A stretch of DNA of 61,473 bases, the filler included, from Candidatus Babelota bacterium (GTDB taxonomy: Bacteria > JAGOBX01): the NCBI GenBank assembly GCA_017999075.1. It is 8 parts of 8 records of this genome, joined end to end, with 100 filler letters (N's around TTAATTAATTAA, not from the genome) between each part and the next. Parts side by side here need not be neighbours in the genome. Positions count along the whole stretch, not along the records: positions 1 to 25,069 come from JAGOBX010000004.1; 7 more parts are not named here. One strand, given 5' to 3'. The position numbers were made by a program, and so were the translations under genes. Of this stretch, positions 1 through 61,473 are shown piece by piece. Numbering within the stretch: position 1 is the first letter of the stretch; the number at the start of each line of letters is the position of its first letter. The notes beneath the pieces were generated by a model. It saw only the letters and a list, made by a program, of their open reading frames with translations. It ran no database searches and was not told where the DNA came from.

Positions 1-222
1 TTTTTAATTTTTTCATAAGTTATTTTAATTTTATATATTAAAACATAAATTTTAAAATATATTATTTATTTTGTCAAATAATATTACAAAAAACCAAAAA
101 AAATTCATTATAATAAAAAAATATTAATATTATTAAAAAAACCTTGATTTAATAAATTTTCACAGTATAATTAAATTGGTAATAATAAAAATTAGAAAAA
201 TTAAAAATGCAGATATTTATTA

Positions 223-251
223 TTGACAAAATCAAAAAAAATATTTATAAT
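223..251 (+). promoter_or_regulatory. sigma70-type promoter, perfect consensus
   Basis: TTGACA (223-228), 17 bp, TATAAT (246-251), ending 9 nt before the ATG at 261. Confidence 0.7.
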
Positions 252-260
252 AATTAAAAA

Positions 261-2294
261 ATGATAAAATTTAAAAAAATAGCACTAATATTTTTTTTTA
301 TTATTTTTTCATCCATCATTTTATTTGCAGATGACACTATTCCCATTAATAAAAAGAAAATAATTACAGCAGCAGTCATAGCGGACTTTCCCCCTTTATA
401 TTTTCTTGATGAAAACAAAAAACCTATCGGATTAGCCATAGATATTTTTGAACAAATTTCAAAAAATTTAGGATATGAAATAAAATACAAAATAGTTATG
501 AATTGGGCTGAAGCTCTTGATTCGGTAAAAAATAAAACTGCGGACATTGTTCCAGGTGCAGGATTGTCAAAAGACAGAATCCAAAATTTTAAAGTATCGA
601 ATACCCCTTTAGAAGCAGTTCCTGTTTCATGTTTTGTACGTTCAGGAAACTTTAATATAAACGGCATTGAAGATTTAAAAAATAAAAAAACAGGCGTTAT
701 AGACAACAGCGCAGCATTTAATGAGATGAAAGATTGGAAAAATTATATTCTTATTACTTTCAATAATGTCGAGTCAGCGTTATTCAGTCTTCTTTCCGGA
801 GAAATAGATGCATTTGTATTTCCACAACCAGTTCTTTTAAAAAAAGCTGCAGAAATAAATGTTGAAGATAGAATAAAAATTGTAGGTAAGCCGTTGATCG
901 AATTAAAAAGAAGTTATATTTTTCATAAAGATGATAATCAATTTTATGACATTTACAGTAAAGAATTAAAAAAAATATTAGCTACAGAATTTTATCGAAA
1001 CAGTTATATAAAATGGTATGGAAAACCACAGGAATACTGGACCGTAAAAAAAATATCTTTACTTTTTTCAATTCTTATCATATTTATAACTTCTTTTCTG
1101 CTTATATGGAAATACAAAACTACTTTCAAACTATATTCCGAATTAAAAAATTCAGAAAATCAGTATTATTCATTAGTTGATAAAATGACTGAAATGGTGG
1201 TTCAGCATAAAATAAATTATGACTCAAATGGAAAACCTATTGATTACACATTAATTGACTGCAATGATTCTTTTTGCCGGATAACAGGATTAAAAAAAGA
1301 AAATGTCGTTGGCAGGAAATGTTCTGAAATTTTCAATTCTACACCTCCGCCTTATCTTGAAATTTATTCAAATACTGCGGAAAACGGAATTCCAAATCAA
1401 TTTGAAACTTATTACAGCGTAATGGACCGCCATTTTCTAATATCAGTGATTTCTCATAAAAAAGGTTTTTTTGCAACTGTTACAACTGATATAACAGAAA
1501 ATAAAAAAAATGAGAACAGAATGAAAAACCTTATTTTGCTTCTTGAGGCAAAAAATGAAGAAATGGAAAATATACTTTATATTTCATCTCATGATTTGAG
1601 ATCACCTCTTCTGAACATTCAGGGATTTGCATCAAGAATAGAAAAAAATATAACCGAACTTTCCGAAACCATAAATAATTCAGATACTCTAGAATCGATT
1701 AAAAAAAAGTTTGGGGGAGATTCACAAATAAAAGACCGTCTGATTTCTTCAACAAATTACATTTTAACCAGCGCACAAAAAATGGATTTTCTAATAAGCG
1801 GGCTTTTAAAATTATCAAGAATAGGAAGAACTCAGGTAAAATTAACTTCTGTAAAAATAAACAAACTTTTTCAGGATATTCTAAAATCATTAACTATAAA
1901 ACTTCAGGATAATTCATGCGAAATTAAAATAACTGATATGCCGGATTGTATAGGAGACATGAATCTTCTCAATCAGGTTTTTACCAATTTAATTGATAAT
2001 GCGGTTAAATACAAAAAAAAATCCGAAATTTTAAAAATTAATATTTCAGGGAAAATTGAAGGAAATAATGCTGTATATTGTATTGAAGATAATGGAACAG
2101 GCATATCAGAAAACAATCTTGAAAAAATATGGAAATTGTTTTATAGAGCATGCGATGATAATTCAATCGAAGGTGAAGGATTAGGGTTAACAATTGTAAA
2201 AAACATTGTTCAAAAACATTCCGGTAAAGTATGGGTTGAATCTGAATTGGGAAAAGGAACTAAATTTTTTATTTCAATCCCTGCGGTTATTTAA
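261..2294 (+). CDS. Sensor histidine kinase: periplasmic solute-binding (family 3) domain, TM, PAS, HisKA, HATPase
   Basis: Signal-like N-terminus; DFPPLYF..G..IDI binding-protein motif; TM helix; H-box SHDLRSPL; N-box NLIDNAVKY; G-boxes DNGTGI and GEGLGL. Confidence 0.9.
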   Translation: MIKFKKIALIFFFIIFSSIILFADDTIPINKKKIITAAVIADFPPLYFLDENKKPIGLAIDIFEQISKNLGYEIKYKIVMNWAEALDSVKNKTADIVPGAGLSKDRIQNFKVSNTPLEAVPVSCFVRSGNFNINGIEDLKNKKTGVIDNSAAFNEMKDWKNYILITFNNVESALFSLLSGEIDAFVFPQPVLLKKAAEINVEDRIKIVGKPLIELKRSYIFHKDDNQFYDIYSKELKKILATEFYRNSYIKWYGKPQEYWTVKKISLLFSILIIFITSFLLIWKYKTTFKLYSELKNSENQYYSLVDKMTEMVVQHKINYDSNGKPIDYTLIDCNDSFCRITGLKKENVVGRKCSEIFNSTPPPYLEIYSNTAENGIPNQFETYYSVMDRHFLISVISHKKGFFATVTTDITENKKNENRMKNLILLLEAKNEEMENILYISSHDLRSPLLNIQGFASRIEKNITELSETINNSDTLESIKKKFGGDSQIKDRLISSTNYILTSAQKMDFLISGLLKLSRIGRTQVKLTSVKINKLFQDILKSLTIKLQDNSCEIKITDMPDCIGDMNLLNQVFTNLIDNAVKYKKKSEILKINISGKIEGNNAVYCIEDNGTGISENNLEKIWKLFYRACDDNSIEGEGLGLTIVKNIVQKHSGKVWVESELGKGTKFFISIPAVI

Positions 2295-2315
2295 GAATTA
2301 ATAAGGAGGAAATCT

Positions 2316-2777
2316 ATGGAGAATGCAAATGAAATTATAATTCTAATGGCCGAAGACGATGATGGTCATGCAGAACTTATCAAAGAAAATCTTTATGATG
2401 CCGGTATAAAAAATAAAATTATCAGGTTCAATAACGGAACAAAGATACTGAACTTTTTATATAACCAGCTTTCTATGGGCGATGATAAATACAATTCCCA
2501 TTTATCTTATCTTATTCTGCTCGATATTCAAATGCCTGAAATAGACGGAATTGAAGTTCTAAAAAAAATAAAATCAGATCCCACACTAAAAAAAATACCT
2601 ATCATAATGCTTACTACAACAGACGATCACCGCGAGATACAGAAATGTTATGAATTAGGATGTAATTGTTATATCACTAAACCTGTTGAATTTAATAAAT
2701 TGGCTGAAACATTAAGGCGTCTCGGACTTTTCATACTTGTTGTTAAAATACCCGATTCATCAGGGGAAAAAAAATAA
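2316..2777 (+). CDS. Single-domain response regulator (Rcp1-like)
   Basis: AEDDDGH, LLDIQMP (phospho-Asp), MLTT, YITKP; SD AGGAGG upstream. Confidence 0.9.
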   Translation: MENANEIIILMAEDDDGHAELIKENLYDAGIKNKIIRFNNGTKILNFLYNQLSMGDDKYNSHLSYLILLDIQMPEIDGIEVLKKIKSDPTLKKIPIIMLTTTDDHREIQKCYELGCNCYITKPVEFNKLAETLRRLGLFILVVKIPDSSGEKK

Positions 2778-4675
2778 TGAATAAAAATCTTCCTATACTT
2801 ATTGTTGAAGATGATAAAGGAGTATCATTTTTAATAACAGAAAAAATAAAAGAAATTTATGATTTTACCGTTCAATGCTACACAGGTTCTGAAGCTTTAA
2901 CCTGGCTTGAAAATAACAGTGCAGAAATCATAACTCTTGATTTTTCGCTTCCTGACATGAATGCTATCGAATTCATAACAAAACTTAAAAATAAAAAAAT
3001 TGAAGTTCCTCCATTTATTGTAGCTACAGGATATGGTGATGAAAAAATTGCTGTTGAACTTATGAAACTTGGCGCAAGAGATTATTTTGTTAAAGAATCA
3101 AACTTCATAGAATCAATTCCTAAAATAATTGAGAACCTGCTTAAATCCATAAAACTTGAAAATGAATTAAAAGAATCAAAAAAATTACTCGAAGAAAAAC
3201 AACGCCTTCTTGAACAAGCTCAAAAAATAGCGCATCTGGGAAGCTGGCTGTATGATTTTAATAATGATTCGATTTATTGGTCCCAAGAAATGTATAATAT
3301 TTTTGATTTAACATTCGGAGAGGAATTGAATTATAAAAAAACATTAAATTTTATTTATGAAGAAGACAGACAAAACGTCGAAATCGCCCGTAAAACAGCA
3401 ATAGAAAAAAAAACAGATATTAACATTGAATACAGAATTGTTACTAAAAAAAATGAAATAAAATATGTTCATGAAAGAGGAGAATTCAATAAAGATTCAG
3501 AAACCATTTCATTGTCTGGAACTCTTCTCGACATAACCGAATATACAAAAATAAAACAGCAGCTTATTCATTCGGAAAAACTATCAGTAGTTGGTCAACT
3601 TTCAGCAGGCATAGCGCACGAATTCAATAATATTCTTGCAATATTAAAAACAAATGTTCAATATTTGCAATCATTATCCCAGCAAAACGATGAAACTTCA
3701 GAGTTCTATAATATTTTTATAGATCAAATAGACAGGGCTGCGGTAATAATTAAACAGCTTATGATTTTTGCAAAACCTAAAGAATCTAAAAAAACAATGG
3801 TCTCCATTAATTTTTTAATTGATGAAGTTTTAAAACTGCAATCAAAGCAACTTAATTTTGAAAATATAAAAGTTATAAAAAATTATTCTGATGAAACCTT
3901 TGTTTTAGGAGACAGCGGACAACTTCAGCAGGTTTTAATAAATCTTATAATTAATGCAAGTCACGCTATTATGCCTAAAGAAAAAGGTGAAATAAAAATT
4001 ATAACAGAAAATAAATCAAATAATGTTGTCATAAAAATTATTGATTCAGGAATAGGAATAGAAAAAAATATACATGACAAAGTGTTTACACCGTTTTTTT
4101 CAACAAAAGGAGCTTATGCATCCAACAGACATAAAATTAATGGTACAGGGCTTGGTCTTGCTGTATCCCAAAAAATCATTGAAAACCATAATGGCAGAAT
4201 CTTTTTTGACAGCCAACCTGGAATAGGAACAGAATTCACTATAATTCTTCCTTCAGCAGTATCTGAAAGAATATATGATGATTATAAAAAACCGGATATT
4301 AATTTTGAAAATATAAATAAAAAGAATTCTTTTATTTTATTTGTTGATGATGAACATGAAATAATTAATATAATAAAAAAAATCCTTAAAAAATACGGGT
4401 ATACGAATGTTGCCACTGTCAACGAAGGTATAAAAGCTATAGAACTCAGTAAAAAATCAAAGTTTGATATTATATTTATGGATATAATGATGCCTGATAT
4501 TAATGGATATAAAGCTGTTCAGGAAATAAGAAAACATGATTCCACGGCAGTTATATTCTTTACAAGCGGAAAAATAGACATAGAAAAATCAAATCTTCAT
4601 GATCTCAATATTAAAGGCGTTATACAAAAACCATTTGATTTCAATGAAATAATTGATGCTATAGAAAAATCATAA
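2777..4675 (+). CDS. Hybrid sensor kinase REC-PAS-HisKA-HATPase-REC
   Basis: N-terminal REC (LDFSLPD); PAS (GSW...WSQEMY); H-box AHEFNNIL; NLIINA; GTGLGL; C-terminal REC (MDIMMP, QKP). Confidence 0.9.
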   Translation: MNKNLPILIVEDDKGVSFLITEKIKEIYDFTVQCYTGSEALTWLENNSAEIITLDFSLPDMNAIEFITKLKNKKIEVPPFIVATGYGDEKIAVELMKLGARDYFVKESNFIESIPKIIENLLKSIKLENELKESKKLLEEKQRLLEQAQKIAHLGSWLYDFNNDSIYWSQEMYNIFDLTFGEELNYKKTLNFIYEEDRQNVEIARKTAIEKKTDINIEYRIVTKKNEIKYVHERGEFNKDSETISLSGTLLDITEYTKIKQQLIHSEKLSVVGQLSAGIAHEFNNILAILKTNVQYLQSLSQQNDETSEFYNIFIDQIDRAAVIIKQLMIFAKPKESKKTMVSINFLIDEVLKLQSKQLNFENIKVIKNYSDETFVLGDSGQLQQVLINLIINASHAIMPKEKGEIKIITENKSNNVVIKIIDSGIGIEKNIHDKVFTPFFSTKGAYASNRHKINGTGLGLAVSQKIIENHNGRIFFDSQPGIGTEFTIILPSAVSERIYDDYKKPDINFENINKKNSFILFVDDEHEIINIIKKILKKYGYTNVATVNEGIKAIELSKKSKFDIIFMDIMMPDINGYKAVQEIRKHDSTAVIFFTSGKIDIEKSNLHDLNIKGVIQKPFDFNEIIDAIEKS

Positions 4676-4805
4676 AATTTAAAACTGCTGTTTTATTTCT
4701 TTGCTAAAAATTACACGCATTAAAAAAAAGAAGACTGAACCTTAAAACCCCAATATGATTTTAAAAATTCTTCTAAGGGAATGTTTTCAAAATGCAAGAA
4801 TGGGT

Positions 4806-4847
4806 TTAACTTTAAGGATTCAGCGGGCGCTGAATCCTTAAAGTTAA
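4806..4847. terminator. Perfect 20-bp inverted repeat between convergent genes; possible bidirectional terminator or RNA hairpin
   Basis: TTAACTTTAAGGATTCAGCG-GG-CGCTGAATCCTTAAAGTTAA. Confidence 0.5.
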
Positions 4848-5037
4848 GGGAAATAGGGAAAGGAAAAGGGAAAAATATATAATTCAGAAAATAGGGAAAA
4901 TTTTCTGAATTTATTCACAAGTTATTAATAATGCTTTTTAATTCAAAAAAATCATAAGCATTCTATTTTTTTCTAATAAATTATAATATTTAAAATATTT
5001 TTTTACCTCGTTATTTATGTTTTGTATAATAAAAATT

Positions 5038-5421
5038 TTATCTGTAAAATTTTCCTGTAACCTGATTATAAATAGAATCTGCAAGACCAAAATTTGAATT
5101 TTTAACTAATGATGATGAGTATTCATCGTGAAGCATTCCTTTAAACAATTCTTCACCTTGACCGCCGTCTATAAACCCTGATTTTTCTATTGTCTTAAAC
5201 ATTTGTGAAACCATTATCTTCACAAGTTCAGTTTCAAGTTCAAGAGACTGTTCTTTTATTGCCGCCAATTTTTCTTCTTCCGTGCGTTCTAATTTTTGAC
5301 GCGCATTTATAAACTGCTGATTAAAATTTGATTCAACTTTTTTATATTTATTTTTATTCTCAATCTGAATCTGCGCTGATTCAGATTTTAGAGGTTTATA
5401 TAATGTGTTTAATTTTATCAT
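5038..5421 (-). CDS. flgJ: Flagellar rod-binding protein (FlgJ N-terminal domain only)
   Basis: ELETELVKIMVSQMFKT..GG.GEELFKGMLHDEYS..FGLADSIYNQ; lies after flgI; no muramidase domain. Confidence 0.8.
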   Translation of the reverse strand: MIKLNTLYKPLKSESAQIQIENKNKYKKVESNFNQQFINARQKLERTEEEKLAAIKEQSLELETELVKIMVSQMFKTIEKSGFIDGGQGEELFKGMLHDEYSSSLVKNSNFGLADSIYNQVTGKFYR

Positions 5422-5443
5422 CTGTAATTCTTCTCTCTATTTT

Positions 5444-6547
5444 TTATAACAATTCTATATCTGCGTATAATGCGCCTGCTTCTTTCAAAGCCTGTATTAT
5501 TGAAATAATATCACGCGGGGTTGCTCCGATTGAATTCAATGCTTTAACAACATCATTTATGGTAACTCCTTCATTAAGCATCATAACTTTACCGCCGGTT
5601 TCAGAAACTCCAACTGAAGTATTCGTAACTTTAGCAGTTTCTCCGGAACCAAGTGCATTAGGCTGAACAACATCATTGCTTTCAGAAATAACTACGCTTA
5701 AATTCCCGTGAGCTATAGCTGCTCTTGACAATTTCACTCCGTCTCCTATTACTATTGTTCCAGTTCTTGTGTTTATTATTAGTTTTGCTTTATTAGAAGG
5801 CACTACGCTAATTTTTTCAAGCTGAGCCAATAATAAAACAGGGTTATTCTTATATTGTTCAGGTATATCAATTGAAACAGCGCCTGCATCAAGAGCCGTA
5901 GCTATTTTAGCATTTGACCATAAATTAATTGCTTCCGTTATTTTTGATACTGTCATAAAGTCAGGATTGTTCAACAGCAATTCCACTTTATTATCTTTAA
6001 CAAATTCCATTTCTACAGTTTTTTCTATTATTGCGCCATTTACAACTTTGCCAGCAGTTGGATGGTTTTTTGTAACTTTAGTGCCGCCGGATTTGACGTT
6101 GAATCCGCCGATAGTTACCTGCCCCTGGGCTACTGCATACACATTTCCGTCAGCGCCAAGCATTGGAGTCTGTAATAATTGGCCGCCCTGAAGATTTTCA
6201 GCGTCTCCAATTGATGATACAACCACATCTAATTTCTGTCCCTCTCTTCCAAATGGAGGCAATGTAGTTGTTACTATCACAGCAGCGGCATTATCTACTT
6301 TGATATCTTTTATATTAACGTTTATTCCATGTGATTTTAACATACTTACTATTGATTGTATGGTAAATAAAGATTTATTACTGTCTCCTGTTCCTTCAAG
6401 TCCAACTACAATTCCAAATCCCTGAAGCTGATTGTCTCTTATTCCTTTTACCTGAGTAAGCTGTTTTAAACTTACTGCCACTTCCGCTATAACCGAAACG
6501 TTAAGCATTAAAATTATTGATATTGCTATTAAACTAATCTTTTTCAT
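5444..6547 (-). CDS. flgI: Flagellar P-ring protein
   Basis: RDNQLQGFGIVVGLEGTGD and C-terminal IISIIQALKEAGAL; start moved to ATG 6547 (SD GGAG, signal peptide). Confidence 0.95.
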   Translation of the reverse strand: MKKISLIAISIILMLNVSVIAEVAVSLKQLTQVKGIRDNQLQGFGIVVGLEGTGDSNKSLFTIQSIVSMLKSHGINVNIKDIKVDNAAAVIVTTTLPPFGREGQKLDVVVSSIGDAENLQGGQLLQTPMLGADGNVYAVAQGQVTIGGFNVKSGGTKVTKNHPTAGKVVNGAIIEKTVEMEFVKDNKVELLLNNPDFMTVSKITEAINLWSNAKIATALDAGAVSIDIPEQYKNNPVLLLAQLEKISVVPSNKAKLIINTRTGTIVIGDGVKLSRAAIAHGNLSVVISESNDVVQPNALGSGETAKVTNTSVGVSETGGKVMMLNEGVTINDVVKALNSIGATPRDIISIIQALKEAGALYADIELL

Positions 6548-6582
6548 TTTTTTCTCCCAACCGGAAATTTCAGAAAACATTA

Positions 6583-7212
6583 TTAAAACAAAAAATTCCA
6601 AATTCCGTTTGCAGCTTTTGCAAAAAATCCTTTGCGTTTATCATTTGAAAAATCAACATTCCCATTAAATATTATTGAAGCATTTGCAACTTTAGTTGAC
6701 GAAATAGTATTATCAACAGACACATCGTCAGTTCTGCATATACCTGAAATTACCATTTTTTGATCAGCATTATTAATTTTTACCAATCGTTCGCCGCGAA
6801 GTTTTATATTTCCGTTTTCATCAATTTCTTCCACAACAACTGATATTGTGGTTTTTAATGCTGTTTTTCTTGAATCCTGCGCCTGTTTTTTGAAATCGGA
6901 ACTTCCTTTGGCAGCTGCTCCGAACAAAGGAATCATTTTAGCAAGAGAATTAAAAAGGGTTTTATCTGTTTTTTCACTTTCTGATTTTGCTCCTGATTCT
7001 CCGCCGATTTCCAATGATTTTCCATTCTGTGTTGAATTTGATGATTGCGCCATACTTGATTCTTCAATAAGTATTGTTATAATATCTCCCTCACTGATTG
7101 CCTTTCTGTCGGAAAATTGTGATTTTGAATAATTATTCCATAAAGATTTTGCATTCAATGCAGGAGTCATTATCATGCTTATTGACAATATCATTATAAT
7201 TATATGTTTCAT
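6583..7212 (-). CDS. flgH: Flagellar L-ring protein
   Basis: DRKA..GDIITILIEE, NGNI..RGE, SGICRTDDV..NTISSTKVANA; lies between flgA and flgI. Confidence 0.9.
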   Translation of the reverse strand: MKHIIIMILSISMIMTPALNAKSLWNNYSKSQFSDRKAISEGDIITILIEESSMAQSSNSTQNGKSLEIGGESGAKSESEKTDKTLFNSLAKMIPLFGAAAKGSSDFKKQAQDSRKTALKTTISVVVEEIDENGNIKLRGERLVKINNADQKMVISGICRTDDVSVDNTISSTKVANASIIFNGNVDFSNDKRKGFFAKAANGIWNFLF

Positions 7213-7234
7213 ATATCGTTACCTCCAAAAAACA

Positions 7235-8194
7235 TTATTCGATTATTATTGTATTTTTATCTATTACTTTACCTCTAACTATCTTGTTAGAAGCAATGTT
7301 TTCCACTCTTAACGTTTGATTTCTATATCCGTTTTCCTTTGCTATACCCGATGTGCTTACTGTAATATTTCCAGTTTTTGAAATTATCTTAACTTCAGAA
7401 CCTCGTTTGATTAATGGTTCGTCCACAAAACTTTCTTCAATAAGTATCTCATTGGGCAGCAATATTTTTTTCACAAGTTTATTATTTAATTCATCAAAAC
7501 TTTTTATAATTGTTCCCCGAATACCAGTTATTTCCATTTTTTCTTCATAAACATCTGATGCAGAAATTTTATATGGCCATTTTAATGATTTATTAGTTTT
7601 TAATACATTATCCCAAACTCTAACTTTTGAGCGGACATATATTTTGTCATATAACTTTCCATCAACAATAATTCCGATATATGCTATAACAGAATTTTTG
7701 AAGTCTTCAGTTTTAGAAAAAGATATTTCAAATTTAACTTCGCCTAACGGCAAATATTTATTATAAGAAATTTCTGCAAATTCTATAGATATGTCTTTTT
7801 TATCTATTCCTTCTAATTTCTCTACGATAGCGTTTAAAACATAATTTTTCATATTCTGAATATCAAGTTTTTGTCCTTGACGTTCAATAATTATTTTTTC
7901 CGGACCTGTAACTTCAATATTTTCACTCACGCTATTTTTTAACAGGCGTTCAATATAATTTTTAGTTACAAATTTTTTTGTTCCCGGAACAGAAGATTTT
8001 GAAATATAAATGTCTTCTCCTATCCCTGAAATAATATCATTTAAATAAATTTTATCGTCTGCTACATATACAACTTCAGGCAGTTCGAATTTTCTGATAT
8101 TGTTATTTTCAGTTAAATCTGCTGCCTGAATATTGTATACGGATATGATTATTAATAATAAAGCGATAATTTTTTTCATTTTTATCTTTGTCAA
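7235..8194 (-). CDS. flgA: Flagellar P-ring formation chaperone
   Basis: C-terminal LIKRGSEV..ITVSTSGIAKENG..RVEN.S.KIVRGKV; operon position; start could be ATG 8179. Confidence 0.85.
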   Translation of the reverse strand: MTKIKMKKIIALLLIIISVYNIQAADLTENNNIRKFELPEVVYVADDKIYLNDIISGIGEDIYISKSSVPGTKKFVTKNYIERLLKNSVSENIEVTGPEKIIIERQGQKLDIQNMKNYVLNAIVEKLEGIDKKDISIEFAEISYNKYLPLGEVKFEISFSKTEDFKNSVIAYIGIIVDGKLYDKIYVRSKVRVWDNVLKTNKSLKWPYKISASDVYEEKMEITGIRGTIIKSFDELNNKLVKKILLPNEILIEESFVDEPLIKRGSEVKIISKTGNITVSTSGIAKENGYRNQTLRVENIASNKIVRGKVIDKNTIIIE

Positions 8195-8199
8195 CTATC

Positions 8200-8988
8200 T
8201 TAACGTTTTAAATTTGTTGCAATTCCCAGCATTGTATCTGCTGTCTGAATTGATTTTGAATTAAGTTCATACGCACGCTGCGCAGAAATCAAATTTACCA
8301 TTTCATTAACTACTATTACATTAGACATTTCAAGAAAACCGTGTCTTATTCTGCCTATTCCATTTTCATTCGGTTTGCCTGCCACAGGAGCTCCTGATGC
8401 TGCTGTTTCTTTCACCAAATTGTTTCCTTCATTAGTCAAACCTGCAGGATTAACAAATTTTACAAGTTCTAAAGTTCCGATTTCCTGAGGTGTAATCTGG
8501 CCTGCAATCATTACAGATAAAACTCCATCTTCGCTTACTGATAAACTTGTAGCGTCTTCAGGAACACTTAATTCAGGATATAATTTATATCCGTCTGAAG
8601 TTACTATTGATTTTGACCCGTCAAGTTTAAAAGAACCATCACGCGTATATGCTATTGTTCCGTCCGGAAGCAAAATCTGAAAAAATCCGTCGCCTTCAAT
8701 CGCCATATCCATAGGATTTTCAGTGCGGCGAACGCTTCCTTGAGTATAAGTTTTCTGAGTTGCAGTAACTCTCGAACCTAATCCTACTTGCGTGCCTGTC
8801 GGTATTACAGAACCCTGACCTGCAGGAGTACCTGGAACTACAAGTTTCTGATACATTAAATCCGCAAAATCAACACGGTCCCTTTTAAAACCTGTAGTAT
8901 TAACATTCGCCATATTGTTTGATATAACGTCAACATTAAACTGCTGAGCGTTCATACCTGACGCTGATGTCCATAATGACAGCATCAT
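8200..8988 (-). CDS. flgG: Flagellar distal rod protein
   Basis: SLWTSASGMNAQQ, SNNMANVNTTGFK, YTRDGSF, LEMSNV..EMVNLISAQRAYE. Confidence 0.95.
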   Translation of the reverse strand: MMLSLWTSASGMNAQQFNVDVISNNMANVNTTGFKRDRVDFADLMYQKLVVPGTPAGQGSVIPTGTQVGLGSRVTATQKTYTQGSVRRTENPMDMAIEGDGFFQILLPDGTIAYTRDGSFKLDGSKSIVTSDGYKLYPELSVPEDATSLSVSEDGVLSVMIAGQITPQEIGTLELVKFVNPAGLTNEGNNLVKETAASGAPVAGKPNENGIGRIRHGFLEMSNVIVVNEMVNLISAQRAYELNSKSIQTADTMLGIATNLKR

Positions 8989-9227
8989 AATAAATTCCCC
9001 CTTATTTCGAAACAGGAAACTAACACGTTCCGGTTTCTTTTAAAACAATTGATAAATAACTTTTGTAAATACAATGCAAAGTCAAAAATTTTAAACATTT
9101 TTTGCTAATCTTTGACTTAATTCTGGCTTGGCTTTCCGGTATGTTTATCCGAATTATATTCGAATTTACCGCTGAATCAATCAGTCATCAGCGATTTACT
9201 GTCCTCGAAAGGTCCCAGTTTTATTTT

Positions 9228-10028
9228 TTACCGGCTTCCAACCTGATTTATAACCTGCCCAAGGGCAGAATCTTGTGATTGAATTATCCTTGAATTCGCT
9301 TCATATGCGCGGTTAACTTCAATCATTTTTACCATAGCGTTTACTACGTTTACATTAGAACGTTCTACATATCCCTGACGAACTATAACATTATTCCCAT
9401 TAACTGTTTCTGGTTCGCCCGCTTCTTTTGTAGCATAATACAAATTTTCTCCGATTTTACGCAGTCCGTTTTTTTCCTGAAATCTGACTATTTTAAGCTG
9501 ACCGAGTTTGCGTTCAGTTCCTGCGCCGTTATATGCATATAATTCACCAAGTTCGTTCACTGCAAAAGGTTCATTTCCAACTTTAATCGGATTATTATCT
9601 ATTCCTAAAATTATTTGTCCCTGATGATTGGTTAAATATCCCTCGCTATTCATAACAAAACTTCCATCGCGCGTATATCTTTCTCCGCCTCGCGTCTGAA
9701 CTGCGAACATACCTTGGCCGAATAACGCCATATCAAACCTGTTTTCAGTAAACTGTAAAGGACCTTGATTATGATCAACTACTATAGCATCAACAGTAAC
9801 GCCAGTTCCAAGTTTACCTACTCTCGGACGTAAATCAATTGAACCGCCCGAAGTCAGCCATACATTATCTTTTAATCTTAATTCTAAATATTTGGGGAAT
9901 TCTCTGTATACAACATCGTCTTTTTTGTAGCCTGCTGTATTGACATTGGCAAGATTATTTGCTGTTACATCAAGCGTTGCTTGATTTGCCAGCATTCCTG
10001 ATGCGCTGGTGTAAATACCTCTTAACAT
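9228..10028 (-). CDS. flgF: Flagellar basal-body rod protein
   Basis: MLRGIYTSASGM, ANNLANVNTAGYK, YTRDG, ERSNVN; directly upstream of flgG. Confidence 0.85.
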   Translation of the reverse strand: MLRGIYTSASGMLANQATLDVTANNLANVNTAGYKKDDVVYREFPKYLELRLKDNVWLTSGGSIDLRPRVGKLGTGVTVDAIVVDHNQGPLQFTENRFDMALFGQGMFAVQTRGGERYTRDGSFVMNSEGYLTNHQGQIILGIDNNPIKVGNEPFAVNELGELYAYNGAGTERKLGQLKIVRFQEKNGLRKIGENLYYATKEAGEPETVNGNNVIVRQGYVERSNVNVVNAMVKMIEVNRAYEANSRIIQSQDSALGQVINQVGSR

Positions 10029-10124
10029 TGTTTTCCCTTTTTTTAATTAATGTTGTAGAGGATTTTGAAACTATACACAGAAGTGTTTTCCCTAAGTTTC
10101 TTAATCCCTTTTCCCTATGGATTT

Positions 10125-10151
10125 ATATCGGCATATTCCAAAAAAACATTA
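10125..10151 (-). promoter_or_regulatory. sigma28 (FliA/SigD)-type promoter for flgFGAHIJ
   Basis: Minus strand TAATGTTT-N11-GCCGATAT versus consensus TAAAGTTT-N11-GCCGATAA; about 100 nt upstream of flgF. Confidence 0.7.
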
Positions 10152-10301
10152 ACATTTTTTTCAAAATATCATTTTTTTATTTTAATTCATTTTTTATCAA
10201 CATATTACAATTAAAAAACTTTAGGAAATCGGGGAAATTAATTAAGAATAAAACTATGTAATTAATAACTATAATGTATAATAAAATCTAAATAATAATA
10301 A

Positions 10302-10414
10302 TGCATACTTCCAAATATATGGCCATTTTATCATTTTTTTACAAAATTTATATATTGATAAACAATAAGTTAATTTTGTAAAAAAGTATATAAATATATT
10401 TTGGAAACAGTTCC
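10302..10414 (+). repeat. MITE-like repeat family copy with degenerate left end
   Basis: TTTTTTACAAAATTTATATATTGATAAACAAT...TATATAAATATATTTTGGAAACAGTTCC closely matches the reverse complement of 56530-56655. Confidence 0.75.
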
Positions 10415-10460
10415 AGTATATCTTGTTTTACTGCAAAAAACAATTTATTAGCCAGCCTGC

Positions 10461-11966
10461 TTACTCATATATCCCTGTCGATTTTTTAATATAATCTTTA
10501 ATTTCTTCACCCATTTCAGAATCAATTTTTATCGTATCATAATCTATTCTTTGATTATTTAAAAACTGAAAAATCAATTTGGTTTTATTTTCTGTCCCAG
10601 GCATGATTCCGCAAAAGAAAAAATCCATTTTTTCAAATTCATCCGCAGCTATCGCAGTAAAAGGATCAGTAAGATTAAGAATAAGAAATATAACATCATA
10701 TTTATCTATACATAAATTTTTTTTAAGTTGCCTGATTTTATCAAAGATATCTTCTCCATAACTATTGATATAAATATTAACTCCTCCGAACATATCTGTA
10801 AAAACCTCTATTTCAGATGGTTTTGACGCCAAACTATTTTTTTTTAATTTACTTTTCTTATATTCAGGCCGAATATTCATATTTTTATAAATCTTATCAA
10901 TAATTTCAAAATGTTTTTCCGGAAGATAAAAAACATTTTTTTTAGGGGGTTTCAGATATAAAAATGACAGCATCAAGGTTTCTCTTAAAACTTTATCCTG
11001 CTGAATTTTTTTAAATTCTATTTTCGGAATTCTTAACAGCATTAACCCGCAATCTTTAAATCCGTATTTATGCGCAGCTTTTTGGGAATAAGGGTGAGTG
11101 GTTACTGCTTGAGAATATAATCCATCAAATCCTCGTTTCACAGCCTCATCTATCCGTTCTTGTTCTAATTGATTAAAACAACCTATACCTCTGTACTTTG
11201 GTTTAACAAACGAAACTCCGACTTCTGCCACATTATCAAAAGAATCCGGTTTTAATGCTGTATGACCTATTATTTCATTAACATCAGATACCGCTACTAT
11301 AGAAATCATTTTATTGGATTTGTTATATTCTCTGACTTTTTCAGGATAATAAATATCCGGATTAGGATAAGTATATCCATACGCGCTGTATGCGCATTTT
11401 GAAACATCAATAGCTTCTTCTTCCTTCATCAGCCTTATATTAAAAGTACATTTTATTTTTTCTTTTTTTTCAGTATCAGCAGATTTATTTTCCGTTTCAA
11501 CAATTTCTTTTTTGAATCCTTTGAAAGCGTCTATTGATTTATAAGGAAAATTTTTAACAAGATGAGTTTCCTTCCCCTCGCCGCCAAGATTATGAAATGA
11601 CACGGAATCAAAAACTTTTTTCATTAAAAACAACCCCAAACCCTTGGCAGGTTTATCCACATCAATTTTTTCCGAATCGTATTCTTCAACTAATTCCGGA
11701 TCAAACGGCTCGCCTTTTTCTTTAATAATAATTTTAATTCCCACTTCATCGTTAATGAATACCATATCAAAAGTTTCATCTTCAGATTCAGCATATCCGT
11801 GTTTTATAACATTAGTAACAGCTTCTTCCGCTCCGATTTTAATCTTGTTAATATCTTTCTGCAGAAACCCGCGTCTCTGACACATATATTCAACTGTTGA
11901 AAAAATGAGATCAAGGTATGAAATATCTACAGGCAACGTCAATTTTATTTTTGAATTCAATTCCAT
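10461..11966 (-). CDS. RsbW-like anti-sigma/Ser kinase ATPase domain fused to a GNAT-like domain
   Basis: EEAVTNVIKHGY, FDP and GLGLFLMK in the N-terminal ~140 aa; FVKPKYRGIGCF acetyl-CoA motif A. Confidence 0.75.
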   Translation of the reverse strand: MELNSKIKLTLPVDISYLDLIFSTVEYMCQRRGFLQKDINKIKIGAEEAVTNVIKHGYAESEDETFDMVFINDEVGIKIIIKEKGEPFDPELVEEYDSEKIDVDKPAKGLGLFLMKKVFDSVSFHNLGGEGKETHLVKNFPYKSIDAFKGFKKEIVETENKSADTEKKEKIKCTFNIRLMKEEEAIDVSKCAYSAYGYTYPNPDIYYPEKVREYNKSNKMISIVAVSDVNEIIGHTALKPDSFDNVAEVGVSFVKPKYRGIGCFNQLEQERIDEAVKRGFDGLYSQAVTTHPYSQKAAHKYGFKDCGLMLLRIPKIEFKKIQQDKVLRETLMLSFLYLKPPKKNVFYLPEKHFEIIDKIYKNMNIRPEYKKSKLKKNSLASKPSEIEVFTDMFGGVNIYINSYGEDIFDKIRQLKKNLCIDKYDVIFLILNLTDPFTAIAADEFEKMDFFFCGIMPGTENKTKLIFQFLNNQRIDYDTIKIDSEMGEEIKDYIKKSTGIYE

Positions 11967-12249
11967 GATATCCTCCTGAAATTCTAATTTTACAATTATA
12001 ACATATAAACTTACAAAACTATTTATAAAATCATAATGCTATATGTTTTTTTACAAAATTATTTTATTACTTATCAATAATCGAATCGCTAAAATTGCAT
12101 TATACCTCCGGTTTATAAATAATCAAACAGAAATTTAAAACTGAATTCATTAACCCGTATATTTTCTCATATTTGGCCTTCTTCATAAATATCCTGGCTA
12201 AAATTATTCTGAATCAAAAAATATACAACATATTTATCCTAAAAATATA

Positions 12250-13080
12250 TTAGTATGAATGCAGGCTTGCCTGTGATTTAAGTCCAAAATAGGTGATAAG
12301 AATAAGGAAAAAACCAAAAATCAAAAAAATAGATTCGCAAACAGGAATATATTTGACAAAATTATTTTTCAGTAAACGTTTAAGCCAGATTCGGATATGG
12401 AAATAATTCAGATAATACACCCAGCATATAAGCGCCCAGGTTTCTTTCGGATCCCATGACCAATAATCTCCCCAAGCCTGTTTTGCCCAGATAGAACCTG
12501 TAAAAAGTCCTATGTTAAGCATAGGGAAAGATAATGAAATCATTGTGTAATTATAATCCGATAATATAAATGATTTCTTCTCTGCCGTATCAAATTCTCC
12601 ACTGCGTGTAATAAAGTTAATTATCACTATAACGCTGATTATAAATGATAAAGCAATTAAACTATAAGAAAGCATATAAGAAAAAACATGTATGGTCAAC
12701 CATTTGCTTTTAAGCGCAGGCATAAGCGGTTTTACCGAAGAATCCAGAAATCGAGTCATATACGCAAACATCAAAATAATTAGCGCTAATACTGAAAAAT
12801 TAAGCCAACCTGATTTAATTATAAACGTGATAAAAAAATATATTACAGAAACAAAAAAAATCATCAGTATGAAAGTTTCGAATAAATTAGTTAGCGGCAC
12901 ATAATCTATATCCATCCAGCGTTTGATTATTACTATACCAATAACAATTATATTCAGCGATAAAAATAATCTAAAAAAAACAAGAAAAATATTTTTATTT
13001 TTTAAAATTATAAAAAACAAATTGCTTATAAAAGCTAATAATAAAAAAATAAAACAAAAATTAATTAAATCTATTTTCAT
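12250..13080 (-). CDS. ccsA: Cytochrome c biogenesis system II protein CcsA/ResC
   Basis: WWD motif WAKQAWGDYWSWDPKETWA, conserved His residues, multiple TM helices, C-terminal LHSY. Confidence 0.93.
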   Translation of the reverse strand: MKIDLINFCFIFLLLAFISNLFFIILKNKNIFLVFFRLFLSLNIIVIGIVIIKRWMDIDYVPLTNLFETFILMIFFVSVIYFFITFIIKSGWLNFSVLALIILMFAYMTRFLDSSVKPLMPALKSKWLTIHVFSYMLSYSLIALSFIISVIVIINFITRSGEFDTAEKKSFILSDYNYTMISLSFPMLNIGLFTGSIWAKQAWGDYWSWDPKETWALICWVYYLNYFHIRIWLKRLLKNNFVKYIPVCESIFLIFGFFLILITYFGLKSQASLHSY

Positions 13081-14146
13081 TGTTTTTCCATATTTTTTTT
13101 AAAATTACTGGCTTAATCCAAAAAATAAAAATTATACCTGCAATTATCATATAAAATCCAGTATATACCAGATACAATCCCGGATCCTTTACAATCTCAA
13201 GCCCTGTTACACTCAAATCATCAGGGTTGTATGACGATTGATATATTTTATAATTTTTATAGGAACCAGGGCTGTTCACTTTTACAACTATATGAGTTTT
13301 ATCATTATTAAGTTTTAAAACACTTGTGAATTGTTCGATAGCACGATGAAATTTAAATAAAACTTGTATATCATTAAAAACAACATTATGATGGAAATCA
13401 GGAAATTTTGAAAAAAGATAACGAGTTTCAGAAACATCATTTTTTTTGATTTGTATTACAAGAGCTGGATTAATATATTTGTCAGAAAAATTAAAAAGCT
13501 TGTTCTGTTTATCAAATTTAATAGAATTGTGGAATGCGTTTATTTTAATTTTATAATTCGAATTTGCAACTTTTTTCCATTCATCTTTTACAACCGCGTC
13601 TAATATAACCGGTTCTTCTGTATTTTTCAAAAGAACAAATATATTTCCAAAAGATGATTTTTCAGAATATTCCAAAAAAAATTTTTCAAGATAAATCGAA
13701 AATGGGAGATTTACTTCCAATCCTGTTTTTTCGCTTTGGAATTTATTAATTGTACAACCTTCTTTAATCCAAACCATTCCATTATCAGAGCAGATATTAC
13801 TGATAATAAAACCTGATATAATTATAATAACACTTAAATGCGTCAAATAAAATCCTGAGTTTAACAAGTTAAACTTTTTTTGAAAAGTACAGGCAATTAT
13901 ATTAAGTATTAAAATAAATAATAAAATAAGAAAAATTGCCGAATGATAAGCGTCATTGAGATTTAACGATATAATCAATGAACCAGGAAATACTCCAAAC
14001 CTTTGATTATAAAATTGCTGAGGGTTATGCTTAAAATTTTCAGGAATAGAACTTATTTGAGGTATATATATTCCTACAAAAAAAAACAGCAGTAATACAG
14101 ACAATATAAAAACAGTCAGTTTGATAGAAGCAATTTTTTTTATCAT
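13061..14146 (-). CDS. resB: Cytochrome c biogenesis protein ResB/CcsB
   Basis: IASIKLT..G.YIPQ, GFYLTHLS, VNSP..YK.YQSSY, DPGLYLVYTG; overlaps ccsA. Confidence 0.85.
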   Translation of the reverse strand: MIKKIASIKLTVFILSVLLLFFFVGIYIPQISSIPENFKHNPQQFYNQRFGVFPGSLIISLNLNDAYHSAIFLILLFILILNIIACTFQKKFNLLNSGFYLTHLSVIIIISGFIISNICSDNGMVWIKEGCTINKFQSEKTGLEVNLPFSIYLEKFFLEYSEKSSFGNIFVLLKNTEEPVILDAVVKDEWKKVANSNYKIKINAFHNSIKFDKQNKLFNFSDKYINPALVIQIKKNDVSETRYLFSKFPDFHHNVVFNDIQVLFKFHRAIEQFTSVLKLNNDKTHIVVKVNSPGSYKNYKIYQSSYNPDDLSVTGLEIVKDPGLYLVYTGFYMIIAGIIFIFWIKPVILKKIWKNNENRFN

Positions 14147-14333
14147 ATAATCTTTAAAAACACAAGTTTATTTTATTGACTAAAATTTAAAAATGATACA
14201 ACACAAATTAAAAAAATGCAGAATTTTATAACAGCTTTTTATGAAACTATAGAAACGAAAGATAAAATTAAAATCATATTGTTTCTATTTACCTCGAAAT
14301 CCCCCTTAATCCGTATATTACATGATATCCCGG

Positions 14334-17300
14334 TTATAAATATTGACCTGTTTTACTTTCCCGGCATTTTCTTATTTTTTCAGGAGTGCCCTGTTCTACA
14401 ATTTTCCCTCCATCATCTCCGCTGCCAGGTCCCAAATCAATGACCCATTCAGCATTTTTAATCAAATCAATATTATGTTCAATAACAATAACTGTATTTC
14501 CTTTCTGTGTCAGTTTTATAAGTAAATCCAGCAGTTTCTGTATATCTGCAGAATGTAACCCGGTAGTCGGTTCATCCAGCAAGTATAAAGTTTTGCCTGT
14601 ATCGTTTTTGCATAACTCTTTGGCAAGTTTTATTCTTTGAGCTTCACCGCCGGAAAGAGTTACGGAATTCTGGCCAAGTTTCAAATACCCCAGTCCGACT
14701 TCAATGACTACTTTTAAAATCTTTTCTATTTTTCTGTTACCTTTAAATAAATTCATTGCCTGATGCGCATCCATTTCCAAAACGTCAGCAATAGTATTCC
14801 CTCTATACTTAACTTCAAGAATTTCAGTATTAAACCGCTTTCCACGACATTCAGGGCATTCAATCCATATATCATTCATAAAATGCATTTCAATATTTTT
14901 CCGTCCGCCACCCTGACAAGCTTCACATCTTCCGCCTTTAGAATTAAAACTGAAATAATTTTCAGGTAATTTCATTTTTATCGCATCTTCAGTTTTTGAA
15001 AATTCTTTACGAATCAAATCAAATAATTCTATATATGTTGCAGGATTAGAACGGGGTGTTCTACCGATAGGCGCCTGAGTAACAGTAATAATTTTGTCAA
15101 TATGTTCCTGCCCTTCAATTTTATCAATATCTGTGTTATATTTATACCCGCCAAAAAAATATGCGTCAAGGGCAGGAGCAAGTGTTTTTGATACCAAACT
15201 GCTCTTACCGCAACCACTCACTCCTGTTACACAAATGAATTTGCCAAGAGGAAAAAAAACATTTATATTTTTAAGATTATTCAATCTGCAATTGTATAGC
15301 TTCAAATATTTTTGTTCATTATTAAAATTTCTGCTGACTGAAGATTTTACTGTCAATAATCCGCTTAGATATTTACCTGTAACAGAATTTTTATTTTGTA
15401 TAATATGAGCAGGTGTTCCATATTCAACAATATGCCCGCCATTTTCACCTGCTTCAGGTCCAATTTCAATCAACCAGTCAGCTTCTTTCATTGTTTCTAT
15501 ATCATGTTCAACAACCAGAACAGAATTACCGGAATCCCTGATATTTTTCATGGTATTTATCAGCAGGTGGTGGTCTGAAGGATGTAATCCAATCGAAGGT
15601 TCATCAAGAACATATAATAAATCAGTTAAACCGCAATTAAGCTGAGAAGCAAGGCGGATCCTTTGCGCTTCGCCTCCAGATAACGTCGGCGCAGTTCTGT
15701 CAAGCGTAAGATAATTTACTCCTATTTCACAAAGCTGTTTCAATCTCCTAAAAAGTTCAGCTATAATATCTTCGCTGATTTTATAATGTTCTTGTTCAAG
15801 ATTTTCCTGTAAGCCTGCAGTCCAGTTCATCAAATTCCTTATACTCATCTGAGCGGCCTGCGGATATCTTATTTCTGCAACTGTTACCAATCTGCCTTCA
15901 ATATTCAGTCGTTCACCTCTGCAATCGGAACATATTTCATTTTGCATAAACTGCATATAAAATTTTCTGCTCGCTTCTCCCTGTGTATCTCTAAACATTC
16001 GTTCAATATTATTTACAGCGCCAAATACCGGACGCGTAATTTCACCTTTCCTGCCGCGTGCGGATGAATATTTAAAAATAACTTTTTCCCCATCGCTTCC
16101 ATATAATGCTTTATTCTTAAATTCGGCAGGTAGATCTTTCCATGGCAATTCCAGATTTACATTCATAAGCTCGGCAAGCGCAATCACTTCTCCTTTCCAC
16201 CAGTTACCTGTTGGGTTTTGTATTTGCTGACGCAAATTCCCATACCACACAGATGCGCCGTCAAGCAGAGATATTTCAGGATTACTTACTACTAACTCAG
16301 GTAAAACAGTCAAAGTATATCCAAGCCCTTTACATTTTTTGCACATTCCCTCATGATTATTATAGCTGAAATACGAAGATGTCAGATCAAAAAATATTCT
16401 GCCGCAATGATAACATTTATTTCTCGTATGCAATATATATTTTTTACCATTAACAATAATACCTAACGCGCCCCGTCCTTTAATCAATGCATTACGAACA
16501 ATTTCTTTTAATTTTGTTTTGAATTCTCTACCTGCGTCATCAGCGCCAATTACAATATCATCAATTTTCTCATCATTTTCCGCATAACATATTGTTATTT
16601 TATTTTTTATTGATAATTCAAATAATAAATTAATAATTTCATATTCTGATTTGGGTTGAACAGCAGAACCGCAATCAGGACAGTGGCGTATTCCTATTCT
16701 GCTGTAAAGCAATCGCAAATAATCATAGATTTCTGTCATTGTTCCTACTGTTGAACGAGGATTTCTATTTATAGATTTTTGTTCAACTGCAATTGCAGGA
16801 GGTAAGCCGGATATCTTATCAACATCAGGTTTCTCGAATTGCTCAAATGACTGCCTGCCTGTTGTAGAAAGTGAATCTATGAACCTGCGCTGACTCTCAG
16901 CATAAATTGTATCAAACACAAGCGAAGATTTGCCGCTGCCGCTTACACCTGTAACAACGATTAATTTATTTTTAGGAATTTTCAGAGAAATATTTTTTAA
17001 ATTATGATGCCTGCAGCCAGATATGACTATTTCATTATCTGTATGTTTTTCTTCAGATTTATTCACTGAATCCAATTTTTTTTCTTCAGTTCCAATAATT
17101 TTCGGAAAAAATTCATTTTTTAACTTTTCAAAATCAGACTCAGAATTTTTAAATTCTTCAATATTTATCTCATTTTTCTTATTTTCATAATTCCATTCAG
17201 ACCAATGATTAAGCCATTCCGGAACTTCAAAATGTCTTACTCTATCATAACACGGAATATATGGTTTAATGCTTATAACAGGAGTTTTATCAAATGCGTC

Positions 17301-18137
17301 TATTTCAGTAATTTCAGCTGTCATTGTATCAAAATTTATTTTTTTTATCCGGGCGGTTGTCAATGCAATAGGGTTTGGACGTACCGGAGAACGTGAAGCA
17401 AATATTCCGGTGCGGGGAGCTTTTTCATACGGAGGATTACATTGAACTGCTTTTCTATATTTTTCTTCGTCAAATCTGCTGAACCACCACAAAACTTTTA
17501 TATGCGAAAAATTCTTCAATAATTCTATTTTTTTATTAAATTCTTCATTAAATTTCAACAAAGTTTTACCTGATTCATTATATATGCTTCCAATTTGACT
17601 GATTTCAATTTTTTCATTAAAAGAAATTTCGTGGTTCAACAATTTATCATCAAAATTTTTAATCATACTTTTTTTTTCAAAATCCATTCGCCATTCGCTA
17701 TAAATATTTTCATTTTCAGGCAATTTTTGGTTTTTAAAATTATTATATTTACTGACAAAATCTTTATATGAATTATCTTTTTGAAAAACTGAAACATCTT
17801 CTATTCTGATTCTGTCTTCAATTGGAAAATATGGTTTAATATCAATTATAAAATCACTGTCATCTGCAAAACAATTATCTAATTCTATTAGTCCTTTTTT
17901 TTCGTTAATTCCAATAATTCTGCATACCTGACAATAAATGAGGTTATCATCAAAAAAATCCTGTATATCAGTTTTTTTTAAACAGACATATTTTTTGTTT
18001 TCATTCGGATATGTAAACAAAATAAGATGACTGAATTTATCAAGAAACTTTAAAGCATCAAAAAAATCTTCTTTTATAAAACAATAAACTGAATTTTTTT
18101 TATAAATCTTACCTATAGGATTCAATATAAAATTCAT
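14334..18137 (-). CDS. Fusion of two TrmO/TsaA-like domains with a UvrA-family ABC ATPase
   Basis: GIFASRSPVRPNPI and two IKPY motifs at the N-terminus; then two Walker A (GVSGSGKSS, GVSGCGKSS), two LSGGE, LDEP and CxxC zinc motifs. Confidence 0.88.
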   Translation of the reverse strand: MNFILNPIGKIYKKNSVYCFIKEDFFDALKFLDKFSHLILFTYPNENKKYVCLKKTDIQDFFDDNLIYCQVCRIIGINEKKGLIELDNCFADDSDFIIDIKPYFPIEDRIRIEDVSVFQKDNSYKDFVSKYNNFKNQKLPENENIYSEWRMDFEKKSMIKNFDDKLLNHEISFNEKIEISQIGSIYNESGKTLLKFNEEFNKKIELLKNFSHIKVLWWFSRFDEEKYRKAVQCNPPYEKAPRTGIFASRSPVRPNPIALTTARIKKINFDTMTAEITEIDAFDKTPVISIKPYIPCYDRVRHFEVPEWLNHWSEWNYENKKNEINIEEFKNSESDFEKLKNEFFPKIIGTEEKKLDSVNKSEEKHTDNEIVISGCRHHNLKNISLKIPKNKLIVVTGVSGSGKSSLVFDTIYAESQRRFIDSLSTTGRQSFEQFEKPDVDKISGLPPAIAVEQKSINRNPRSTVGTMTEIYDYLRLLYSRIGIRHCPDCGSAVQPKSEYEIINLLFELSIKNKITICYAENDEKIDDIVIGADDAGREFKTKLKEIVRNALIKGRGALGIIVNGKKYILHTRNKCYHCGRIFFDLTSSYFSYNNHEGMCKKCKGLGYTLTVLPELVVSNPEISLLDGASVWYGNLRQQIQNPTGNWWKGEVIALAELMNVNLELPWKDLPAEFKNKALYGSDGEKVIFKYSSARGRKGEITRPVFGAVNNIERMFRDTQGEASRKFYMQFMQNEICSDCRGERLNIEGRLVTVAEIRYPQAAQMSIRNLMNWTAGLQENLEQEHYKISEDIIAELFRRLKQLCEIGVNYLTLDRTAPTLSGGEAQRIRLASQLNCGLTDLLYVLDEPSIGLHPSDHHLLINTMKNIRDSGNSVLVVEHDIETMKEADWLIEIGPEAGENGGHIVEYGTPAHIIQNKNSVTGKYLSGLLTVKSSVSRNFNNEQKYLKLYNCRLNNLKNINVFFPLGKFICVTGVSGCGKSSLVSKTLAPALDAYFFGGYKYNTDIDKIEGQEHIDKIITVTQAPIGRTPRSNPATYIELFDLIRKEFSKTEDAIKMKLPENYFSFNSKGGRCEACQGGGRKNIEMHFMNDIWIECPECRGKRFNTEILEVKYRGNTIADVLEMDAHQAMNLFKGNRKIEKILKVVIEVGLGYLKLGQNSVTLSGGEAQRIKLAKELCKNDTGKTLYLLDEPTTGLHSADIQKLLDLLIKLTQKGNTVIVIEHNIDLIKNAEWVIDLGPGSGDDGGKIVEQGTPEKIRKCRESKTGQYL

Positions 18138-18582
18138 AACAAAAATCTCCAGATTTCAAATATTTTAATCCACTGATTCAAAAAATTCTAAAACTGTTCA
18201 TTGACAATTTACAAAAATAACATTTTCATGCGGCGTAAAATATTTATTGAATGTATTACAAAACGATTGGGTTGAATAAATTAGTGTTAACTTTAAAATC
18301 ATGTTTAAATTGTACAATTTTTGTATTTTAAGTCAACAGAATTAAGTTTTAAAATCTCAATATTCCATATTTAGGATTAAAAAACAAAAAACTCGAGATA
18401 TTCAATAAAGATGACTATGCGGTCAACAAACACTTACGGAAAATAATTCAGGAAATGATTTTTATTATTTTTATAATTGTTTTACTATTCATTTATTGCC
18501 ATAAGTAAAAAATTCAAAAAAAAGTTTCTGAACATTACCGAATTTATAATATTAAGCTATACAAAATTATATAATTTTCATA

Positions 18583-18611
18583 TTGACACAATCATTTATT
18601 TATATTAAAAT
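18583..18611 (+). promoter_or_regulatory. sigma70-type promoter of the cyclase gene pair
   Basis: TTGACA (18583-18588), 17 bp, TAAAAT (18606-18611). Confidence 0.55.
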
Positions 18612-18653
18612 TTTAAAAATATATAATTTATATAAAAAATATCATTATAATTT

Positions 18654-21600
18654 ATGGCTAAAAAAACTGTAATAAAAAAATCAATTATAACTGGACTAAT
18701 AATAAGTTTAATAGCCTGCATATTTTGTTTAGTAATTGACAATCTTGCATTATTAAAAAGAATAGAATTAAAATCTCTTGATTTAAGATTCAAACTTAGA
18801 CCTCAAATCAAGATGCAACAGGATTTAGGGTTTCTTGATTATGATGATCCATCAATTGATTTATTCGGATTATGGCCTTGGAACCGCAACAGACAGGTTG
18901 CTTTAGTTGATACATTAAAATTTTACAACTCAAAAGCTGCCGGATATGATGTTTTTTTTACTGAAAAAAGCAACATAGTTTTTACTCCTGACTATTTAAC
19001 AACTTTAATAGAATCACCCGCAAGATATTACAGCCAATTTATGATAGAAAGCACTCCAAATTCAAATCTTGCAAAATATAATTCAGTTTTCTCACAAGCA
19101 GAACAAAAAAATTTAATGTTGAAAACACTTGATTTATCTTACAAAAATTATGATTTAGATTTAGAACAGTCTTTTGCAAAAGCTAAAAACATATTTCTTG
19201 CGCAATTTATGGAAATGCCGAGCGAAGATGTACTTCTTCCTCCAAAAAAAGGGATTGCCGAAAAAACAAAATATCATCTAAAAAAAATATTATCAAAAAT
19301 TCCTTTACTCAACAAATTCGTCAAATCTGATAATGATGAGTCACTCATATTTGATGAAATTCAGAAAACAGTAAAAAAACGAAGAATGAACTATACCGAT
19401 GAAAAAAAACTTGCTTTAGAAGAATTAGAAAAAACCATCAATACAGATACTTCAGTTCAATTTAAAGATATTTATAAAAAACATTTATTTAAAACAGTTG
19501 ATATCGGAGCTCCATTATACAGGTTCATTAAAGCTTCTGCAGGAATTGGATTTGCCCAAATAGTTGAAGATATGGATTATACTGTGCGTTTATTTCCAGC
19601 ATTTTTATATTTTGACCGGCACATTCATCCTGCGCTTACTTTAAAAATGGCGTCCTATCTTCTTGACTTTAATATGAACGATATTATTGTAAAGCCAAGC
19701 GAATATATTTTAATAAAAAACGCCCTTGAATACGGTACAAATAAACGAAGCGATTTCAAAATACCGATTGATGACAAATGTCAGTTGTTAATGAACTGGG
19801 CTGGAGAATTTGACAACACTTATTTTCATTATTCATTCAAAACAATTGCTTTATATTACGCTTACATTAAATGCAAACAAATAGTTTCATATTATCCTGA
19901 CAATCCTGAATTTTTAGATTTAGCTTTCAACAAACTCAAAAATTATCTTGTAAATGAACAGCTTGTCGAATCTAAACTTATTGAAAAAATTGCCGGCACA
20001 ATCGCCATTGCAAAATGTTATGAATCTGAAATCGTTAGAAGTAAAATTTCTGATATTGAAACATTAAAAAACAATTTAAAAATCGAATCATTAAAACCAT
20101 ATTTTGACGAAGCTTTTTATTCAACGAAAATAGGAAACGAAATAGCAAAACAGTTCGAATTAAACCAAAACTTGAATTATAAAGATTTTATAAAATCAAT
20201 TGATTATAATTTCGATCAGGAATACATCAAAGAAATATTTGATAATATTGAATGGTTTGCAAAAAAAAACAGATTAAATGATATAAAACCTTTTTGTTTT
20301 CCTGAAAAACAAACTATTAAAGTTTTCGGCAAACCAATTAAAGTATCTCCCACTTATCTTGAAAATAAAATTTTTATGATTGGACTTACAGGAATAGGAA
20401 CAATAGATTTGAATCCTATGCCTTTCGAGCAAAGTTGTCCTATGGTTGCTTTGCACACTAATGCCATAAATATGTTTCTTACCAGGCAAGCATTAAGTTT
20501 TCCTCCTGAATGGTACAAATATGTTTCAACAATATTTTTGGTGGTGTTAATCGGTTTGCTGTCTGTATTTTTATCTGCCACTAAAGGACTTATTGTATCA
20601 ATATTTATAAGTTTAATTTATACATTAGCAGTATGGTTATACTGGACTAAATCCGGAGTATGGCTGAATTTCGTAACACCTCTTTTGTCAATATATATTT
20701 CTTATCTAATAACTGCAATTTATAAATTCATTCAATCTACTGCAGAAAGAAAAAAAATAAGAAACATATTTTCTACAATGGTTTCTCCTGCTGTATTAAA
20801 AGTTATGGAAGATAATCCTGATTTACTTTCATTGACAGGTGAAAGAAAAGCTGCTACTACAGCATTTTCAATGGTATTCGGGTTCAATAAAGTAACAAGT
20901 TCAGTTGCTCCTGATTATCTAAGTAAAATATTAAGTGTATATCTTACACCTACCAGCGAAATCATAATGGATTATGACGGTTACATAGATAAATATGAAG
21001 GGCATATAATAATGGCTGATTACGGAGTTCCGCTTGACGATCCGGGCAATGCCTGGAAATGCGCATATTCAAGCGTAGAACAACAGCTTGATATTGCAGC
21101 ATTCAGATATTATGTTTATGTTAATTACGGCGTCAAAGTCACAACAATGCTTGGATATAATTTCGGATATGTCTCTGCTGGAAACATGGGTTCTGAAAAA
21201 AAAATGCAGTATACTGTTATGGGAGACGCTGTAAATGTTGGCGCAAGATTTATGCCTGCAAACCTTATTTATAATACCAGAGTAATTACAGGAGGTTCTA
21301 CGTACTACAAAATAAAAGATTTCGCAGAGCTCAGAAAACTCGACAGACTTTTATTAAAAGGAAAAACAACTCCAACTGAAATTTACGAAACTCTTGGATG
21401 GAATAAAGACAAATATATTGAATTGCTTGGACACAAACCAGTTCCGGAATCTTTGCGTACAAGATGGAAATTCGCGCCTGGAGGTAAAGTATTCGGATAC
21501 TTCAACTTTTGGAAACAGGCCGAAAAAGATTTTACTCACCCTATGATTTCAAAAATTTCAAAATTTTTCGAAAATCAACTTATTTCAAATGCTACCAGAA

Positions 21601-22274
21601 TTGAAAATGCGAATAAAATATTCTTTTTAGAACTAATTGATGAAATCAATAAAGTTATAAAAAGTTATGGGATAGATAACCCCATCATAAGAAAAGACAG
21701 TCACGATACACTTCTTGAAGACTGGTTGAATAAAATAGTTCTGCCTGTGCTTGACAAATTAAGGACAGATTCTGAAAAAATGCAGGAATTTCACAATATT
21801 CAACTTTTAGAAAATAAAATTTTAATGTTTAAAAAGAAACTTGAATTAAAAGATAATGTCGATGACCTGATTTTATTTTCGTTTGATCATATCAAAGAAT
21901 TTATAATAAACAACAAAAATAATGAAACTATTGAAACAATAAATGCAAATGAATCTCAGTTGGAACTTCAGTATCAAACTGCTGTGGAATCCCTTATTTC
22001 TGAAATATCTGTAAATCCTATGGATTACAGATTAATGATGGCAGAAATAGGAAGTATTACAGATTCTCTACGGAAAGTCAGAGACTTATACGAAGATTCT
22101 ATTCAAAAATACTGGAATAGACAATGGGATGATGCAATATCAGGTTTTTCGAAATGCGTTGAAATTATTCCTGATGATCCGGCTTCGTTATGTCTGCTCG
22201 AAAGGGTTAAATATATGAAAGATAACCCGCCAGCAGATAACTGGCAGGGTGAATTTATTCAAACGAAAAAATAA
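18654..22274 (+). CDS. CHASE2-TM-class III adenylate/guanylate cyclase with C-terminal TPR-like domain; lacks both metal-binding Asp (C2-like)
   Basis: CHASE2 motifs GLWPWNR and YDVFF; three TM helices; cyclase AGNMGSEKKMQYTVMGDAVNVGAR and KGK; C-terminal WDDAI..PDD..WQGEF. Confidence 0.9.
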   Translation: MAKKTVIKKSIITGLIISLIACIFCLVIDNLALLKRIELKSLDLRFKLRPQIKMQQDLGFLDYDDPSIDLFGLWPWNRNRQVALVDTLKFYNSKAAGYDVFFTEKSNIVFTPDYLTTLIESPARYYSQFMIESTPNSNLAKYNSVFSQAEQKNLMLKTLDLSYKNYDLDLEQSFAKAKNIFLAQFMEMPSEDVLLPPKKGIAEKTKYHLKKILSKIPLLNKFVKSDNDESLIFDEIQKTVKKRRMNYTDEKKLALEELEKTINTDTSVQFKDIYKKHLFKTVDIGAPLYRFIKASAGIGFAQIVEDMDYTVRLFPAFLYFDRHIHPALTLKMASYLLDFNMNDIIVKPSEYILIKNALEYGTNKRSDFKIPIDDKCQLLMNWAGEFDNTYFHYSFKTIALYYAYIKCKQIVSYYPDNPEFLDLAFNKLKNYLVNEQLVESKLIEKIAGTIAIAKCYESEIVRSKISDIETLKNNLKIESLKPYFDEAFYSTKIGNEIAKQFELNQNLNYKDFIKSIDYNFDQEYIKEIFDNIEWFAKKNRLNDIKPFCFPEKQTIKVFGKPIKVSPTYLENKIFMIGLTGIGTIDLNPMPFEQSCPMVALHTNAINMFLTRQALSFPPEWYKYVSTIFLVVLIGLLSVFLSATKGLIVSIFISLIYTLAVWLYWTKSGVWLNFVTPLLSIYISYLITAIYKFIQSTAERKKIRNIFSTMVSPAVLKVMEDNPDLLSLTGERKAATTAFSMVFGFNKVTSSVAPDYLSKILSVYLTPTSEIIMDYDGYIDKYEGHIIMADYGVPLDDPGNAWKCAYSSVEQQLDIAAFRYYVYVNYGVKVTTMLGYNFGYVSAGNMGSEKKMQYTVMGDAVNVGARFMPANLIYNTRVITGGSTYYKIKDFAELRKLDRLLLKGKTTPTEIYETLGWNKDKYIELLGHKPVPESLRTRWKFAPGGKVFGYFNFWKQAEKDFTHPMISKISKFFENQLISNATRIENANKIFFLELIDEINKVIKSYGIDNPIIRKDSHDTLLEDWLNKIVLPVLDKLRTDSEKMQEFHNIQLLENKILMFKKKLELKDNVDDLILFSFDHIKEFIINNKNNETIETINANESQLELQYQTAVESLISEISVNPMDYRLMMAEIGSITDSLRKVRDLYEDSIQKYWNRQWDDAISGFSKCVEIIPDDPASLCLLERVKYMKDNPPADNWQGEFIQTKK

Positions 22275-22297
22275 TTGATTACGGGATTCTGAAAATT

Positions 22298-25069
22298 ATG
22301 GCTACAAAAAAACAAGTAAAACTGAAAACCTTGATTCTTAAAACTCTATATATAACCGCTTCTGTTTTTTTACTGATTCTAATACTTGATTTTTTCGGTT
22401 TTTTTTCATCTCTTGAATTTTTAACTATTGACGCAAGATATACAAAAAGACTTCTGAAAAAAACTAAAATTTCAGATAAAATAGTTACAATAATAATAGA
22501 CGATGACGCTATAGAAAAAGTGGGAAGATGGCCGTGGTCTTGGGAAAAATTGAAAATGATAGTGGAAACAGCTGACTATTATTCTGCAAAATTCTGCGCT
22601 TTCATAGATTTAAATTTCAACAAGGAAAGCGAAGTGTATTTCAGCGAAGAAGGTTCAGCAAATTCGAAATCAATAATAACAAATTATATTATGCAGGATT
22701 CAAATGATACTCAAACTATACTTGGCGCTATTGAAAATAAAAATAAAGAAATGATCAGCGCAATTAATAAATATAAAAACATATTTTTATGCAGCAATTT
22801 TTATATACCTGAAATCAAATTAAATACCAAACAATTTAGCGCTTTGACTGAAATTAAAAAAAAAGATATAATGATTGACCGGCTGGATAATATTTCTTCA
22901 ATGAAAAAATATATAATTCCTAACACTGAAAATAAAACCAAATTAACAACTGCAATTGATTTTATCCCTCCATTAAAAAATCTAAATGAAATAGTTAAAG
23001 GGGTCGGATATAACCGGATATTTCCAGATGCAGACGGAAGAGTCAGACATTATTCTATGGCCGCAAATTATGACGGGAATGTTTATCCTTCTTTAGTAAC
23101 AAGTTTAGCCGCAGGTTATTATAAATGTCCTCTTGATAAAATCAGAATTATTCCAGGAAAATATATTGAATTACAAGAAGGGGATACTTCTATATCCAAA
23201 TTCCCTTTACAAATACCAATAAATGAAAAAGGTATGATGACTATAAATTGGGCTGGAACTTACAAGGAAACATTTAAACATTTACCCTATAATTTAATAG
23301 CATATCATTATTCATTTATAAAAGGAAAACAATATTTAAGCAATTATAAGGATGCCTGGAATATGCCAGGCTTCAGCCCTGATATTGTGTACACAAACTT
23401 AAATTCAGAACTTATTAAGGCAGGTTTGGTTACACCTTCTTCAGCCGAATCAATATCTCTTTCATTGTTTATAGCATGGCTTATGGATTATTTTAATTCT
23501 AATGGCGCGGATTATATGACTTTCATATCTCAAATGGCTGCCATGGGTCTTGAAGATACTACAACAATAAAAAATATGTGGATTCAAATAGATTTTAATA
23601 ATAAACTTTTTGCAAGGTTAAATGAAACCAGGAAAATACCTGATTTTTCCGAGTTTATAAAAGAACTCGGCCTTAAAGAATATGAAAAAGAATTATTTAT
23701 TCGCGAAGGTTACAGGCAAACAATATTCTTTTTCCTTAAAGGCATGATAGATACAGTCAGGCCCTTATATTTTCCTGAACCATCAAATTTAAAAATCGGA
23801 TTGAAAAATGAGTACATTTCTCTGCTTGAACTTTCGGATAAATTTATTTTTACTGGACTTACTGCAACAGGACTTGCATCATTCAATCCTACTCCTTTTG
23901 AAAACAGATATATGATGTTAGGTTTGACTCCTAATGCTTTCAATACAATTATAACAAATCAATTTTTAAAATTCATAAATCCGTTTTTTTCATATTTACT
24001 ATTGATTATAATAATGATTTTTATTTCGTTTTTAACATTAAAATCTTCTTTAACAGGCACTATAGTATCAATAATTTTATTTGTATTATATCCTTTTACA
24101 GCATGGATTTGTTTTGAATACGGCCTTATTATTCCTATTATATTCGTTGAAGCAAGCATTCTATTATGTTATTTCGGAGCTCTTACTTATAAATACATTG
24201 AACTTCAACGTGAACGAAAAAAAGTACGCGATATGTTTTCAACAATGGTGTCTCCTGAAGTCTTAAAAATTATAGAAGAAAACCCTGATAAATTCAATAT
24301 TTCAGGCGACCTTAGAGAAGCTACTATGTTTTCTTCAGACGTATCAGGTTTTACTACGATTTCAGAAGGAGTTACGGCTCAGGAACTCGCTAATATTCTC
24401 AATATATATCTAACTCCTATGAGTAACATTATAATGAAATATAACGGCTATATTGATAAATATGAAGGAGATGCTATAAAAGCAGATTTCGGAGTACTTC
24501 CTCTTCAGACAAGTTCAAACTGGGAACTTGATAAAGAACATCATTGGAAATGCTGCTATGCAGCTCTTGAACAACAGGAAGAATTAAGTGTCATTCAAAG
24601 AATGATTCAAATAAAATTCGGAGTTAAAATCTCGGCTCGTATTGGAGTAAACACCGGAGTTGTCTCTGCCGGAAATATGGGTTCTGAAAAAAAAAGACAA
24701 TTCTCTGTCATGGGGGCTGCAGTTACTCTTGCAGAAGAACTTGAACCTGTAAACAAATTATTTGAATCATGGATAGCAATAGGCCCTGAAACTTATAAGA
24801 AAGCTGAAAAATACATAGAAACACGATTGTTGAATTATCTTGAATTTCATGAAGGCGAACCTCTTCTTCCTGTTTATGAATTATTGGGGTGGAATATTGA
24901 TAAATTTATGGAATATTGGAAAGATAAACCTGCTCCATCTCTAATCCTTGAAGGTATAAGAAAAATGCCGCCAGAAAAAATTCTCGGATATTATCATTAT
25001 TACAGCAATAAAAAACTGGATGATACTGATTTTATAATTCAAATAAAAAAATTCTTTACAGATTTGTCT
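22298..25069 (+). CDS. CHASE2-TM-class III cyclase, 3' end cut by the contig end; lacks the Asn/Arg pair (C1-like)
   Basis: GRWPWS, DADGRVR; cyclase FSSDVSGFTTISE, DKYEGDAIKA, RIGVNTG, AGNMGS; runs into the linker. Confidence 0.9.
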
Positions 25070-25169
25070 NNNNNNNNNNNNNNNNNNNNNNNNNNNNNNN
25101 NNNNNNNNNNNNNTTAATTAATTAANNNNNNNNNNNNNNNNNNNNNNNNNNNNNNNNNNNNNNNNNNNN
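25070..25169. other. Artificial contig linker
   Basis: N44-TTAATTAATTAA-N44 (stops in all six frames). Confidence 0.98.
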
Positions 25170-25185
25170 TCATATAGTTTTAATA

Positions 25186-25788
25186 TTAAACTAATTTATT
25201 AATTATACAAGTTTTATTTTGTGTAAAAATACAATCCATAAATACATCAGTTTTTTCAAAAAAAGGGATATGTTCAAATAATCCGAAATTAAATGTAATT
25301 CCTATTTTATAAAATTTTTTTTCAGGGTGTTTAAAAAAAAATTTATCATAACATCCCATTCCGAATCCGATCCTTTTTCCTGACTTGTCAAATGCCAATC
25401 CAGGACATAGTATTATAGTTGTATTATCCTGTATTTGATTAAATTCAAATTCAACATTTTGTATTGGTTCATAAATCTTATATTTATTTTGTTTTAAGTG
25501 TGAAAGTTCGTCTAATTTGTAAATTTTAAATTCTTCAGTTTCCTGCATTTTTGGTAAAAACAAAGTATATCCGTTTTTAATCAGCCATTCATTAAATTGA
25601 GTCAGGTCCGGTTCTCCGAAAAGCTTCCAGTAACTTATAATTCTTGTATCAATATTATTTTTTTTGTTATCAATAAAATTTATAAGCTTGGTAAATATTA
25701 TTTTAGAATTAACAGATATATATTTATCCGATAATTTTTTTCTTCTATTTTTTATTTGATTTCTTAAGTCTTGTTTAGAAGCAAACAT
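25186..25788 (-). CDS. 5-formyltetrahydrofolate cyclo-ligase
   Basis: KQDLR..R, IYEP, PGLAFDKSGKRIGFGMGCYD, D..MD. Confidence 0.9.
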   Translation of the reverse strand: MFASKQDLRNQIKNRRKKLSDKYISVNSKIIFTKLINFIDNKKNNIDTRIISYWKLFGEPDLTQFNEWLIKNGYTLFLPKMQETEEFKIYKLDELSHLKQNKYKIYEPIQNVEFEFNQIQDNTTIILCPGLAFDKSGKRIGFGMGCYDKFFFKHPEKKFYKIGITFNFGLFEHIPFFEKTDVFMDCIFTQNKTCIINKLV

Positions 25789-25791
25789 ATA

Positions 25792-26154
25792 TTATTTTTT
25801 ATCATAAGGATTTTTTCCTGGTAATTCTATGTCATCATATTGTTCAATTCCGCCGATAAATTTTGCAGGACTCCAAGTTCCCCATATTAAATATAGAAAC
25901 CATATAAATATTATTAGGGCCAAAACAACAATTGCAGTTATAACCTGTTCTTTACCTCTAATCCATTTTTGTATCATAGGGATATGGTGTTTTACTTTTA
26001 TTTTTTTTTTGGATTGGCCGTCAATATTTTTTTTTAATAGTATTTTAGAAGTTTGACTGAAAAAAAGTCTTTTAATAAAATTATAAATATTTTGAAAAAT
26101 ATTAGACAATGTAACCATATTAATAATTATATAAAATATGGTATTTATTGTCAA
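25792..26154 (-). CDS. Small single-pass membrane protein, hypothetical
   Basis: ORF with one hydrophobic helix (VITAIVVLALIIFIWFLYLIW); start uncertain. Confidence 0.5.
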   Translation of the reverse strand: MTINTIFYIIINMVTLSNIFQNIYNFIKRLFFSQTSKILLKKNIDGQSKKKIKVKHHIPMIQKWIRGKEQVITAIVVLALIIFIWFLYLIWGTWSPAKFIGGIEQYDDIELPGKNPYDKK

Positions 26155-26261
26155 TAATCTTTTTTAAAAGATAGAGTTATTACGAAAATGAAAAGTAATA
26201 AAGAGAGGTATTGAACTAAAAATATGAAAGAAATTTTAATTTTGAAAACCTAATTCGGAAA

Positions 26262-26762
26262 TTATAAGTTATGTTTTGAATATATTACCTTATCATCGCC
26301 AGGACCGTAAAAATTTTTAAGCACAGCTTCCTGTATATATCCGCATTTAAGATAAAATGAGCGTGTGGAAATATATTTTAATGAGTTAGAAGTTTCAATA
26401 TATATTTGTTTTCCGCCGGCAGATTTTATGAGTTCTTCAGTTTTAACCAAGAGTATTTTTCCGAGTCCTAATTTTTGAAAATTTTTATGAACTGCAATCC
26501 AATACAAGTCAAAACTTGAAACAGTACATGCAATGGGGCCATAACACACATAACCTGCTACTATACCTTTATTATTTTCTGCAAATAAAAAGTTATATCC
26601 GCTTTTAGTGCCTGTTTTTAAATATTCCTTGGCTAAATCTGCAGCGACTTCAATTTCATAGTCATAAAAATATTCTGTAGATTGGAGAATTTCTGTGATT
26701 GTACTAATATCAGTATGTTTTACTGAATTTCTAAAATTCAAATCGTTAATGTTAATATTCAT
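26262..26762 (-). CDS. GNAT-family N-acetyltransferase
   Basis: DLYWIAVHKNFQKLGLGK, YIETS, FYLKCGY. Confidence 0.9.
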   Translation of the reverse strand: MNININDLNFRNSVKHTDISTITEILQSTEYFYDYEIEVAADLAKEYLKTGTKSGYNFLFAENNKGIVAGYVCYGPIACTVSSFDLYWIAVHKNFQKLGLGKILLVKTEELIKSAGGKQIYIETSNSLKYISTRSFYLKCGYIQEAVLKNFYGPGDDKVIYSKHNL

Positions 26763-26766
26763 AATT

Positions 26767-27768
26767 TTATCTTAATGTATCAACAATTATGCGTTCAATG
26801 CATTCTTGAAAACTTATTCCTGCTTTTTCAAGAGCCGCAACATATCCGCTATCAGGAGAAATGCACGGGTTTGCATTAATTTCAAGAACAAAAGGTACTT
26901 CTCTTTTGTCAACTCTAAAATCAATTCTTGCGTATCCGCGAAGCTCAAATTCTTTCCAGCATTTTTTTGATATTTTAATAAGTTTATCTAAAAGTTTTTT
27001 TTCTTCCTTTCTAAATTCAAAGGTTCTGTCGGTGTGTTTGTATTCAAAAGAATCAGTATCCCATTTGGCTTTATAATCTACAATTTTCGCTTTATTATCA
27101 GGGAAACCTGAAAATATAATTTCGGCTGGAGGTAAAATAACAGGTTCTTCAGGGGATTCTGTAGAAGCAAGCAGTGCAAGATTAAATTCTCTTCCGTCAA
27201 TATATTTTTCTGCAAAACATTCTGCCTTTATTTGTTCGCGTTTTATATCAATTTTTTCAAAAAGTTCGGACTCAGTTTTAACAGATATAACAGAATTTTC
27301 ATCAATTCCAACAGATGCTTCTTCCCATAATGCTTTAATAATATATTTTCCTTTTATATTAGACAATTTATCATTATTCTTATTTTTTTCTACTGCCCAT
27401 TCTGAAGTGAGTATTCCGTAATTACATAGCATTTGTTTTGTTAATATTTTGTTTGAAGTTAAAAACATCGAAACGGTTTTTGAGCCTGTGTAAGGAATTT
27501 TCAAGTGATCCAAAAGAGCCGGAGCGAAATAAATTAATCTTCCGTCGTGATGAACAGATTCAACAAGATTGAACACCAGACAAGGATTTAAATCTTTAAT
27601 TTTTCTGTAAGTTTCTTCTAAATTCATTGTGAAACTTAATGATACGGGTTCATAATTAAGGTCAATTAATGCTTTTGATACAGAGTTTACCTGATCAAGC
27701 ACATCAGCTTCATCTTTTGAAGCATTTTGCCCGACGGCGTTATGAAGAATAATTATTTTTTTATTCAT
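26767..27768 (-). CDS. D-Ala-D-Ala ligase-like ATP-grasp enzyme
   Basis: VFNLVES, IPYTGS, EEASVGI, EKYIDGREF, GYARIDFR, LEINANP. Confidence 0.88.
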   Translation of the reverse strand: MNKKIIILHNAVGQNASKDEADVLDQVNSVSKALIDLNYEPVSLSFTMNLEETYRKIKDLNPCLVFNLVESVHHDGRLIYFAPALLDHLKIPYTGSKTVSMFLTSNKILTKQMLCNYGILTSEWAVEKNKNNDKLSNIKGKYIIKALWEEASVGIDENSVISVKTESELFEKIDIKREQIKAECFAEKYIDGREFNLALLASTESPEEPVILPPAEIIFSGFPDNKAKIVDYKAKWDTDSFEYKHTDRTFEFRKEEKKLLDKLIKISKKCWKEFELRGYARIDFRVDKREVPFVLEINANPCISPDSGYVAALEKAGISFQECIERIIVDTLR

Positions 27769-28748
27769 TTTTTTATCCGTTTAATAGTGGACTTAACTAT
27801 GTGTTCAATGAGTTTTTGATATGGGAATTTTACCATTGAGCACAATATAGGTAAATCTGAAATATCAGGGTTTAATCCTGCCAAAGGATTAACTTCAATA
27901 AAATTAGGAATTCCGTTTTTGTCTAATCTAATATCTACTCTGCCTGCATCGCGGCAGTTTAGGCCGCGCCATGCTGATAGAGCGGTTTTTTCACATTTTT
28001 CGGATATTTTTCCTTTTACAACAGAATATTTTACCAAATCTTCAAAACATTGTTTATTGGAGTAAGAGTATATTTCTGATTCGGCTTTTTCGTTTAAAGT
28101 AACTTCAATTGTACCTATTGCTTTAGAGTTTTTTCCTGAACCTATAATACCGACAGTAAATTCTCTGCCAGACAGATATGTTTCTACAAGAACAGGTTGG
28201 TTAAATTTTTTTAACAAATCAATACAGATTTTTTTCAAATCTTTTTTTGAAGTAATTTTAGAATTTGCGTTTATTCCTTTACTTGTTCCTTCGGCAATGG
28301 GTTTTGCAAATAAAGGGAATGGTAAATTAATTTTTTCTATGTCCTCAGATGAATAAATTTCATAAAAATCCGGAGTTGGAATTTTTAAATCGCGGATTAC
28401 ACGTTTAGTCATTCCTTTATGAAGACATAAAGATAGTACAAGAGGATCGGAAAAAGTATATGCTATATTGTAAACGTCAAGTATTGAAGGAACTTGAGCT
28501 TCTCTTCCTATGCCATACAGTCCTTCGCATATATTGAACACAAAATCCCAGCGTTTTCCTTCTGCGATTTTTTTTATTAAACTTTTAACATTTCCAATAC
28601 GTTCAGTTTTAATCCCCATTTTTTTTATGGCATTATCAATTGCATCTATTGTAGATAATCTGTCGAATTCAGCGGCTTGTTCAGATGAATAACCTTCGGC
28701 AATATAATCGTCTTTTAAATCGTATGTGATTCCAGCTAACATATTCAT
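27765..28748 (-). CDS. D-Ala-D-Ala ligase-like ATP-grasp enzyme
   Basis: VFNICEG..GREAQVP, KP.AEGTSKGI, GREFTVG, GRVDIR, IEVNPLAG. Confidence 0.88.
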   Translation of the reverse strand: MNMLAGITYDLKDDYIAEGYSSEQAAEFDRLSTIDAIDNAIKKMGIKTERIGNVKSLIKKIAEGKRWDFVFNICEGLYGIGREAQVPSILDVYNIAYTFSDPLVLSLCLHKGMTKRVIRDLKIPTPDFYEIYSSEDIEKINLPFPLFAKPIAEGTSKGINANSKITSKKDLKKICIDLLKKFNQPVLVETYLSGREFTVGIIGSGKNSKAIGTIEVTLNEKAESEIYSYSNKQCFEDLVKYSVVKGKISEKCEKTALSAWRGLNCRDAGRVDIRLDKNGIPNFIEVNPLAGLNPDISDLPILCSMVKFPYQKLIEHIVKSTIKRIKK

Positions 28749-28762
28749 CTCCGTAAAATAAT

Positions 28763-28810
28763 GGGAATTTTTTCAAATGGCTATTTTGCCAATTTTACAA
28801 AATTTATATT
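28763..28810 (+). repeat. Degenerate left part of the MITE-like repeat
   Basis: (ATAAT)GGGAATTTTTTCAAATGGC...TTTTACAAAATTTATAT, similar to the reverse complement of the 56655 end. Confidence 0.5.
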
Positions 28811-28826
28811 ATGAAAATCTAAATTT

Positions 28827-30152
28827 TCAGCCGTTATAATCGGGATATCTGTAAATGTTTCCTTCGAAATTACGAAGAATAACTTCATTATTTTCGCGGC
28901 CAATATAATATTCAGGTAAAATAGGAGTTTTGCCTCCGCCTCCAGGAGCATCTATTACATAATGAGGAACGGCAAAACCAGTAGTAAATCCTCTTAATCC
29001 TTTGATAATTTCCAGACCTTTTTCAATAGAAGTTCTAAAATGACCTGAACCAATGATAGGATCACATTGATATAAATAATATGGCCGAACTCTGATTTTT
29101 AGAAGCTCGTGATATAATTTTTTTATTGTATCCACGGAATCATTGATGTTTTTAAGCAATACAGTTTGGCTTCCAAGAGGTATTCCAGCATCAGATAATC
29201 TTGAACAAGCTTCAGCAACTTCAGGAGTGATTTCGTCGGGATGAGTAAAATGAATATTCATCCATAAAGGATGATATTTTTTTAACATTTTTACAAGTTC
29301 TCTTGTAATACGCTGCGGCAAAACTGCCGGAACTTTAGTTCCTAGTCTGACAATTTCTATATGTTTAATTTTTTTTAATCTTAAAAGCAAATATTCAAGA
29401 TTTTCATCAGATAAGGTTAAAACTTCTCCTCCGGACAATAACACGTCGCGGATGGATTTAGTTTTTTCAATATAAGACAAAGCTGCCTGCCATTGAGAAG
29501 TATCAAAGCAATAATTAGTATGTCCGCTTACAACTCTTGATCTTGTACAATATCTGCAATTTGTAGAACAAAATCCTGTAGTTAAAAACAATACTCTGTC
29601 AGGATATCTGTGAACTAATCCAGGAACAGGGCTCTGTTCATCTTCTGATAACGGGTCCTCAGCTTCTCCGATACTTTTAATATTTTCGGCGGATGCCGGG
29701 ATAACAGTTTTTCTTAAAGCGTGTTCAGCATTATATCTGTCAAGAAGACTTGCATAGTACGGCGTAATGCGAAGCGGTAAATAATCTTTGTGTTGAGAAA
29801 TATAATTTATCTCATCATCAGTAAGAGATATTATATTTTTTAATTGTTCGAGAGAAGTGATACTGTTTCGAATTTGCCATTCCCAGTTGTTCCAGTCTGA
29901 CCTGTTTGCTTCAGGAAAAAATTTTTCAAGAAAAAATAAAGAATGTCTGCTGATTTTAAAAGAATTTGATAAAGTCTTTTTTAAATCAAATGGAGATTTT
30001 TTTTCACAGATAGTTAATTTCCTTGAAAATTGATGGATCTTTTGGATTTTTTTAGGTTCAGACATTTCAAGAATAAGCGGGTGGGGATCAGCGTCGTCAG
30101 TTGAAACTTTTTCATTGTCTCTAACCGCACAAACAGCATCTAATGTTTTCAT
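28827..30152 (-). CDS. KamA-family radical SAM/PLP aminomutase (lysine 2,3-aminomutase family)
   Basis: HRYPDRVL, CSTNCRYCTR (CxxxCxxC), LLSGG, PYYLYQCD, DAPGGGGK. Confidence 0.92.
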   Translation of the reverse strand: MKTLDAVCAVRDNEKVSTDDADPHPLILEMSEPKKIQKIHQFSRKLTICEKKSPFDLKKTLSNSFKISRHSLFFLEKFFPEANRSDWNNWEWQIRNSITSLEQLKNIISLTDDEINYISQHKDYLPLRITPYYASLLDRYNAEHALRKTVIPASAENIKSIGEAEDPLSEDEQSPVPGLVHRYPDRVLFLTTGFCSTNCRYCTRSRVVSGHTNYCFDTSQWQAALSYIEKTKSIRDVLLSGGEVLTLSDENLEYLLLRLKKIKHIEIVRLGTKVPAVLPQRITRELVKMLKKYHPLWMNIHFTHPDEITPEVAEACSRLSDAGIPLGSQTVLLKNINDSVDTIKKLYHELLKIRVRPYYLYQCDPIIGSGHFRTSIEKGLEIIKGLRGFTTGFAVPHYVIDAPGGGGKTPILPEYYIGRENNEVILRNFEGNIYRYPDYNG

Positions 30153-30315
30153 TTAATGAAAACAACTCCTTATAAATTATTATTTTTAAAAAAAATGCAG
30201 AATGAAAAATATTTTCTTTTACGGCATTATAAAAATAATATAAATTTTGAACTCAATATATAATTCAAAAAAAAAAAATAAATTTAAAAAAAATATATTT
30301 TATTTCTTTAAAAAT

Positions 30316-30415
30316 NNNNNNNNNNNNNNNNNNNNNNNNNNNNNNNNNNNNNNNNNNNNTTAATTAATTAANNNNNNNNNNNNNNNNNNNNNNNNNNNNN
30401 NNNNNNNNNNNNNNN
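30316..30415. other. Artificial contig linker
   Basis: N44-TTAATTAATTAA-N44. Confidence 0.98.
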
Positions 30416-30433
30416 CTATTTGTCTTTGTCTGA

Positions 30434-32101
30434 ATGTTTATTCTGCCGAGTACGCATATGTCACATTATAGATCAATTGTAATAATTTTATCAGCTCTTT
30501 ATTATTCATTTTCATTCAATTATTCGATGTCTTCTGACGATTATGTTTTTATAGTGAGGGGAATCTCTCTGGCAAATCCTGATTTCGCTTTAAATGACTG
30601 GTTTATAAATACATTCAGTTATCATTTCATATTTGATTATTTAGTATCTTTTTTTTATTCCATTTCTTCAAGTGAAAACTGGTTTTTCAGGGTGTTTTTT
30701 TCTTCTTTTGTTTTTCTTCATTTTGTTATGGCGTTGAGTTTTTACCAATTGTTTAAAAATAAAAAATATGGTTATTTTTTGTGGGTTATTTTTCTTTTGT
30801 TTTTTAGAGTACTTATAAATAAGTTCTTTTTTTCTTTTGGTTTTATGCTAAGTTATTCTCCTGAAAGGTATGCTTCGATACTTCTTCTTATATCATTTTC
30901 TTTAATAATAATGGAACATATTAATATAGGAATTTTTATTTTATCTTTAGCTGCGTTATTTCATCTGAACACATTTCTTTTGATTTCTATTCTGCTTTTT
31001 TTTATAATTTTATATTCTTGGATTTATAAAAAAATAAAGGTATATTTTATTTTAGGCATATTGTTTTTTTTAATATGTTCAATACCGAATATTTATATAA
31101 TATTGAAGGTTTTAGCTTTCCCCAAAGAATTAATTGAAAAATCCAATGAAATAATGCGGAATGTGAGATCTCCGTTTCATTATAGTGTAAGAGATATATT
31201 TAATAGAACATACATTATTAATTTTTATATTTTAAATAGTTTTCCTTTAATATTTCTAATTTACACATGGTGGAAAAATAAAAAATTGAAAATTTCAATA
31301 GATATATATCTGTATTTGGTTATATTCTTTTTAATAAACTTCTGGATAGTTTTGATGAATTTCTATCCTATTAATTTTGTCAGAAATCTTCATATAGGAA
31401 GACTGACGCCGTATGTATTATTTATAGGATTTTATATTTTTGTTAGCAATATACCAGAATTTTTATCTGAAATAAAAAAAACATTGGTTTTTATTTTTAT
31501 ATTTTTTTCAATCTTATGTCTTATTGTTTCAATTAAATTATATATTCCTTTAATAATTCTTACTGCAATTTTAAGTTTAAATTTTTTTTTAAAAAAAAGA
31601 CTGGCATTAAATATTACGGCATTAATTGTTTTAATTGTTTTTTTTAATTTTTCTAACAGATGGAAGACGAATTTGAACCGCTTTATACAACCATCTCTTT
31701 TTTATATGAGCGAACATTATCGTCCTGTTTATTCATGGATAAAAAACAATACACCGATAGGTTCTATTATATTAATTTCTAAAAAATTCCATGCTGTTCG
31801 TTTTTTTACTCAAAGAGCTATAGTCGTTAATTTTAAAAATTTTCCCGTAATGCCTGTTGATACAATAGAGTGGTATAATCGCATAAAAGATTTGGATTAT
31901 GATGATAAACTGAAAACAAATTCAAAAGCATCTTCAAATATCGGATATGAATCAAAAAATCTGAATGAATTATCTGTTACAGCTAAAAAATATGGAGCGT
32001 CATTTGTGATTATTGAAAAAAAATATTTGAAAGAAGAAGATGCAAATAAAATGTATTGCTATAAAGATGATGAATTTATTGTTTATAGAATTAACATATG
32101 A
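30434..32101 (+). CDS. Polytopic membrane protein in a surface-glycan locus (possibly GT-C-like)
   Basis: About 12 hydrophobic helices; DWFIN, RSPFHY; soluble C-terminal WIKNNTP..R..QRAIVVNFK..EWY.R. Confidence 0.6.
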   Translation: MFILPSTHMSHYRSIVIILSALYYSFSFNYSMSSDDYVFIVRGISLANPDFALNDWFINTFSYHFIFDYLVSFFYSISSSENWFFRVFFSSFVFLHFVMALSFYQLFKNKKYGYFLWVIFLLFFRVLINKFFFSFGFMLSYSPERYASILLLISFSLIIMEHINIGIFILSLAALFHLNTFLLISILLFFIILYSWIYKKIKVYFILGILFFLICSIPNIYIILKVLAFPKELIEKSNEIMRNVRSPFHYSVRDIFNRTYIINFYILNSFPLIFLIYTWWKNKKLKISIDIYLYLVIFFLINFWIVLMNFYPINFVRNLHIGRLTPYVLFIGFYIFVSNIPEFLSEIKKTLVFIFIFFSILCLIVSIKLYIPLIILTAILSLNFFLKKRLALNITALIVLIVFFNFSNRWKTNLNRFIQPSLFYMSEHYRPVYSWIKNNTPIGSIILISKKFHAVRFFTQRAIVVNFKNFPVMPVDTIEWYNRIKDLDYDDKLKTNSKASSNIGYESKNLNELSVTAKKYGASFVIIEKKYLKEEDANKMYCYKDDEFIVYRINI

Positions 32102-33531
32102 ATAACTTAAAAATATTGATACAGAATAATATAAAGACATCATTGAATATTGCAGAAATTAAATATGCATTCAGGGTATTGCTGACTATAGCTGGTGTAA
32201 AATGTGAATTTGTAAACAATATTGATGATTTGCCCGATATATATTACGGAATGGAACTTAATAATAATATAAGATTAAATATAAAAATGAGTTCTGTTTT
32301 TTATTTAACTGAAGAAAATTGTGAACCTGAAAAAATTATTTCAGAAAATAATAATTATTTTTTTATATTTAGTGGCTTTTCAGAAAAGGGTATAATAACC
32401 GGAAAAGATTCAGCAGTTATTATCGATAATGATATAATTTTTACAACTTACTACTTACTTTCTGGAACCCACGAAAAAAATATAAAACACAATAAAAAAG
32501 ATCAGCAGGTTCTTGAAACTGTTTTGTTGTATAAAAATAAATTATTGCATACTCCTTTAATTAATGGATACGCGCTTCTGATAAAATCATTTTTTGAAAA
32601 AACTCATCAATTTATTCCTCTTTGGCCGAACCATAAAAAATATGCAATAATTTTTTCTCACGATGTCGATTATCCTGTAATGATAAAATCAATTGAAATT
32701 TGCAGACACATTTTAAAAAATAAAAAAATTGATTTGTCAATAATTGCCGGTATTATTAGGGGAAAAAATAATTTTTGGCGTTTTAATGATTGGGTTAATT
32801 TTGAAAAACGATATAACATAAGATCTGCATTTTATTTTTCGGGGTTGAAAGGGACATTTTTAAAATATTTGTTTAAAGTTCCTGATACCTTTTATGACAT
32901 ATCTGAAAAAAAATTCAGAGATGTTATTAAGTATTTAGATGATAACGGATTTGAAATAGGATTATATGCAAGTTATTTAGCATATAAATCTAAGGATTTT
33001 TTTGATTTTGAAAAAAATAATTTGGAAAAAACGTTTGGAAAAAGAGTTGTAGGCAATAGACATCATTATTGGCATATGAATCCAAAAAAAATATGGGAAA
33101 CTTCTCAAATTCATGCTGAATCAGGATTATTATACGATACATCTGTTTGCCTGGCGAAACATCCTGGATTCAGATATTCAATTTGCTCTCCATTTCATTT
33201 TTTTAATCAAGATACAAAAACTGAAATTAATTGCCTTGAACTTCCTTCTGTTTTAATGGATGATCATTTATTTGGATATAGAAAATATCTTGAATATAAT
33301 AATTATGAGAAAGAAATAGATGTTCTTGTTGATGCTGTAAAAAAATATAATGGATTATTGGTTCTTGATTATCATGTTAGAGTTTTTAATTCTGATTTTT
33401 TTCCTGACTGGTTGAAATCGTATGAATATATAATTAAAAAAATAAATGAGGCATCAGATTATTATTGCGATACTCCTGAAAATATTGCTAAATATTGGCT
33501 TAATCGTGAGAAACAGATAAATGGAATATAA
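32098..33531 (+). CDS. Polysaccharide deacetylase-like protein
   Basis: FSHDVD, FEIGL, GNRHHYW, YDTS, LMDD motifs of NodB-like folds. Confidence 0.75.
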   Translation: MNNLKILIQNNIKTSLNIAEIKYAFRVLLTIAGVKCEFVNNIDDLPDIYYGMELNNNIRLNIKMSSVFYLTEENCEPEKIISENNNYFFIFSGFSEKGIITGKDSAVIIDNDIIFTTYYLLSGTHEKNIKHNKKDQQVLETVLLYKNKLLHTPLINGYALLIKSFFEKTHQFIPLWPNHKKYAIIFSHDVDYPVMIKSIEICRHILKNKKIDLSIIAGIIRGKNNFWRFNDWVNFEKRYNIRSAFYFSGLKGTFLKYLFKVPDTFYDISEKKFRDVIKYLDDNGFEIGLYASYLAYKSKDFFDFEKNNLEKTFGKRVVGNRHHYWHMNPKKIWETSQIHAESGLLYDTSVCLAKHPGFRYSICSPFHFFNQDTKTEINCLELPSVLMDDHLFGYRKYLEYNNYEKEIDVLVDAVKKYNGLLVLDYHVRVFNSDFFPDWLKSYEYIIKKINEASDYYCDTPENIAKYWLNREKQINGI

Positions 33532-33547
33532 TATAATATAAAATAAA

Positions 33548-34327
33548 ATGAAAATAGTAATAATGACCAATGAAGGTAGTATTTTTGGCAAAAAACTTAT
33601 AAACAAATTTATTGAAAAAAAAATATTAATAGATAAAATAGTAATTATTAAGCAATCGTTTAGTTATAATATTAAATTATTCAAACTGGTTTTAAATAAA
33701 ACAGGATTATTTCAAGCAGTTTTTTTTTCTTTAAGGAAAATATTTAAACAGTGTATGATTAAATATAAACTTAGAACCTGCAAGAATTTTATATTTGATT
33801 ATTGCAATATGAACGTTCCATTTATAACGACTTTTGCGACTAATAGTTTGCAGACTGAAAAATTATTGAAGAAAATTAAACCGGATATAATAATTCTGGG
33901 ACAAACAGGTATAGTAAAAAAAAATATTCTTGATATACCTGCTATCGGGACAATAAATGCTCATCCGGGCATATTACCTGAGTACAGGGGTATAGATTCA
34001 TATAAATGGGCGCTGTTTAATGATGATTATGATAAAATCGGCGCTACAGTTCATTGGGTTGATGAAAAGATTGATTCTGGAAATATAATATTTCAGGAAT
34101 TATATGAAATTAAAAAAAATGAATCATTAGACAGCTTAGAAAGTAATGTTAATGAATTAGCTGTTGAACTTATGGCTAAGGCAATAGCCGATATGATTAG
34201 CAGCGGAATTGTAAAAGGCCGTCAGCAAAAAAATGAATTATCCAGGCAATATTTTAAAATGCCTTTAAAACTTGAATATAAAACTGCGGCAAAATTAAAA
34301 AAATATTTTTTAAACAGGCAGGTTTAA
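33548..34327 (+). CDS. Formyltransferase-family protein (probably sugar N-formyltransferase)
   Basis: INAHPGILPEYRG, GATVHWVDEKIDSG. Confidence 0.85.
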   Translation: MKIVIMTNEGSIFGKKLINKFIEKKILIDKIVIIKQSFSYNIKLFKLVLNKTGLFQAVFFSLRKIFKQCMIKYKLRTCKNFIFDYCNMNVPFITTFATNSLQTEKLLKKIKPDIIILGQTGIVKKNILDIPAIGTINAHPGILPEYRGIDSYKWALFNDDYDKIGATVHWVDEKIDSGNIIFQELYEIKKNESLDSLESNVNELAVELMAKAIADMISSGIVKGRQQKNELSRQYFKMPLKLEYKTAAKLKKYFLNRQV

Positions 34328-34328
34328 T

Positions 34329-35309
34329 ATGCTGATATCAGTAATAGCTCCAATGTACAATGAAGAAGCTAATATTATCAGAACTTATAATGAGTTGGAG
34401 GCTGAATTATCCAGATTTTCTGAGATGGATTATGAAATATTGTTTATTGATGATGGAAGCACAGATAATTCATTGACAAAAGCTGAAAAATTGGCTGCTG
34501 AAAAAAAATGTTTGAAAGTTTATGGATATCCGAAAAATCAGGGAAGAGGCATGGCTCTAAGAACTGGATTTGAAAATGCTAAAGGAGATTTGATTATAAC
34601 AATTGATTTTGATTTGTCATATAGCGCTGATCATATCGGAAAAATGATAGATGTTCTTGTCAAAGAATCTGATATAGACGCTGTTTTTGTTTCGGCGTAT
34701 ATGCCTGGAGGAATGACTGTAGGAGTTCCTAAATTCAGATTATTTGTTTCTAAAATCGGAAATTTAGTTTACAGGAATGTTTTTTCAACTAAAATTTATA
34801 CTTCTACATGCGTTGTAAGAGGTTATAGAAGAGACGCAATAAAATATCTTTTACTAACTGAAAAGGATAAAGAAATTCATCTTGAAATTATTTCAAAATT
34901 ATTGGCTAACGGTTTTAACATCAAAGAGATTCCAGGAATATTAACTAAGCGTTCTGTTGGAAAATCAAAATTTAAATTCAGCAAAACTTCGATAAGCCAT
35001 CTTATATATTTTATTCATGAAAAACCTTTTATGTTATTCGGTTTAATAGGAGTGTTTTTTATCGTGTTAGGAATTATTTCTTCAGGAATAATTTTTTATA
35101 CAAGATTTGCAGGAGATTCTGTTTTTGAAGCAAGTTTTGTAGGCAGGATAGTTTCGCCAAATTTTGTAATATTGAATTATATTTTCGGGTTTCAGTTTAT
35201 AGCCATCGGATTTTTAGGTCTTCAGAACAGTATTCTTAAAAAAGAATTTTTCAGAGTACAAAAACAGATAGAATTTCATTTTTCTAAAAAATATGAAAAT
35301 AAGCAATAA
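34329..35309 (+). CDS. Glycosyltransferase family 2 (polyprenyl-phosphate type, two C-terminal TM helices)
   Basis: SVIAPMYNEE, IDDGSTD, NQGRG.A, DFDL. Confidence 0.9.
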   Translation: MLISVIAPMYNEEANIIRTYNELEAELSRFSEMDYEILFIDDGSTDNSLTKAEKLAAEKKCLKVYGYPKNQGRGMALRTGFENAKGDLIITIDFDLSYSADHIGKMIDVLVKESDIDAVFVSAYMPGGMTVGVPKFRLFVSKIGNLVYRNVFSTKIYTSTCVVRGYRRDAIKYLLLTEKDKEIHLEIISKLLANGFNIKEIPGILTKRSVGKSKFKFSKTSISHLIYFIHEKPFMLFGLIGVFFIVLGIISSGIIFYTRFAGDSVFEASFVGRIVSPNFVILNYIFGFQFIAIGFLGLQNSILKKEFFRVQKQIEFHFSKKYENKQ

Positions 35310-35535
35310 GAAAATATTAATACAATATACAATAAGTATTGCAATATTGTTTATAATTTTTATGAATTTTAATCTGAAAAAAATTGAAACTGCTAATTTT
35401 TATTTTAATGTGGAGTGGTTTTTTTATATAACTTTAACAATGATAATTACATTTGCATTAAGAGCATGGCGCTGGCAATATTTGATGAATAATGAAACGC
35501 AAATGGTTTCATTTATTAGTTCATTTAAAATATTC
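35293..35535 (+). CDS. Lysylphosphatidylglycerol synthase TM/flippase-like protein, truncated
   Basis: Hydrophobic helices with LRAWRWQYL; runs into the linker. Confidence 0.7.
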
Positions 35536-35635
35536 NNNNNNNNNNNNNNNNNNNNNNNNNNNNNNNNNNNNNNNNNNNNTTAATTAATTAANNNNNNNNN
35601 NNNNNNNNNNNNNNNNNNNNNNNNNNNNNNNNNNN
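35536..35635. other. Artificial contig linker
   Basis: N44-TTAATTAATTAA-N44. Confidence 0.98.
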
Positions 35636-35708
35636 GATAATTATATACTTCAATTGCGCAACCTATTACTTCATAAACCAATTCTTTATATATTAAATTT
35701 GTTTCCAT
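35636..35708 (-). CDS. N-terminus of a GxxExxY-family protein, truncated and not in the ORF track
   Basis: Manual translation METNLIYKELVYEVIGCAIEVYNY resembles the typical LIYK..Y.IIG...EV.N.LG N-terminus; the GxxExxY motif itself would fall in the gap. Confidence 0.65.
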
Positions 35709-35711
35709 TTT

Positions 35712-35784
35712 TTTATTCGCGATAATTCGCGGGAATTCGCGGGAGAAAAATTTCCCCGCTAATTTACGCGAATCTACGCTAATA
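35712..35784. repeat. CG-rich hairpin repeat, copy 1
   Basis: TTTATTCGCGATAATTCGCGGGAATTCGCGGGAGAAAAATTTCCCCGCTAATTTACGCGAATCTACGCTAATA. Confidence 0.9.
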
Positions 35785-35828
35785 ATAATATAGTTATAAA
35801 AATATATCTAATATGCATTTTCAATTTA

Positions 35829-35870
35829 TTTATTACTTTATTCTTTTATTACTTTATTCTTTTATTGCTT
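35829..35870. repeat. Short 16-bp tandem repeat
   Basis: TTTATTACTTTATTCT, about 2.5 copies, between the two hairpin repeats. Confidence 0.6.
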
Positions 35871-35877
35871 TTGTTTC

Positions 35878-35949
35878 TTTATTCGCGATAATTCGCGGGG
35901 ATTCGCGGGAGAAAAATTTCCCGCTAATTTACGCGAATCTACGCTAATA
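35878..35949. repeat. CG-rich hairpin repeat, copy 2
   Basis: Same as copy 1 except one substitution and a 1-nt deletion. Confidence 0.9.
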
Positions 35950-36019
35950 TCAATAAAATAATTATATTGTCCCAACCGTAAAAATCAATAAAAATATATT
36001 TTTCAATTTTCATTTTTCA

Positions 36020-36988
36020 TTACAAATCATTATATTCTTCTTTCATCACCCAATTTATCAAATTTTTATCTTTTCGAAGTTGAACCTGATGGAACAGCCA
36101 GCCATTAAAATACGATTTTTTCTGGATTTGCTGAAAAAAGTCATATTTTTGCAAACAAACATCTTTCAAAAACTTCAGGTAATTCCACAAAATTTTAACT
36201 GCTAATTTATTTGATACGCATCCTTTTTGACGTGTATAAAAATAAGAATCTGAAATTCCCTGCATAAAACATCTTTTCCGGATATATTCAAACGTCATTC
36301 TTGATTGAGGAACAAAATGATATACTGAAATTTTCGGGTTGAACATAATTTTATAATTCATTTTCTTAACTTCTTTTGAAACATACGTTTCTCCATCGCC
36401 CCTGTATTTCAATAATTCATCAGGCATACTGTCAGGATGGAACCCGCATATTTTCATTAAAACATTTTTTCTGATAATATAATTACATCCCCAGACATAC
36501 ACAGGATTAATTTCTTTTATTTGGTTTCCGAAATCCAGAATGCTGAAAATACTGACATATTTCCCGTATTCATTATAATTCCATATTTTATCAAACCATA
36601 CAGGCGGCGCAGTTTCAAAATCAGGAAAATTATTACCTCCTGCAAGAGCTGTCTCAGGGTTTTGAAAAGTTTCTGAAATACCTTCCAGCCATTTATCTCC
36701 AACCTTAACATCATCGTCTATATAGGCAATTATATTACCTTTTGATAATTTCATTCCAAGATTTCTTCCTATGTGCAATCCTTTTTTTTCTTCAAACACA
36801 TAACTGAAATTTTTAAATTTATTTTTAAACAGCATAGCTGTATCTTTAGTATTATCAGACGAACCATTATCAACAACGATTATTTCAAATTTATCTGGTT
36901 CAAAATTTTGAGAATATAATGAATCAAGAGCTAAAATCAATCTGTCAGCTCTGTTTCTTGTAGGAATAATAACTGATATAAAACTCAT
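36020..36988 (-). CDS. Glycosyltransferase family 2
   Basis: SVIIPTRNR, VDNGSSD, RNLG, YIDDD. Confidence 0.92.
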   Translation of the reverse strand: MSFISVIIPTRNRADRLILALDSLYSQNFEPDKFEIIVVDNGSSDNTKDTAMLFKNKFKNFSYVFEEKKGLHIGRNLGMKLSKGNIIAYIDDDVKVGDKWLEGISETFQNPETALAGGNNFPDFETAPPVWFDKIWNYNEYGKYVSIFSILDFGNQIKEINPVYVWGCNYIIRKNVLMKICGFHPDSMPDELLKYRGDGETYVSKEVKKMNYKIMFNPKISVYHFVPQSRMTFEYIRKRCFMQGISDSYFYTRQKGCVSNKLAVKILWNYLKFLKDVCLQKYDFFQQIQKKSYFNGWLFHQVQLRKDKNLINWVMKEEYNDL

Positions 36989-37092
36989 AATACCAAACCG
37001 CCGTCAAAATTACTAAAATATGTAGTTTGGTTTAATGCTAATCCGCTAATTTCGAAAATCATTTTCATAATTTTGAAAGCTGATTAGTATAA

Positions 37093-38076
37093 CTATTTAT
37101 TTTTTTCGCAATACAACATAAAAAAACAATAAATTCTCTGATTTTTATAATGTTTCATTATATCAATCATATTTTTAAAATATATTACATATCCTTTCAT
37201 ATTTTCAGGAAGTTTAAAAAAAATTCTTTCTTTAAAAATTTCAGGAGAATAATGACGTGAAAACGGAGCTTTATACTGGTCGTCACGCCATACTTTTTTA
37301 GCGCCGTCATCAATAATTATATTTTTAGAATCACAATAAGGGCTTGTTGAAATAAAAAACGTTTTATCAAGATAAAGCGGGATAATTCCGAACCTTCCAT
37401 TTTTTTTTAAAATTCTTGAAGATTCAGACAAAAAGTTAACATCAGCGTTTCCCATAAAACATTCATAAGCGCACTGCATTGAAATAACATCGCAGAATTC
37501 ATCAGGCAATTTCGTATTTGCAGCATCAGCGCCGATATTGATTCCATTTATTCCATCAGGATAGCTCAAATCCAATCTGTATGATTTTATATTTTTTTTA
37601 TTCAGTATATCAGCCCACGGACTTCCTGCTGCTGCAAAATCAATATAAACATTTTTTTCTGAAATATTCAAATATTTATAATTCAAATAATGTTCCAGGC
37701 ATTTTTCTATAAACACATCTCCGCCATTTTTATAAAACGGCTGTATTTCAGAGAATTCATTCATCCATTTTTCAAAATCTTCAATATCAATTTTTTCTTC
37801 TTTAACAGGAACATTTAATTCAACAAGTTGATTTTTGATATCTTCAAATATTCCTGCATTTTCATAAGGATTTTGATAATTGTTATGATATGACTGCCTG
37901 TTTTCAATAGGTCCTGTATGCAGATCAATTAATTGCGGAACAATTATACTCAATTTAGCTTCTACTTCTTTCTCAACAATTTTTTTTAAATCAAACCCTA
38001 ATGTTTTTTTTAATACTATATCAGCAATTTTTTTTATTCCAGATTTCATTTTAGAAGGTTTCATATTCAGAAACAA
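37093..38076 (-). CDS. Class I SAM-dependent methyltransferase-like protein
   Basis: YIDFAAAGS motif I-like, LPDEFCDVI, RILKKNG. Confidence 0.6.
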   Translation of the reverse strand: MFLNMKPSKMKSGIKKIADIVLKKTLGFDLKKIVEKEVEAKLSIIVPQLIDLHTGPIENRQSYHNNYQNPYENAGIFEDIKNQLVELNVPVKEEKIDIEDFEKWMNEFSEIQPFYKNGGDVFIEKCLEHYLNYKYLNISEKNVYIDFAAAGSPWADILNKKNIKSYRLDLSYPDGINGINIGADAANTKLPDEFCDVISMQCAYECFMGNADVNFLSESSRILKKNGRFGIIPLYLDKTFFISTSPYCDSKNIIIDDGAKKVWRDDQYKAPFSRHYSPEIFKERIFFKLPENMKGYVIYFKNMIDIMKHYKNQRIYCFFMLYCEKNK

Positions 38077-38135
38077 ATCCCCGCCATATTTTCACTAAAT
38101 TTCGTAAACTAATTATTTAAAAACGCAATACCGTT

Positions 38136-38720
38136 TCATAAAAACCATTTATCTTTCAATTCCGCAGGCTTATACGAATCAAGGTATTTAAAAGCATCAC
38201 TTATATTTTCCGCAACATAATACAACCCGCTGTAATCAGAATGCGTAAATTTTTTTTCATAAACATTTTCAAAAAATTCCAATAATTTACTGTAAAAATC
38301 AGAAGTATTAATTATTATTATAGGTTTATTATGAATTTTTAATTGTTTTAATGTTAATATTTCAACAAATTCTTCAAGAGTTCCGTAACCGCCCGGTAAA
38401 ACAAAAAAAACATCAGCTGCAGATTCCATTACCTGTTTACGTTCTCTTAAATCTTTGGTTACAATAAGTTCATCGCATTTTAAGTATGCTATTCCGGCTT
38501 TATGCAAATATTCAGGTATTACTCCTATAACCTTTCCGCAATTATTTTTAACTGATTCTGCAATAGCTCCCATCAAACCTATACTTGCGCCTCCATAGAC
38601 AAGCGTCTTTCCAGTTCCGGCAATTTTTTTACCAAGTTCTATTGCTGGTTTGTAATATATCTCATCAATCGCATTTGACGATGAACAATATACGCAAATA
38701 TTATTATATTCTGATGTCAT
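38136..38720 (-). CDS. LOG-family nucleotide 5'-monophosphate phosphoribohydrolase
   Basis: CVYCSSS, YGGASIGLMG, RERK, LPGGYGTLEE. Confidence 0.92.
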   Translation of the reverse strand: MTSEYNNICVYCSSSNAIDEIYYKPAIELGKKIAGTGKTLVYGGASIGLMGAIAESVKNNCGKVIGVIPEYLHKAGIAYLKCDELIVTKDLRERKQVMESAADVFFVLPGGYGTLEEFVEILTLKQLKIHNKPIIIINTSDFYSKLLEFFENVYEKKFTHSDYSGLYYVAENISDAFKYLDSYKPAELKDKWFL

Positions 38721-38810
38721 TTTTAATCTGATTTTTTTTATAATTTAAACGAATTACATAACTGAAAATTATTTTCAGATTTGAGTTTGAAAATTAAATC
38801 CAATATTATT

Positions 38811-39623
38811 TTATTTCCCAAGTTCATCAGCTTTATTTTTAGCTGATTTTACAGCTTCAATTACGGTTTCTTCAAATTTATGTTCTGAAAAACATTTTAT
38901 AGCTGCTTCAGTAGTTCCTCCGGGAGAAGTAACTTTACGCCGAAGCTGTTCAGCGGAATCATTCGATTCAATCATTAATTTTGAAGCTCCTTCAATTGTA
39001 GAATAAACTAAAGTTCTGGATGATTCATAATCAAATCCCAAAGATTGAGCAGCTTTTATAAAACATTCGGCAAAATAAAACAAATAAGCAGGACCGCTTC
39101 CGCTTACAGCAGTAATCAAATTCATTTGTTCTTCTACTTCCACAACTAAAACTTTTCCAAGAGACTCAAAAATATTTTTGATGATTGTTTTTTCAGCATC
39201 ATTTATAAATTCATTAAAATATATTCCTGACATTCCTTTGAATACAAGAGCAGGAGTATTCGGCATTATCCTTACTATTTTCAAATTATTTTTTCCATCA
39301 GCAAATTCCGAAATTTTATTCACTGATATTCCGGCAGCTATTGAAACAAGTATATGTTTTGATAAAATATATTCTTTTATTTCTTTAAATAATCCGCTGA
39401 AATTCTGAGGTTTGACAGATAAAATTATATATTCCGATTTTTCAAACAATTGTTTATAAGTTTCACACGCTTTAATTTTTTTTGATGCTGAAACAAATTT
39501 TTCAATTTTAGTTTTATCAATATCAATAACAGATATTTCTAAATCCTTTATTTTTCCTGATTTTAAAATACCATTCAATATGGCTTCAGCCATATTGCCG
39601 CATCCTATTATTCCTAATTTCAT
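38811..39623 (-). CDS. proC: Pyrroline-5-carboxylate reductase
   Basis: GIIGCGNM, VKPQ, SIAAG, RIMPNTP, SGSGPAY, VTSPGGTT. Confidence 0.96.
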   Translation of the reverse strand: MKLGIIGCGNMAEAILNGILKSGKIKDLEISVIDIDKTKIEKFVSASKKIKACETYKQLFEKSEYIILSVKPQNFSGLFKEIKEYILSKHILVSIAAGISVNKISEFADGKNNLKIVRIMPNTPALVFKGMSGIYFNEFINDAEKTIIKNIFESLGKVLVVEVEEQMNLITAVSGSGPAYLFYFAECFIKAAQSLGFDYESSRTLVYSTIEGASKLMIESNDSAEQLRRKVTSPGGTTEAAIKCFSEHKFEETVIEAVKSAKNKADELGK

Positions 39624-39650
39624 AATATTTTTTCCCTTGTTTTTATTTTT

Positions 39651-40310
39651 CTAATCTAAATGAACAAATTCAGTTATTCCTTCATATTGTTTTAAAAATT
39701 CAGTAAAAGAATTTAATTTATATTTTTTCAGTTCATCCATAATGTTCCGATTTATTATTACCGGATTTATATATTTCCCGTTTTTTAATGGTATTGCTAT
39801 ACTCTTGTTTGCAGCAGTTTCATATTTATTAATTAATTTTTCTATCATTTCAAACGAAACATATTCCTGATTAAAAAATGAGATTAAAAAAAAATCTGTG
39901 TTTGGCGAAGCTGCGTTTCCTGCAGCTTTTAATAACGGAACAGTTGAATTTTCATAATGATCAATCTCAATATATTTGAATTCCATATTCAAAGCTTTCA
40001 GATAAGTTTTCATAAAACCAGTTTCTGAAGTCACTATAACTATTGTCTGATCAATAGCATTATAATTGAATATCCTGGATACGTTATTGAAAAAATTCGC
40101 ATTATCTTCAGGATTTATATTTCTTGCGGCAATAAGTATTCTTGTCATCAATTTATATTTTTTTAAAAAATCAAAATTATATTTTTCACGCGAACTGATG
40201 GTTTTATATTCGTCAGTCATCATATCAAATTCCAGTAATTCTTCTTTGAACAAAGTTTCCCTGAACATTAAACCTTTATCAGTTAACAATTCAAGATATT
40301 TTGTTTTCAT
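39651..40310 (-). CDS. Degenerate MocA/MobA-like nucleotidyltransferase-fold protein
   Basis: C-terminal half (IEKLI..Y..IAIP..NGKYINPVII) resembles MocA; glycine-rich and Asp motifs are missing. Confidence 0.45.
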   Translation of the reverse strand: MKTKYLELLTDKGLMFRETLFKEELLEFDMMTDEYKTISSREKYNFDFLKKYKLMTRILIAARNINPEDNANFFNNVSRIFNYNAIDQTIVIVTSETGFMKTYLKALNMEFKYIEIDHYENSTVPLLKAAGNAASPNTDFFLISFFNQEYVSFEMIEKLINKYETAANKSIAIPLKNGKYINPVIINRNIMDELKKYKLNSFTEFLKQYEGITEFVHLD

Positions 40311-40370
40311 AGTTTACCGCTTCCAAAATAATATATTTTGAATTCATTTAAAATTAATGATATTGCGCAT

Positions 40371-40571
40371 CTAATTTTTATTTAAATATTCGGAATTGAA
40401 AACTTTTACAGTATTCAAAAGTTTTTCATATGTATTATAAGTCATAAAAACATATTCAGGTTTATCATTATCAATTATCACAAAAGGTTCATCATCTGTC
40501 AGTTCCTTGATAACAGAGTTAATATTTTTGTGAATTTTATCCATTGAAACTATATTTTCAATCATAGCCAA
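40371..40571 (-). CDS. Phd/YefM-like antitoxin
   Basis: 66 aa; IVSMDKIHKNINSVIKEL..EPFVII.NDKPEYVFMTY..YE pattern. Confidence 0.65.
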   Translation of the reverse strand: MAMIENIVSMDKIHKNINSVIKELTDDEPFVIIDNDKPEYVFMTYNTYEKLLNTVKVFNSEYLNKN

Positions 40572-40750
40572 TTTACCTAAAATAAAAATTTTATTTGCAA
40601 ACTTACAAATAATAATATATTATGTATTAAATTTTTTATAAAATCAAATAAAAAATATTATATATGGTAAATTTTTTCAAATTCAGATTTAACCAATTCA
40701 TGATAAAAATATACTGGAAATATTTCGGAAGCTGCCTGAATCCTGTATAT

Positions 40751-40850
40751 NNNNNNNNNNNNNNNNNNNNNNNNNNNNNNNNNNNNNNNNNNNNTTAATT
40801 AATTAANNNNNNNNNNNNNNNNNNNNNNNNNNNNNNNNNNNNNNNNNNNN
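40751..40850. other. Artificial contig linker
   Basis: N44-TTAATTAATTAA-N44. Confidence 0.98.
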
Positions 40851-40991
40851 ATTTCTATCTTTCTCATAGAAACTGTCCTTTGTTAATCGTTTAGTGTCTG
40901 GTCAAAAAAAATATTATTAATACAAAAAAAATATTAAAAATTCAGTTATATAAAATAAGCCTTAAAGCCTCCGAGATTGCTCGGCGTTTTC

Positions 40992-43883
40992 TTACTTTTT
41001 CTTGAATTCGCCAAGTTCTTTATTGCTTGCATCGAGTAATATCAATCTTCCATCGTCTGTTAATGCGATATAATCCGCTTTAGTATAATTACTTATGCGT
41101 GCGCTATCACCGCAAGCGCTATTTTTCTCATTATAAATACTACACCACCCTTTATCATATTTAACCATAACTCCAAGTCCGTATTGTATCTTGGAATCAC
41201 TCATAGCAATCAGCGTTGAAGTTTTAACATTATTCATATAAAGGTCAACGGTCTTTCCATTCTCTGAAAAGGTTAATTTCGCTGTTTTATTTTGCGAAAC
41301 AATTGACTGGCCCGGTAACATAACAAATTGTAACGCAACCGGAGCAGTAAATTCAAAATTTTTCTTTGTGGACCAGAAAATTCTGTCATTATCCGCGCTT
41401 TTTAATACTAAATCACCTTCGTCGGTCAGTAATACTTTGTAAATCGGTTTATCTGGTAATTCTGCGGGAACTTTGTCTGTTTTGACTTGCCCGTTAAAAC
41501 TAACATAACCGGTCATAAGATTAGTCTCTTTCCCATTCTGCATAAAATTCAGGTATCTTTGAATAGTTTTGTCATTACCATCAAATAAAATATTAACTTC
41601 TTTCCCTTTATTATCGCAGATAACAATTCTATTGCCCTGATTTTCAAGATAAAATGTTTTATTCGGAGAATAGAATCTTTTTCCCGGAAAAATGACCTCA
41701 TTTTTCGATATTTCGCCGCCGTAAATATCAGATGCATTTTCAAGGCCTTTTTTAACTGTCATATATAAATTAATTTCAACAATTCCCCTTTTTAAACCAA
41801 AATCATCTGACCTTTTCGGATTCCGAATAATAAGTATGCCGCTATCCAAAAGCTCGAGCGGCGCGCCGGCGCATTCTTTTTTTGACCATTCTGAACCAGA
41901 CATCACCTTTAAATTATCTTGAGAATATAAAACAGCAGCTTTTCCATCCTCTTGCATTTTGAATATTCTCTCACAGTTCAAATATTCCGTGTAATCTTTA
42001 AACGGGTAATTCCCAAAAGAATAAATTATTTCGCCATTTTCATCAAACACGCTCAGCTCACCTTTATCTGTCCCGAAAGCAAACCTCAGTAAAAATTTTC
42101 CATTCGGCGATTTTAATCCGCCGAATTTATCGAATGATTCGCCGGGATTCAATTTTGACGGAAGATTTAAAGCAAATGCTTCTTTAACGCTCAATATTTT
42201 TCCGCCTTTTTTCCATAATATTTTACTGCCGTCTTTTGATTTAAGCGCTAAAAAACCATCGTTAGTGATTTCAAGATATGCGCCCGGATTTCCGTAGGTA
42301 TCCGTAACTTCTGAGTTATTTACAGTTTTCTTAGAAATTCCGGTTAATGAATTAAAAATAAATTTATTCTGATAATTACTATATACTACGAATCCGCCGT
42401 CTTCCTTAATCATTGATATACAATCTTGACTATTATAAGTTTTAGGCGATTCCCAAAGAATACTCGCATTATCCTTTTCATCCATTGTGGCGTCAAAAAG
42501 CTTCCATTGCGCGCCTGAAAATTTTGCTTTATATTTTCCGTTCGGAGATTTTAATTCGAATCCGCTTGTAACTTCCTTATTTTTTAACAGGATATTTTCT
42601 TTACCTGCGTTTGGATTATCAATTTCAAACGCAGACCAGAGAACCTTACTGCCGTCTTTATTGTATAGCAACAGATTACCGTCGTCTGTTAATTGAAAAT
42701 AAGCGTCAGGGTTTCCGGTGGTATAGGTCTGAAATGTCGGAAGATTTTTAGTATTTGTTTTATTGTCGCCAATATCGCTGCCGATTATTTTAAAGTTTCC
42801 GGTTTTACTGTCTAAATCACATTTATCATATCCCTGCGCCTGTCCTGTTTTCCAAATTACTTCGCCTGGCAGTTTTAATTCCTGCACTCCGCCAGCTATC
42901 CATTTAACAGGACAATTCCAATAGCATACATCAGGAGATTTTTTGATTATTTTCAAACCATCGGTATGCGGCGCAACAAATTTAAATGAAGCGCAATATT
43001 CTCCATTTTTTGATTCAATATACATTCTATTGAAAAGACCCGAGAGATCCTTTGCGCTGAAAATATCCAATTGTTCAGGTATACTTCCCGTATTATGATT
43101 CCATATTATTTTACCCGATTCGTTTCGTCCGAGCAAATAACCGTCATCTGTAACTTCTAAATAAGAATTTGGATAAAAGGTTATTGGCGCAGAGTATGCT
43201 ATCAGTGATTTTTTTTTAAAATCCGGAGGAATTGGCATATTAGCGAGATAATCACTATAATTATTTTTAGTAGCGTCGGCAAATAGTTTATATTTAAATC
43301 TGCCGTTTACCGCATCCCATTCAATAGCATTTGGTATTTTATCCGTAGGCGATGTTGGTCCATTCCATGCGTATTTCCATATTTCTGCTGCTTTATACTC
43401 ATTCGGCATTAATACAATATCGCCGTTTTTTGCAAATGTTAACATATATTTCGTGTTTGGCGAGAAAAAACTCGAGCCACAGTCTTTTATATTTCCGTTT
43501 TCAATTTTAGTGGCCGGAATCGACGCTCTCTGCATCGCTATTGCTGACTCTGCGCCGCTGCCTACGCTTTTGACGCCACGCCTGCTCCTAACATTTCTGT
43601 TATTTGATGAGTCCCTTGAAGAACTTGAATTACGGTCAACTGATGAATCTCTGCCTCTGTCAATACTTTTTGAACTGCGGCTGCTTCTTGAACTTCTGTC
43701 ATTTGCAGTATTTCTTAAATTTTTTGAATTATGGTCCGCTGACGAATCGCTGCGGTTATCTGCGCTTCTTAAACTTCTATCTCGCCGGCTTCTAACATCA
43801 CTTCTATCCGCTGCATTAACTGCGTTCAGCAGCAAGCATAAACTCATTGCAATACACACTGTTAAAATCAATAATTTTTTCAT
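40992..43883 (-). CDS. Secreted protein with an R/S/D-rich N-terminal region and six bulb-type lectin (beta-prism II)-like repeats
   Basis: Signal peptide from ATG 43883 (SD GAGG); repeated S-P-N-G-K-Y...L.L.DDG.L.L....ILW units. Confidence 0.7.
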   Translation of the reverse strand: MKKLLILTVCIAMSLCLLLNAVNAADRSDVRSRRDRSLRSADNRSDSSADHNSKNLRNTANDRSSRSSRSSKSIDRGRDSSVDRNSSSSRDSSNNRNVRSRRGVKSVGSGAESAIAMQRASIPATKIENGNIKDCGSSFFSPNTKYMLTFAKNGDIVLMPNEYKAAEIWKYAWNGPTSPTDKIPNAIEWDAVNGRFKYKLFADATKNNYSDYLANMPIPPDFKKKSLIAYSAPITFYPNSYLEVTDDGYLLGRNESGKIIWNHNTGSIPEQLDIFSAKDLSGLFNRMYIESKNGEYCASFKFVAPHTDGLKIIKKSPDVCYWNCPVKWIAGGVQELKLPGEVIWKTGQAQGYDKCDLDSKTGNFKIIGSDIGDNKTNTKNLPTFQTYTTGNPDAYFQLTDDGNLLLYNKDGSKVLWSAFEIDNPNAGKENILLKNKEVTSGFELKSPNGKYKAKFSGAQWKLFDATMDEKDNASILWESPKTYNSQDCISMIKEDGGFVVYSNYQNKFIFNSLTGISKKTVNNSEVTDTYGNPGAYLEITNDGFLALKSKDGSKILWKKGGKILSVKEAFALNLPSKLNPGESFDKFGGLKSPNGKFLLRFAFGTDKGELSVFDENGEIIYSFGNYPFKDYTEYLNCERIFKMQEDGKAAVLYSQDNLKVMSGSEWSKKECAGAPLELLDSGILIIRNPKRSDDFGLKRGIVEINLYMTVKKGLENASDIYGGEISKNEVIFPGKRFYSPNKTFYLENQGNRIVICDNKGKEVNILFDGNDKTIQRYLNFMQNGKETNLMTGYVSFNGQVKTDKVPAELPDKPIYKVLLTDEGDLVLKSADNDRIFWSTKKNFEFTAPVALQFVMLPGQSIVSQNKTAKLTFSENGKTVDLYMNNVKTSTLIAMSDSKIQYGLGVMVKYDKGWCSIYNEKNSACGDSARISNYTKADYIALTDDGRLILLDASNKELGEFKKK

Positions 43884-43971
43884 AAATAAAACCTCGCTAA
43901 AAAAAAACATTATTTAGGATAATTATAACACAAAAACAGACGTTTGAAAAGATAAGTAAATGAGTGGGTTT

Positions 43972-43992
43972 TGAGTAGTAAAAAACTACTCA
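43972..43992. promoter_or_regulatory. Palindromic operator-like site upstream of the lectin gene
   Basis: TGAGTAGT-AAAAA-ACTACTCA; extended -10 TGTTATAAT on the minus strand at 43922-43930. Confidence 0.55.
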
Positions 43993-44180
43993 TCAATTAT
44001 TAAAAATTATATAATTTTGTTTCGGGATATTTTTTGCCCTATTCAAGTCATTTTCGAGTCGTATGTTATATTTGAATTTTAGTATTTATTTTGGTATCAG
44101 AATATTTTTCCTGTGATTATTTTTAAAACCATTGACAGTAAACGGCTTAACTTTATGAATTCCGCTGGTTTGAAGTTTCT

Positions 44181-45071
44181 TTATTTGATTTGCTGCGCAG
44201 AAAAATAATTATTTAGAAACACAAATAAATTGATTTTTTCGTCCTTGATCCCAAGTTTTTCTCTAATATTTTTTCTATGAAATCTGACAGATTCGAAAGA
44301 AATGTTTAGATTCGTAGAAATATCTTTTGACGACATTCCGGCGCGGACCATATTTGCAATTTCCATTTCCCTCGAAGTAAATGATTTTGTAAGATAATTG
44401 AAAGTTTTGCCTTTTTCGCCGATAAGTTCCTTGATATTTATTTTTATCAGTTCAAGAATTTCCGATTCTTCTTTTGAAATTTTTAAAGCAAGTTTATTAA
44501 TGAACGGCATTATTATTTTATGAATTGTTTCCTGAATGGATTCGTAAGTTTTGGTTCTGTCATGCTCTATCTTTCGAAGCACTTCTTCAAGCGTATAATT
44601 TATCATTGTCAATTCGTTTTCTTTTATTTCAAGCTCTTTTTTTTGAGATAAAATATCTTTATATTGATTTTCAATTATTTGATTTAGGTTTAAAGTAAAA
44701 TCTCTGATTTTAAGCATATTATTAACGCGCGCAAGCAGTTCTTCAGATATAAAAGGTTTTGTGACATAATCCTGACCGCCGCTTTCAAAACCAGAAACAA
44801 TGCTATCTTTATCTGTGCTGCCTGTAACAAAAATTACCGGAATATCATTGAATTCTTTAAAGTTTCTGATTTCTTTACATATTTCAAAACCTGAACAATC
44901 AGGCAGTTTAACATCAAGCAGTATCAAATCTATTTTTTCTTTATGCAAAATTTTAATAACATCTTTTCCCTTTGTTGATATGCTTAATAAAAATTTATTT
45001 TTTTTTAAAATACCAGCTAAAATTTTTATCGTGTCTTTATTATCTTCAACTATCAATATTCTTTTATCCAT
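44181..45071 (-). CDS. Response regulator with REC, coiled coil and LuxR/NarL-type HTH
   Basis: IVEDN, LLDVKLPD, YVTKPF; C-terminal FTSREMEIA..GMSSKDIS..V.FHRKNIREKLG. Confidence 0.9.
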   Translation of the reverse strand: MDKRILIVEDNKDTIKILAGILKKNKFLLSISTKGKDVIKILHKEKIDLILLDVKLPDCSGFEICKEIRNFKEFNDIPVIFVTGSTDKDSIVSGFESGGQDYVTKPFISEELLARVNNMLKIRDFTLNLNQIIENQYKDILSQKKELEIKENELTMINYTLEEVLRKIEHDRTKTYESIQETIHKIIMPFINKLALKISKEESEILELIKINIKELIGEKGKTFNYLTKSFTSREMEIANMVRAGMSSKDISTNLNISFESVRFHRKNIREKLGIKDEKINLFVFLNNYFSAQQIK

Positions 45072-45076
45072 ATAAT

Positions 45077-45949
45077 TTACGCCTCGCTATTGCCGCTGAA
45101 TATAGATAATAATTTTTGCAATTCTTCAATGTCGAATTCAGCGCAGCAACTGATAACCGAATCTGCCCAGCCGGCTATGCCCGCGTTATTTTTTGCTTCG
45201 TCCATATTTTTAATTTTAACGGCAAACGCCTCGATTTTATCTATTGAATTTGTCTGAATCAGTTCATCATATTCATCTTTGAAATTTTTAAAAATAATTT
45301 TTTTTAGGAGTTCTTTGTCGGATTTGTTTAACAATGTTGGTTTTTCTAAATCGTCAAATGACAAATAATTTTTTAATTCATTTATCAATTTATCCATATC
45401 TATCGGTTTCCGCAAAAAAGCTTTAATGCCTGATTCGAAATATTCATCTTCTTGATTTTTTAATAATGATGCGCTGACTAAAATAACAGGTATTTTTTTC
45501 AGGCTGTCATAAGAATAAATTTGCTTTAAAACCTCAAGACCGTTAATATCCGGCAGTTTTGCGTCAAGTAAAATCAATTCCGGTTTTATTGATTCGGCTT
45601 TTTCAGTTCCTTCTTTGCCGTTATTTGCAATAAAAATATCCAACTGTATTTTTTTTAAAAAATTGCCGATTATATATTGACAGTCAGTATTATCTTCTAT
45701 AAGTAAAATTTTTTGATTTTTAAACTTAATCTTTTCAAAGTTTATATTTCCAACCGAATAGCATTCATTCAAACTTTGATGAACTTTTATTTTTTTTATT
45801 TCAACGGTGAATTTGCTGCCTTTGTTTAATGCGCTCGTCAATCTGATTTCACCGTTTATTTTTTCTGCAATCTGTTTTACTATAGCTAAACCCAAACCAG
45901 CGCTTTTATCAATGTTATAATAATCTTCTTTCATTTTTAATCTTTCAAA
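45077..45949 (-). CDS. C-terminal part of a hybrid histidine kinase (HATPase end plus REC), 5'-truncated
   Basis: AGLGLAIVK..G.I...S....GSKF followed by REC (IEDN, LLDAKLPD, RKP); frame open to the contig edge. Confidence 0.8.
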   Translation of the reverse strand, partial: FERLKMKEDYYNIDKSAGLGLAIVKQIAEKINGEIRLTSALNKGSKFTVEIKKIKVHQSLNECYSVGNINFEKIKFKNQKILLIEDNTDCQYIIGNFLKKIQLDIFIANNGKEGTEKAESIKPELILLDAKLPDINGLEVLKQIYSYDSLKKIPVILVSASLLKNQEDEYFESGIKAFLRKPIDMDKLINELKNYLSFDDLEKPTLLNKSDKELLKKIIFKNFKDEYDELIQTNSIDKIEAFAVKIKNMDEAKNNAGIAGWADSVISCCAEFDIEELQKLLSIFSGNSEA

Positions 45950-45950
45950 C

Positions 45951-46050
45951 NNNNNNNNNNNNNNNNNNNNNNNNNNNNNNNNNNNNNNNNNNNNTTAATT
46001 AATTAANNNNNNNNNNNNNNNNNNNNNNNNNNNNNNNNNNNNNNNNNNNN
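45951..46050. other. Artificial contig linker
   Basis: N44-TTAATTAATTAA-N44. Confidence 0.98.
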
Positions 46051-46245
46051 AAGGGGACAGGTCTGTCTTTTCAATAAAATTTTATTATAATTTCGCATCA
46101 GCGATTTTATTTTTTTTATCAAAAATTGCTTCTTTCATTTTTTTATATTGTTTTCGGGCTGGCTTTTTACTCTTAAAACCTTATTTTTGTATTACTATCA
46201 GCTCAGTTCTCGATATTGTTACTTTTGTGATTATAATAAATTTTA

Positions 46246-46274
46246 TTGACACAATCAAATCTGGAAAGTATTAT
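46246..46274 (+). promoter_or_regulatory. sigma70-type promoter of the oxidoreductase operon
   Basis: TTGACA (46246-46251), 17 bp, TATTAT (46269-46274). Confidence 0.55.
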
Positions 46275-46327
46275 TAAAAAGATATAAAATAAACTTGAAA
46301 ATACAAATATAAAAACAGATTAAAAAT

Positions 46328-46927
46328 ATGGACTTAATAAAAAATATTATTGAAATTGTTTGGTTTGGCCGCGGTGGTCAGGGGGTAGTAACAGCTTCCC
46401 AATTAGCAGGCTCTGCAGCATATAAATTTGGATATAAAGGAATAAATGCAACACCTATGTTCGGCGCTGAACGCCGCGGGGCACCTGTAGAATCTTATCT
46501 ACGTTTATCAGAAAACAAAATTCATATTTATTCTAATATTGAAAAATGCGATTATCTTGTAATTCTTGACGATACACTTATTGAAAAAATAAGTGCTAAA
46601 ATAATTAAAGAAAATGAAACAATTGTTATTTTAAATACAAACAATAAATCTTCTGTCGAATATTTGTCTAAAAAATTTAAGTTAAAAAAAATTTCGTTTA
46701 CAGACGCTTATGGAATAGCATCGTCTCTGTCTTTATCAGTAGCAGGAAATATTATTGTGAATACGCCTATTCTTGGAGCAGTTATAAAAGGTTCGGAAGA
46801 AAAGCTCTATAATCTTGAATCTTTGAAAAAAACATTATTTGAAAAATTTTCTGATAAACCGGCTTCACTGAATTTTAAAGCTGCTTCGGAATCTTATGAT
46901 AAAACGGAAGTGATAAATTTTGAGTAG
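46328..46927 (+). CDS. porC: Pyruvate/2-oxoacid:ferredoxin oxidoreductase gamma subunit
   Basis: GRGGQGVVTA, FGAERRGAPV, NTPILGA. Confidence 0.9.
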   Translation: MDLIKNIIEIVWFGRGGQGVVTASQLAGSAAYKFGYKGINATPMFGAERRGAPVESYLRLSENKIHIYSNIEKCDYLVILDDTLIEKISAKIIKENETIVILNTNNKSSVEYLSKKFKLKKISFTDAYGIASSLSLSVAGNIIVNTPILGAVIKGSEEKLYNLESLKKTLFEKFSDKPASLNFKAASESYDKTEVINFE

Positions 46928-47198
46928 TTATAATTATAACAAAGAAATTTTTGCAGCCAGTTCTCCTGCAATAGGCGAAGCAGGTTTGACTTCTGATTGG
47001 CGTTCTGAAACACCTGAAATAATAAGTGAAAAATGCATAGCGTATAATAAAAATAAAATTATATGCCAGATATGCTGGGGATATTGTCCTGAAGGTGTGA
47101 TAAAAAAGGGAATGCCGCCTGTTATAAATTATGATTATTGCAAGGGATGCGGAATTTGCGCTGAAGAATGTCCAAACAAAGCTATAGTAATGAAATAA
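46920..47198 (+). CDS. porD: Pyruvate/2-oxoacid:ferredoxin oxidoreductase delta (ferredoxin) subunit
   Basis: T.DWR..P, CQICWGYCPEG, YDYCKGCGICAEECP. Confidence 0.9.
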   Translation: MSSYNYNKEIFAASSPAIGEAGLTSDWRSETPEIISEKCIAYNKNKIICQICWGYCPEGVIKKGMPPVINYDYCKGCGICAEECPNKAIVMK

Positions 47199-47239
47199 TG
47201 CAAAAAAATATTATTAAAATATAGAGTTTTAATGAAAAA

Positions 47240-48451
47240 ATGAATACTGAAATTTTATTAACTGGGAATTATGCTGCCGCGTACGCAGTTAAAGCAAGCG
47301 GAGTGCAAGTGGTTTCAGCTTATCCTATAACCCCCCAATCGCCTGTAGTGGAAACTATATCTGAAATGGTTTTAAAAGGGGAATTGAAATCAGAGTTTGT
47401 TCCGGTCGAGAGTGAACACAGCGCAATTACTGTTTGTATATCAGCTTCTGCGGCTGGAGCCCGTGTTTTTACTGCAACCTCAGCGAATGGATTAATGCTT
47501 ATGCACGAACAACTTCATTGGGCTGCAGGTTCGCGTGTCCCTATAGTAATGTGCTGTGTGAATCGTGGAGTTTCTGCTCCATGGACAATACTTAATGATC
47601 AACAGGATTCTATTTCTCAGCGTGATACAGGATGGATTCAATTATATGCTGAGGATAATCAGGAAATATACGATACTGTTATTCAGGCATATAGAATAGC
47701 CGAACAGGTATATATTCCTGTTATGGTATGTTATGATGGTTTTATTTTATCACATAGCAGTATGCCGGTTAAAATTGAAAATACGGATAAAGTATCAGAT
47801 TTTTTACCTCCGTATAATCCGATAATTAAACTTGATTCAAAATCACCAAGAAATGTCAATCCTGTTGTATTGGCTGATAAAAGACCGGATAAAAAAAATA
47901 TAATGCATAACGGATATATGGAATTTAGAAATCATCTTGCTTCAGATTTAATTAATTCTATTGAAGTTATTGAAAAAACCAATATTGAATTTTATAACAG
48001 TTTCGGCAGAAAATATTGTAACGGGTTATTTAAGAATTATAATGTTGAAGATGCTGAACATTTTATTGTTACTATTGGGAGTTTAGGGAGTGAATGTAAA
48101 GAATCTATAGATATATTAAATTCAAAATCTTTTAAAACGGGCTTGATTAATATTAAATCTTATAGACCGTTTCCATCTGAACAACTGGTTAATGCTTTAA
48201 AAAATGCCAAAACCGTTACTGTTTTTGAGAAAGATATAAGTTATGGTTTTGACGGAGCTGTAGCAGGTGATTTGAAATCGGCATTTTATGTTCATTCAAA
48301 AAATTCAAATAAACCTGTTATTCAATCTGTTGTTTGCGGATTGGGCGGAAGAAATGTTTCATATAAAGATATAGCGGATACTGTAATAAAAGTCATATCT
48401 GGAAAGTTGGATTATAAAAAACCTTATTGGTTGAATAGCGATATATTATAA
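47240..48451 (+). CDS. porA: Pyruvate/2-oxoacid:ferredoxin oxidoreductase alpha subunit
   Basis: AYPITPQS, VESEHSA, TATSANGL, NR, DGFILSH, GLGGR. Confidence 0.92.
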   Translation: MNTEILLTGNYAAAYAVKASGVQVVSAYPITPQSPVVETISEMVLKGELKSEFVPVESEHSAITVCISASAAGARVFTATSANGLMLMHEQLHWAAGSRVPIVMCCVNRGVSAPWTILNDQQDSISQRDTGWIQLYAEDNQEIYDTVIQAYRIAEQVYIPVMVCYDGFILSHSSMPVKIENTDKVSDFLPPYNPIIKLDSKSPRNVNPVVLADKRPDKKNIMHNGYMEFRNHLASDLINSIEVIEKTNIEFYNSFGRKYCNGLFKNYNVEDAEHFIVTIGSLGSECKESIDILNSKSFKTGLINIKSYRPFPSEQLVNALKNAKTVTVFEKDISYGFDGAVAGDLKSAFYVHSKNSNKPVIQSVVCGLGGRNVSYKDIADTVIKVISGKLDYKKPYWLNSDIL

Positions 48452-48529
48452 AATAAAAAATCAAAATTGAAACATAGAAATAGTTGAATTGATTTTTGAA
48501 ATAAAATTAAATTGGTATGGTTATTTTTT

Positions 48530-49429
48530 ATGATAACACAGATTACACAATTGCCTGATAATGAATTATTGTTGCCTGGAACCAGGGCATGCAGCGGATG
48601 CGGCCTTGCTATTGCATACCGTACAGCTTTAAAAGCGTTAGGAGAAAATGTTATTATAACTATTCCTGCAAGCTGTTCCACTGTGCTTCAAGGAATGTAT
48701 CCTATAGCGTCATCAATGGTTCCTATATTGAATACTGCGTTTGAAACAACTGCTGCTTCGGCATCAGGATTATCCGCCGCATTAAAAGTTCTTGGAAAAT
48801 CATCAGAATATACGATAGTAGGTTGGGCTGGAGATGGTGGCACAGCAGATATAGGGATTCAAGCTTTAAGCGGAGCTGCTGAACGCGGAGAAGATTTTAT
48901 TTATGTTTGTTATGATAATGAAGCTTATATGAATACAGGAACACAGAGATCCGGAGCCACCCCTGTTGGAGCGTTGACTACAACGACTCCTTTTTCAGGG
49001 AAAAAACAGAATAAAAAAGATATGTTGAAAATTATGGAAGCTCATAATTTACCATATATTGCTTCATGTAGTCCGTCATATCCAGTTGATTTATTTAATA
49101 AATTTTCTAAAGCTAAAAATATTAAAGGCACAAGATATATTCACATATTCACGCCATGTCCGCCAGGGTGGGGGTTTTCACAAAACTTAACGGTTAAAAT
49201 TGGAAAACTTGCGGTAGAATCAGGATTATTTGATTTGTTTGAAATTGAAAACGGAAAAAAAAGTTTTACAGGTGTGTCAAAAAATATTTATGAAAAAAAA
49301 ACCGCAAGAAAATCTGTAACTGATTATATAAAATGGCAATCAAGATTTTCAAAAATTTCAGAAGAACAGGTTGAATATATCCAGAAGCAGATAGACTTGA
49401 AGTTTTTTGATACGGAGTGTTTAAAATGA
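48530..49429 (+). CDS. porB: Pyruvate/2-oxoacid:ferredoxin oxidoreductase beta (TPP-binding) subunit
   Basis: ACSGCG, GDGGTADIG, DNEAYMNTGTQRS, PCPPGW; start taken at ATG 48530. Confidence 0.92.
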   Translation: MITQITQLPDNELLLPGTRACSGCGLAIAYRTALKALGENVIITIPASCSTVLQGMYPIASSMVPILNTAFETTAASASGLSAALKVLGKSSEYTIVGWAGDGGTADIGIQALSGAAERGEDFIYVCYDNEAYMNTGTQRSGATPVGALTTTTPFSGKKQNKKDMLKIMEAHNLPYIASCSPSYPVDLFNKFSKAKNIKGTRYIHIFTPCPPGWGFSQNLTVKIGKLAVESGLFDLFEIENGKKSFTGVSKNIYEKKTARKSVTDYIKWQSRFSKISEEQVEYIQKQIDLKFFDTECLK

Positions 49430-49995
49430 ATCAACCTATAGGGGAAAAAATTAAAAATTATAGAGTTTTAAGAGAAATGTCTATTGAAGAGGTTTCAGAA
49501 ATCACAGGTTTTTCGAAAGAATTAATTGCGGAAATAGAAGAGAATAAAACAATTCCTATATTATCATGTTTGATAAAAATAGCACGAGCTCTCGGCACAA
49601 GACTTGGAACATTTCTTGATGACAATAATGAATGTGCCTGTGTTTTGACACGGAATCAACAAGCAGTTGAATCAGCGAGATATATTTCTTCACATAAAAT
49701 TAATGTTGGCTCTTTGGTTTTTAATTCACTGGCTCAAAATAAAAAAGACAGGAATATGGAACCGTTTCTTGTAACTCTCCAGAAAGATTCAATAAATGAA
49801 AAAGATAATATGTCTTCGCATGAAGGAGAAGAATTTATTTATGTTTTGAAAGGAAAAATAGGAATAAAATATGGGAAAGAATATTATGAATTATCTAAAG
49901 GGGACAGCATATATTATGATTCTGCAGTTATGCACAATGTACATTCTTTAGATAACGAACAAGCTGATATTCTTGCTGTAATATATATGCCGTAA
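49426..49995 (+). CDS. XRE-family HTH plus cupin transcriptional regulator
   Basis: IGEKIKNYR HTH; MEPF, HEGEEFIYVLKG, GDSIYYDS..H; ATGA overlap with porB. Confidence 0.9.
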   Translation: MNQPIGEKIKNYRVLREMSIEEVSEITGFSKELIAEIEENKTIPILSCLIKIARALGTRLGTFLDDNNECACVLTRNQQAVESARYISSHKINVGSLVFNSLAQNKKDRNMEPFLVTLQKDSINEKDNMSSHEGEEFIYVLKGKIGIKYGKEYYELSKGDSIYYDSAVMHNVHSLDNEQADILAVIYMP

Positions 49996-50226
49996 AAATT
50001 ACAATCCTGAAAAAATTAAAAGATATTTTTTAAAGTATTTTTTGGTGCATAAATCATTTTTAACTTAATATAATATTTTTTGTAAAATCTTCACAATACG
50101 AAATTCTTTTATTTTAAATCTTAATATTTATAAGGAATTGAAAAGAAAAATAACTTGTTTTTTTGGTTAATATATTGTAAAAACAATTTGTTTTTCTCAA
50201 AAAAAGTTTAGGAGTAAAAATATATT

Positions 50227-51140
50227 ATGGCTGAAAAAGTTATTAAATATGATGAAAAATCTATAAAAACGTTAAGTTCGCTTGAACATATAAGACTTCG
50301 TCCTGGTATGTATATAGGAAAACTTGGTTCGGGCGGAGCTCATGACGACGGAATCTATGTTTTATTGAAAGAAGTAATAGATAATGCTATTGACGAATAT
50401 ATAATGGGATATGGTAAACAAATTGATATAGTTGTTAAAAATGAAGAAGAATTTTCAAGTAAAGACGATTATTGTGTAACAGTTAGAGATTATGGACGTG
50501 GAATACCTTTAGGCAAGGTTATTGAATGTGTATCTCAAATAAATACCGGAGCAAAATATAATGATGATGTATTTCAGTTCAGTGTCGGGTTAAACGGAGT
50601 TGGAACTAAAGCTGTAAACGCGTTATCATCAAGATTTTTTGTAGAAGCATATCGTGATGGTCAGTATGTTCACGCATATTTTGAAAAAGGTTTATTAAAG
50701 AAACAGAATAAAGGGAAAACGTCTGAGCCAAATGGAACAAAAGTGGGATTTACTCCGGATGCAGAATTGTTTAAAAAATTTAAATTTGAACTTGAATTTG
50801 CTGAAAAAAGAGTATGGCATTATGTATATCTGAACAGCGGTTTGACCATAGATTTGAACGGGAAAAAATATTATTCTAAAAATGGATTAAAAGATCTGCT
50901 GACCGATACAATAAAAGAAGAAAATATATATGAAATAATACATTATAAAGATAAAATGCTGGAATATTCATTTTCTCATACATCAAATTATGGAGAAGAT
51001 TATTATTCATTTGTAAACGGCCAATATACAAATGACGGCGGAACGCACCTGTCTGCATTTAAAGAAGGAATTTTGAAGGGTATAAATGAGTTTGCTAAAA
51101 AAAATTTCGACAGTGTTGATGTCAGGGACGGAGTGATAGG
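50227..51140 (+). CDS. Type IIA topoisomerase B subunit (ParE/GyrB family), 3'-truncated
   Basis: EHIRLRPGMYIG, EVIDNAIDE, DYGRGIP, GLNGVG, GGTH; SVGLNGVG rather than SGGLHGVG suggests ParE type. Confidence 0.9.
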
Positions 51141-51240
51141 NNNNNNNNNNNNNNNNNNNNNNNNNNNNNNNNNNNNNNNNNNNNTTAATTAATTAANNNN
51201 NNNNNNNNNNNNNNNNNNNNNNNNNNNNNNNNNNNNNNNN
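51141..51240. other. Artificial contig linker
   Basis: N44-TTAATTAATTAA-N44. Confidence 0.98.
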
Positions 51241-53634
51241 CCTGTATCAATATCTATAATTACTACTGATGATATTAAAATGTATGGAGCGCAAAGTATT
51301 GCCGAAGTTCTCCGAATGGTTCCTGGCGTGTATGTTCAGGAGACAACCGGCGGCCAGCAGGATGTGGCAATACGCGGTATGACGAACGGACCGAAAAATG
51401 CCGGAGCATTCTCATCATATTCAAGAAACATACTTGTCATGATTGACGGCCGTTCATATTTCAATGATATTTTCGGAGGAACATTCTGGGAATTTCTGCC
51501 AATAACAGTTGACGACATTGATAGAATAGAAGTTGTCCGCGGGCCTGCGTCCGCACTGTTCGGCGCTAATGCGGTAACAGGCGTAGTCAACATCATAACA
51601 AAAAATTTCAAAAAAACCGACGGTTTTTATTTTTCTTCAAGCATAGGCCTGAACGCTCTGAAGCCGTCTGATATTGACAACGGTAATTATGGTAATTTAA
51701 CTACAATTCGGTTCGGAAAGGAAAATGAAAAATTTTCTTACCGCATCGGCGCTGAATTCTCAAAAAAAACAATTTTTGACAATCAATCATATAACCATTC
51801 ATACAAGAGGTTCGAATCAGGCAGACAATCGCTTTTAGCTGATGCTGCGAAAAATTTTCCGTCAAACCCAGATTTTCCGAGTGCGGACAATAACTCCCTT
51901 AAAACATACAGAATTTCAGCTTTTATGAGTTACAATATTAATAAACAGTCAAGTTTAAGTTTGCAGTTCGGCAGAAGCGAAGGCAGCGCTAATCTTACAG
52001 GCACTTCAGGCGACCTGATGATTTCAAATTATGATAATATTGAAAATAATGTTATCAAGTTAAATTATCAGTTAAATGATTTGAAAATATCCTTTTCAAA
52101 CATATTCGGTATATTAGGCGAACATTCGAGTTTTGCGGACAGCAATGAAGAGGAACAGGATGGGATGGATTGGACATCTTACGACATTGATGTTCAGAAC
52201 ATTTTCAAAATTTCAAAGAAAGACATACTTGTTGCCGGCATAAACTGGCGAAAAGCTGAGAGCAGTTCAGACGGTGTTTATTTCCGGGATAAAAACGAAA
52301 AATCACAGCGTTTTATAGCAGGTTTTTTAAATAATGAGTTATCTATCACGGATAATCTGAAATGGATTTTAGGCGGAAGATACGATAAATTCGACACGCC
52401 TGACAAAGATAAATTTTCGCCGCAATCAATATTATTCTACAAACCTAAAGACAACCATACATTCCGTTTCATATATTCGCAGGCAATCCGCGCGCCATTC
52501 ATAGCTGATTTATTCACAAACGCCCAATTTTCTGCCGGTGATTATATTATTCCTCAAGCTGATTCAGCTCCGATTATTATGCTCAGCCCCAATGAAAATC
52601 TCAATCCTGTAGGAATCAAATCATTTGAAATAGCTTATTCTACAGTATTAAAAAATAAGATAAATCTTGATTTCAGTGTATATCATTATGAAGTTGAAGA
52701 TATGATAGGTTATATAAACGCAGTTTCAGGCGACAGTTTAATTTTTGGTCCAGGCATTATTGGCGGGACAGCATTTCCGACTTCAAAATCAAATGCTGCA
52801 GCTACTGATCTGAAAGCCGTGAACTTAGACGGCAAACTCAAATCAGACGGATTTGAAATGGGTTTAAATTATAACATAAATAAAAACACAAGATTATGGA
52901 GCAATTATTCTTATCAGAATTCTAAATTTCAGGACATTCATTCGAAATCCGTGCCTGCGCATCTCGCATCTTTCGGCGGTCACAAATCTTATAAAAACGG
53001 CTGGACATTATCAGGGTCAATCAATTATGTCAGTTCTTCGCGTATTGAAATAACAAATGTGATGGATCAGACACTTGCGCAGATAAACAAAGATCTTGCG
53101 GCAGATCCGATTGCTTTTATAACCCAGGCGCAGACAGGCGCTGATATTTACAAGCAGAAATATTTGAATGACGGCGCTTATTTATACAATACGCTTGGCG
53201 GCGCTGACTTGGGCGCTGCTGCAAACCCGACTTTAGCAGCAATTCTTGATTCTGCCCTTGGCGGCGGAGGAACGCTTATCGCTCCTTTAACTGCTGCGTT
53301 GAATGCTACAGGAGTATCTTCTGATAAAGTTTCCTTCATTCTGGCGAGTAGCAGTGTTACTGCTGCTGCTGCCGGTTTGTCAGCAAGCAACGGCGCTGCT
53401 CTATTGTCCGCGCGCGGGGTCAATGGCGAACTTTATAAATACAGCGCTGCGCAAGTAAGCGTCCAGGAAACTGAAGATTATTGTTTCATAAATTTAAAAG
53501 CAGCAAAAAAAATATTCAACGACAACGGCGAATTTGCATTATCAGCAAGTTTAAGACCGGACAAACGCCAGTATGCATTCGGTGAAAAAACAGGCGATAA
53601 ATATTTCGTAACATTCAACTATAAATTTAAATAA
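51241..53634 (+). CDS. TonB-dependent outer-membrane receptor, 5'-truncated
   Basis: Frame open from the contig edge (PVSISIIT); plug motifs LRMVPG, IRG, VMIDG, IDRIEVVRGPASALFGANA; beta-strand C-terminus FNYKF. Confidence 0.92.
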   Translation, partial: PVSISIITTDDIKMYGAQSIAEVLRMVPGVYVQETTGGQQDVAIRGMTNGPKNAGAFSSYSRNILVMIDGRSYFNDIFGGTFWEFLPITVDDIDRIEVVRGPASALFGANAVTGVVNIITKNFKKTDGFYFSSSIGLNALKPSDIDNGNYGNLTTIRFGKENEKFSYRIGAEFSKKTIFDNQSYNHSYKRFESGRQSLLADAAKNFPSNPDFPSADNNSLKTYRISAFMSYNINKQSSLSLQFGRSEGSANLTGTSGDLMISNYDNIENNVIKLNYQLNDLKISFSNIFGILGEHSSFADSNEEEQDGMDWTSYDIDVQNIFKISKKDILVAGINWRKAESSSDGVYFRDKNEKSQRFIAGFLNNELSITDNLKWILGGRYDKFDTPDKDKFSPQSILFYKPKDNHTFRFIYSQAIRAPFIADLFTNAQFSAGDYIIPQADSAPIIMLSPNENLNPVGIKSFEIAYSTVLKNKINLDFSVYHYEVEDMIGYINAVSGDSLIFGPGIIGGTAFPTSKSNAAATDLKAVNLDGKLKSDGFEMGLNYNINKNTRLWSNYSYQNSKFQDIHSKSVPAHLASFGGHKSYKNGWTLSGSINYVSSSRIEITNVMDQTLAQINKDLAADPIAFITQAQTGADIYKQKYLNDGAYLYNTLGGADLGAAANPTLAAILDSALGGGGTLIAPLTAALNATGVSSDKVSFILASSSVTAAAAGLSASNGAALLSARGVNGELYKYSAAQVSVQETEDYCFINLKAAKKIFNDNGEFALSASLRPDKRQYAFGEKTGDKYFVTFNYKFK

Positions 53635-53781
53635 AATACTTATTACTCAACTTTCGAGGTTTATGAAGTTGTTTATTGGTTGAAAAAAGTTGTTGAAAAT
53701 TGTTAAAAAAATAAAATTATTAACATTGTGTATATATTCTGAACTGTTTCCAGAAATAAAATTTTATAGGAGAAAACATCT

Positions 53782-55842
53782 ATGTTTACAATCTTAAAAA
53801 TTATAACAAAAAAAATATTATTTTATTGTCTTTTTATTTTTATTTCAGTATATCAGGTTTCAGGGTATGAAATAAAAAATTTGTCTTACGAAACAGGTCA
53901 GGACAAAATTTCATCTTTTGTTTCAACAAAAATTCCGGGTAAAATAATAGTAAAAATTCATGATGATTTTAAAAAACCTGTTAGAGATATCCCAGTATAT
54001 TTTTCATTGGTTTCAAAACCTTCAAAAGCCGAAGGGCAAACTATTGAAGACACGTTTGTTTTAACCGGCAGTAACGGCATAGCATCAACAAATTTTATTA
54101 CAGGCAATAAAACAGGTAATTACAATATCATAGTAACTTCGCCTCAAATTCCGGAAAAAATTGTTTCAATAAAAATAGAAGCGAAAAAAAAATTATGGGG
54201 ATTAGAATTACTTTTCGGATTATTGGGAGGATTAGCGTTATTCCTATACGGAATGAAATTAATGGGAGACAGTTTGATTAAACTTGGCGGAACAAAAATG
54301 TCAAAAATAATGAATGTATTGACTTCAAACAGATTTATGGGAGTTTTTGTAGGAACTTTTGTAACACTTGTAGTTCAGTCAAGTTCAGCTACAACTGTAA
54401 TGGTTGTCGGACTAATCAATGCTCAAATGATGTCTCTTGCTCAATCAATAGGCATTATTCTCGGAGCTAATATCGGAACTACTATAACAGCTCAAATTAT
54501 TGCATTTAAACTTACCGATTACTCGCTTTTATTTATTGCCATCGGTTTTTCACTAATGCTTCTTAGCAAAAACAAAAAAAAAATAATTATAGGTGAAATA
54601 ATACTTGGGTTCGGTATTCTGTTTTACGGAATAGATATTATGTCCAGAGTTATGGAACCCATCAGATCTTATCAGCCGTTCATCCAAATGATGCAGCAGA
54701 TGGAAAATCCATTGAAAGGCGTAATTGTCGGATTTGTGTTTACTGCCCTGATTCAATCTTCAAGTGCTGCTACTGGAGTATTTATCGCACTCTCATTTCA
54801 GGGATTATTAACATTAAAAGGAGCCATTCCATTAACATTCGGAGCTAACATAGGAACTTGCGCAACAGCAATTTTAGCTTCATTAAACGCAAACCGCGAA
54901 GCCAAACGGGCTGCTCTGGCGCATATTTTATTCAATATAATAAGCACGGTTATTTTTCTTCCGTTCCTTGACTGGTATCAAAAAATTATAGAGTATATTT
55001 CATATTCAAATCATATCTCCGCTGTTTCCACTGAAGATATTATAACTTATGTTCCACGTCAGATTGCAAACGCTCATTCTATTGCAAAAATAATTGCAGT
55101 CATATTATTTTTGCCTTTAACTAATCATCTCGCCAGATTATGTGAAAAACTTATGCCTGTCAAACCTGAAAAAGATGCAGATAAATATAAACCGAAATAT
55201 CTGGATAAATCTGCCATGATGCTGCCTACAGTAGCTCTTCAATCTGCTAAACAGGAAATATTGCGTATGGCGTTTTCAGTAAAAAAAATGCTGGATCTTT
55301 CAATTGAAACAATTGAAAAAAGAAATGAAGAAACTATTGATACTGTAATTAATATTGACAATAAAATTGATTCTTTGAATCATTCCATCAGAGATTATCT
55401 TGTGAAAATTGCTCAAAATCCGTTATCTCCAGAAGATTCAAAATCCCAAATGTCTTTCATGTATCTAATTTCAAACATTGAACATATCGGTGATATAATA
55501 AGTCATGACATTATGAATTTAAGCAGGAAATTAATTAATAAAAATATTTCATTGCCCGCTGAAGAATATAAAACAATTCTGGACCAGCATAAATTTATAT
55601 CAGAGAATTTTACCATTCTTTTTGAAAGTTTTAAAGACGGCCATGAAAATATGTCTGAAAAAATTATAAAAAATAAAAACGAGCTGATAAAAAACGAAAA
55701 TGAAATGCGCAGACTTCATTTCATAAATATTAATAACAAACCTCAGGGGATCACTCCGATTTACCTTGACTTGATTCAGGCATATCATTCGGTTTACAGC
55801 GGATTAAGTTCTTGCGCATATATAATGAAAGGAGAATTTTAA
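53782..55842 (+). CDS. Na+/Pi cotransporter (NptA/YjbB family) with N-terminal Ig-like domain and C-terminal PhoU-like domain
   Basis: GGLALFLYGM, two QSSSA motifs, GANIGT twice, EHIGD. Confidence 0.9.
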   Translation: MFTILKIITKKILFYCLFIFISVYQVSGYEIKNLSYETGQDKISSFVSTKIPGKIIVKIHDDFKKPVRDIPVYFSLVSKPSKAEGQTIEDTFVLTGSNGIASTNFITGNKTGNYNIIVTSPQIPEKIVSIKIEAKKKLWGLELLFGLLGGLALFLYGMKLMGDSLIKLGGTKMSKIMNVLTSNRFMGVFVGTFVTLVVQSSSATTVMVVGLINAQMMSLAQSIGIILGANIGTTITAQIIAFKLTDYSLLFIAIGFSLMLLSKNKKKIIIGEIILGFGILFYGIDIMSRVMEPIRSYQPFIQMMQQMENPLKGVIVGFVFTALIQSSSAATGVFIALSFQGLLTLKGAIPLTFGANIGTCATAILASLNANREAKRAALAHILFNIISTVIFLPFLDWYQKIIEYISYSNHISAVSTEDIITYVPRQIANAHSIAKIIAVILFLPLTNHLARLCEKLMPVKPEKDADKYKPKYLDKSAMMLPTVALQSAKQEILRMAFSVKKMLDLSIETIEKRNEETIDTVINIDNKIDSLNHSIRDYLVKIAQNPLSPEDSKSQMSFMYLISNIEHIGDIISHDIMNLSRKLINKNISLPAEEYKTILDQHKFISENFTILFESFKDGHENMSEKIIKNKNELIKNENEMRRLHFININNKPQGITPIYLDLIQAYHSVYSGLSSCAYIMKGEF

Positions 55843-55861
55843 CCAAATACAATCGGATAAT

Positions 55862-55904
55862 GGGAATGTTTCCAAATATATAAATATATTTTGGAAACAG
55901 TTCC
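55862..55904 (+). repeat. Internally deleted MITE-like copy forming a hairpin between convergent genes
   Basis: GGGAATGTTTCCAAA-TATATAAATATA-TTTTGGAAACAGTTCC. Confidence 0.75.
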
Positions 55905-55971
55905 TCACTCGGATAATTTAAAAATAAAATTTGGTAATAAATAATTTTTTAAACTTTTAAAACTGGTTATC

Positions 55972-56313
55972 TTATCTTGCAAGTTCAAGAGCTTTATTAA
56001 ACATAGCTTTAGCAGATTTAATTGTAGTTATATTTGCTTCGTAAGCGCGCGTAGCAGTTATCATATCAACCATTTCAGATACAACATTTACATTCGGAAA
56101 TTCTACATATCCGATTTTAGAGGCCAATTTATCAAACTCTTCGGCTGACAAATCAGCATATTGTTCTTTTCTTGTTCCATCTTCATTAAAAAAATCCGAA
56201 TATTTAAATGAATCAGGATGATCCGGATTATAAACAAGTCTCATAGGATTTTTTTTATCTTCAACAATATCAACTACACGAACGCCGGTTCCTGCAAGTT
56301 CATATAAATCACT
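55972..56313 (-). CDS. flgC: Flagellar proximal rod protein, 5'-truncated
   Basis: GVRVVDIVED..YNPDHPD...GYVEFPNVNVVSEMVDMITATRAYEAN; frame open to the contig edge. Confidence 0.92.
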   Translation of the reverse strand, partial: SDLYELAGTGVRVVDIVEDKKNPMRLVYNPDHPDSFKYSDFFNEDGTRKEQYADLSAEEFDKLASKIGYVEFPNVNVVSEMVDMITATRAYEANITTIKSAKAMFNKALELAR

Positions 56314-56413
56314 NNNNNNNNNNNNNNNNNNNNNNNNNNNNNNNNNNNNNNNNNNNNTTAATTAATTAANNNNNNNNNNNNNNNNNNNNNNNNNNNNNNN
56401 NNNNNNNNNNNNN
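56314..56413. other. Artificial contig linker
   Basis: N44-TTAATTAATTAA-N44. Confidence 0.98.
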
Positions 56414-56529
56414 CTCCTTAAATTTCAACTTTCAACAATAATTAGAGATTATTTTTTGTTTTTTGTTCAAGATTATTTTTCAAAAAATAAAAATAGCAAA
56501 TTTTGTTCTTAAAAATAAAACATTATTAT

Positions 56530-56655
56530 GGAACTGTTTACAAAATATATTTATATATTTTTTTATAAAATAAACTCATTGTTTATCAATATATAAATTT
56601 TGTAAAAAATTGCAGAACTGCCAGAATGACGGAAATGCCATTTGGAAACATTCCC
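56530..56655 (-). mobile_element. Putative MITE, 126 bp, longest copy
   Basis: Imperfect terminal inverted repeats GGAACTGTTTACAAA / TTTGGAAACATTCCC; flanked by ATTAT on both sides; no coding capacity; related copies on other contigs. Confidence 0.6.
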
Positions 56656-56790
56656 ATTATATGTGGAAAAATTCCATTGATTAGAAAAATTAATATTTTT
56701 TTGAGAATTGAAGATTTATCTGCGTTCCTGCTAGTGTCCTATAAAATATTGTAAAAAATACGATAGGTAAAAAATAAAACAGCAATTATA

Positions 56791-59700
56791 TTATTTAAAA
56801 TAATTATTCTTTAAAAAAGCCTTTTCATGAAAACCTGTAATATTATCTCCGTCAATGTCATATTCCTGATTTATATTCCCATAATATTTTCTCAAAAATG
56901 CGGCATCTTTTGCATTAATATATCCATCTTTAAAAAAATCTCCTGCAGTTAAACTAACGGTTTCTAATATTGTATCGGAATCAATATAAGTTACAAAAAT
57001 TTCTTCTTTATACCCTGTTCTGAAATATTTAAATACATAAGTATCATGATAATGCAAAGTAACACTATAATATCCGGTATCTCCAGTTACAACTGATTGA
57101 GTTTCCATACCATTATATATTAAAACGTTAATTCCGGAATCAATGGAATTTCCCTGCCTGTCAACTATTCCTGAAATGTGGTATGCAAAAGATTCGGATA
57201 AAGTTGTTCCGCTGTCCTCTGTCCCAAAATTTCCTTCCAGTTTCCAGTCAGAATCAATCCCTGAATCCATTCCTGTTATTCTATAATAATACGTCGTCAA
57301 TGGTAATAATCCGCTGTCAATAAAAAATGTATCGTAAGAAGAAATTGTATATTTGCATTCATATCCGCTGTCTCTTTCTGTTGTTCTATAAATTTTCCAA
57401 ATATAGCTGTCAAATCCGTCAGAATCAGAATTAGCATTAAAAGTTATTAAAACAGAAGTATCTGAATATCCATAAACATTATAATTCAGCGGAGGATTAG
57501 GCCTTCCTGACCAATCTATTTCAATTGTATCTGATGTTTCAAGATATAATTTTCTGTTTATGCTATTTGATGAATTTGACACTGTTCTATTTGGATCAGG
57601 TTCCCATGCCCCATCAATAAAAAATTTATATTGCATACCGTCTGTAATTCCTTTCAGCCAGATAACCCACGTGTCAGTCTCTTCAATTTTACGCAGTCTA
57701 TAAGAATCTGAAAGTTCCCATGAATTAATTTCTCCCCGAAAATATATACTGTCTGCAGAATGAGTAGAATCATAATATAAAAATTCATGTTCCGCATTTT
57801 CTTCATATATCAACCTGTTCACTCTTAATTTATATCCATATTCAACTGAAGAAGCTATTGATAAGGCGCATCCCCATCTTCCGTCTGATAACTTCAATAA
57901 TTGATTATTATAATTCCACTCATTAAAGTCTCCACCGATCTCTACAGTATCAGCATCAAATCCTATATCCGCTATTATCAATGCTGTTGACATATTTAAT
58001 GGTCTGCCATATTTTAACTCACTGAACCTGCCAGTATTTCCAGAACCGTCCTCTACATAAATATAATAAAAATACAGTGAATCATTATTTAATCCGCTAT
58101 GAACATAAACATTTGTATTGACTGAAACATTTGCAGCAGTCAAAATATTCATTGTATCTTCAGCAGTAATATATTTTATTATAACAGTTTCTGCATCTTC
58201 AATTTTATTAATTAACGTCGTATCCCACGATACCTGTATTTTATCTATATCTATAGGAGTAACAGTAATTCCAACAAAATTTAAAGGAGTATCCTCCCAA
58301 TTTTTATATTCAATCACATCGTTTTGCAAAATGCTGATTTCTCTTAAAGCTGATGTTGTAGGCAATGCGTCTATTCCGAGATAAGAATTCCCATTTTTGC
58401 CAATAGGGTTATACGGATCAAGGTACCAGTCTGTACCGTTCACAACAAATTTATATTCATATCTTCCGGCATTCAGAAGTTTTGAACCTCTCCAATATCC
58501 ATCTGTATCTAAAGTTAAATTTACAGAACCTACCCATCCATCCCAGTCTCCTCTAACCGAAATATTTGAATATGATTGACTATGAGGATGCACAAATAAA
58601 TATTTATATGAATTTGAATATGGATATTCATAAACCGTGTCTCCTGCCGAAGAATATAAAAATTTATATGAAACATCAGTATTCTTTGACAATACAAAAG
58701 TGCACGTATAAACCGAACTTGTTCCGATTTTACTCATTTGATACTGATTCCACCCGCTGATACCCAAATCAGAGCTTCCTATATAAACAGTATCAACATT
58801 ATATATTCCCCTCATATCTACTGTAAAATTAATTCTTACGCTTGTACAATTTACCGTTATAGTGTCCCATGCGTCAGGATTAATTCCTCCTCCGCCGCTG
58901 TCTATATAAACACTTATATAATTCGTTTCAGGATTTGTTGTTAGTGAGACAGGGCACGAGAAAAAAACCGAATCTGAAAGAGTTAAAATAATCGTAGAAC
59001 AATTTATATTATTAACAAAAATTTTCACTGTATATCCGGGATATGCGTTTGACATTGTTCCGCCGACTGTTATTTCAACTGCTGATGTATCAATTTTAAC
59101 AGGGGTGGTTGTTGGATAAGTGAACGAAATCGAAGCTGGTCCGCTTACGCTTGCTCCGCCGCTGATAGTATTTATTATTATAGTATCAAATTCTGTAATT
59201 TGTATAAGCGGACCCGAATCTTCATCAAAAGATTTAACAGAATATTCGGGTAATAATAACTTAAAAGTCGATCCTGAGTCTGTTGTAGTTTTTGTTTTAA
59301 CAGTTATTACAAAATAGTTGCCTGTATCATAATTCGAAAAATTATAGTGTAATAAATCATTAACCCACGAACTGCCGGATAAATTAAGACATCCTACAAA
59401 AGTATCTGATAAAGATTCATAATTTCCTAAAATATTTCCATCTTCATATAAAGAAATATAATCTATTGACGACGAATCCAAATTCCCTTCATTTGATATT
59501 TTAAATAATATCAGTGTATCCCCGGCTATGGTATCGCCAATAATAAAAACTGAACCTGCAGTAAATGTGTCTCCTGCTAAAGCAGTATCTTGACTAATAT
59601 CTATACCTTTCAAAACTGTCACGCTATCATATTCTGCGCCTATCCACCAATGAGATAAATGCTGAACAGGTATCGATAATAGAGAATTAATCATTGATAA

Positions 59701-61473
59701 GTTATAATTAGAACCTGGTGCTGCACCGCTTTCTGAATCAGTTGCTTCATACCATTTTGAATCAGAGCTGTTCAAGTAATAAAATCTTAAAAAACTGTAA
59801 TCAGTAGTGATATTTTTCGAAGAATAATTAAATGTTATAACTGGGCTGTCTGAAAAATAACTTGATTGAACAGAACAAAACACAGAGTCGTAAACATCTA
59901 TTTTTAACATTGCATTTTCGCCATACCTATATGTTTTTATTTTAGAAGTATCTGTATAATTAATAAAATTTTGGCCAGGCGAACTCAGTACCACATAGCT
60001 TCCCGTATCAACAGGATTTATTAAAATTGACCAGCTGTCACTTTCAAAAAAATTTGATACTGTAATAAAAACCGAATCCGTATTATTAAGACTAATCGTA
60101 TAAGAACTGTCAGTTCCTATTATATTAGAAACATATATATTATAACTCGCAGTTTCATTTGCAGGACATATATAGTTAATATAATAATAGTTAACTATGA
60201 CTGTATCACTCGCAATAACAGCAGAGCCGCTTATCAAATTCACTGAAATAATATTAGTTCCTGAAACCAAAGATGCAGTATCAAATAACCATTCTTGATT
60301 GATTAAACTAAGTTCAAATGCCGAAGACTGCTGAATTCCATTTACATATAAAACAATTGTATCTCCTGATTTTGAATTAAACGATGTTCCGGAAACTCTA
60401 ATCATTTGAGAAAAAGTATCGATATTTGTTAAAGGAAATTTTATAGCAATTGAATATAATGTTTCAGATTCTGTATTATTATCAGGAACACCATTATTAT
60501 TTCTATCAATTTCAATAACTGCTATTTGCTGTTTCACCAATGCTGAATCAGGTATAAATTGATTTGATATATAAGAACCGTCTGTATTGCATAGCATTAC
60601 GTATACACCAATTTTTTTTCCATCTAAAGAAATATCGTTATATATTTCAGAAAATGGAATTGCGCATTCAAAAAATTGACCCGTTCCTGAAACCTGTGCT
60701 TTAGTTATCCAATCAAAATTATTGTATTTTGACTGGTTTTCAAATCTGCGTATTCCGCCGGTTTGCGAGGAACCGTTCCAGCCTGCAGCAAGTTCAGCGC
60801 CGAATCCGCCACCTCCCATATAACTCGAATTTATCCAATTTGATATTGAATTATCAGGATTTTCAGTATCATCAGATAACGATAAATAATGTTTAACTCC
60901 GGTATTAAAACCAAAATCTCTGTCTATATAACACAAGACATAATTATTCGACGGATCGTCAAATTTACCTGTCAAGCCAATATATAATGTGTCTGAATTA
61001 TAGGTTAAATATAAAGTATCCAGATTATTGTTTGATCCCCAGCTGCTTTCAGTTATACATGAATCAATTAATTCTGAACTGACAAAATCATTTATCCCGT
61101 CAATAACGATTGTATGATACGATGTTGCTATAGTTTTTGTACAGTATGAGATTTGAGTATCTGCAACAGTTAAAATTAAAGTTGAGGTATTATTATTAGC
61201 GGTCGAAACCGGAGATGCGGATGTAACAAAAATGCTATCGGCTCTTCCTCCTGTATCATATATATTATAAAATTCTATTTCAAAGTCAAGAATCCAGCCT
61301 GTATCCAAAGACTCTGTCCCATCAAAAAACTGCATAAACATCTGTTTTGAACTTAAATAATCTTTCAATTCAGTAACATCTATTACTATTCTGTTATTTG
61401 GAAATGGATGCGGTCCGCCATCCAAATATTGACTCATCTCATAAATATTTTTTACTTGTGCAGGGGTTAACGG
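56791..61473 (-). CDS. Very large secreted/surface protein, 5'-truncated: DOMON-like, Ig-like, starch/glycogen-binding CBM-like, FN3 and dockerin-like modules
   Basis: Frame open to the window end; VRGDWDGW..G.W......GRYEYKFVVNG..W..DP (CBM48/AMPK-like); FN3 L...T.YYY; C-terminal GDFFKDGYINAKD..DIDGDN. Confidence 0.75.
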   Translation of the reverse strand, partial: PLTPAQVKNIYEMSQYLDGGPHPFPNNRIVIDVTELKDYLSSKQMFMQFFDGTESLDTGWILDFEIEFYNIYDTGGRADSIFVTSASPVSTANNNTSTLILTVADTQISYCTKTIATSYHTIVIDGINDFVSSELIDSCITESSWGSNNNLDTLYLTYNSDTLYIGLTGKFDDPSNNYVLCYIDRDFGFNTGVKHYLSLSDDTENPDNSISNWINSSYMGGGGFGAELAAGWNGSSQTGGIRRFENQSKYNNFDWITKAQVSGTGQFFECAIPFSEIYNDISLDGKKIGVYVMLCNTDGSYISNQFIPDSALVKQQIAVIEIDRNNNGVPDNNTESETLYSIAIKFPLTNIDTFSQMIRVSGTSFNSKSGDTIVLYVNGIQQSSAFELSLINQEWLFDTASLVSGTNIISVNLISGSAVIASDTVIVNYYYINYICPANETASYNIYVSNIIGTDSSYTISLNNTDSVFITVSNFFESDSWSILINPVDTGSYVVLSSPGQNFINYTDTSKIKTYRYGENAMLKIDVYDSVFCSVQSSYFSDSPVITFNYSSKNITTDYSFLRFYYLNSSDSKWYEATDSESGAAPGSNYNLSMINSLLSIPVQHLSHWWIGAEYDSVTVLKGIDISQDTALAGDTFTAGSVFIIGDTIAGDTLILFKISNEGNLDSSSIDYISLYEDGNILGNYESLSDTFVGCLNLSGSSWVNDLLHYNFSNYDTGNYFVITVKTKTTTDSGSTFKLLLPEYSVKSFDEDSGPLIQITEFDTIIINTISGGASVSGPASISFTYPTTTPVKIDTSAVEITVGGTMSNAYPGYTVKIFVNNINCSTIILTLSDSVFFSCPVSLTTNPETNYISVYIDSGGGGINPDAWDTITVNCTSVRINFTVDMRGIYNVDTVYIGSSDLGISGWNQYQMSKIGTSSVYTCTFVLSKNTDVSYKFLYSSAGDTVYEYPYSNSYKYLFVHPHSQSYSNISVRGDWDGWVGSVNLTLDTDGYWRGSKLLNAGRYEYKFVVNGTDWYLDPYNPIGKNGNSYLGIDALPTTSALREISILQNDVIEYKNWEDTPLNFVGITVTPIDIDKIQVSWDTTLINKIEDAETVIIKYITAEDTMNILTAANVSVNTNVYVHSGLNNDSLYFYYIYVEDGSGNTGRFSELKYGRPLNMSTALIIADIGFDADTVEIGGDFNEWNYNNQLLKLSDGRWGCALSIASSVEYGYKLRVNRLIYEENAEHEFLYYDSTHSADSIYFRGEINSWELSDSYRLRKIEETDTWVIWLKGITDGMQYKFFIDGAWEPDPNRTVSNSSNSINRKLYLETSDTIEIDWSGRPNPPLNYNVYGYSDTSVLITFNANSDSDGFDSYIWKIYRTTERDSGYECKYTISSYDTFFIDSGLLPLTTYYYRITGMDSGIDSDWKLEGNFGTEDSGTTLSESFAYHISGIVDRQGNSIDSGINVLIYNGMETQSVVTGDTGYYSVTLHYHDTYVFKYFRTGYKEEIFVTYIDSDTILETVSLTAGDFFKDGYINAKDAAFLRKYYGNINQEYDIDGDNITGFHEKAFLKNNYFK

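Follow-up and report, generated by a model that had tools for sequence, protein, structure and literature searches.

Two adjacent CHASE2 cyclase genes

Two large open reading frames were located on the same strand at the end of the first contig of the window, the 61,473-nt stretch of Candidatus Babelota bacterium DNA analysed here (Table 1). Gene 1 encodes, in order, a transmembrane (TM) helix, a CHASE2 domain, three further TM helices, a cyclase domain, and a C-terminal helical domain. Gene 2 follows after 23 nt (22275..22297), a spacer in which no terminator-like site was found. Contig 1 stops at 25069, inside gene 2, and its orthologues are about 1125-1170 aa long; gene 2 is thus incomplete, with roughly 200 C-terminal residues missing. 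The window consists of contigs chained by 44N-TTAATTAATTAA-44N, so for anything beyond the first such spacer adjacency to gene 2 is not established. The region 5' of gene 1 held 53 promoter-like sites, as compared with 41.7 +/- 5.8 in shuffled sequences; the site in Table 1 is therefore a consensus match rather than a mapped start, and a weak candidate for the promoter of gene 1.

Table 1. Features of the two-gene locus, in window coordinates
Feature	Position	Strand	Basis or remark
Promoter-like site TTGACA-17-TAAAAT	18583..18611	+	11/12 consensus matches; in 516-nt AT-rich region 5' of gene 1
Gene 1 (type 1, predicted C2-like subunit)	18654..22274	+	ORF, 1206 aa
Gene 1 sensor module	18681..20720	+	Pfam CHASE2 1.3e-30; hydropathy
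Gene 1 cyclase homology domain (residues 690-930)	20721..21443	+	Alignments to 3r5g, 6fht, 2w01
Gene 1 C-terminal all-helical domain (residues 931-1206)	21444..22271	+	AF2 pLDDT 93.9, pTM 0.82
Intergenic spacer	22275..22297	+	23 nt
Gene 2 (type 2, predicted C1-like subunit)	22298..25069	+	924 aa present; C-terminus cut by contig end
Gene 2 sensor module	22331..24181	+	Pfam CHASE2 3.4e-24; hydropathy
Gene 2 cyclase homology domain (residues 629-871)	24182..24910	+	Alignments to 6fht, 3r5g, 2w01
Gene 2 C-terminal helical domain, start only	24911..25069	+	Broken off at contig end
Artificial contig-joining spacer	25070..25169	.	44 N + TTAATTAATTAA + 44 N

The two proteins are colinear paralogs with 28% identity over their whole length, lowest in CHASE2. 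As the initial annotation had it, both are CHASE2 cyclases: protein 1 scored 107.2 bits and protein 2 86.3 bits against CHASE2 (PF05226; Pfam cut-off 26.3), and 29.3 and 48.5 bits, respectively, against Guanylate_cyc (PF00211; cut-off 21.9), which places both in class III. In protein 1, TM1 spans residues 10-28, an extracytoplasmic CHASE2 domain with long insertions about 29-623, and a three-helix membrane segment 624-689; hydropathy peaks fell at 10-28, 624-642, and 671-689, and a middle helix at about 645-665 was assigned by inspecting the sequence. The corresponding segments of protein 2 are TM1 at residues 12-30, CHASE2 at about 31-562, and three TM helices within 563-628. Both proteins would have the predicted topology of CHASE2 receptors, with one TM helix before the CHASE2 match and three after it.

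The C-terminal helical domain is common to both subunit types (hhalign probability 100, E 4e-43). In gene 1 its final elements are a TPR-like hairpin and the tail PP..WQGEF.QTKK, which is invariant. A Foldseek search with the gene 1 domain returned no match at E <= 0.001, and only its last ~60 residues aligned with TPR proteins (Z 9.4, rmsd 3.1, 60 aligned).

Catalytic residues of the two chains

Catalytic residues were assigned by residue-by-residue alignment to the solved cyclases CyaB (3r5g) and Cya2 (2w01 and 6fht). The best solved-structure match was CyaB 3r5g for both proteins (1.4e-18 for protein 1, 3.1e-19 for protein 2), with Cya2 constructs in addition; mammalian VC1:IIC2 (PDB 1AZS and 1CJK) was also among the sequence matches. 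In protein 1, the metal-binding Asp positions are occupied by M740 (FSM, 20871-20873) and H784 (EGH, 21003-21005), and M832 (21147-21149) stands in place of the RIG Arg; K780 (20991-20993), T854 (21213-21215), N861 (21234-21236), R865 (21246-21248), and K902 are retained. Protein 2 retains D681 (24338-24340), K721 (24458-24460), D725 (24470-24472), and R781 (24638-24640) and has S803 (24704-24706) at the Thr position, while the Asn is replaced by T810 (24725-24727) and the Arg by E814 (24737-24739). The two Asp positions lie 44 residues apart in each protein. All residues named in the initial annotation, and this spacing, were borne out by the alignments.

Neither chain has a full catalytic set, which is complete only across both. 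On these grounds neither chain was classed as forming a catalytically competent homodimer (M740/H784 for Asp in protein 1, T810/E814 for Asn/Arg in protein 2). The losses had been described as complementary, and for the metal Asp pair and RIG Arg on one side and Asn/Arg on the other this holds; the loss of the KGK Lys from protein 2, counted with them originally, says little, because Lys is found there in just 47 of 93 relatives that are complete in other respects. Protein 2 had also been credited with losing the second residue set, of which only the Asn/Arg part is gone; the base-recognition Lys K721 and S803 are still present.

Conservation, linkage, and descent

The division of residues extends well beyond the window. 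Among type-1 proteins (n = 79, the window protein and 78 database clusters), Asp was found at neither metal position (0/79) and the RIG Arg was likewise absent (0/79), while K, T, N, and R were kept in 79/79; 39 type-1 genome loci carried the same signature. Type-2 proteins kept D, K, D, and R in 79/79, with the Asn in 0/79 and the Arg lost in 79/79, replaced by Glu in 78; the base-recognition Lys and Thr/Ser/Cys were retained. The nearest database relatives share the CHASE2 and cyclase layout but have the complete residue set, all seven residues being kept in 31/31, 37/37, and 91/93 of the nearest other CHASE2 cyclases in three comparisons. Judged from these alignments, the reciprocal pattern (79/79 in each type) is far beyond chance. 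Random degeneration among orthologous pairs, which the initial annotation had set out as a refutation of its reading, was looked for, and the losses proved strictly reciprocal instead.

Each domain alone fails the full catalytic-residue test, as expected if neither protein nor their complex made a cyclic nucleotide and the cyclase-like domains were nucleotide-binding or scaffolding modules. The pair, however, jointly conserves a complete active-site residue set without exception in about 80 proteins per type, which is what selection on catalysis predicts, and we regard such a non-catalytic role as very unlikely.

Tandem pairs with the same reciprocal losses, the search for which had been proposed at the outset, proved common. 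Type 1 was present in 39 species genomes, and in 36 of them the gene immediately downstream, on the same strand, is type 2 (type 1 being upstream in all 36). Contig ends split the pair in one of the other three genomes; two carry type 2 at a separate location, a counterpoint to joint function in a heterodimer. No type-1 genome without type 2 was found among the 39, and a weak search for a fused form among proteins of 2112-5000 aa found none. A 113-row tree separated type 1, type 2, and canonical forms, each by a single branch (SH-aLRT 100, 99, and 99). Pairwise distances within type 1 and within type 2 were correlated across 34 pairs (r = 0.90), a value reached by 0 of 2000 Mantel permutations. 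On the evidence of the tree and these distances, the split is old and conserved, each type is of single origin, and both co-diverge.

This history makes it scarcely credible that redundant paralogs have simply decayed, by pseudogenisation or relaxed selection, and that their losses are complementary by coincidence. Decay would fit an in-frame stop within type 2 at one related locus (L010) and the wide variation at the type-1 first metal position (M, L, S, K, A, G, W), but almost all of the 39 species have full-length ORFs for both genes, each type forms one old, co-diverging clan with identical losses in every member, and conservation of the cyclase domains (mean distance 0.38 for type 1 and 0.33 for type 2) is close to that in canonical relatives (0.29).

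A predicted heterodimer with one active site

We hold, with good though not complete confidence, that the products of genes 1 and 2 are the subunits of a single receptor-type class IIIb nucleotidyl cyclase, which works as a heterodimer. Such an enzyme, with one ATP-type site and one degenerate pocket, was foreseen in the initial annotation, and reciprocal loss, linkage, single origin, and co-divergence all support it. Because the two types have lost opposite halves of the catalytic site, in a pattern kept in dozens of uncultured bacterial species, cAMP would most likely come only from the mixed pair, neither protein being active alone. The two cyclase domains would pair head to tail, like all class III cyclases, to give two pseudo-symmetric pockets. 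In the single active pocket, D681 and D725 of type 2 would bind the metals and its R781 the phosphate; type 1 would select the purine through K780 and T854 (Lys/Thr) and contribute N861 and R865 (Asn/Arg) for the transition state.

A model of the two cyclase domains as a heterodimer reached an ipSAE of 0.79 (best control 0.00); 58 of 80 solved complexes attained this mark, as did 2 of 110 mismatched pairs. The score may reflect likeness only, since class III dimers have already been solved, and the model covers the heterodimer alone and says nothing on hetero- versus homodimer preference. Runs shared at least 68% of contacts, with partner pLDDT of at least 81, and the modelled interface set type-1 K780, T854, and N861 against type-2 residues 721-725.

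Since type 2 retains the Lys, the Ser/Thr, and both Asp and lacks only Asn/Arg, a type-2 homodimer might keep residual activity. It could then be a real enzyme of low activity, and type 1, which cannot bind metals, a dead pseudo-cyclase acting as a regulator or separate signaller and giving no catalytic residues; the RIG Arg is also present in type 2. We consider this unlikely. A non-contributing regulator would have no reason to hold K, T, N, and R in 79/79 proteins yet lose exactly D, D, and R; every type-2 protein lacks the Asn and the Arg, the loss of which reportedly cripples homodimers in Rv1625c mutagenesis; and the modelled interface, too, sets these type-1 residues (K780, T854, and N861) against type-2 residues 721-725.

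For the heterodimer, the Lys/Thr pair points to ATP as the substrate and cAMP as the product. K780 and T854 align with the Lys and Thr of the adenylyl cyclase CyaB (3r5g), and in the class IIIb literature Lys/Thr goes with ATP; the enzyme would probably be ATP-specific. Linder and Schultz reportedly defined class IIIb in 2003 by Lys at the first substrate-specifying position and Thr, not Asp, at the second; under that definition the pair would belong to it. Specificity does depend on just two residues, and an active heterodimer might conceivably make cGMP or another cyclic or linear nucleotide instead, but both residues are those of CyaB by alignment. Guanylyl cyclases have Glu plus Cys, Gly, or Ser at the two base-recognition positions, and a product other than cAMP seems to us most improbable.

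The other pocket of the heterodimer would be catalytically dead, without metal ligands from type 1 or Asn/Arg from type 2, but is still conserved, mostly with His at the second Asp position in type 1 and with Glu at the Arg position plus Lys and Thr/Ser/Cys in type 2; it might serve a structural or regulatory role. Both subunits carry a diverged CHASE2 sensor of their own and a separate copy of the C-terminal helical domain, which is specific to this family; output would therefore probably be governed by both sensors, which could act as the coincidence detector originally suggested. A bolder reading, which we put forward tentatively and think rather less likely than not to hold in full, is of an ancient, phylum-spanning bacterial heterodimer, evolved independently of eukaryotes, with a two-input CHASE2 logic gate and an allosteric dead pocket; for the pocket it would draw on the purine-recognising Lys and Thr/Ser/Cys kept in type 2 and on the gained, conserved His (type 1) and invariant Glu (type 2).

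Comparison with known cyclases

In mammalian membrane adenylyl cyclases, one domain (C1) gives the two metal Asp and the phosphate Arg, and the other (C2) the Lys, the second base-recognition residue, the Asn, and the Arg. The pair described here would divide residue roles in the same way, with one active site and a degenerate pseudo-symmetric pocket (the forskolin site in mammals). It differs in being encoded by separate genes as separate polypeptides, in being IIIb rather than IIIa by its Thr (under the definition above), in having a CHASE2 sensor and 1+3 TM helices per chain rather than two 6-TM bundles, and in that G-protein regulation does not apply. An enzyme of the mammalian type (TM1-C1-TM2-C2 in one polypeptide) was accordingly rejected, given two ORFs 23 nt apart, each with CHASE2 and 1+3 TM helices. 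The split arose within bacterial CHASE2 cyclases according to the tree, and would therefore be convergent with, not ancestral to, that of the animal enzymes. Soluble guanylyl cyclase alpha/beta also uses two homologous polypeptides for one active site, its second pseudo-symmetric site being non-catalytic; it is, however, eukaryotic, cytosolic, haem/NO-regulated, and GTP-specific, with H-NOX, PAS, and coiled-coil domains, whereas the pair here is predicted to be membrane-bound, with CHASE2 sensors and ATP-type Lys/Thr.

The closest solved structures, homodimeric P. aeruginosa CyaB (3r5g) and Synechocystis Cya2 (2w01), share the catalytic fold. Homodimeric bacterial CHASE2 and IIIb cyclases carry all catalytic residues in each chain and have two equivalent sites; the present pair splits the set and has gained the C-terminal helical domain of ~280 aa. 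Guo et al. are said to have reported in 2001 that a metal-Asp mutant and a transition-state-Arg mutant of M. tuberculosis Rv1625c, each inactive, regain activity as a one-site heterodimer. The logic of two defective halves is the same, but those were a laboratory construct and this pair is natural, old, and widespread. Guo et al. 2001 is cited for Rv1625c dimerisation in a review (PMC9552081) according to whose available text the class III enzymes of bacteria form homodimers and have two equivalent sites; the S. meliloti CHASE2 cyclases of PMC13001267 are here counted with the homodimeric bacterial kind.

A search of the literature for a natural bacterial one-site heterodimeric class III cyclase found no example. 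The available sections of Broser 2022 (PMC8815786) describe the one-active-site split of the C1/C2 kind and ascribe one-site heterodimers to higher eukaryotes. Most likely, a design known from animal cyclases occurs here as a widespread, conserved two-gene bacterial enzyme. If so, one-site asymmetry evolves readily through duplication and reciprocal loss, and the pair would offer a simple, separable system for probing the purpose of the second pocket and a route to testing how two different extracellular sensors combine into one cAMP output. Each gene alone resembles a dead cyclase, so gene-by-gene annotation pipelines and surveys would misjudge both.

The same sections of PMC8815786 describe chytrid RGC1 or RGC2 with NeoR as obligate heterodimers, separately encoded, each with its own different sensor. 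The pair here is likewise one of two separately encoded sensor-cyclases, though bacterial where the chytrid ones are eukaryotic. RGC1 and RGC2 are described there as keeping all catalytic residues, so that complementary losses do not explain heterodimerisation in chytrids (PMC8815786).

Two adjacent cyclase genes and their residues

Two genes encoding class III cyclases were located in the same orientation on the first contig of the window, separated by 23 nt in which no terminator-like site was seen. Both products scored above the Pfam cut-offs for a CHASE2 domain and a class III cyclase domain (neither matched an NCBIfam model), and by hydropathy both share one layout: an N-terminal transmembrane helix, a long extracytoplasmic CHASE2 region, about three transmembrane helices and then the cyclase domain. 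Protein 1 and protein 2 could be aligned end to end at 28% identity, which was low in CHASE2 and rose to about 45% in the cyclase domain.

The eight contigs of the window are chained by spacers of the form 44N-TTAATTAATTAA-44N, a linker that carries stops in every frame, so adjacency in the genome is not established for genes that flank a spacer. Because the first spacer follows directly, contig 1 stops within gene 2 and the C-terminus of protein 2 is cut off; orthologues of gene 2 encode about 1125-1170 aa. An apparent end of the gene 2 reading frame at 25117 was rejected as an artefact of translating N across the spacer, as are spacer-spanning reading frames in general (here 22298-25117). 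The G+C content of the window is 30%. Part of the stretch was present in six DNA runs from three studies; no RNA run containing it was listed.

Coordinates of the cyclase pair, related features and spacers (window positions unless a locus is named)
Feature	Coordinates	Strand	Description
Gene 1 ORF (type-1 subunit)	18654-22274	+	1206 aa
Gene 2 ORF (type-2 subunit)	22298 to contig 1 end at 25069	+	truncated after 924 codons
Protein 1 C-terminal domain	21444-22271	+	about 280 residues beyond the cyclase domain
Type-2 C-terminal domain, example	L001:16041-16946		
TrmO_N protein	14334-18137	-	1267 aa; upstream of the cyclase pair, divergent
HATPase_c_2 and GNAT protein	10461-11966	-	501 aa
Spacers	25070-25169, 30316-30415, 35536-35635, 40751-40850, 45951-46050, 51141-51240, 56314-56413		about every 5 kb after the first

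Which subunit of a class III cyclase supplies which residue to an active site is known from the literature on the class. Residues were assigned by alignment to CyaB (3r5g) and Cya2 (2w01, 6fht), two cyclases of solved structure, and the alignments confirmed the split described in the initial annotation: its catalytic assignments matched, as did the nucleotide positions 20871 and 21003 given for the replaced metal-binding Asp residues of protein 1.

Catalytic positions in the two proteins
Position	Protein 1	Protein 2
First metal Asp	M740 (lost)	D681
Base-recognition Lys	K780	K721
Second metal Asp	H784 (lost)	D725
RIG Arg	M832 (lost)	R781
Thr position	T854	S803
Transition-state Asn	N861	T810 (lost)
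Transition-state Arg	R865	E814 (lost)
KGK Lys	K902	His (lost)

The C-terminal domain of protein 1 was modelled with confidence as all-helical (pLDDT 93.9, pTM 0.82). Foldseek returned no match to it at E <= 0.001 and Pfam none to the type-1 domain; with VIA-align the match to TPR proteins was confined to the final 60 or so residues (best Z 9.4, rmsd 3.1, 60 aligned), a level common among helical repeats, and in Pfam one type-2 orthologue gave TPR matches below threshold only. Type-2 orthologues carry a C-terminal domain homologous to that of type 1 (hhalign probability 100, E 4e-43, 280 columns), and the tail reads PP..WQGEF.QTKK, invariant, in type 1 and PP..DW.GAW in type 2. The nearest canonical relatives, those with all catalytic residues in one chain, are mostly 700-930 aa, a length that probably leaves no room for this domain. 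Dimerisation and regulation are both possibilities for its role.

Reciprocal losses and gene linkage in other genomes

The losses seen in the window recur throughout the relatives of each protein. The type-1 set comprised protein 1 and 78 database proteins, each the representative of a 90%-identity cluster; none of the 79 has Asp at either metal position or the RIG Arg, and every one retains the Lys, Thr, Asn and Arg together with the KGK Lys. The second Asp position is His in 69 of them. The type-2 set, assembled from the matches of the protein 2 search and the type-2 proteins recovered with protein 1 (n = 79), is equally uniform: Asp, Lys, Asp and Arg are retained in 79/79, the fifth position is always Thr, Ser or Cys, Asn is found in none, and the Arg position is occupied by Glu (78/79) or Lys (1/79). 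The initial annotation had asked whether degeneration in orthologous pairs would be random or reciprocal; it is reciprocal in 79/79 type-1 and 79/79 type-2 proteins. The full residue set was present in all of the next-nearest CHASE2 cyclases (31/31 in the protein 1 search, 37/37 in the protein 2 search) and in 91 of 93 further CHASE2 cyclase representatives clustered at 50% identity. A single-chain fusion of the two types was sought among proteins of 2112-5000 aa and none was seen, which is weak evidence.

The KGK Lys had also been listed among the losses of protein 2. The position is indeed His there, but the change is uninformative: in 93 relatives (P0229-P0321) the residue is Lys in 47 and V, A, Q, R or others in 46. 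Being absent from about half of otherwise complete CHASE2 cyclases, it was rejected as a marker of catalytic competence in this family.

Scanning a single genome from each species yielded 77 loci, 39 with a type-1 gene, 1 with type 2 only and 37 with canonical genes only. Type 2 directly follows type 1 on the same strand at 35 of the 39; at one more locus (L022) the first 150 or so type-2 residues reach the contig end, bringing adjacent pairs to 36/39, and type 1 is the upstream gene in all 36. At L005 the contig stops right after type 1 and type 2 opens another contig of the same assembly (L040). For L014 and L019, type 2 is located elsewhere in the genome; its residue signature is DKDRTAEG, at the start of a contig, in the first and DKDRSEKG in the second. 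A partner type-2 gene is therefore present in 39/39 genomes with type 1. The most divergent pair belongs to one Magnetocorallium-type genome (L019 / L084 and L078 / L086), where type 2 is unlinked; in its type 1 (SKNSTNRK) the second Asp position holds Asn and not His, and Glu and Lys replace the Asn and Arg of its type 2. In a Nitrospirae assembly the type-2 gene (L010:8162-11686) is alignable over its full length and contains an in-frame stop, with an open reading frame from 9752; possible causes are an error in sequencing, recent pseudogenisation and recoding.

The named hosts, all uncultured, are Hydrogenedentota, Nitrospirota (including magnetotactic lineages and Thermodesulfovibrionales), Lindowbacteria, Syntrophales and Planctomycetota. 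Nearest to the window pair is L003, both of whose cyclase domains are 95% identical to their counterparts in the window, followed by L002 and a Hydrogenedentota assembly (L001). Only the cyclase pair is conserved across loci; its neighbours vary, and no universal third partner gene was seen among the 70 of 112 neighbouring ORFs scanned at 33 loci. Lineage-specific neighbours included an MshEN-T2SSE ATPase, in some cases accompanied by a GAF protein, as well as giant FecR-domain proteins and a methyltransferase. The MshEN-domain T2SSE ATPase lies beside the pair at seven Nitrospirota-type loci, downstream at L006, L008 and L010 and upstream at L030, L035, L036 and L038, and may point to a functional tie with pili or secretion that is particular to this lineage. 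It is preceded by the GAF protein at L030 and L035, the only two of these loci where a second upstream ORF was scanned. Upstream of the pair, giant FecR-domain proteins were found at L006 and L008; L010 has an OmpH/Skp gene.

Descent of the two subunits

A quick IQ-TREE tree was built from 113 cyclase domains (39 type 1, 36 type 2 and 38 canonical), including the window pair and leaving out domains shorter than 200 residues. Type 1, type 2 and the canonical cyclases were each separated from all other domains by one branch (SH-aLRT 100, 99 and 99). Pairwise distances of the two subunits across 34 pairs were strongly correlated (r = 0.90, reached in 0/2000 Mantel permutations); since kinship alone accounts for part of this correlation, what it demonstrates is that the two are inherited together, not that they are co-adapted. 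Within-class mean distances were 0.38 for type 1 and 0.33 for type 2, near the canonical 0.29, and the two subunits of one pair share just 42% identity, which together argue for purifying selection on both after one old duplication. Pseudogenisation, by which the missing residues would be no more than decay, was rejected in view of the uniformity of the reciprocal losses, gene linkage, the single clans and the co-divergence of the two types.

A predicted heterodimer and its setting

The two cyclase domains were modelled as a complex, each with its own alignment, with ATP and two Mg added. Heterodimer ipSAE was 0.76, 0.79 and 0.79 in three runs (best control 0.00), with contact agreement of at least 68% and partner pLDDT of at least 81; in a calibration that was ligand-free and used different alignments, 58 of 80 solved complexes attained the same mark, as did 2 of 110 mismatched pairs. 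The modelled interface is head-to-tail, type-1 residues 841-861 and 778-783 (K780, T854, N861) facing type-2 residues 701-725 (K721-D725), with the reverse arrangement on the opposite side. Because class III dimers have already been solved, the model's pass shows likeness to those dimers and implies no preference for hetero- over homodimer.

The comparative evidence is strong and supports the C1/C2-like heterodimer originally proposed; the pair is best read as a heterodimer whose single active site is composite. To that site type 2 would contribute D681, D725 and R781, and type 1 K780, T854, N861 and R865. The second pocket, lined by type-1 H784 and type-2 K721, S803, T810 and E814, would be dead yet conserved. 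The Lys/Thr pair (K780, T854), which we take to be an ATP-type substrate signature, suggests ATP as substrate; any product assigned to the predicted heterodimer is putative. We infer that each subunit alone would be inactive, with the proviso that type 2 retains enough catalytic residues that its homodimer may be weakly active. The second pocket could be regulatory, and the two diverged CHASE2 sensors could act as a coincidence detector.

Passages of Broser (2022, PMC8815786) describe residue sharing between the subunits of tmAC on this same principle, place class III cyclases that are heterodimeric in higher eukaryotes, and give an account of RGC/NeoR heterodimers of chytrids. In passages of Schultz (2022, PMC9552081) bacterial class III cyclases homodimerise, and heterodimers are not called unknown there. 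No natural bacterial class III heterodimer was found in searches of full-text literature; subscription-journal reviews lay outside that search, and an earlier mention is possible. The gcyB/gcyC genes of R. centenum were rejected as a precedent: they are described as non-catalytic or putative guanylyl cyclase subunits and not as a complementary class III pair.

No cyclic-nucleotide (cAMP) effector gene was seen on any contig of the window. Farther from the pair lie ResB/CcsA-like cytochrome c assembly, flagellar rod and ring, and two-component genes. The 501-aa protein combines an anti-sigma-factor-type kinase domain with an acetyltransferase domain, and the gene divergent from the pair encodes an unusual fusion of an N-terminal tRNA methyltransferase O domain to UvrA-like DNA-binding and ABC ATPase parts.
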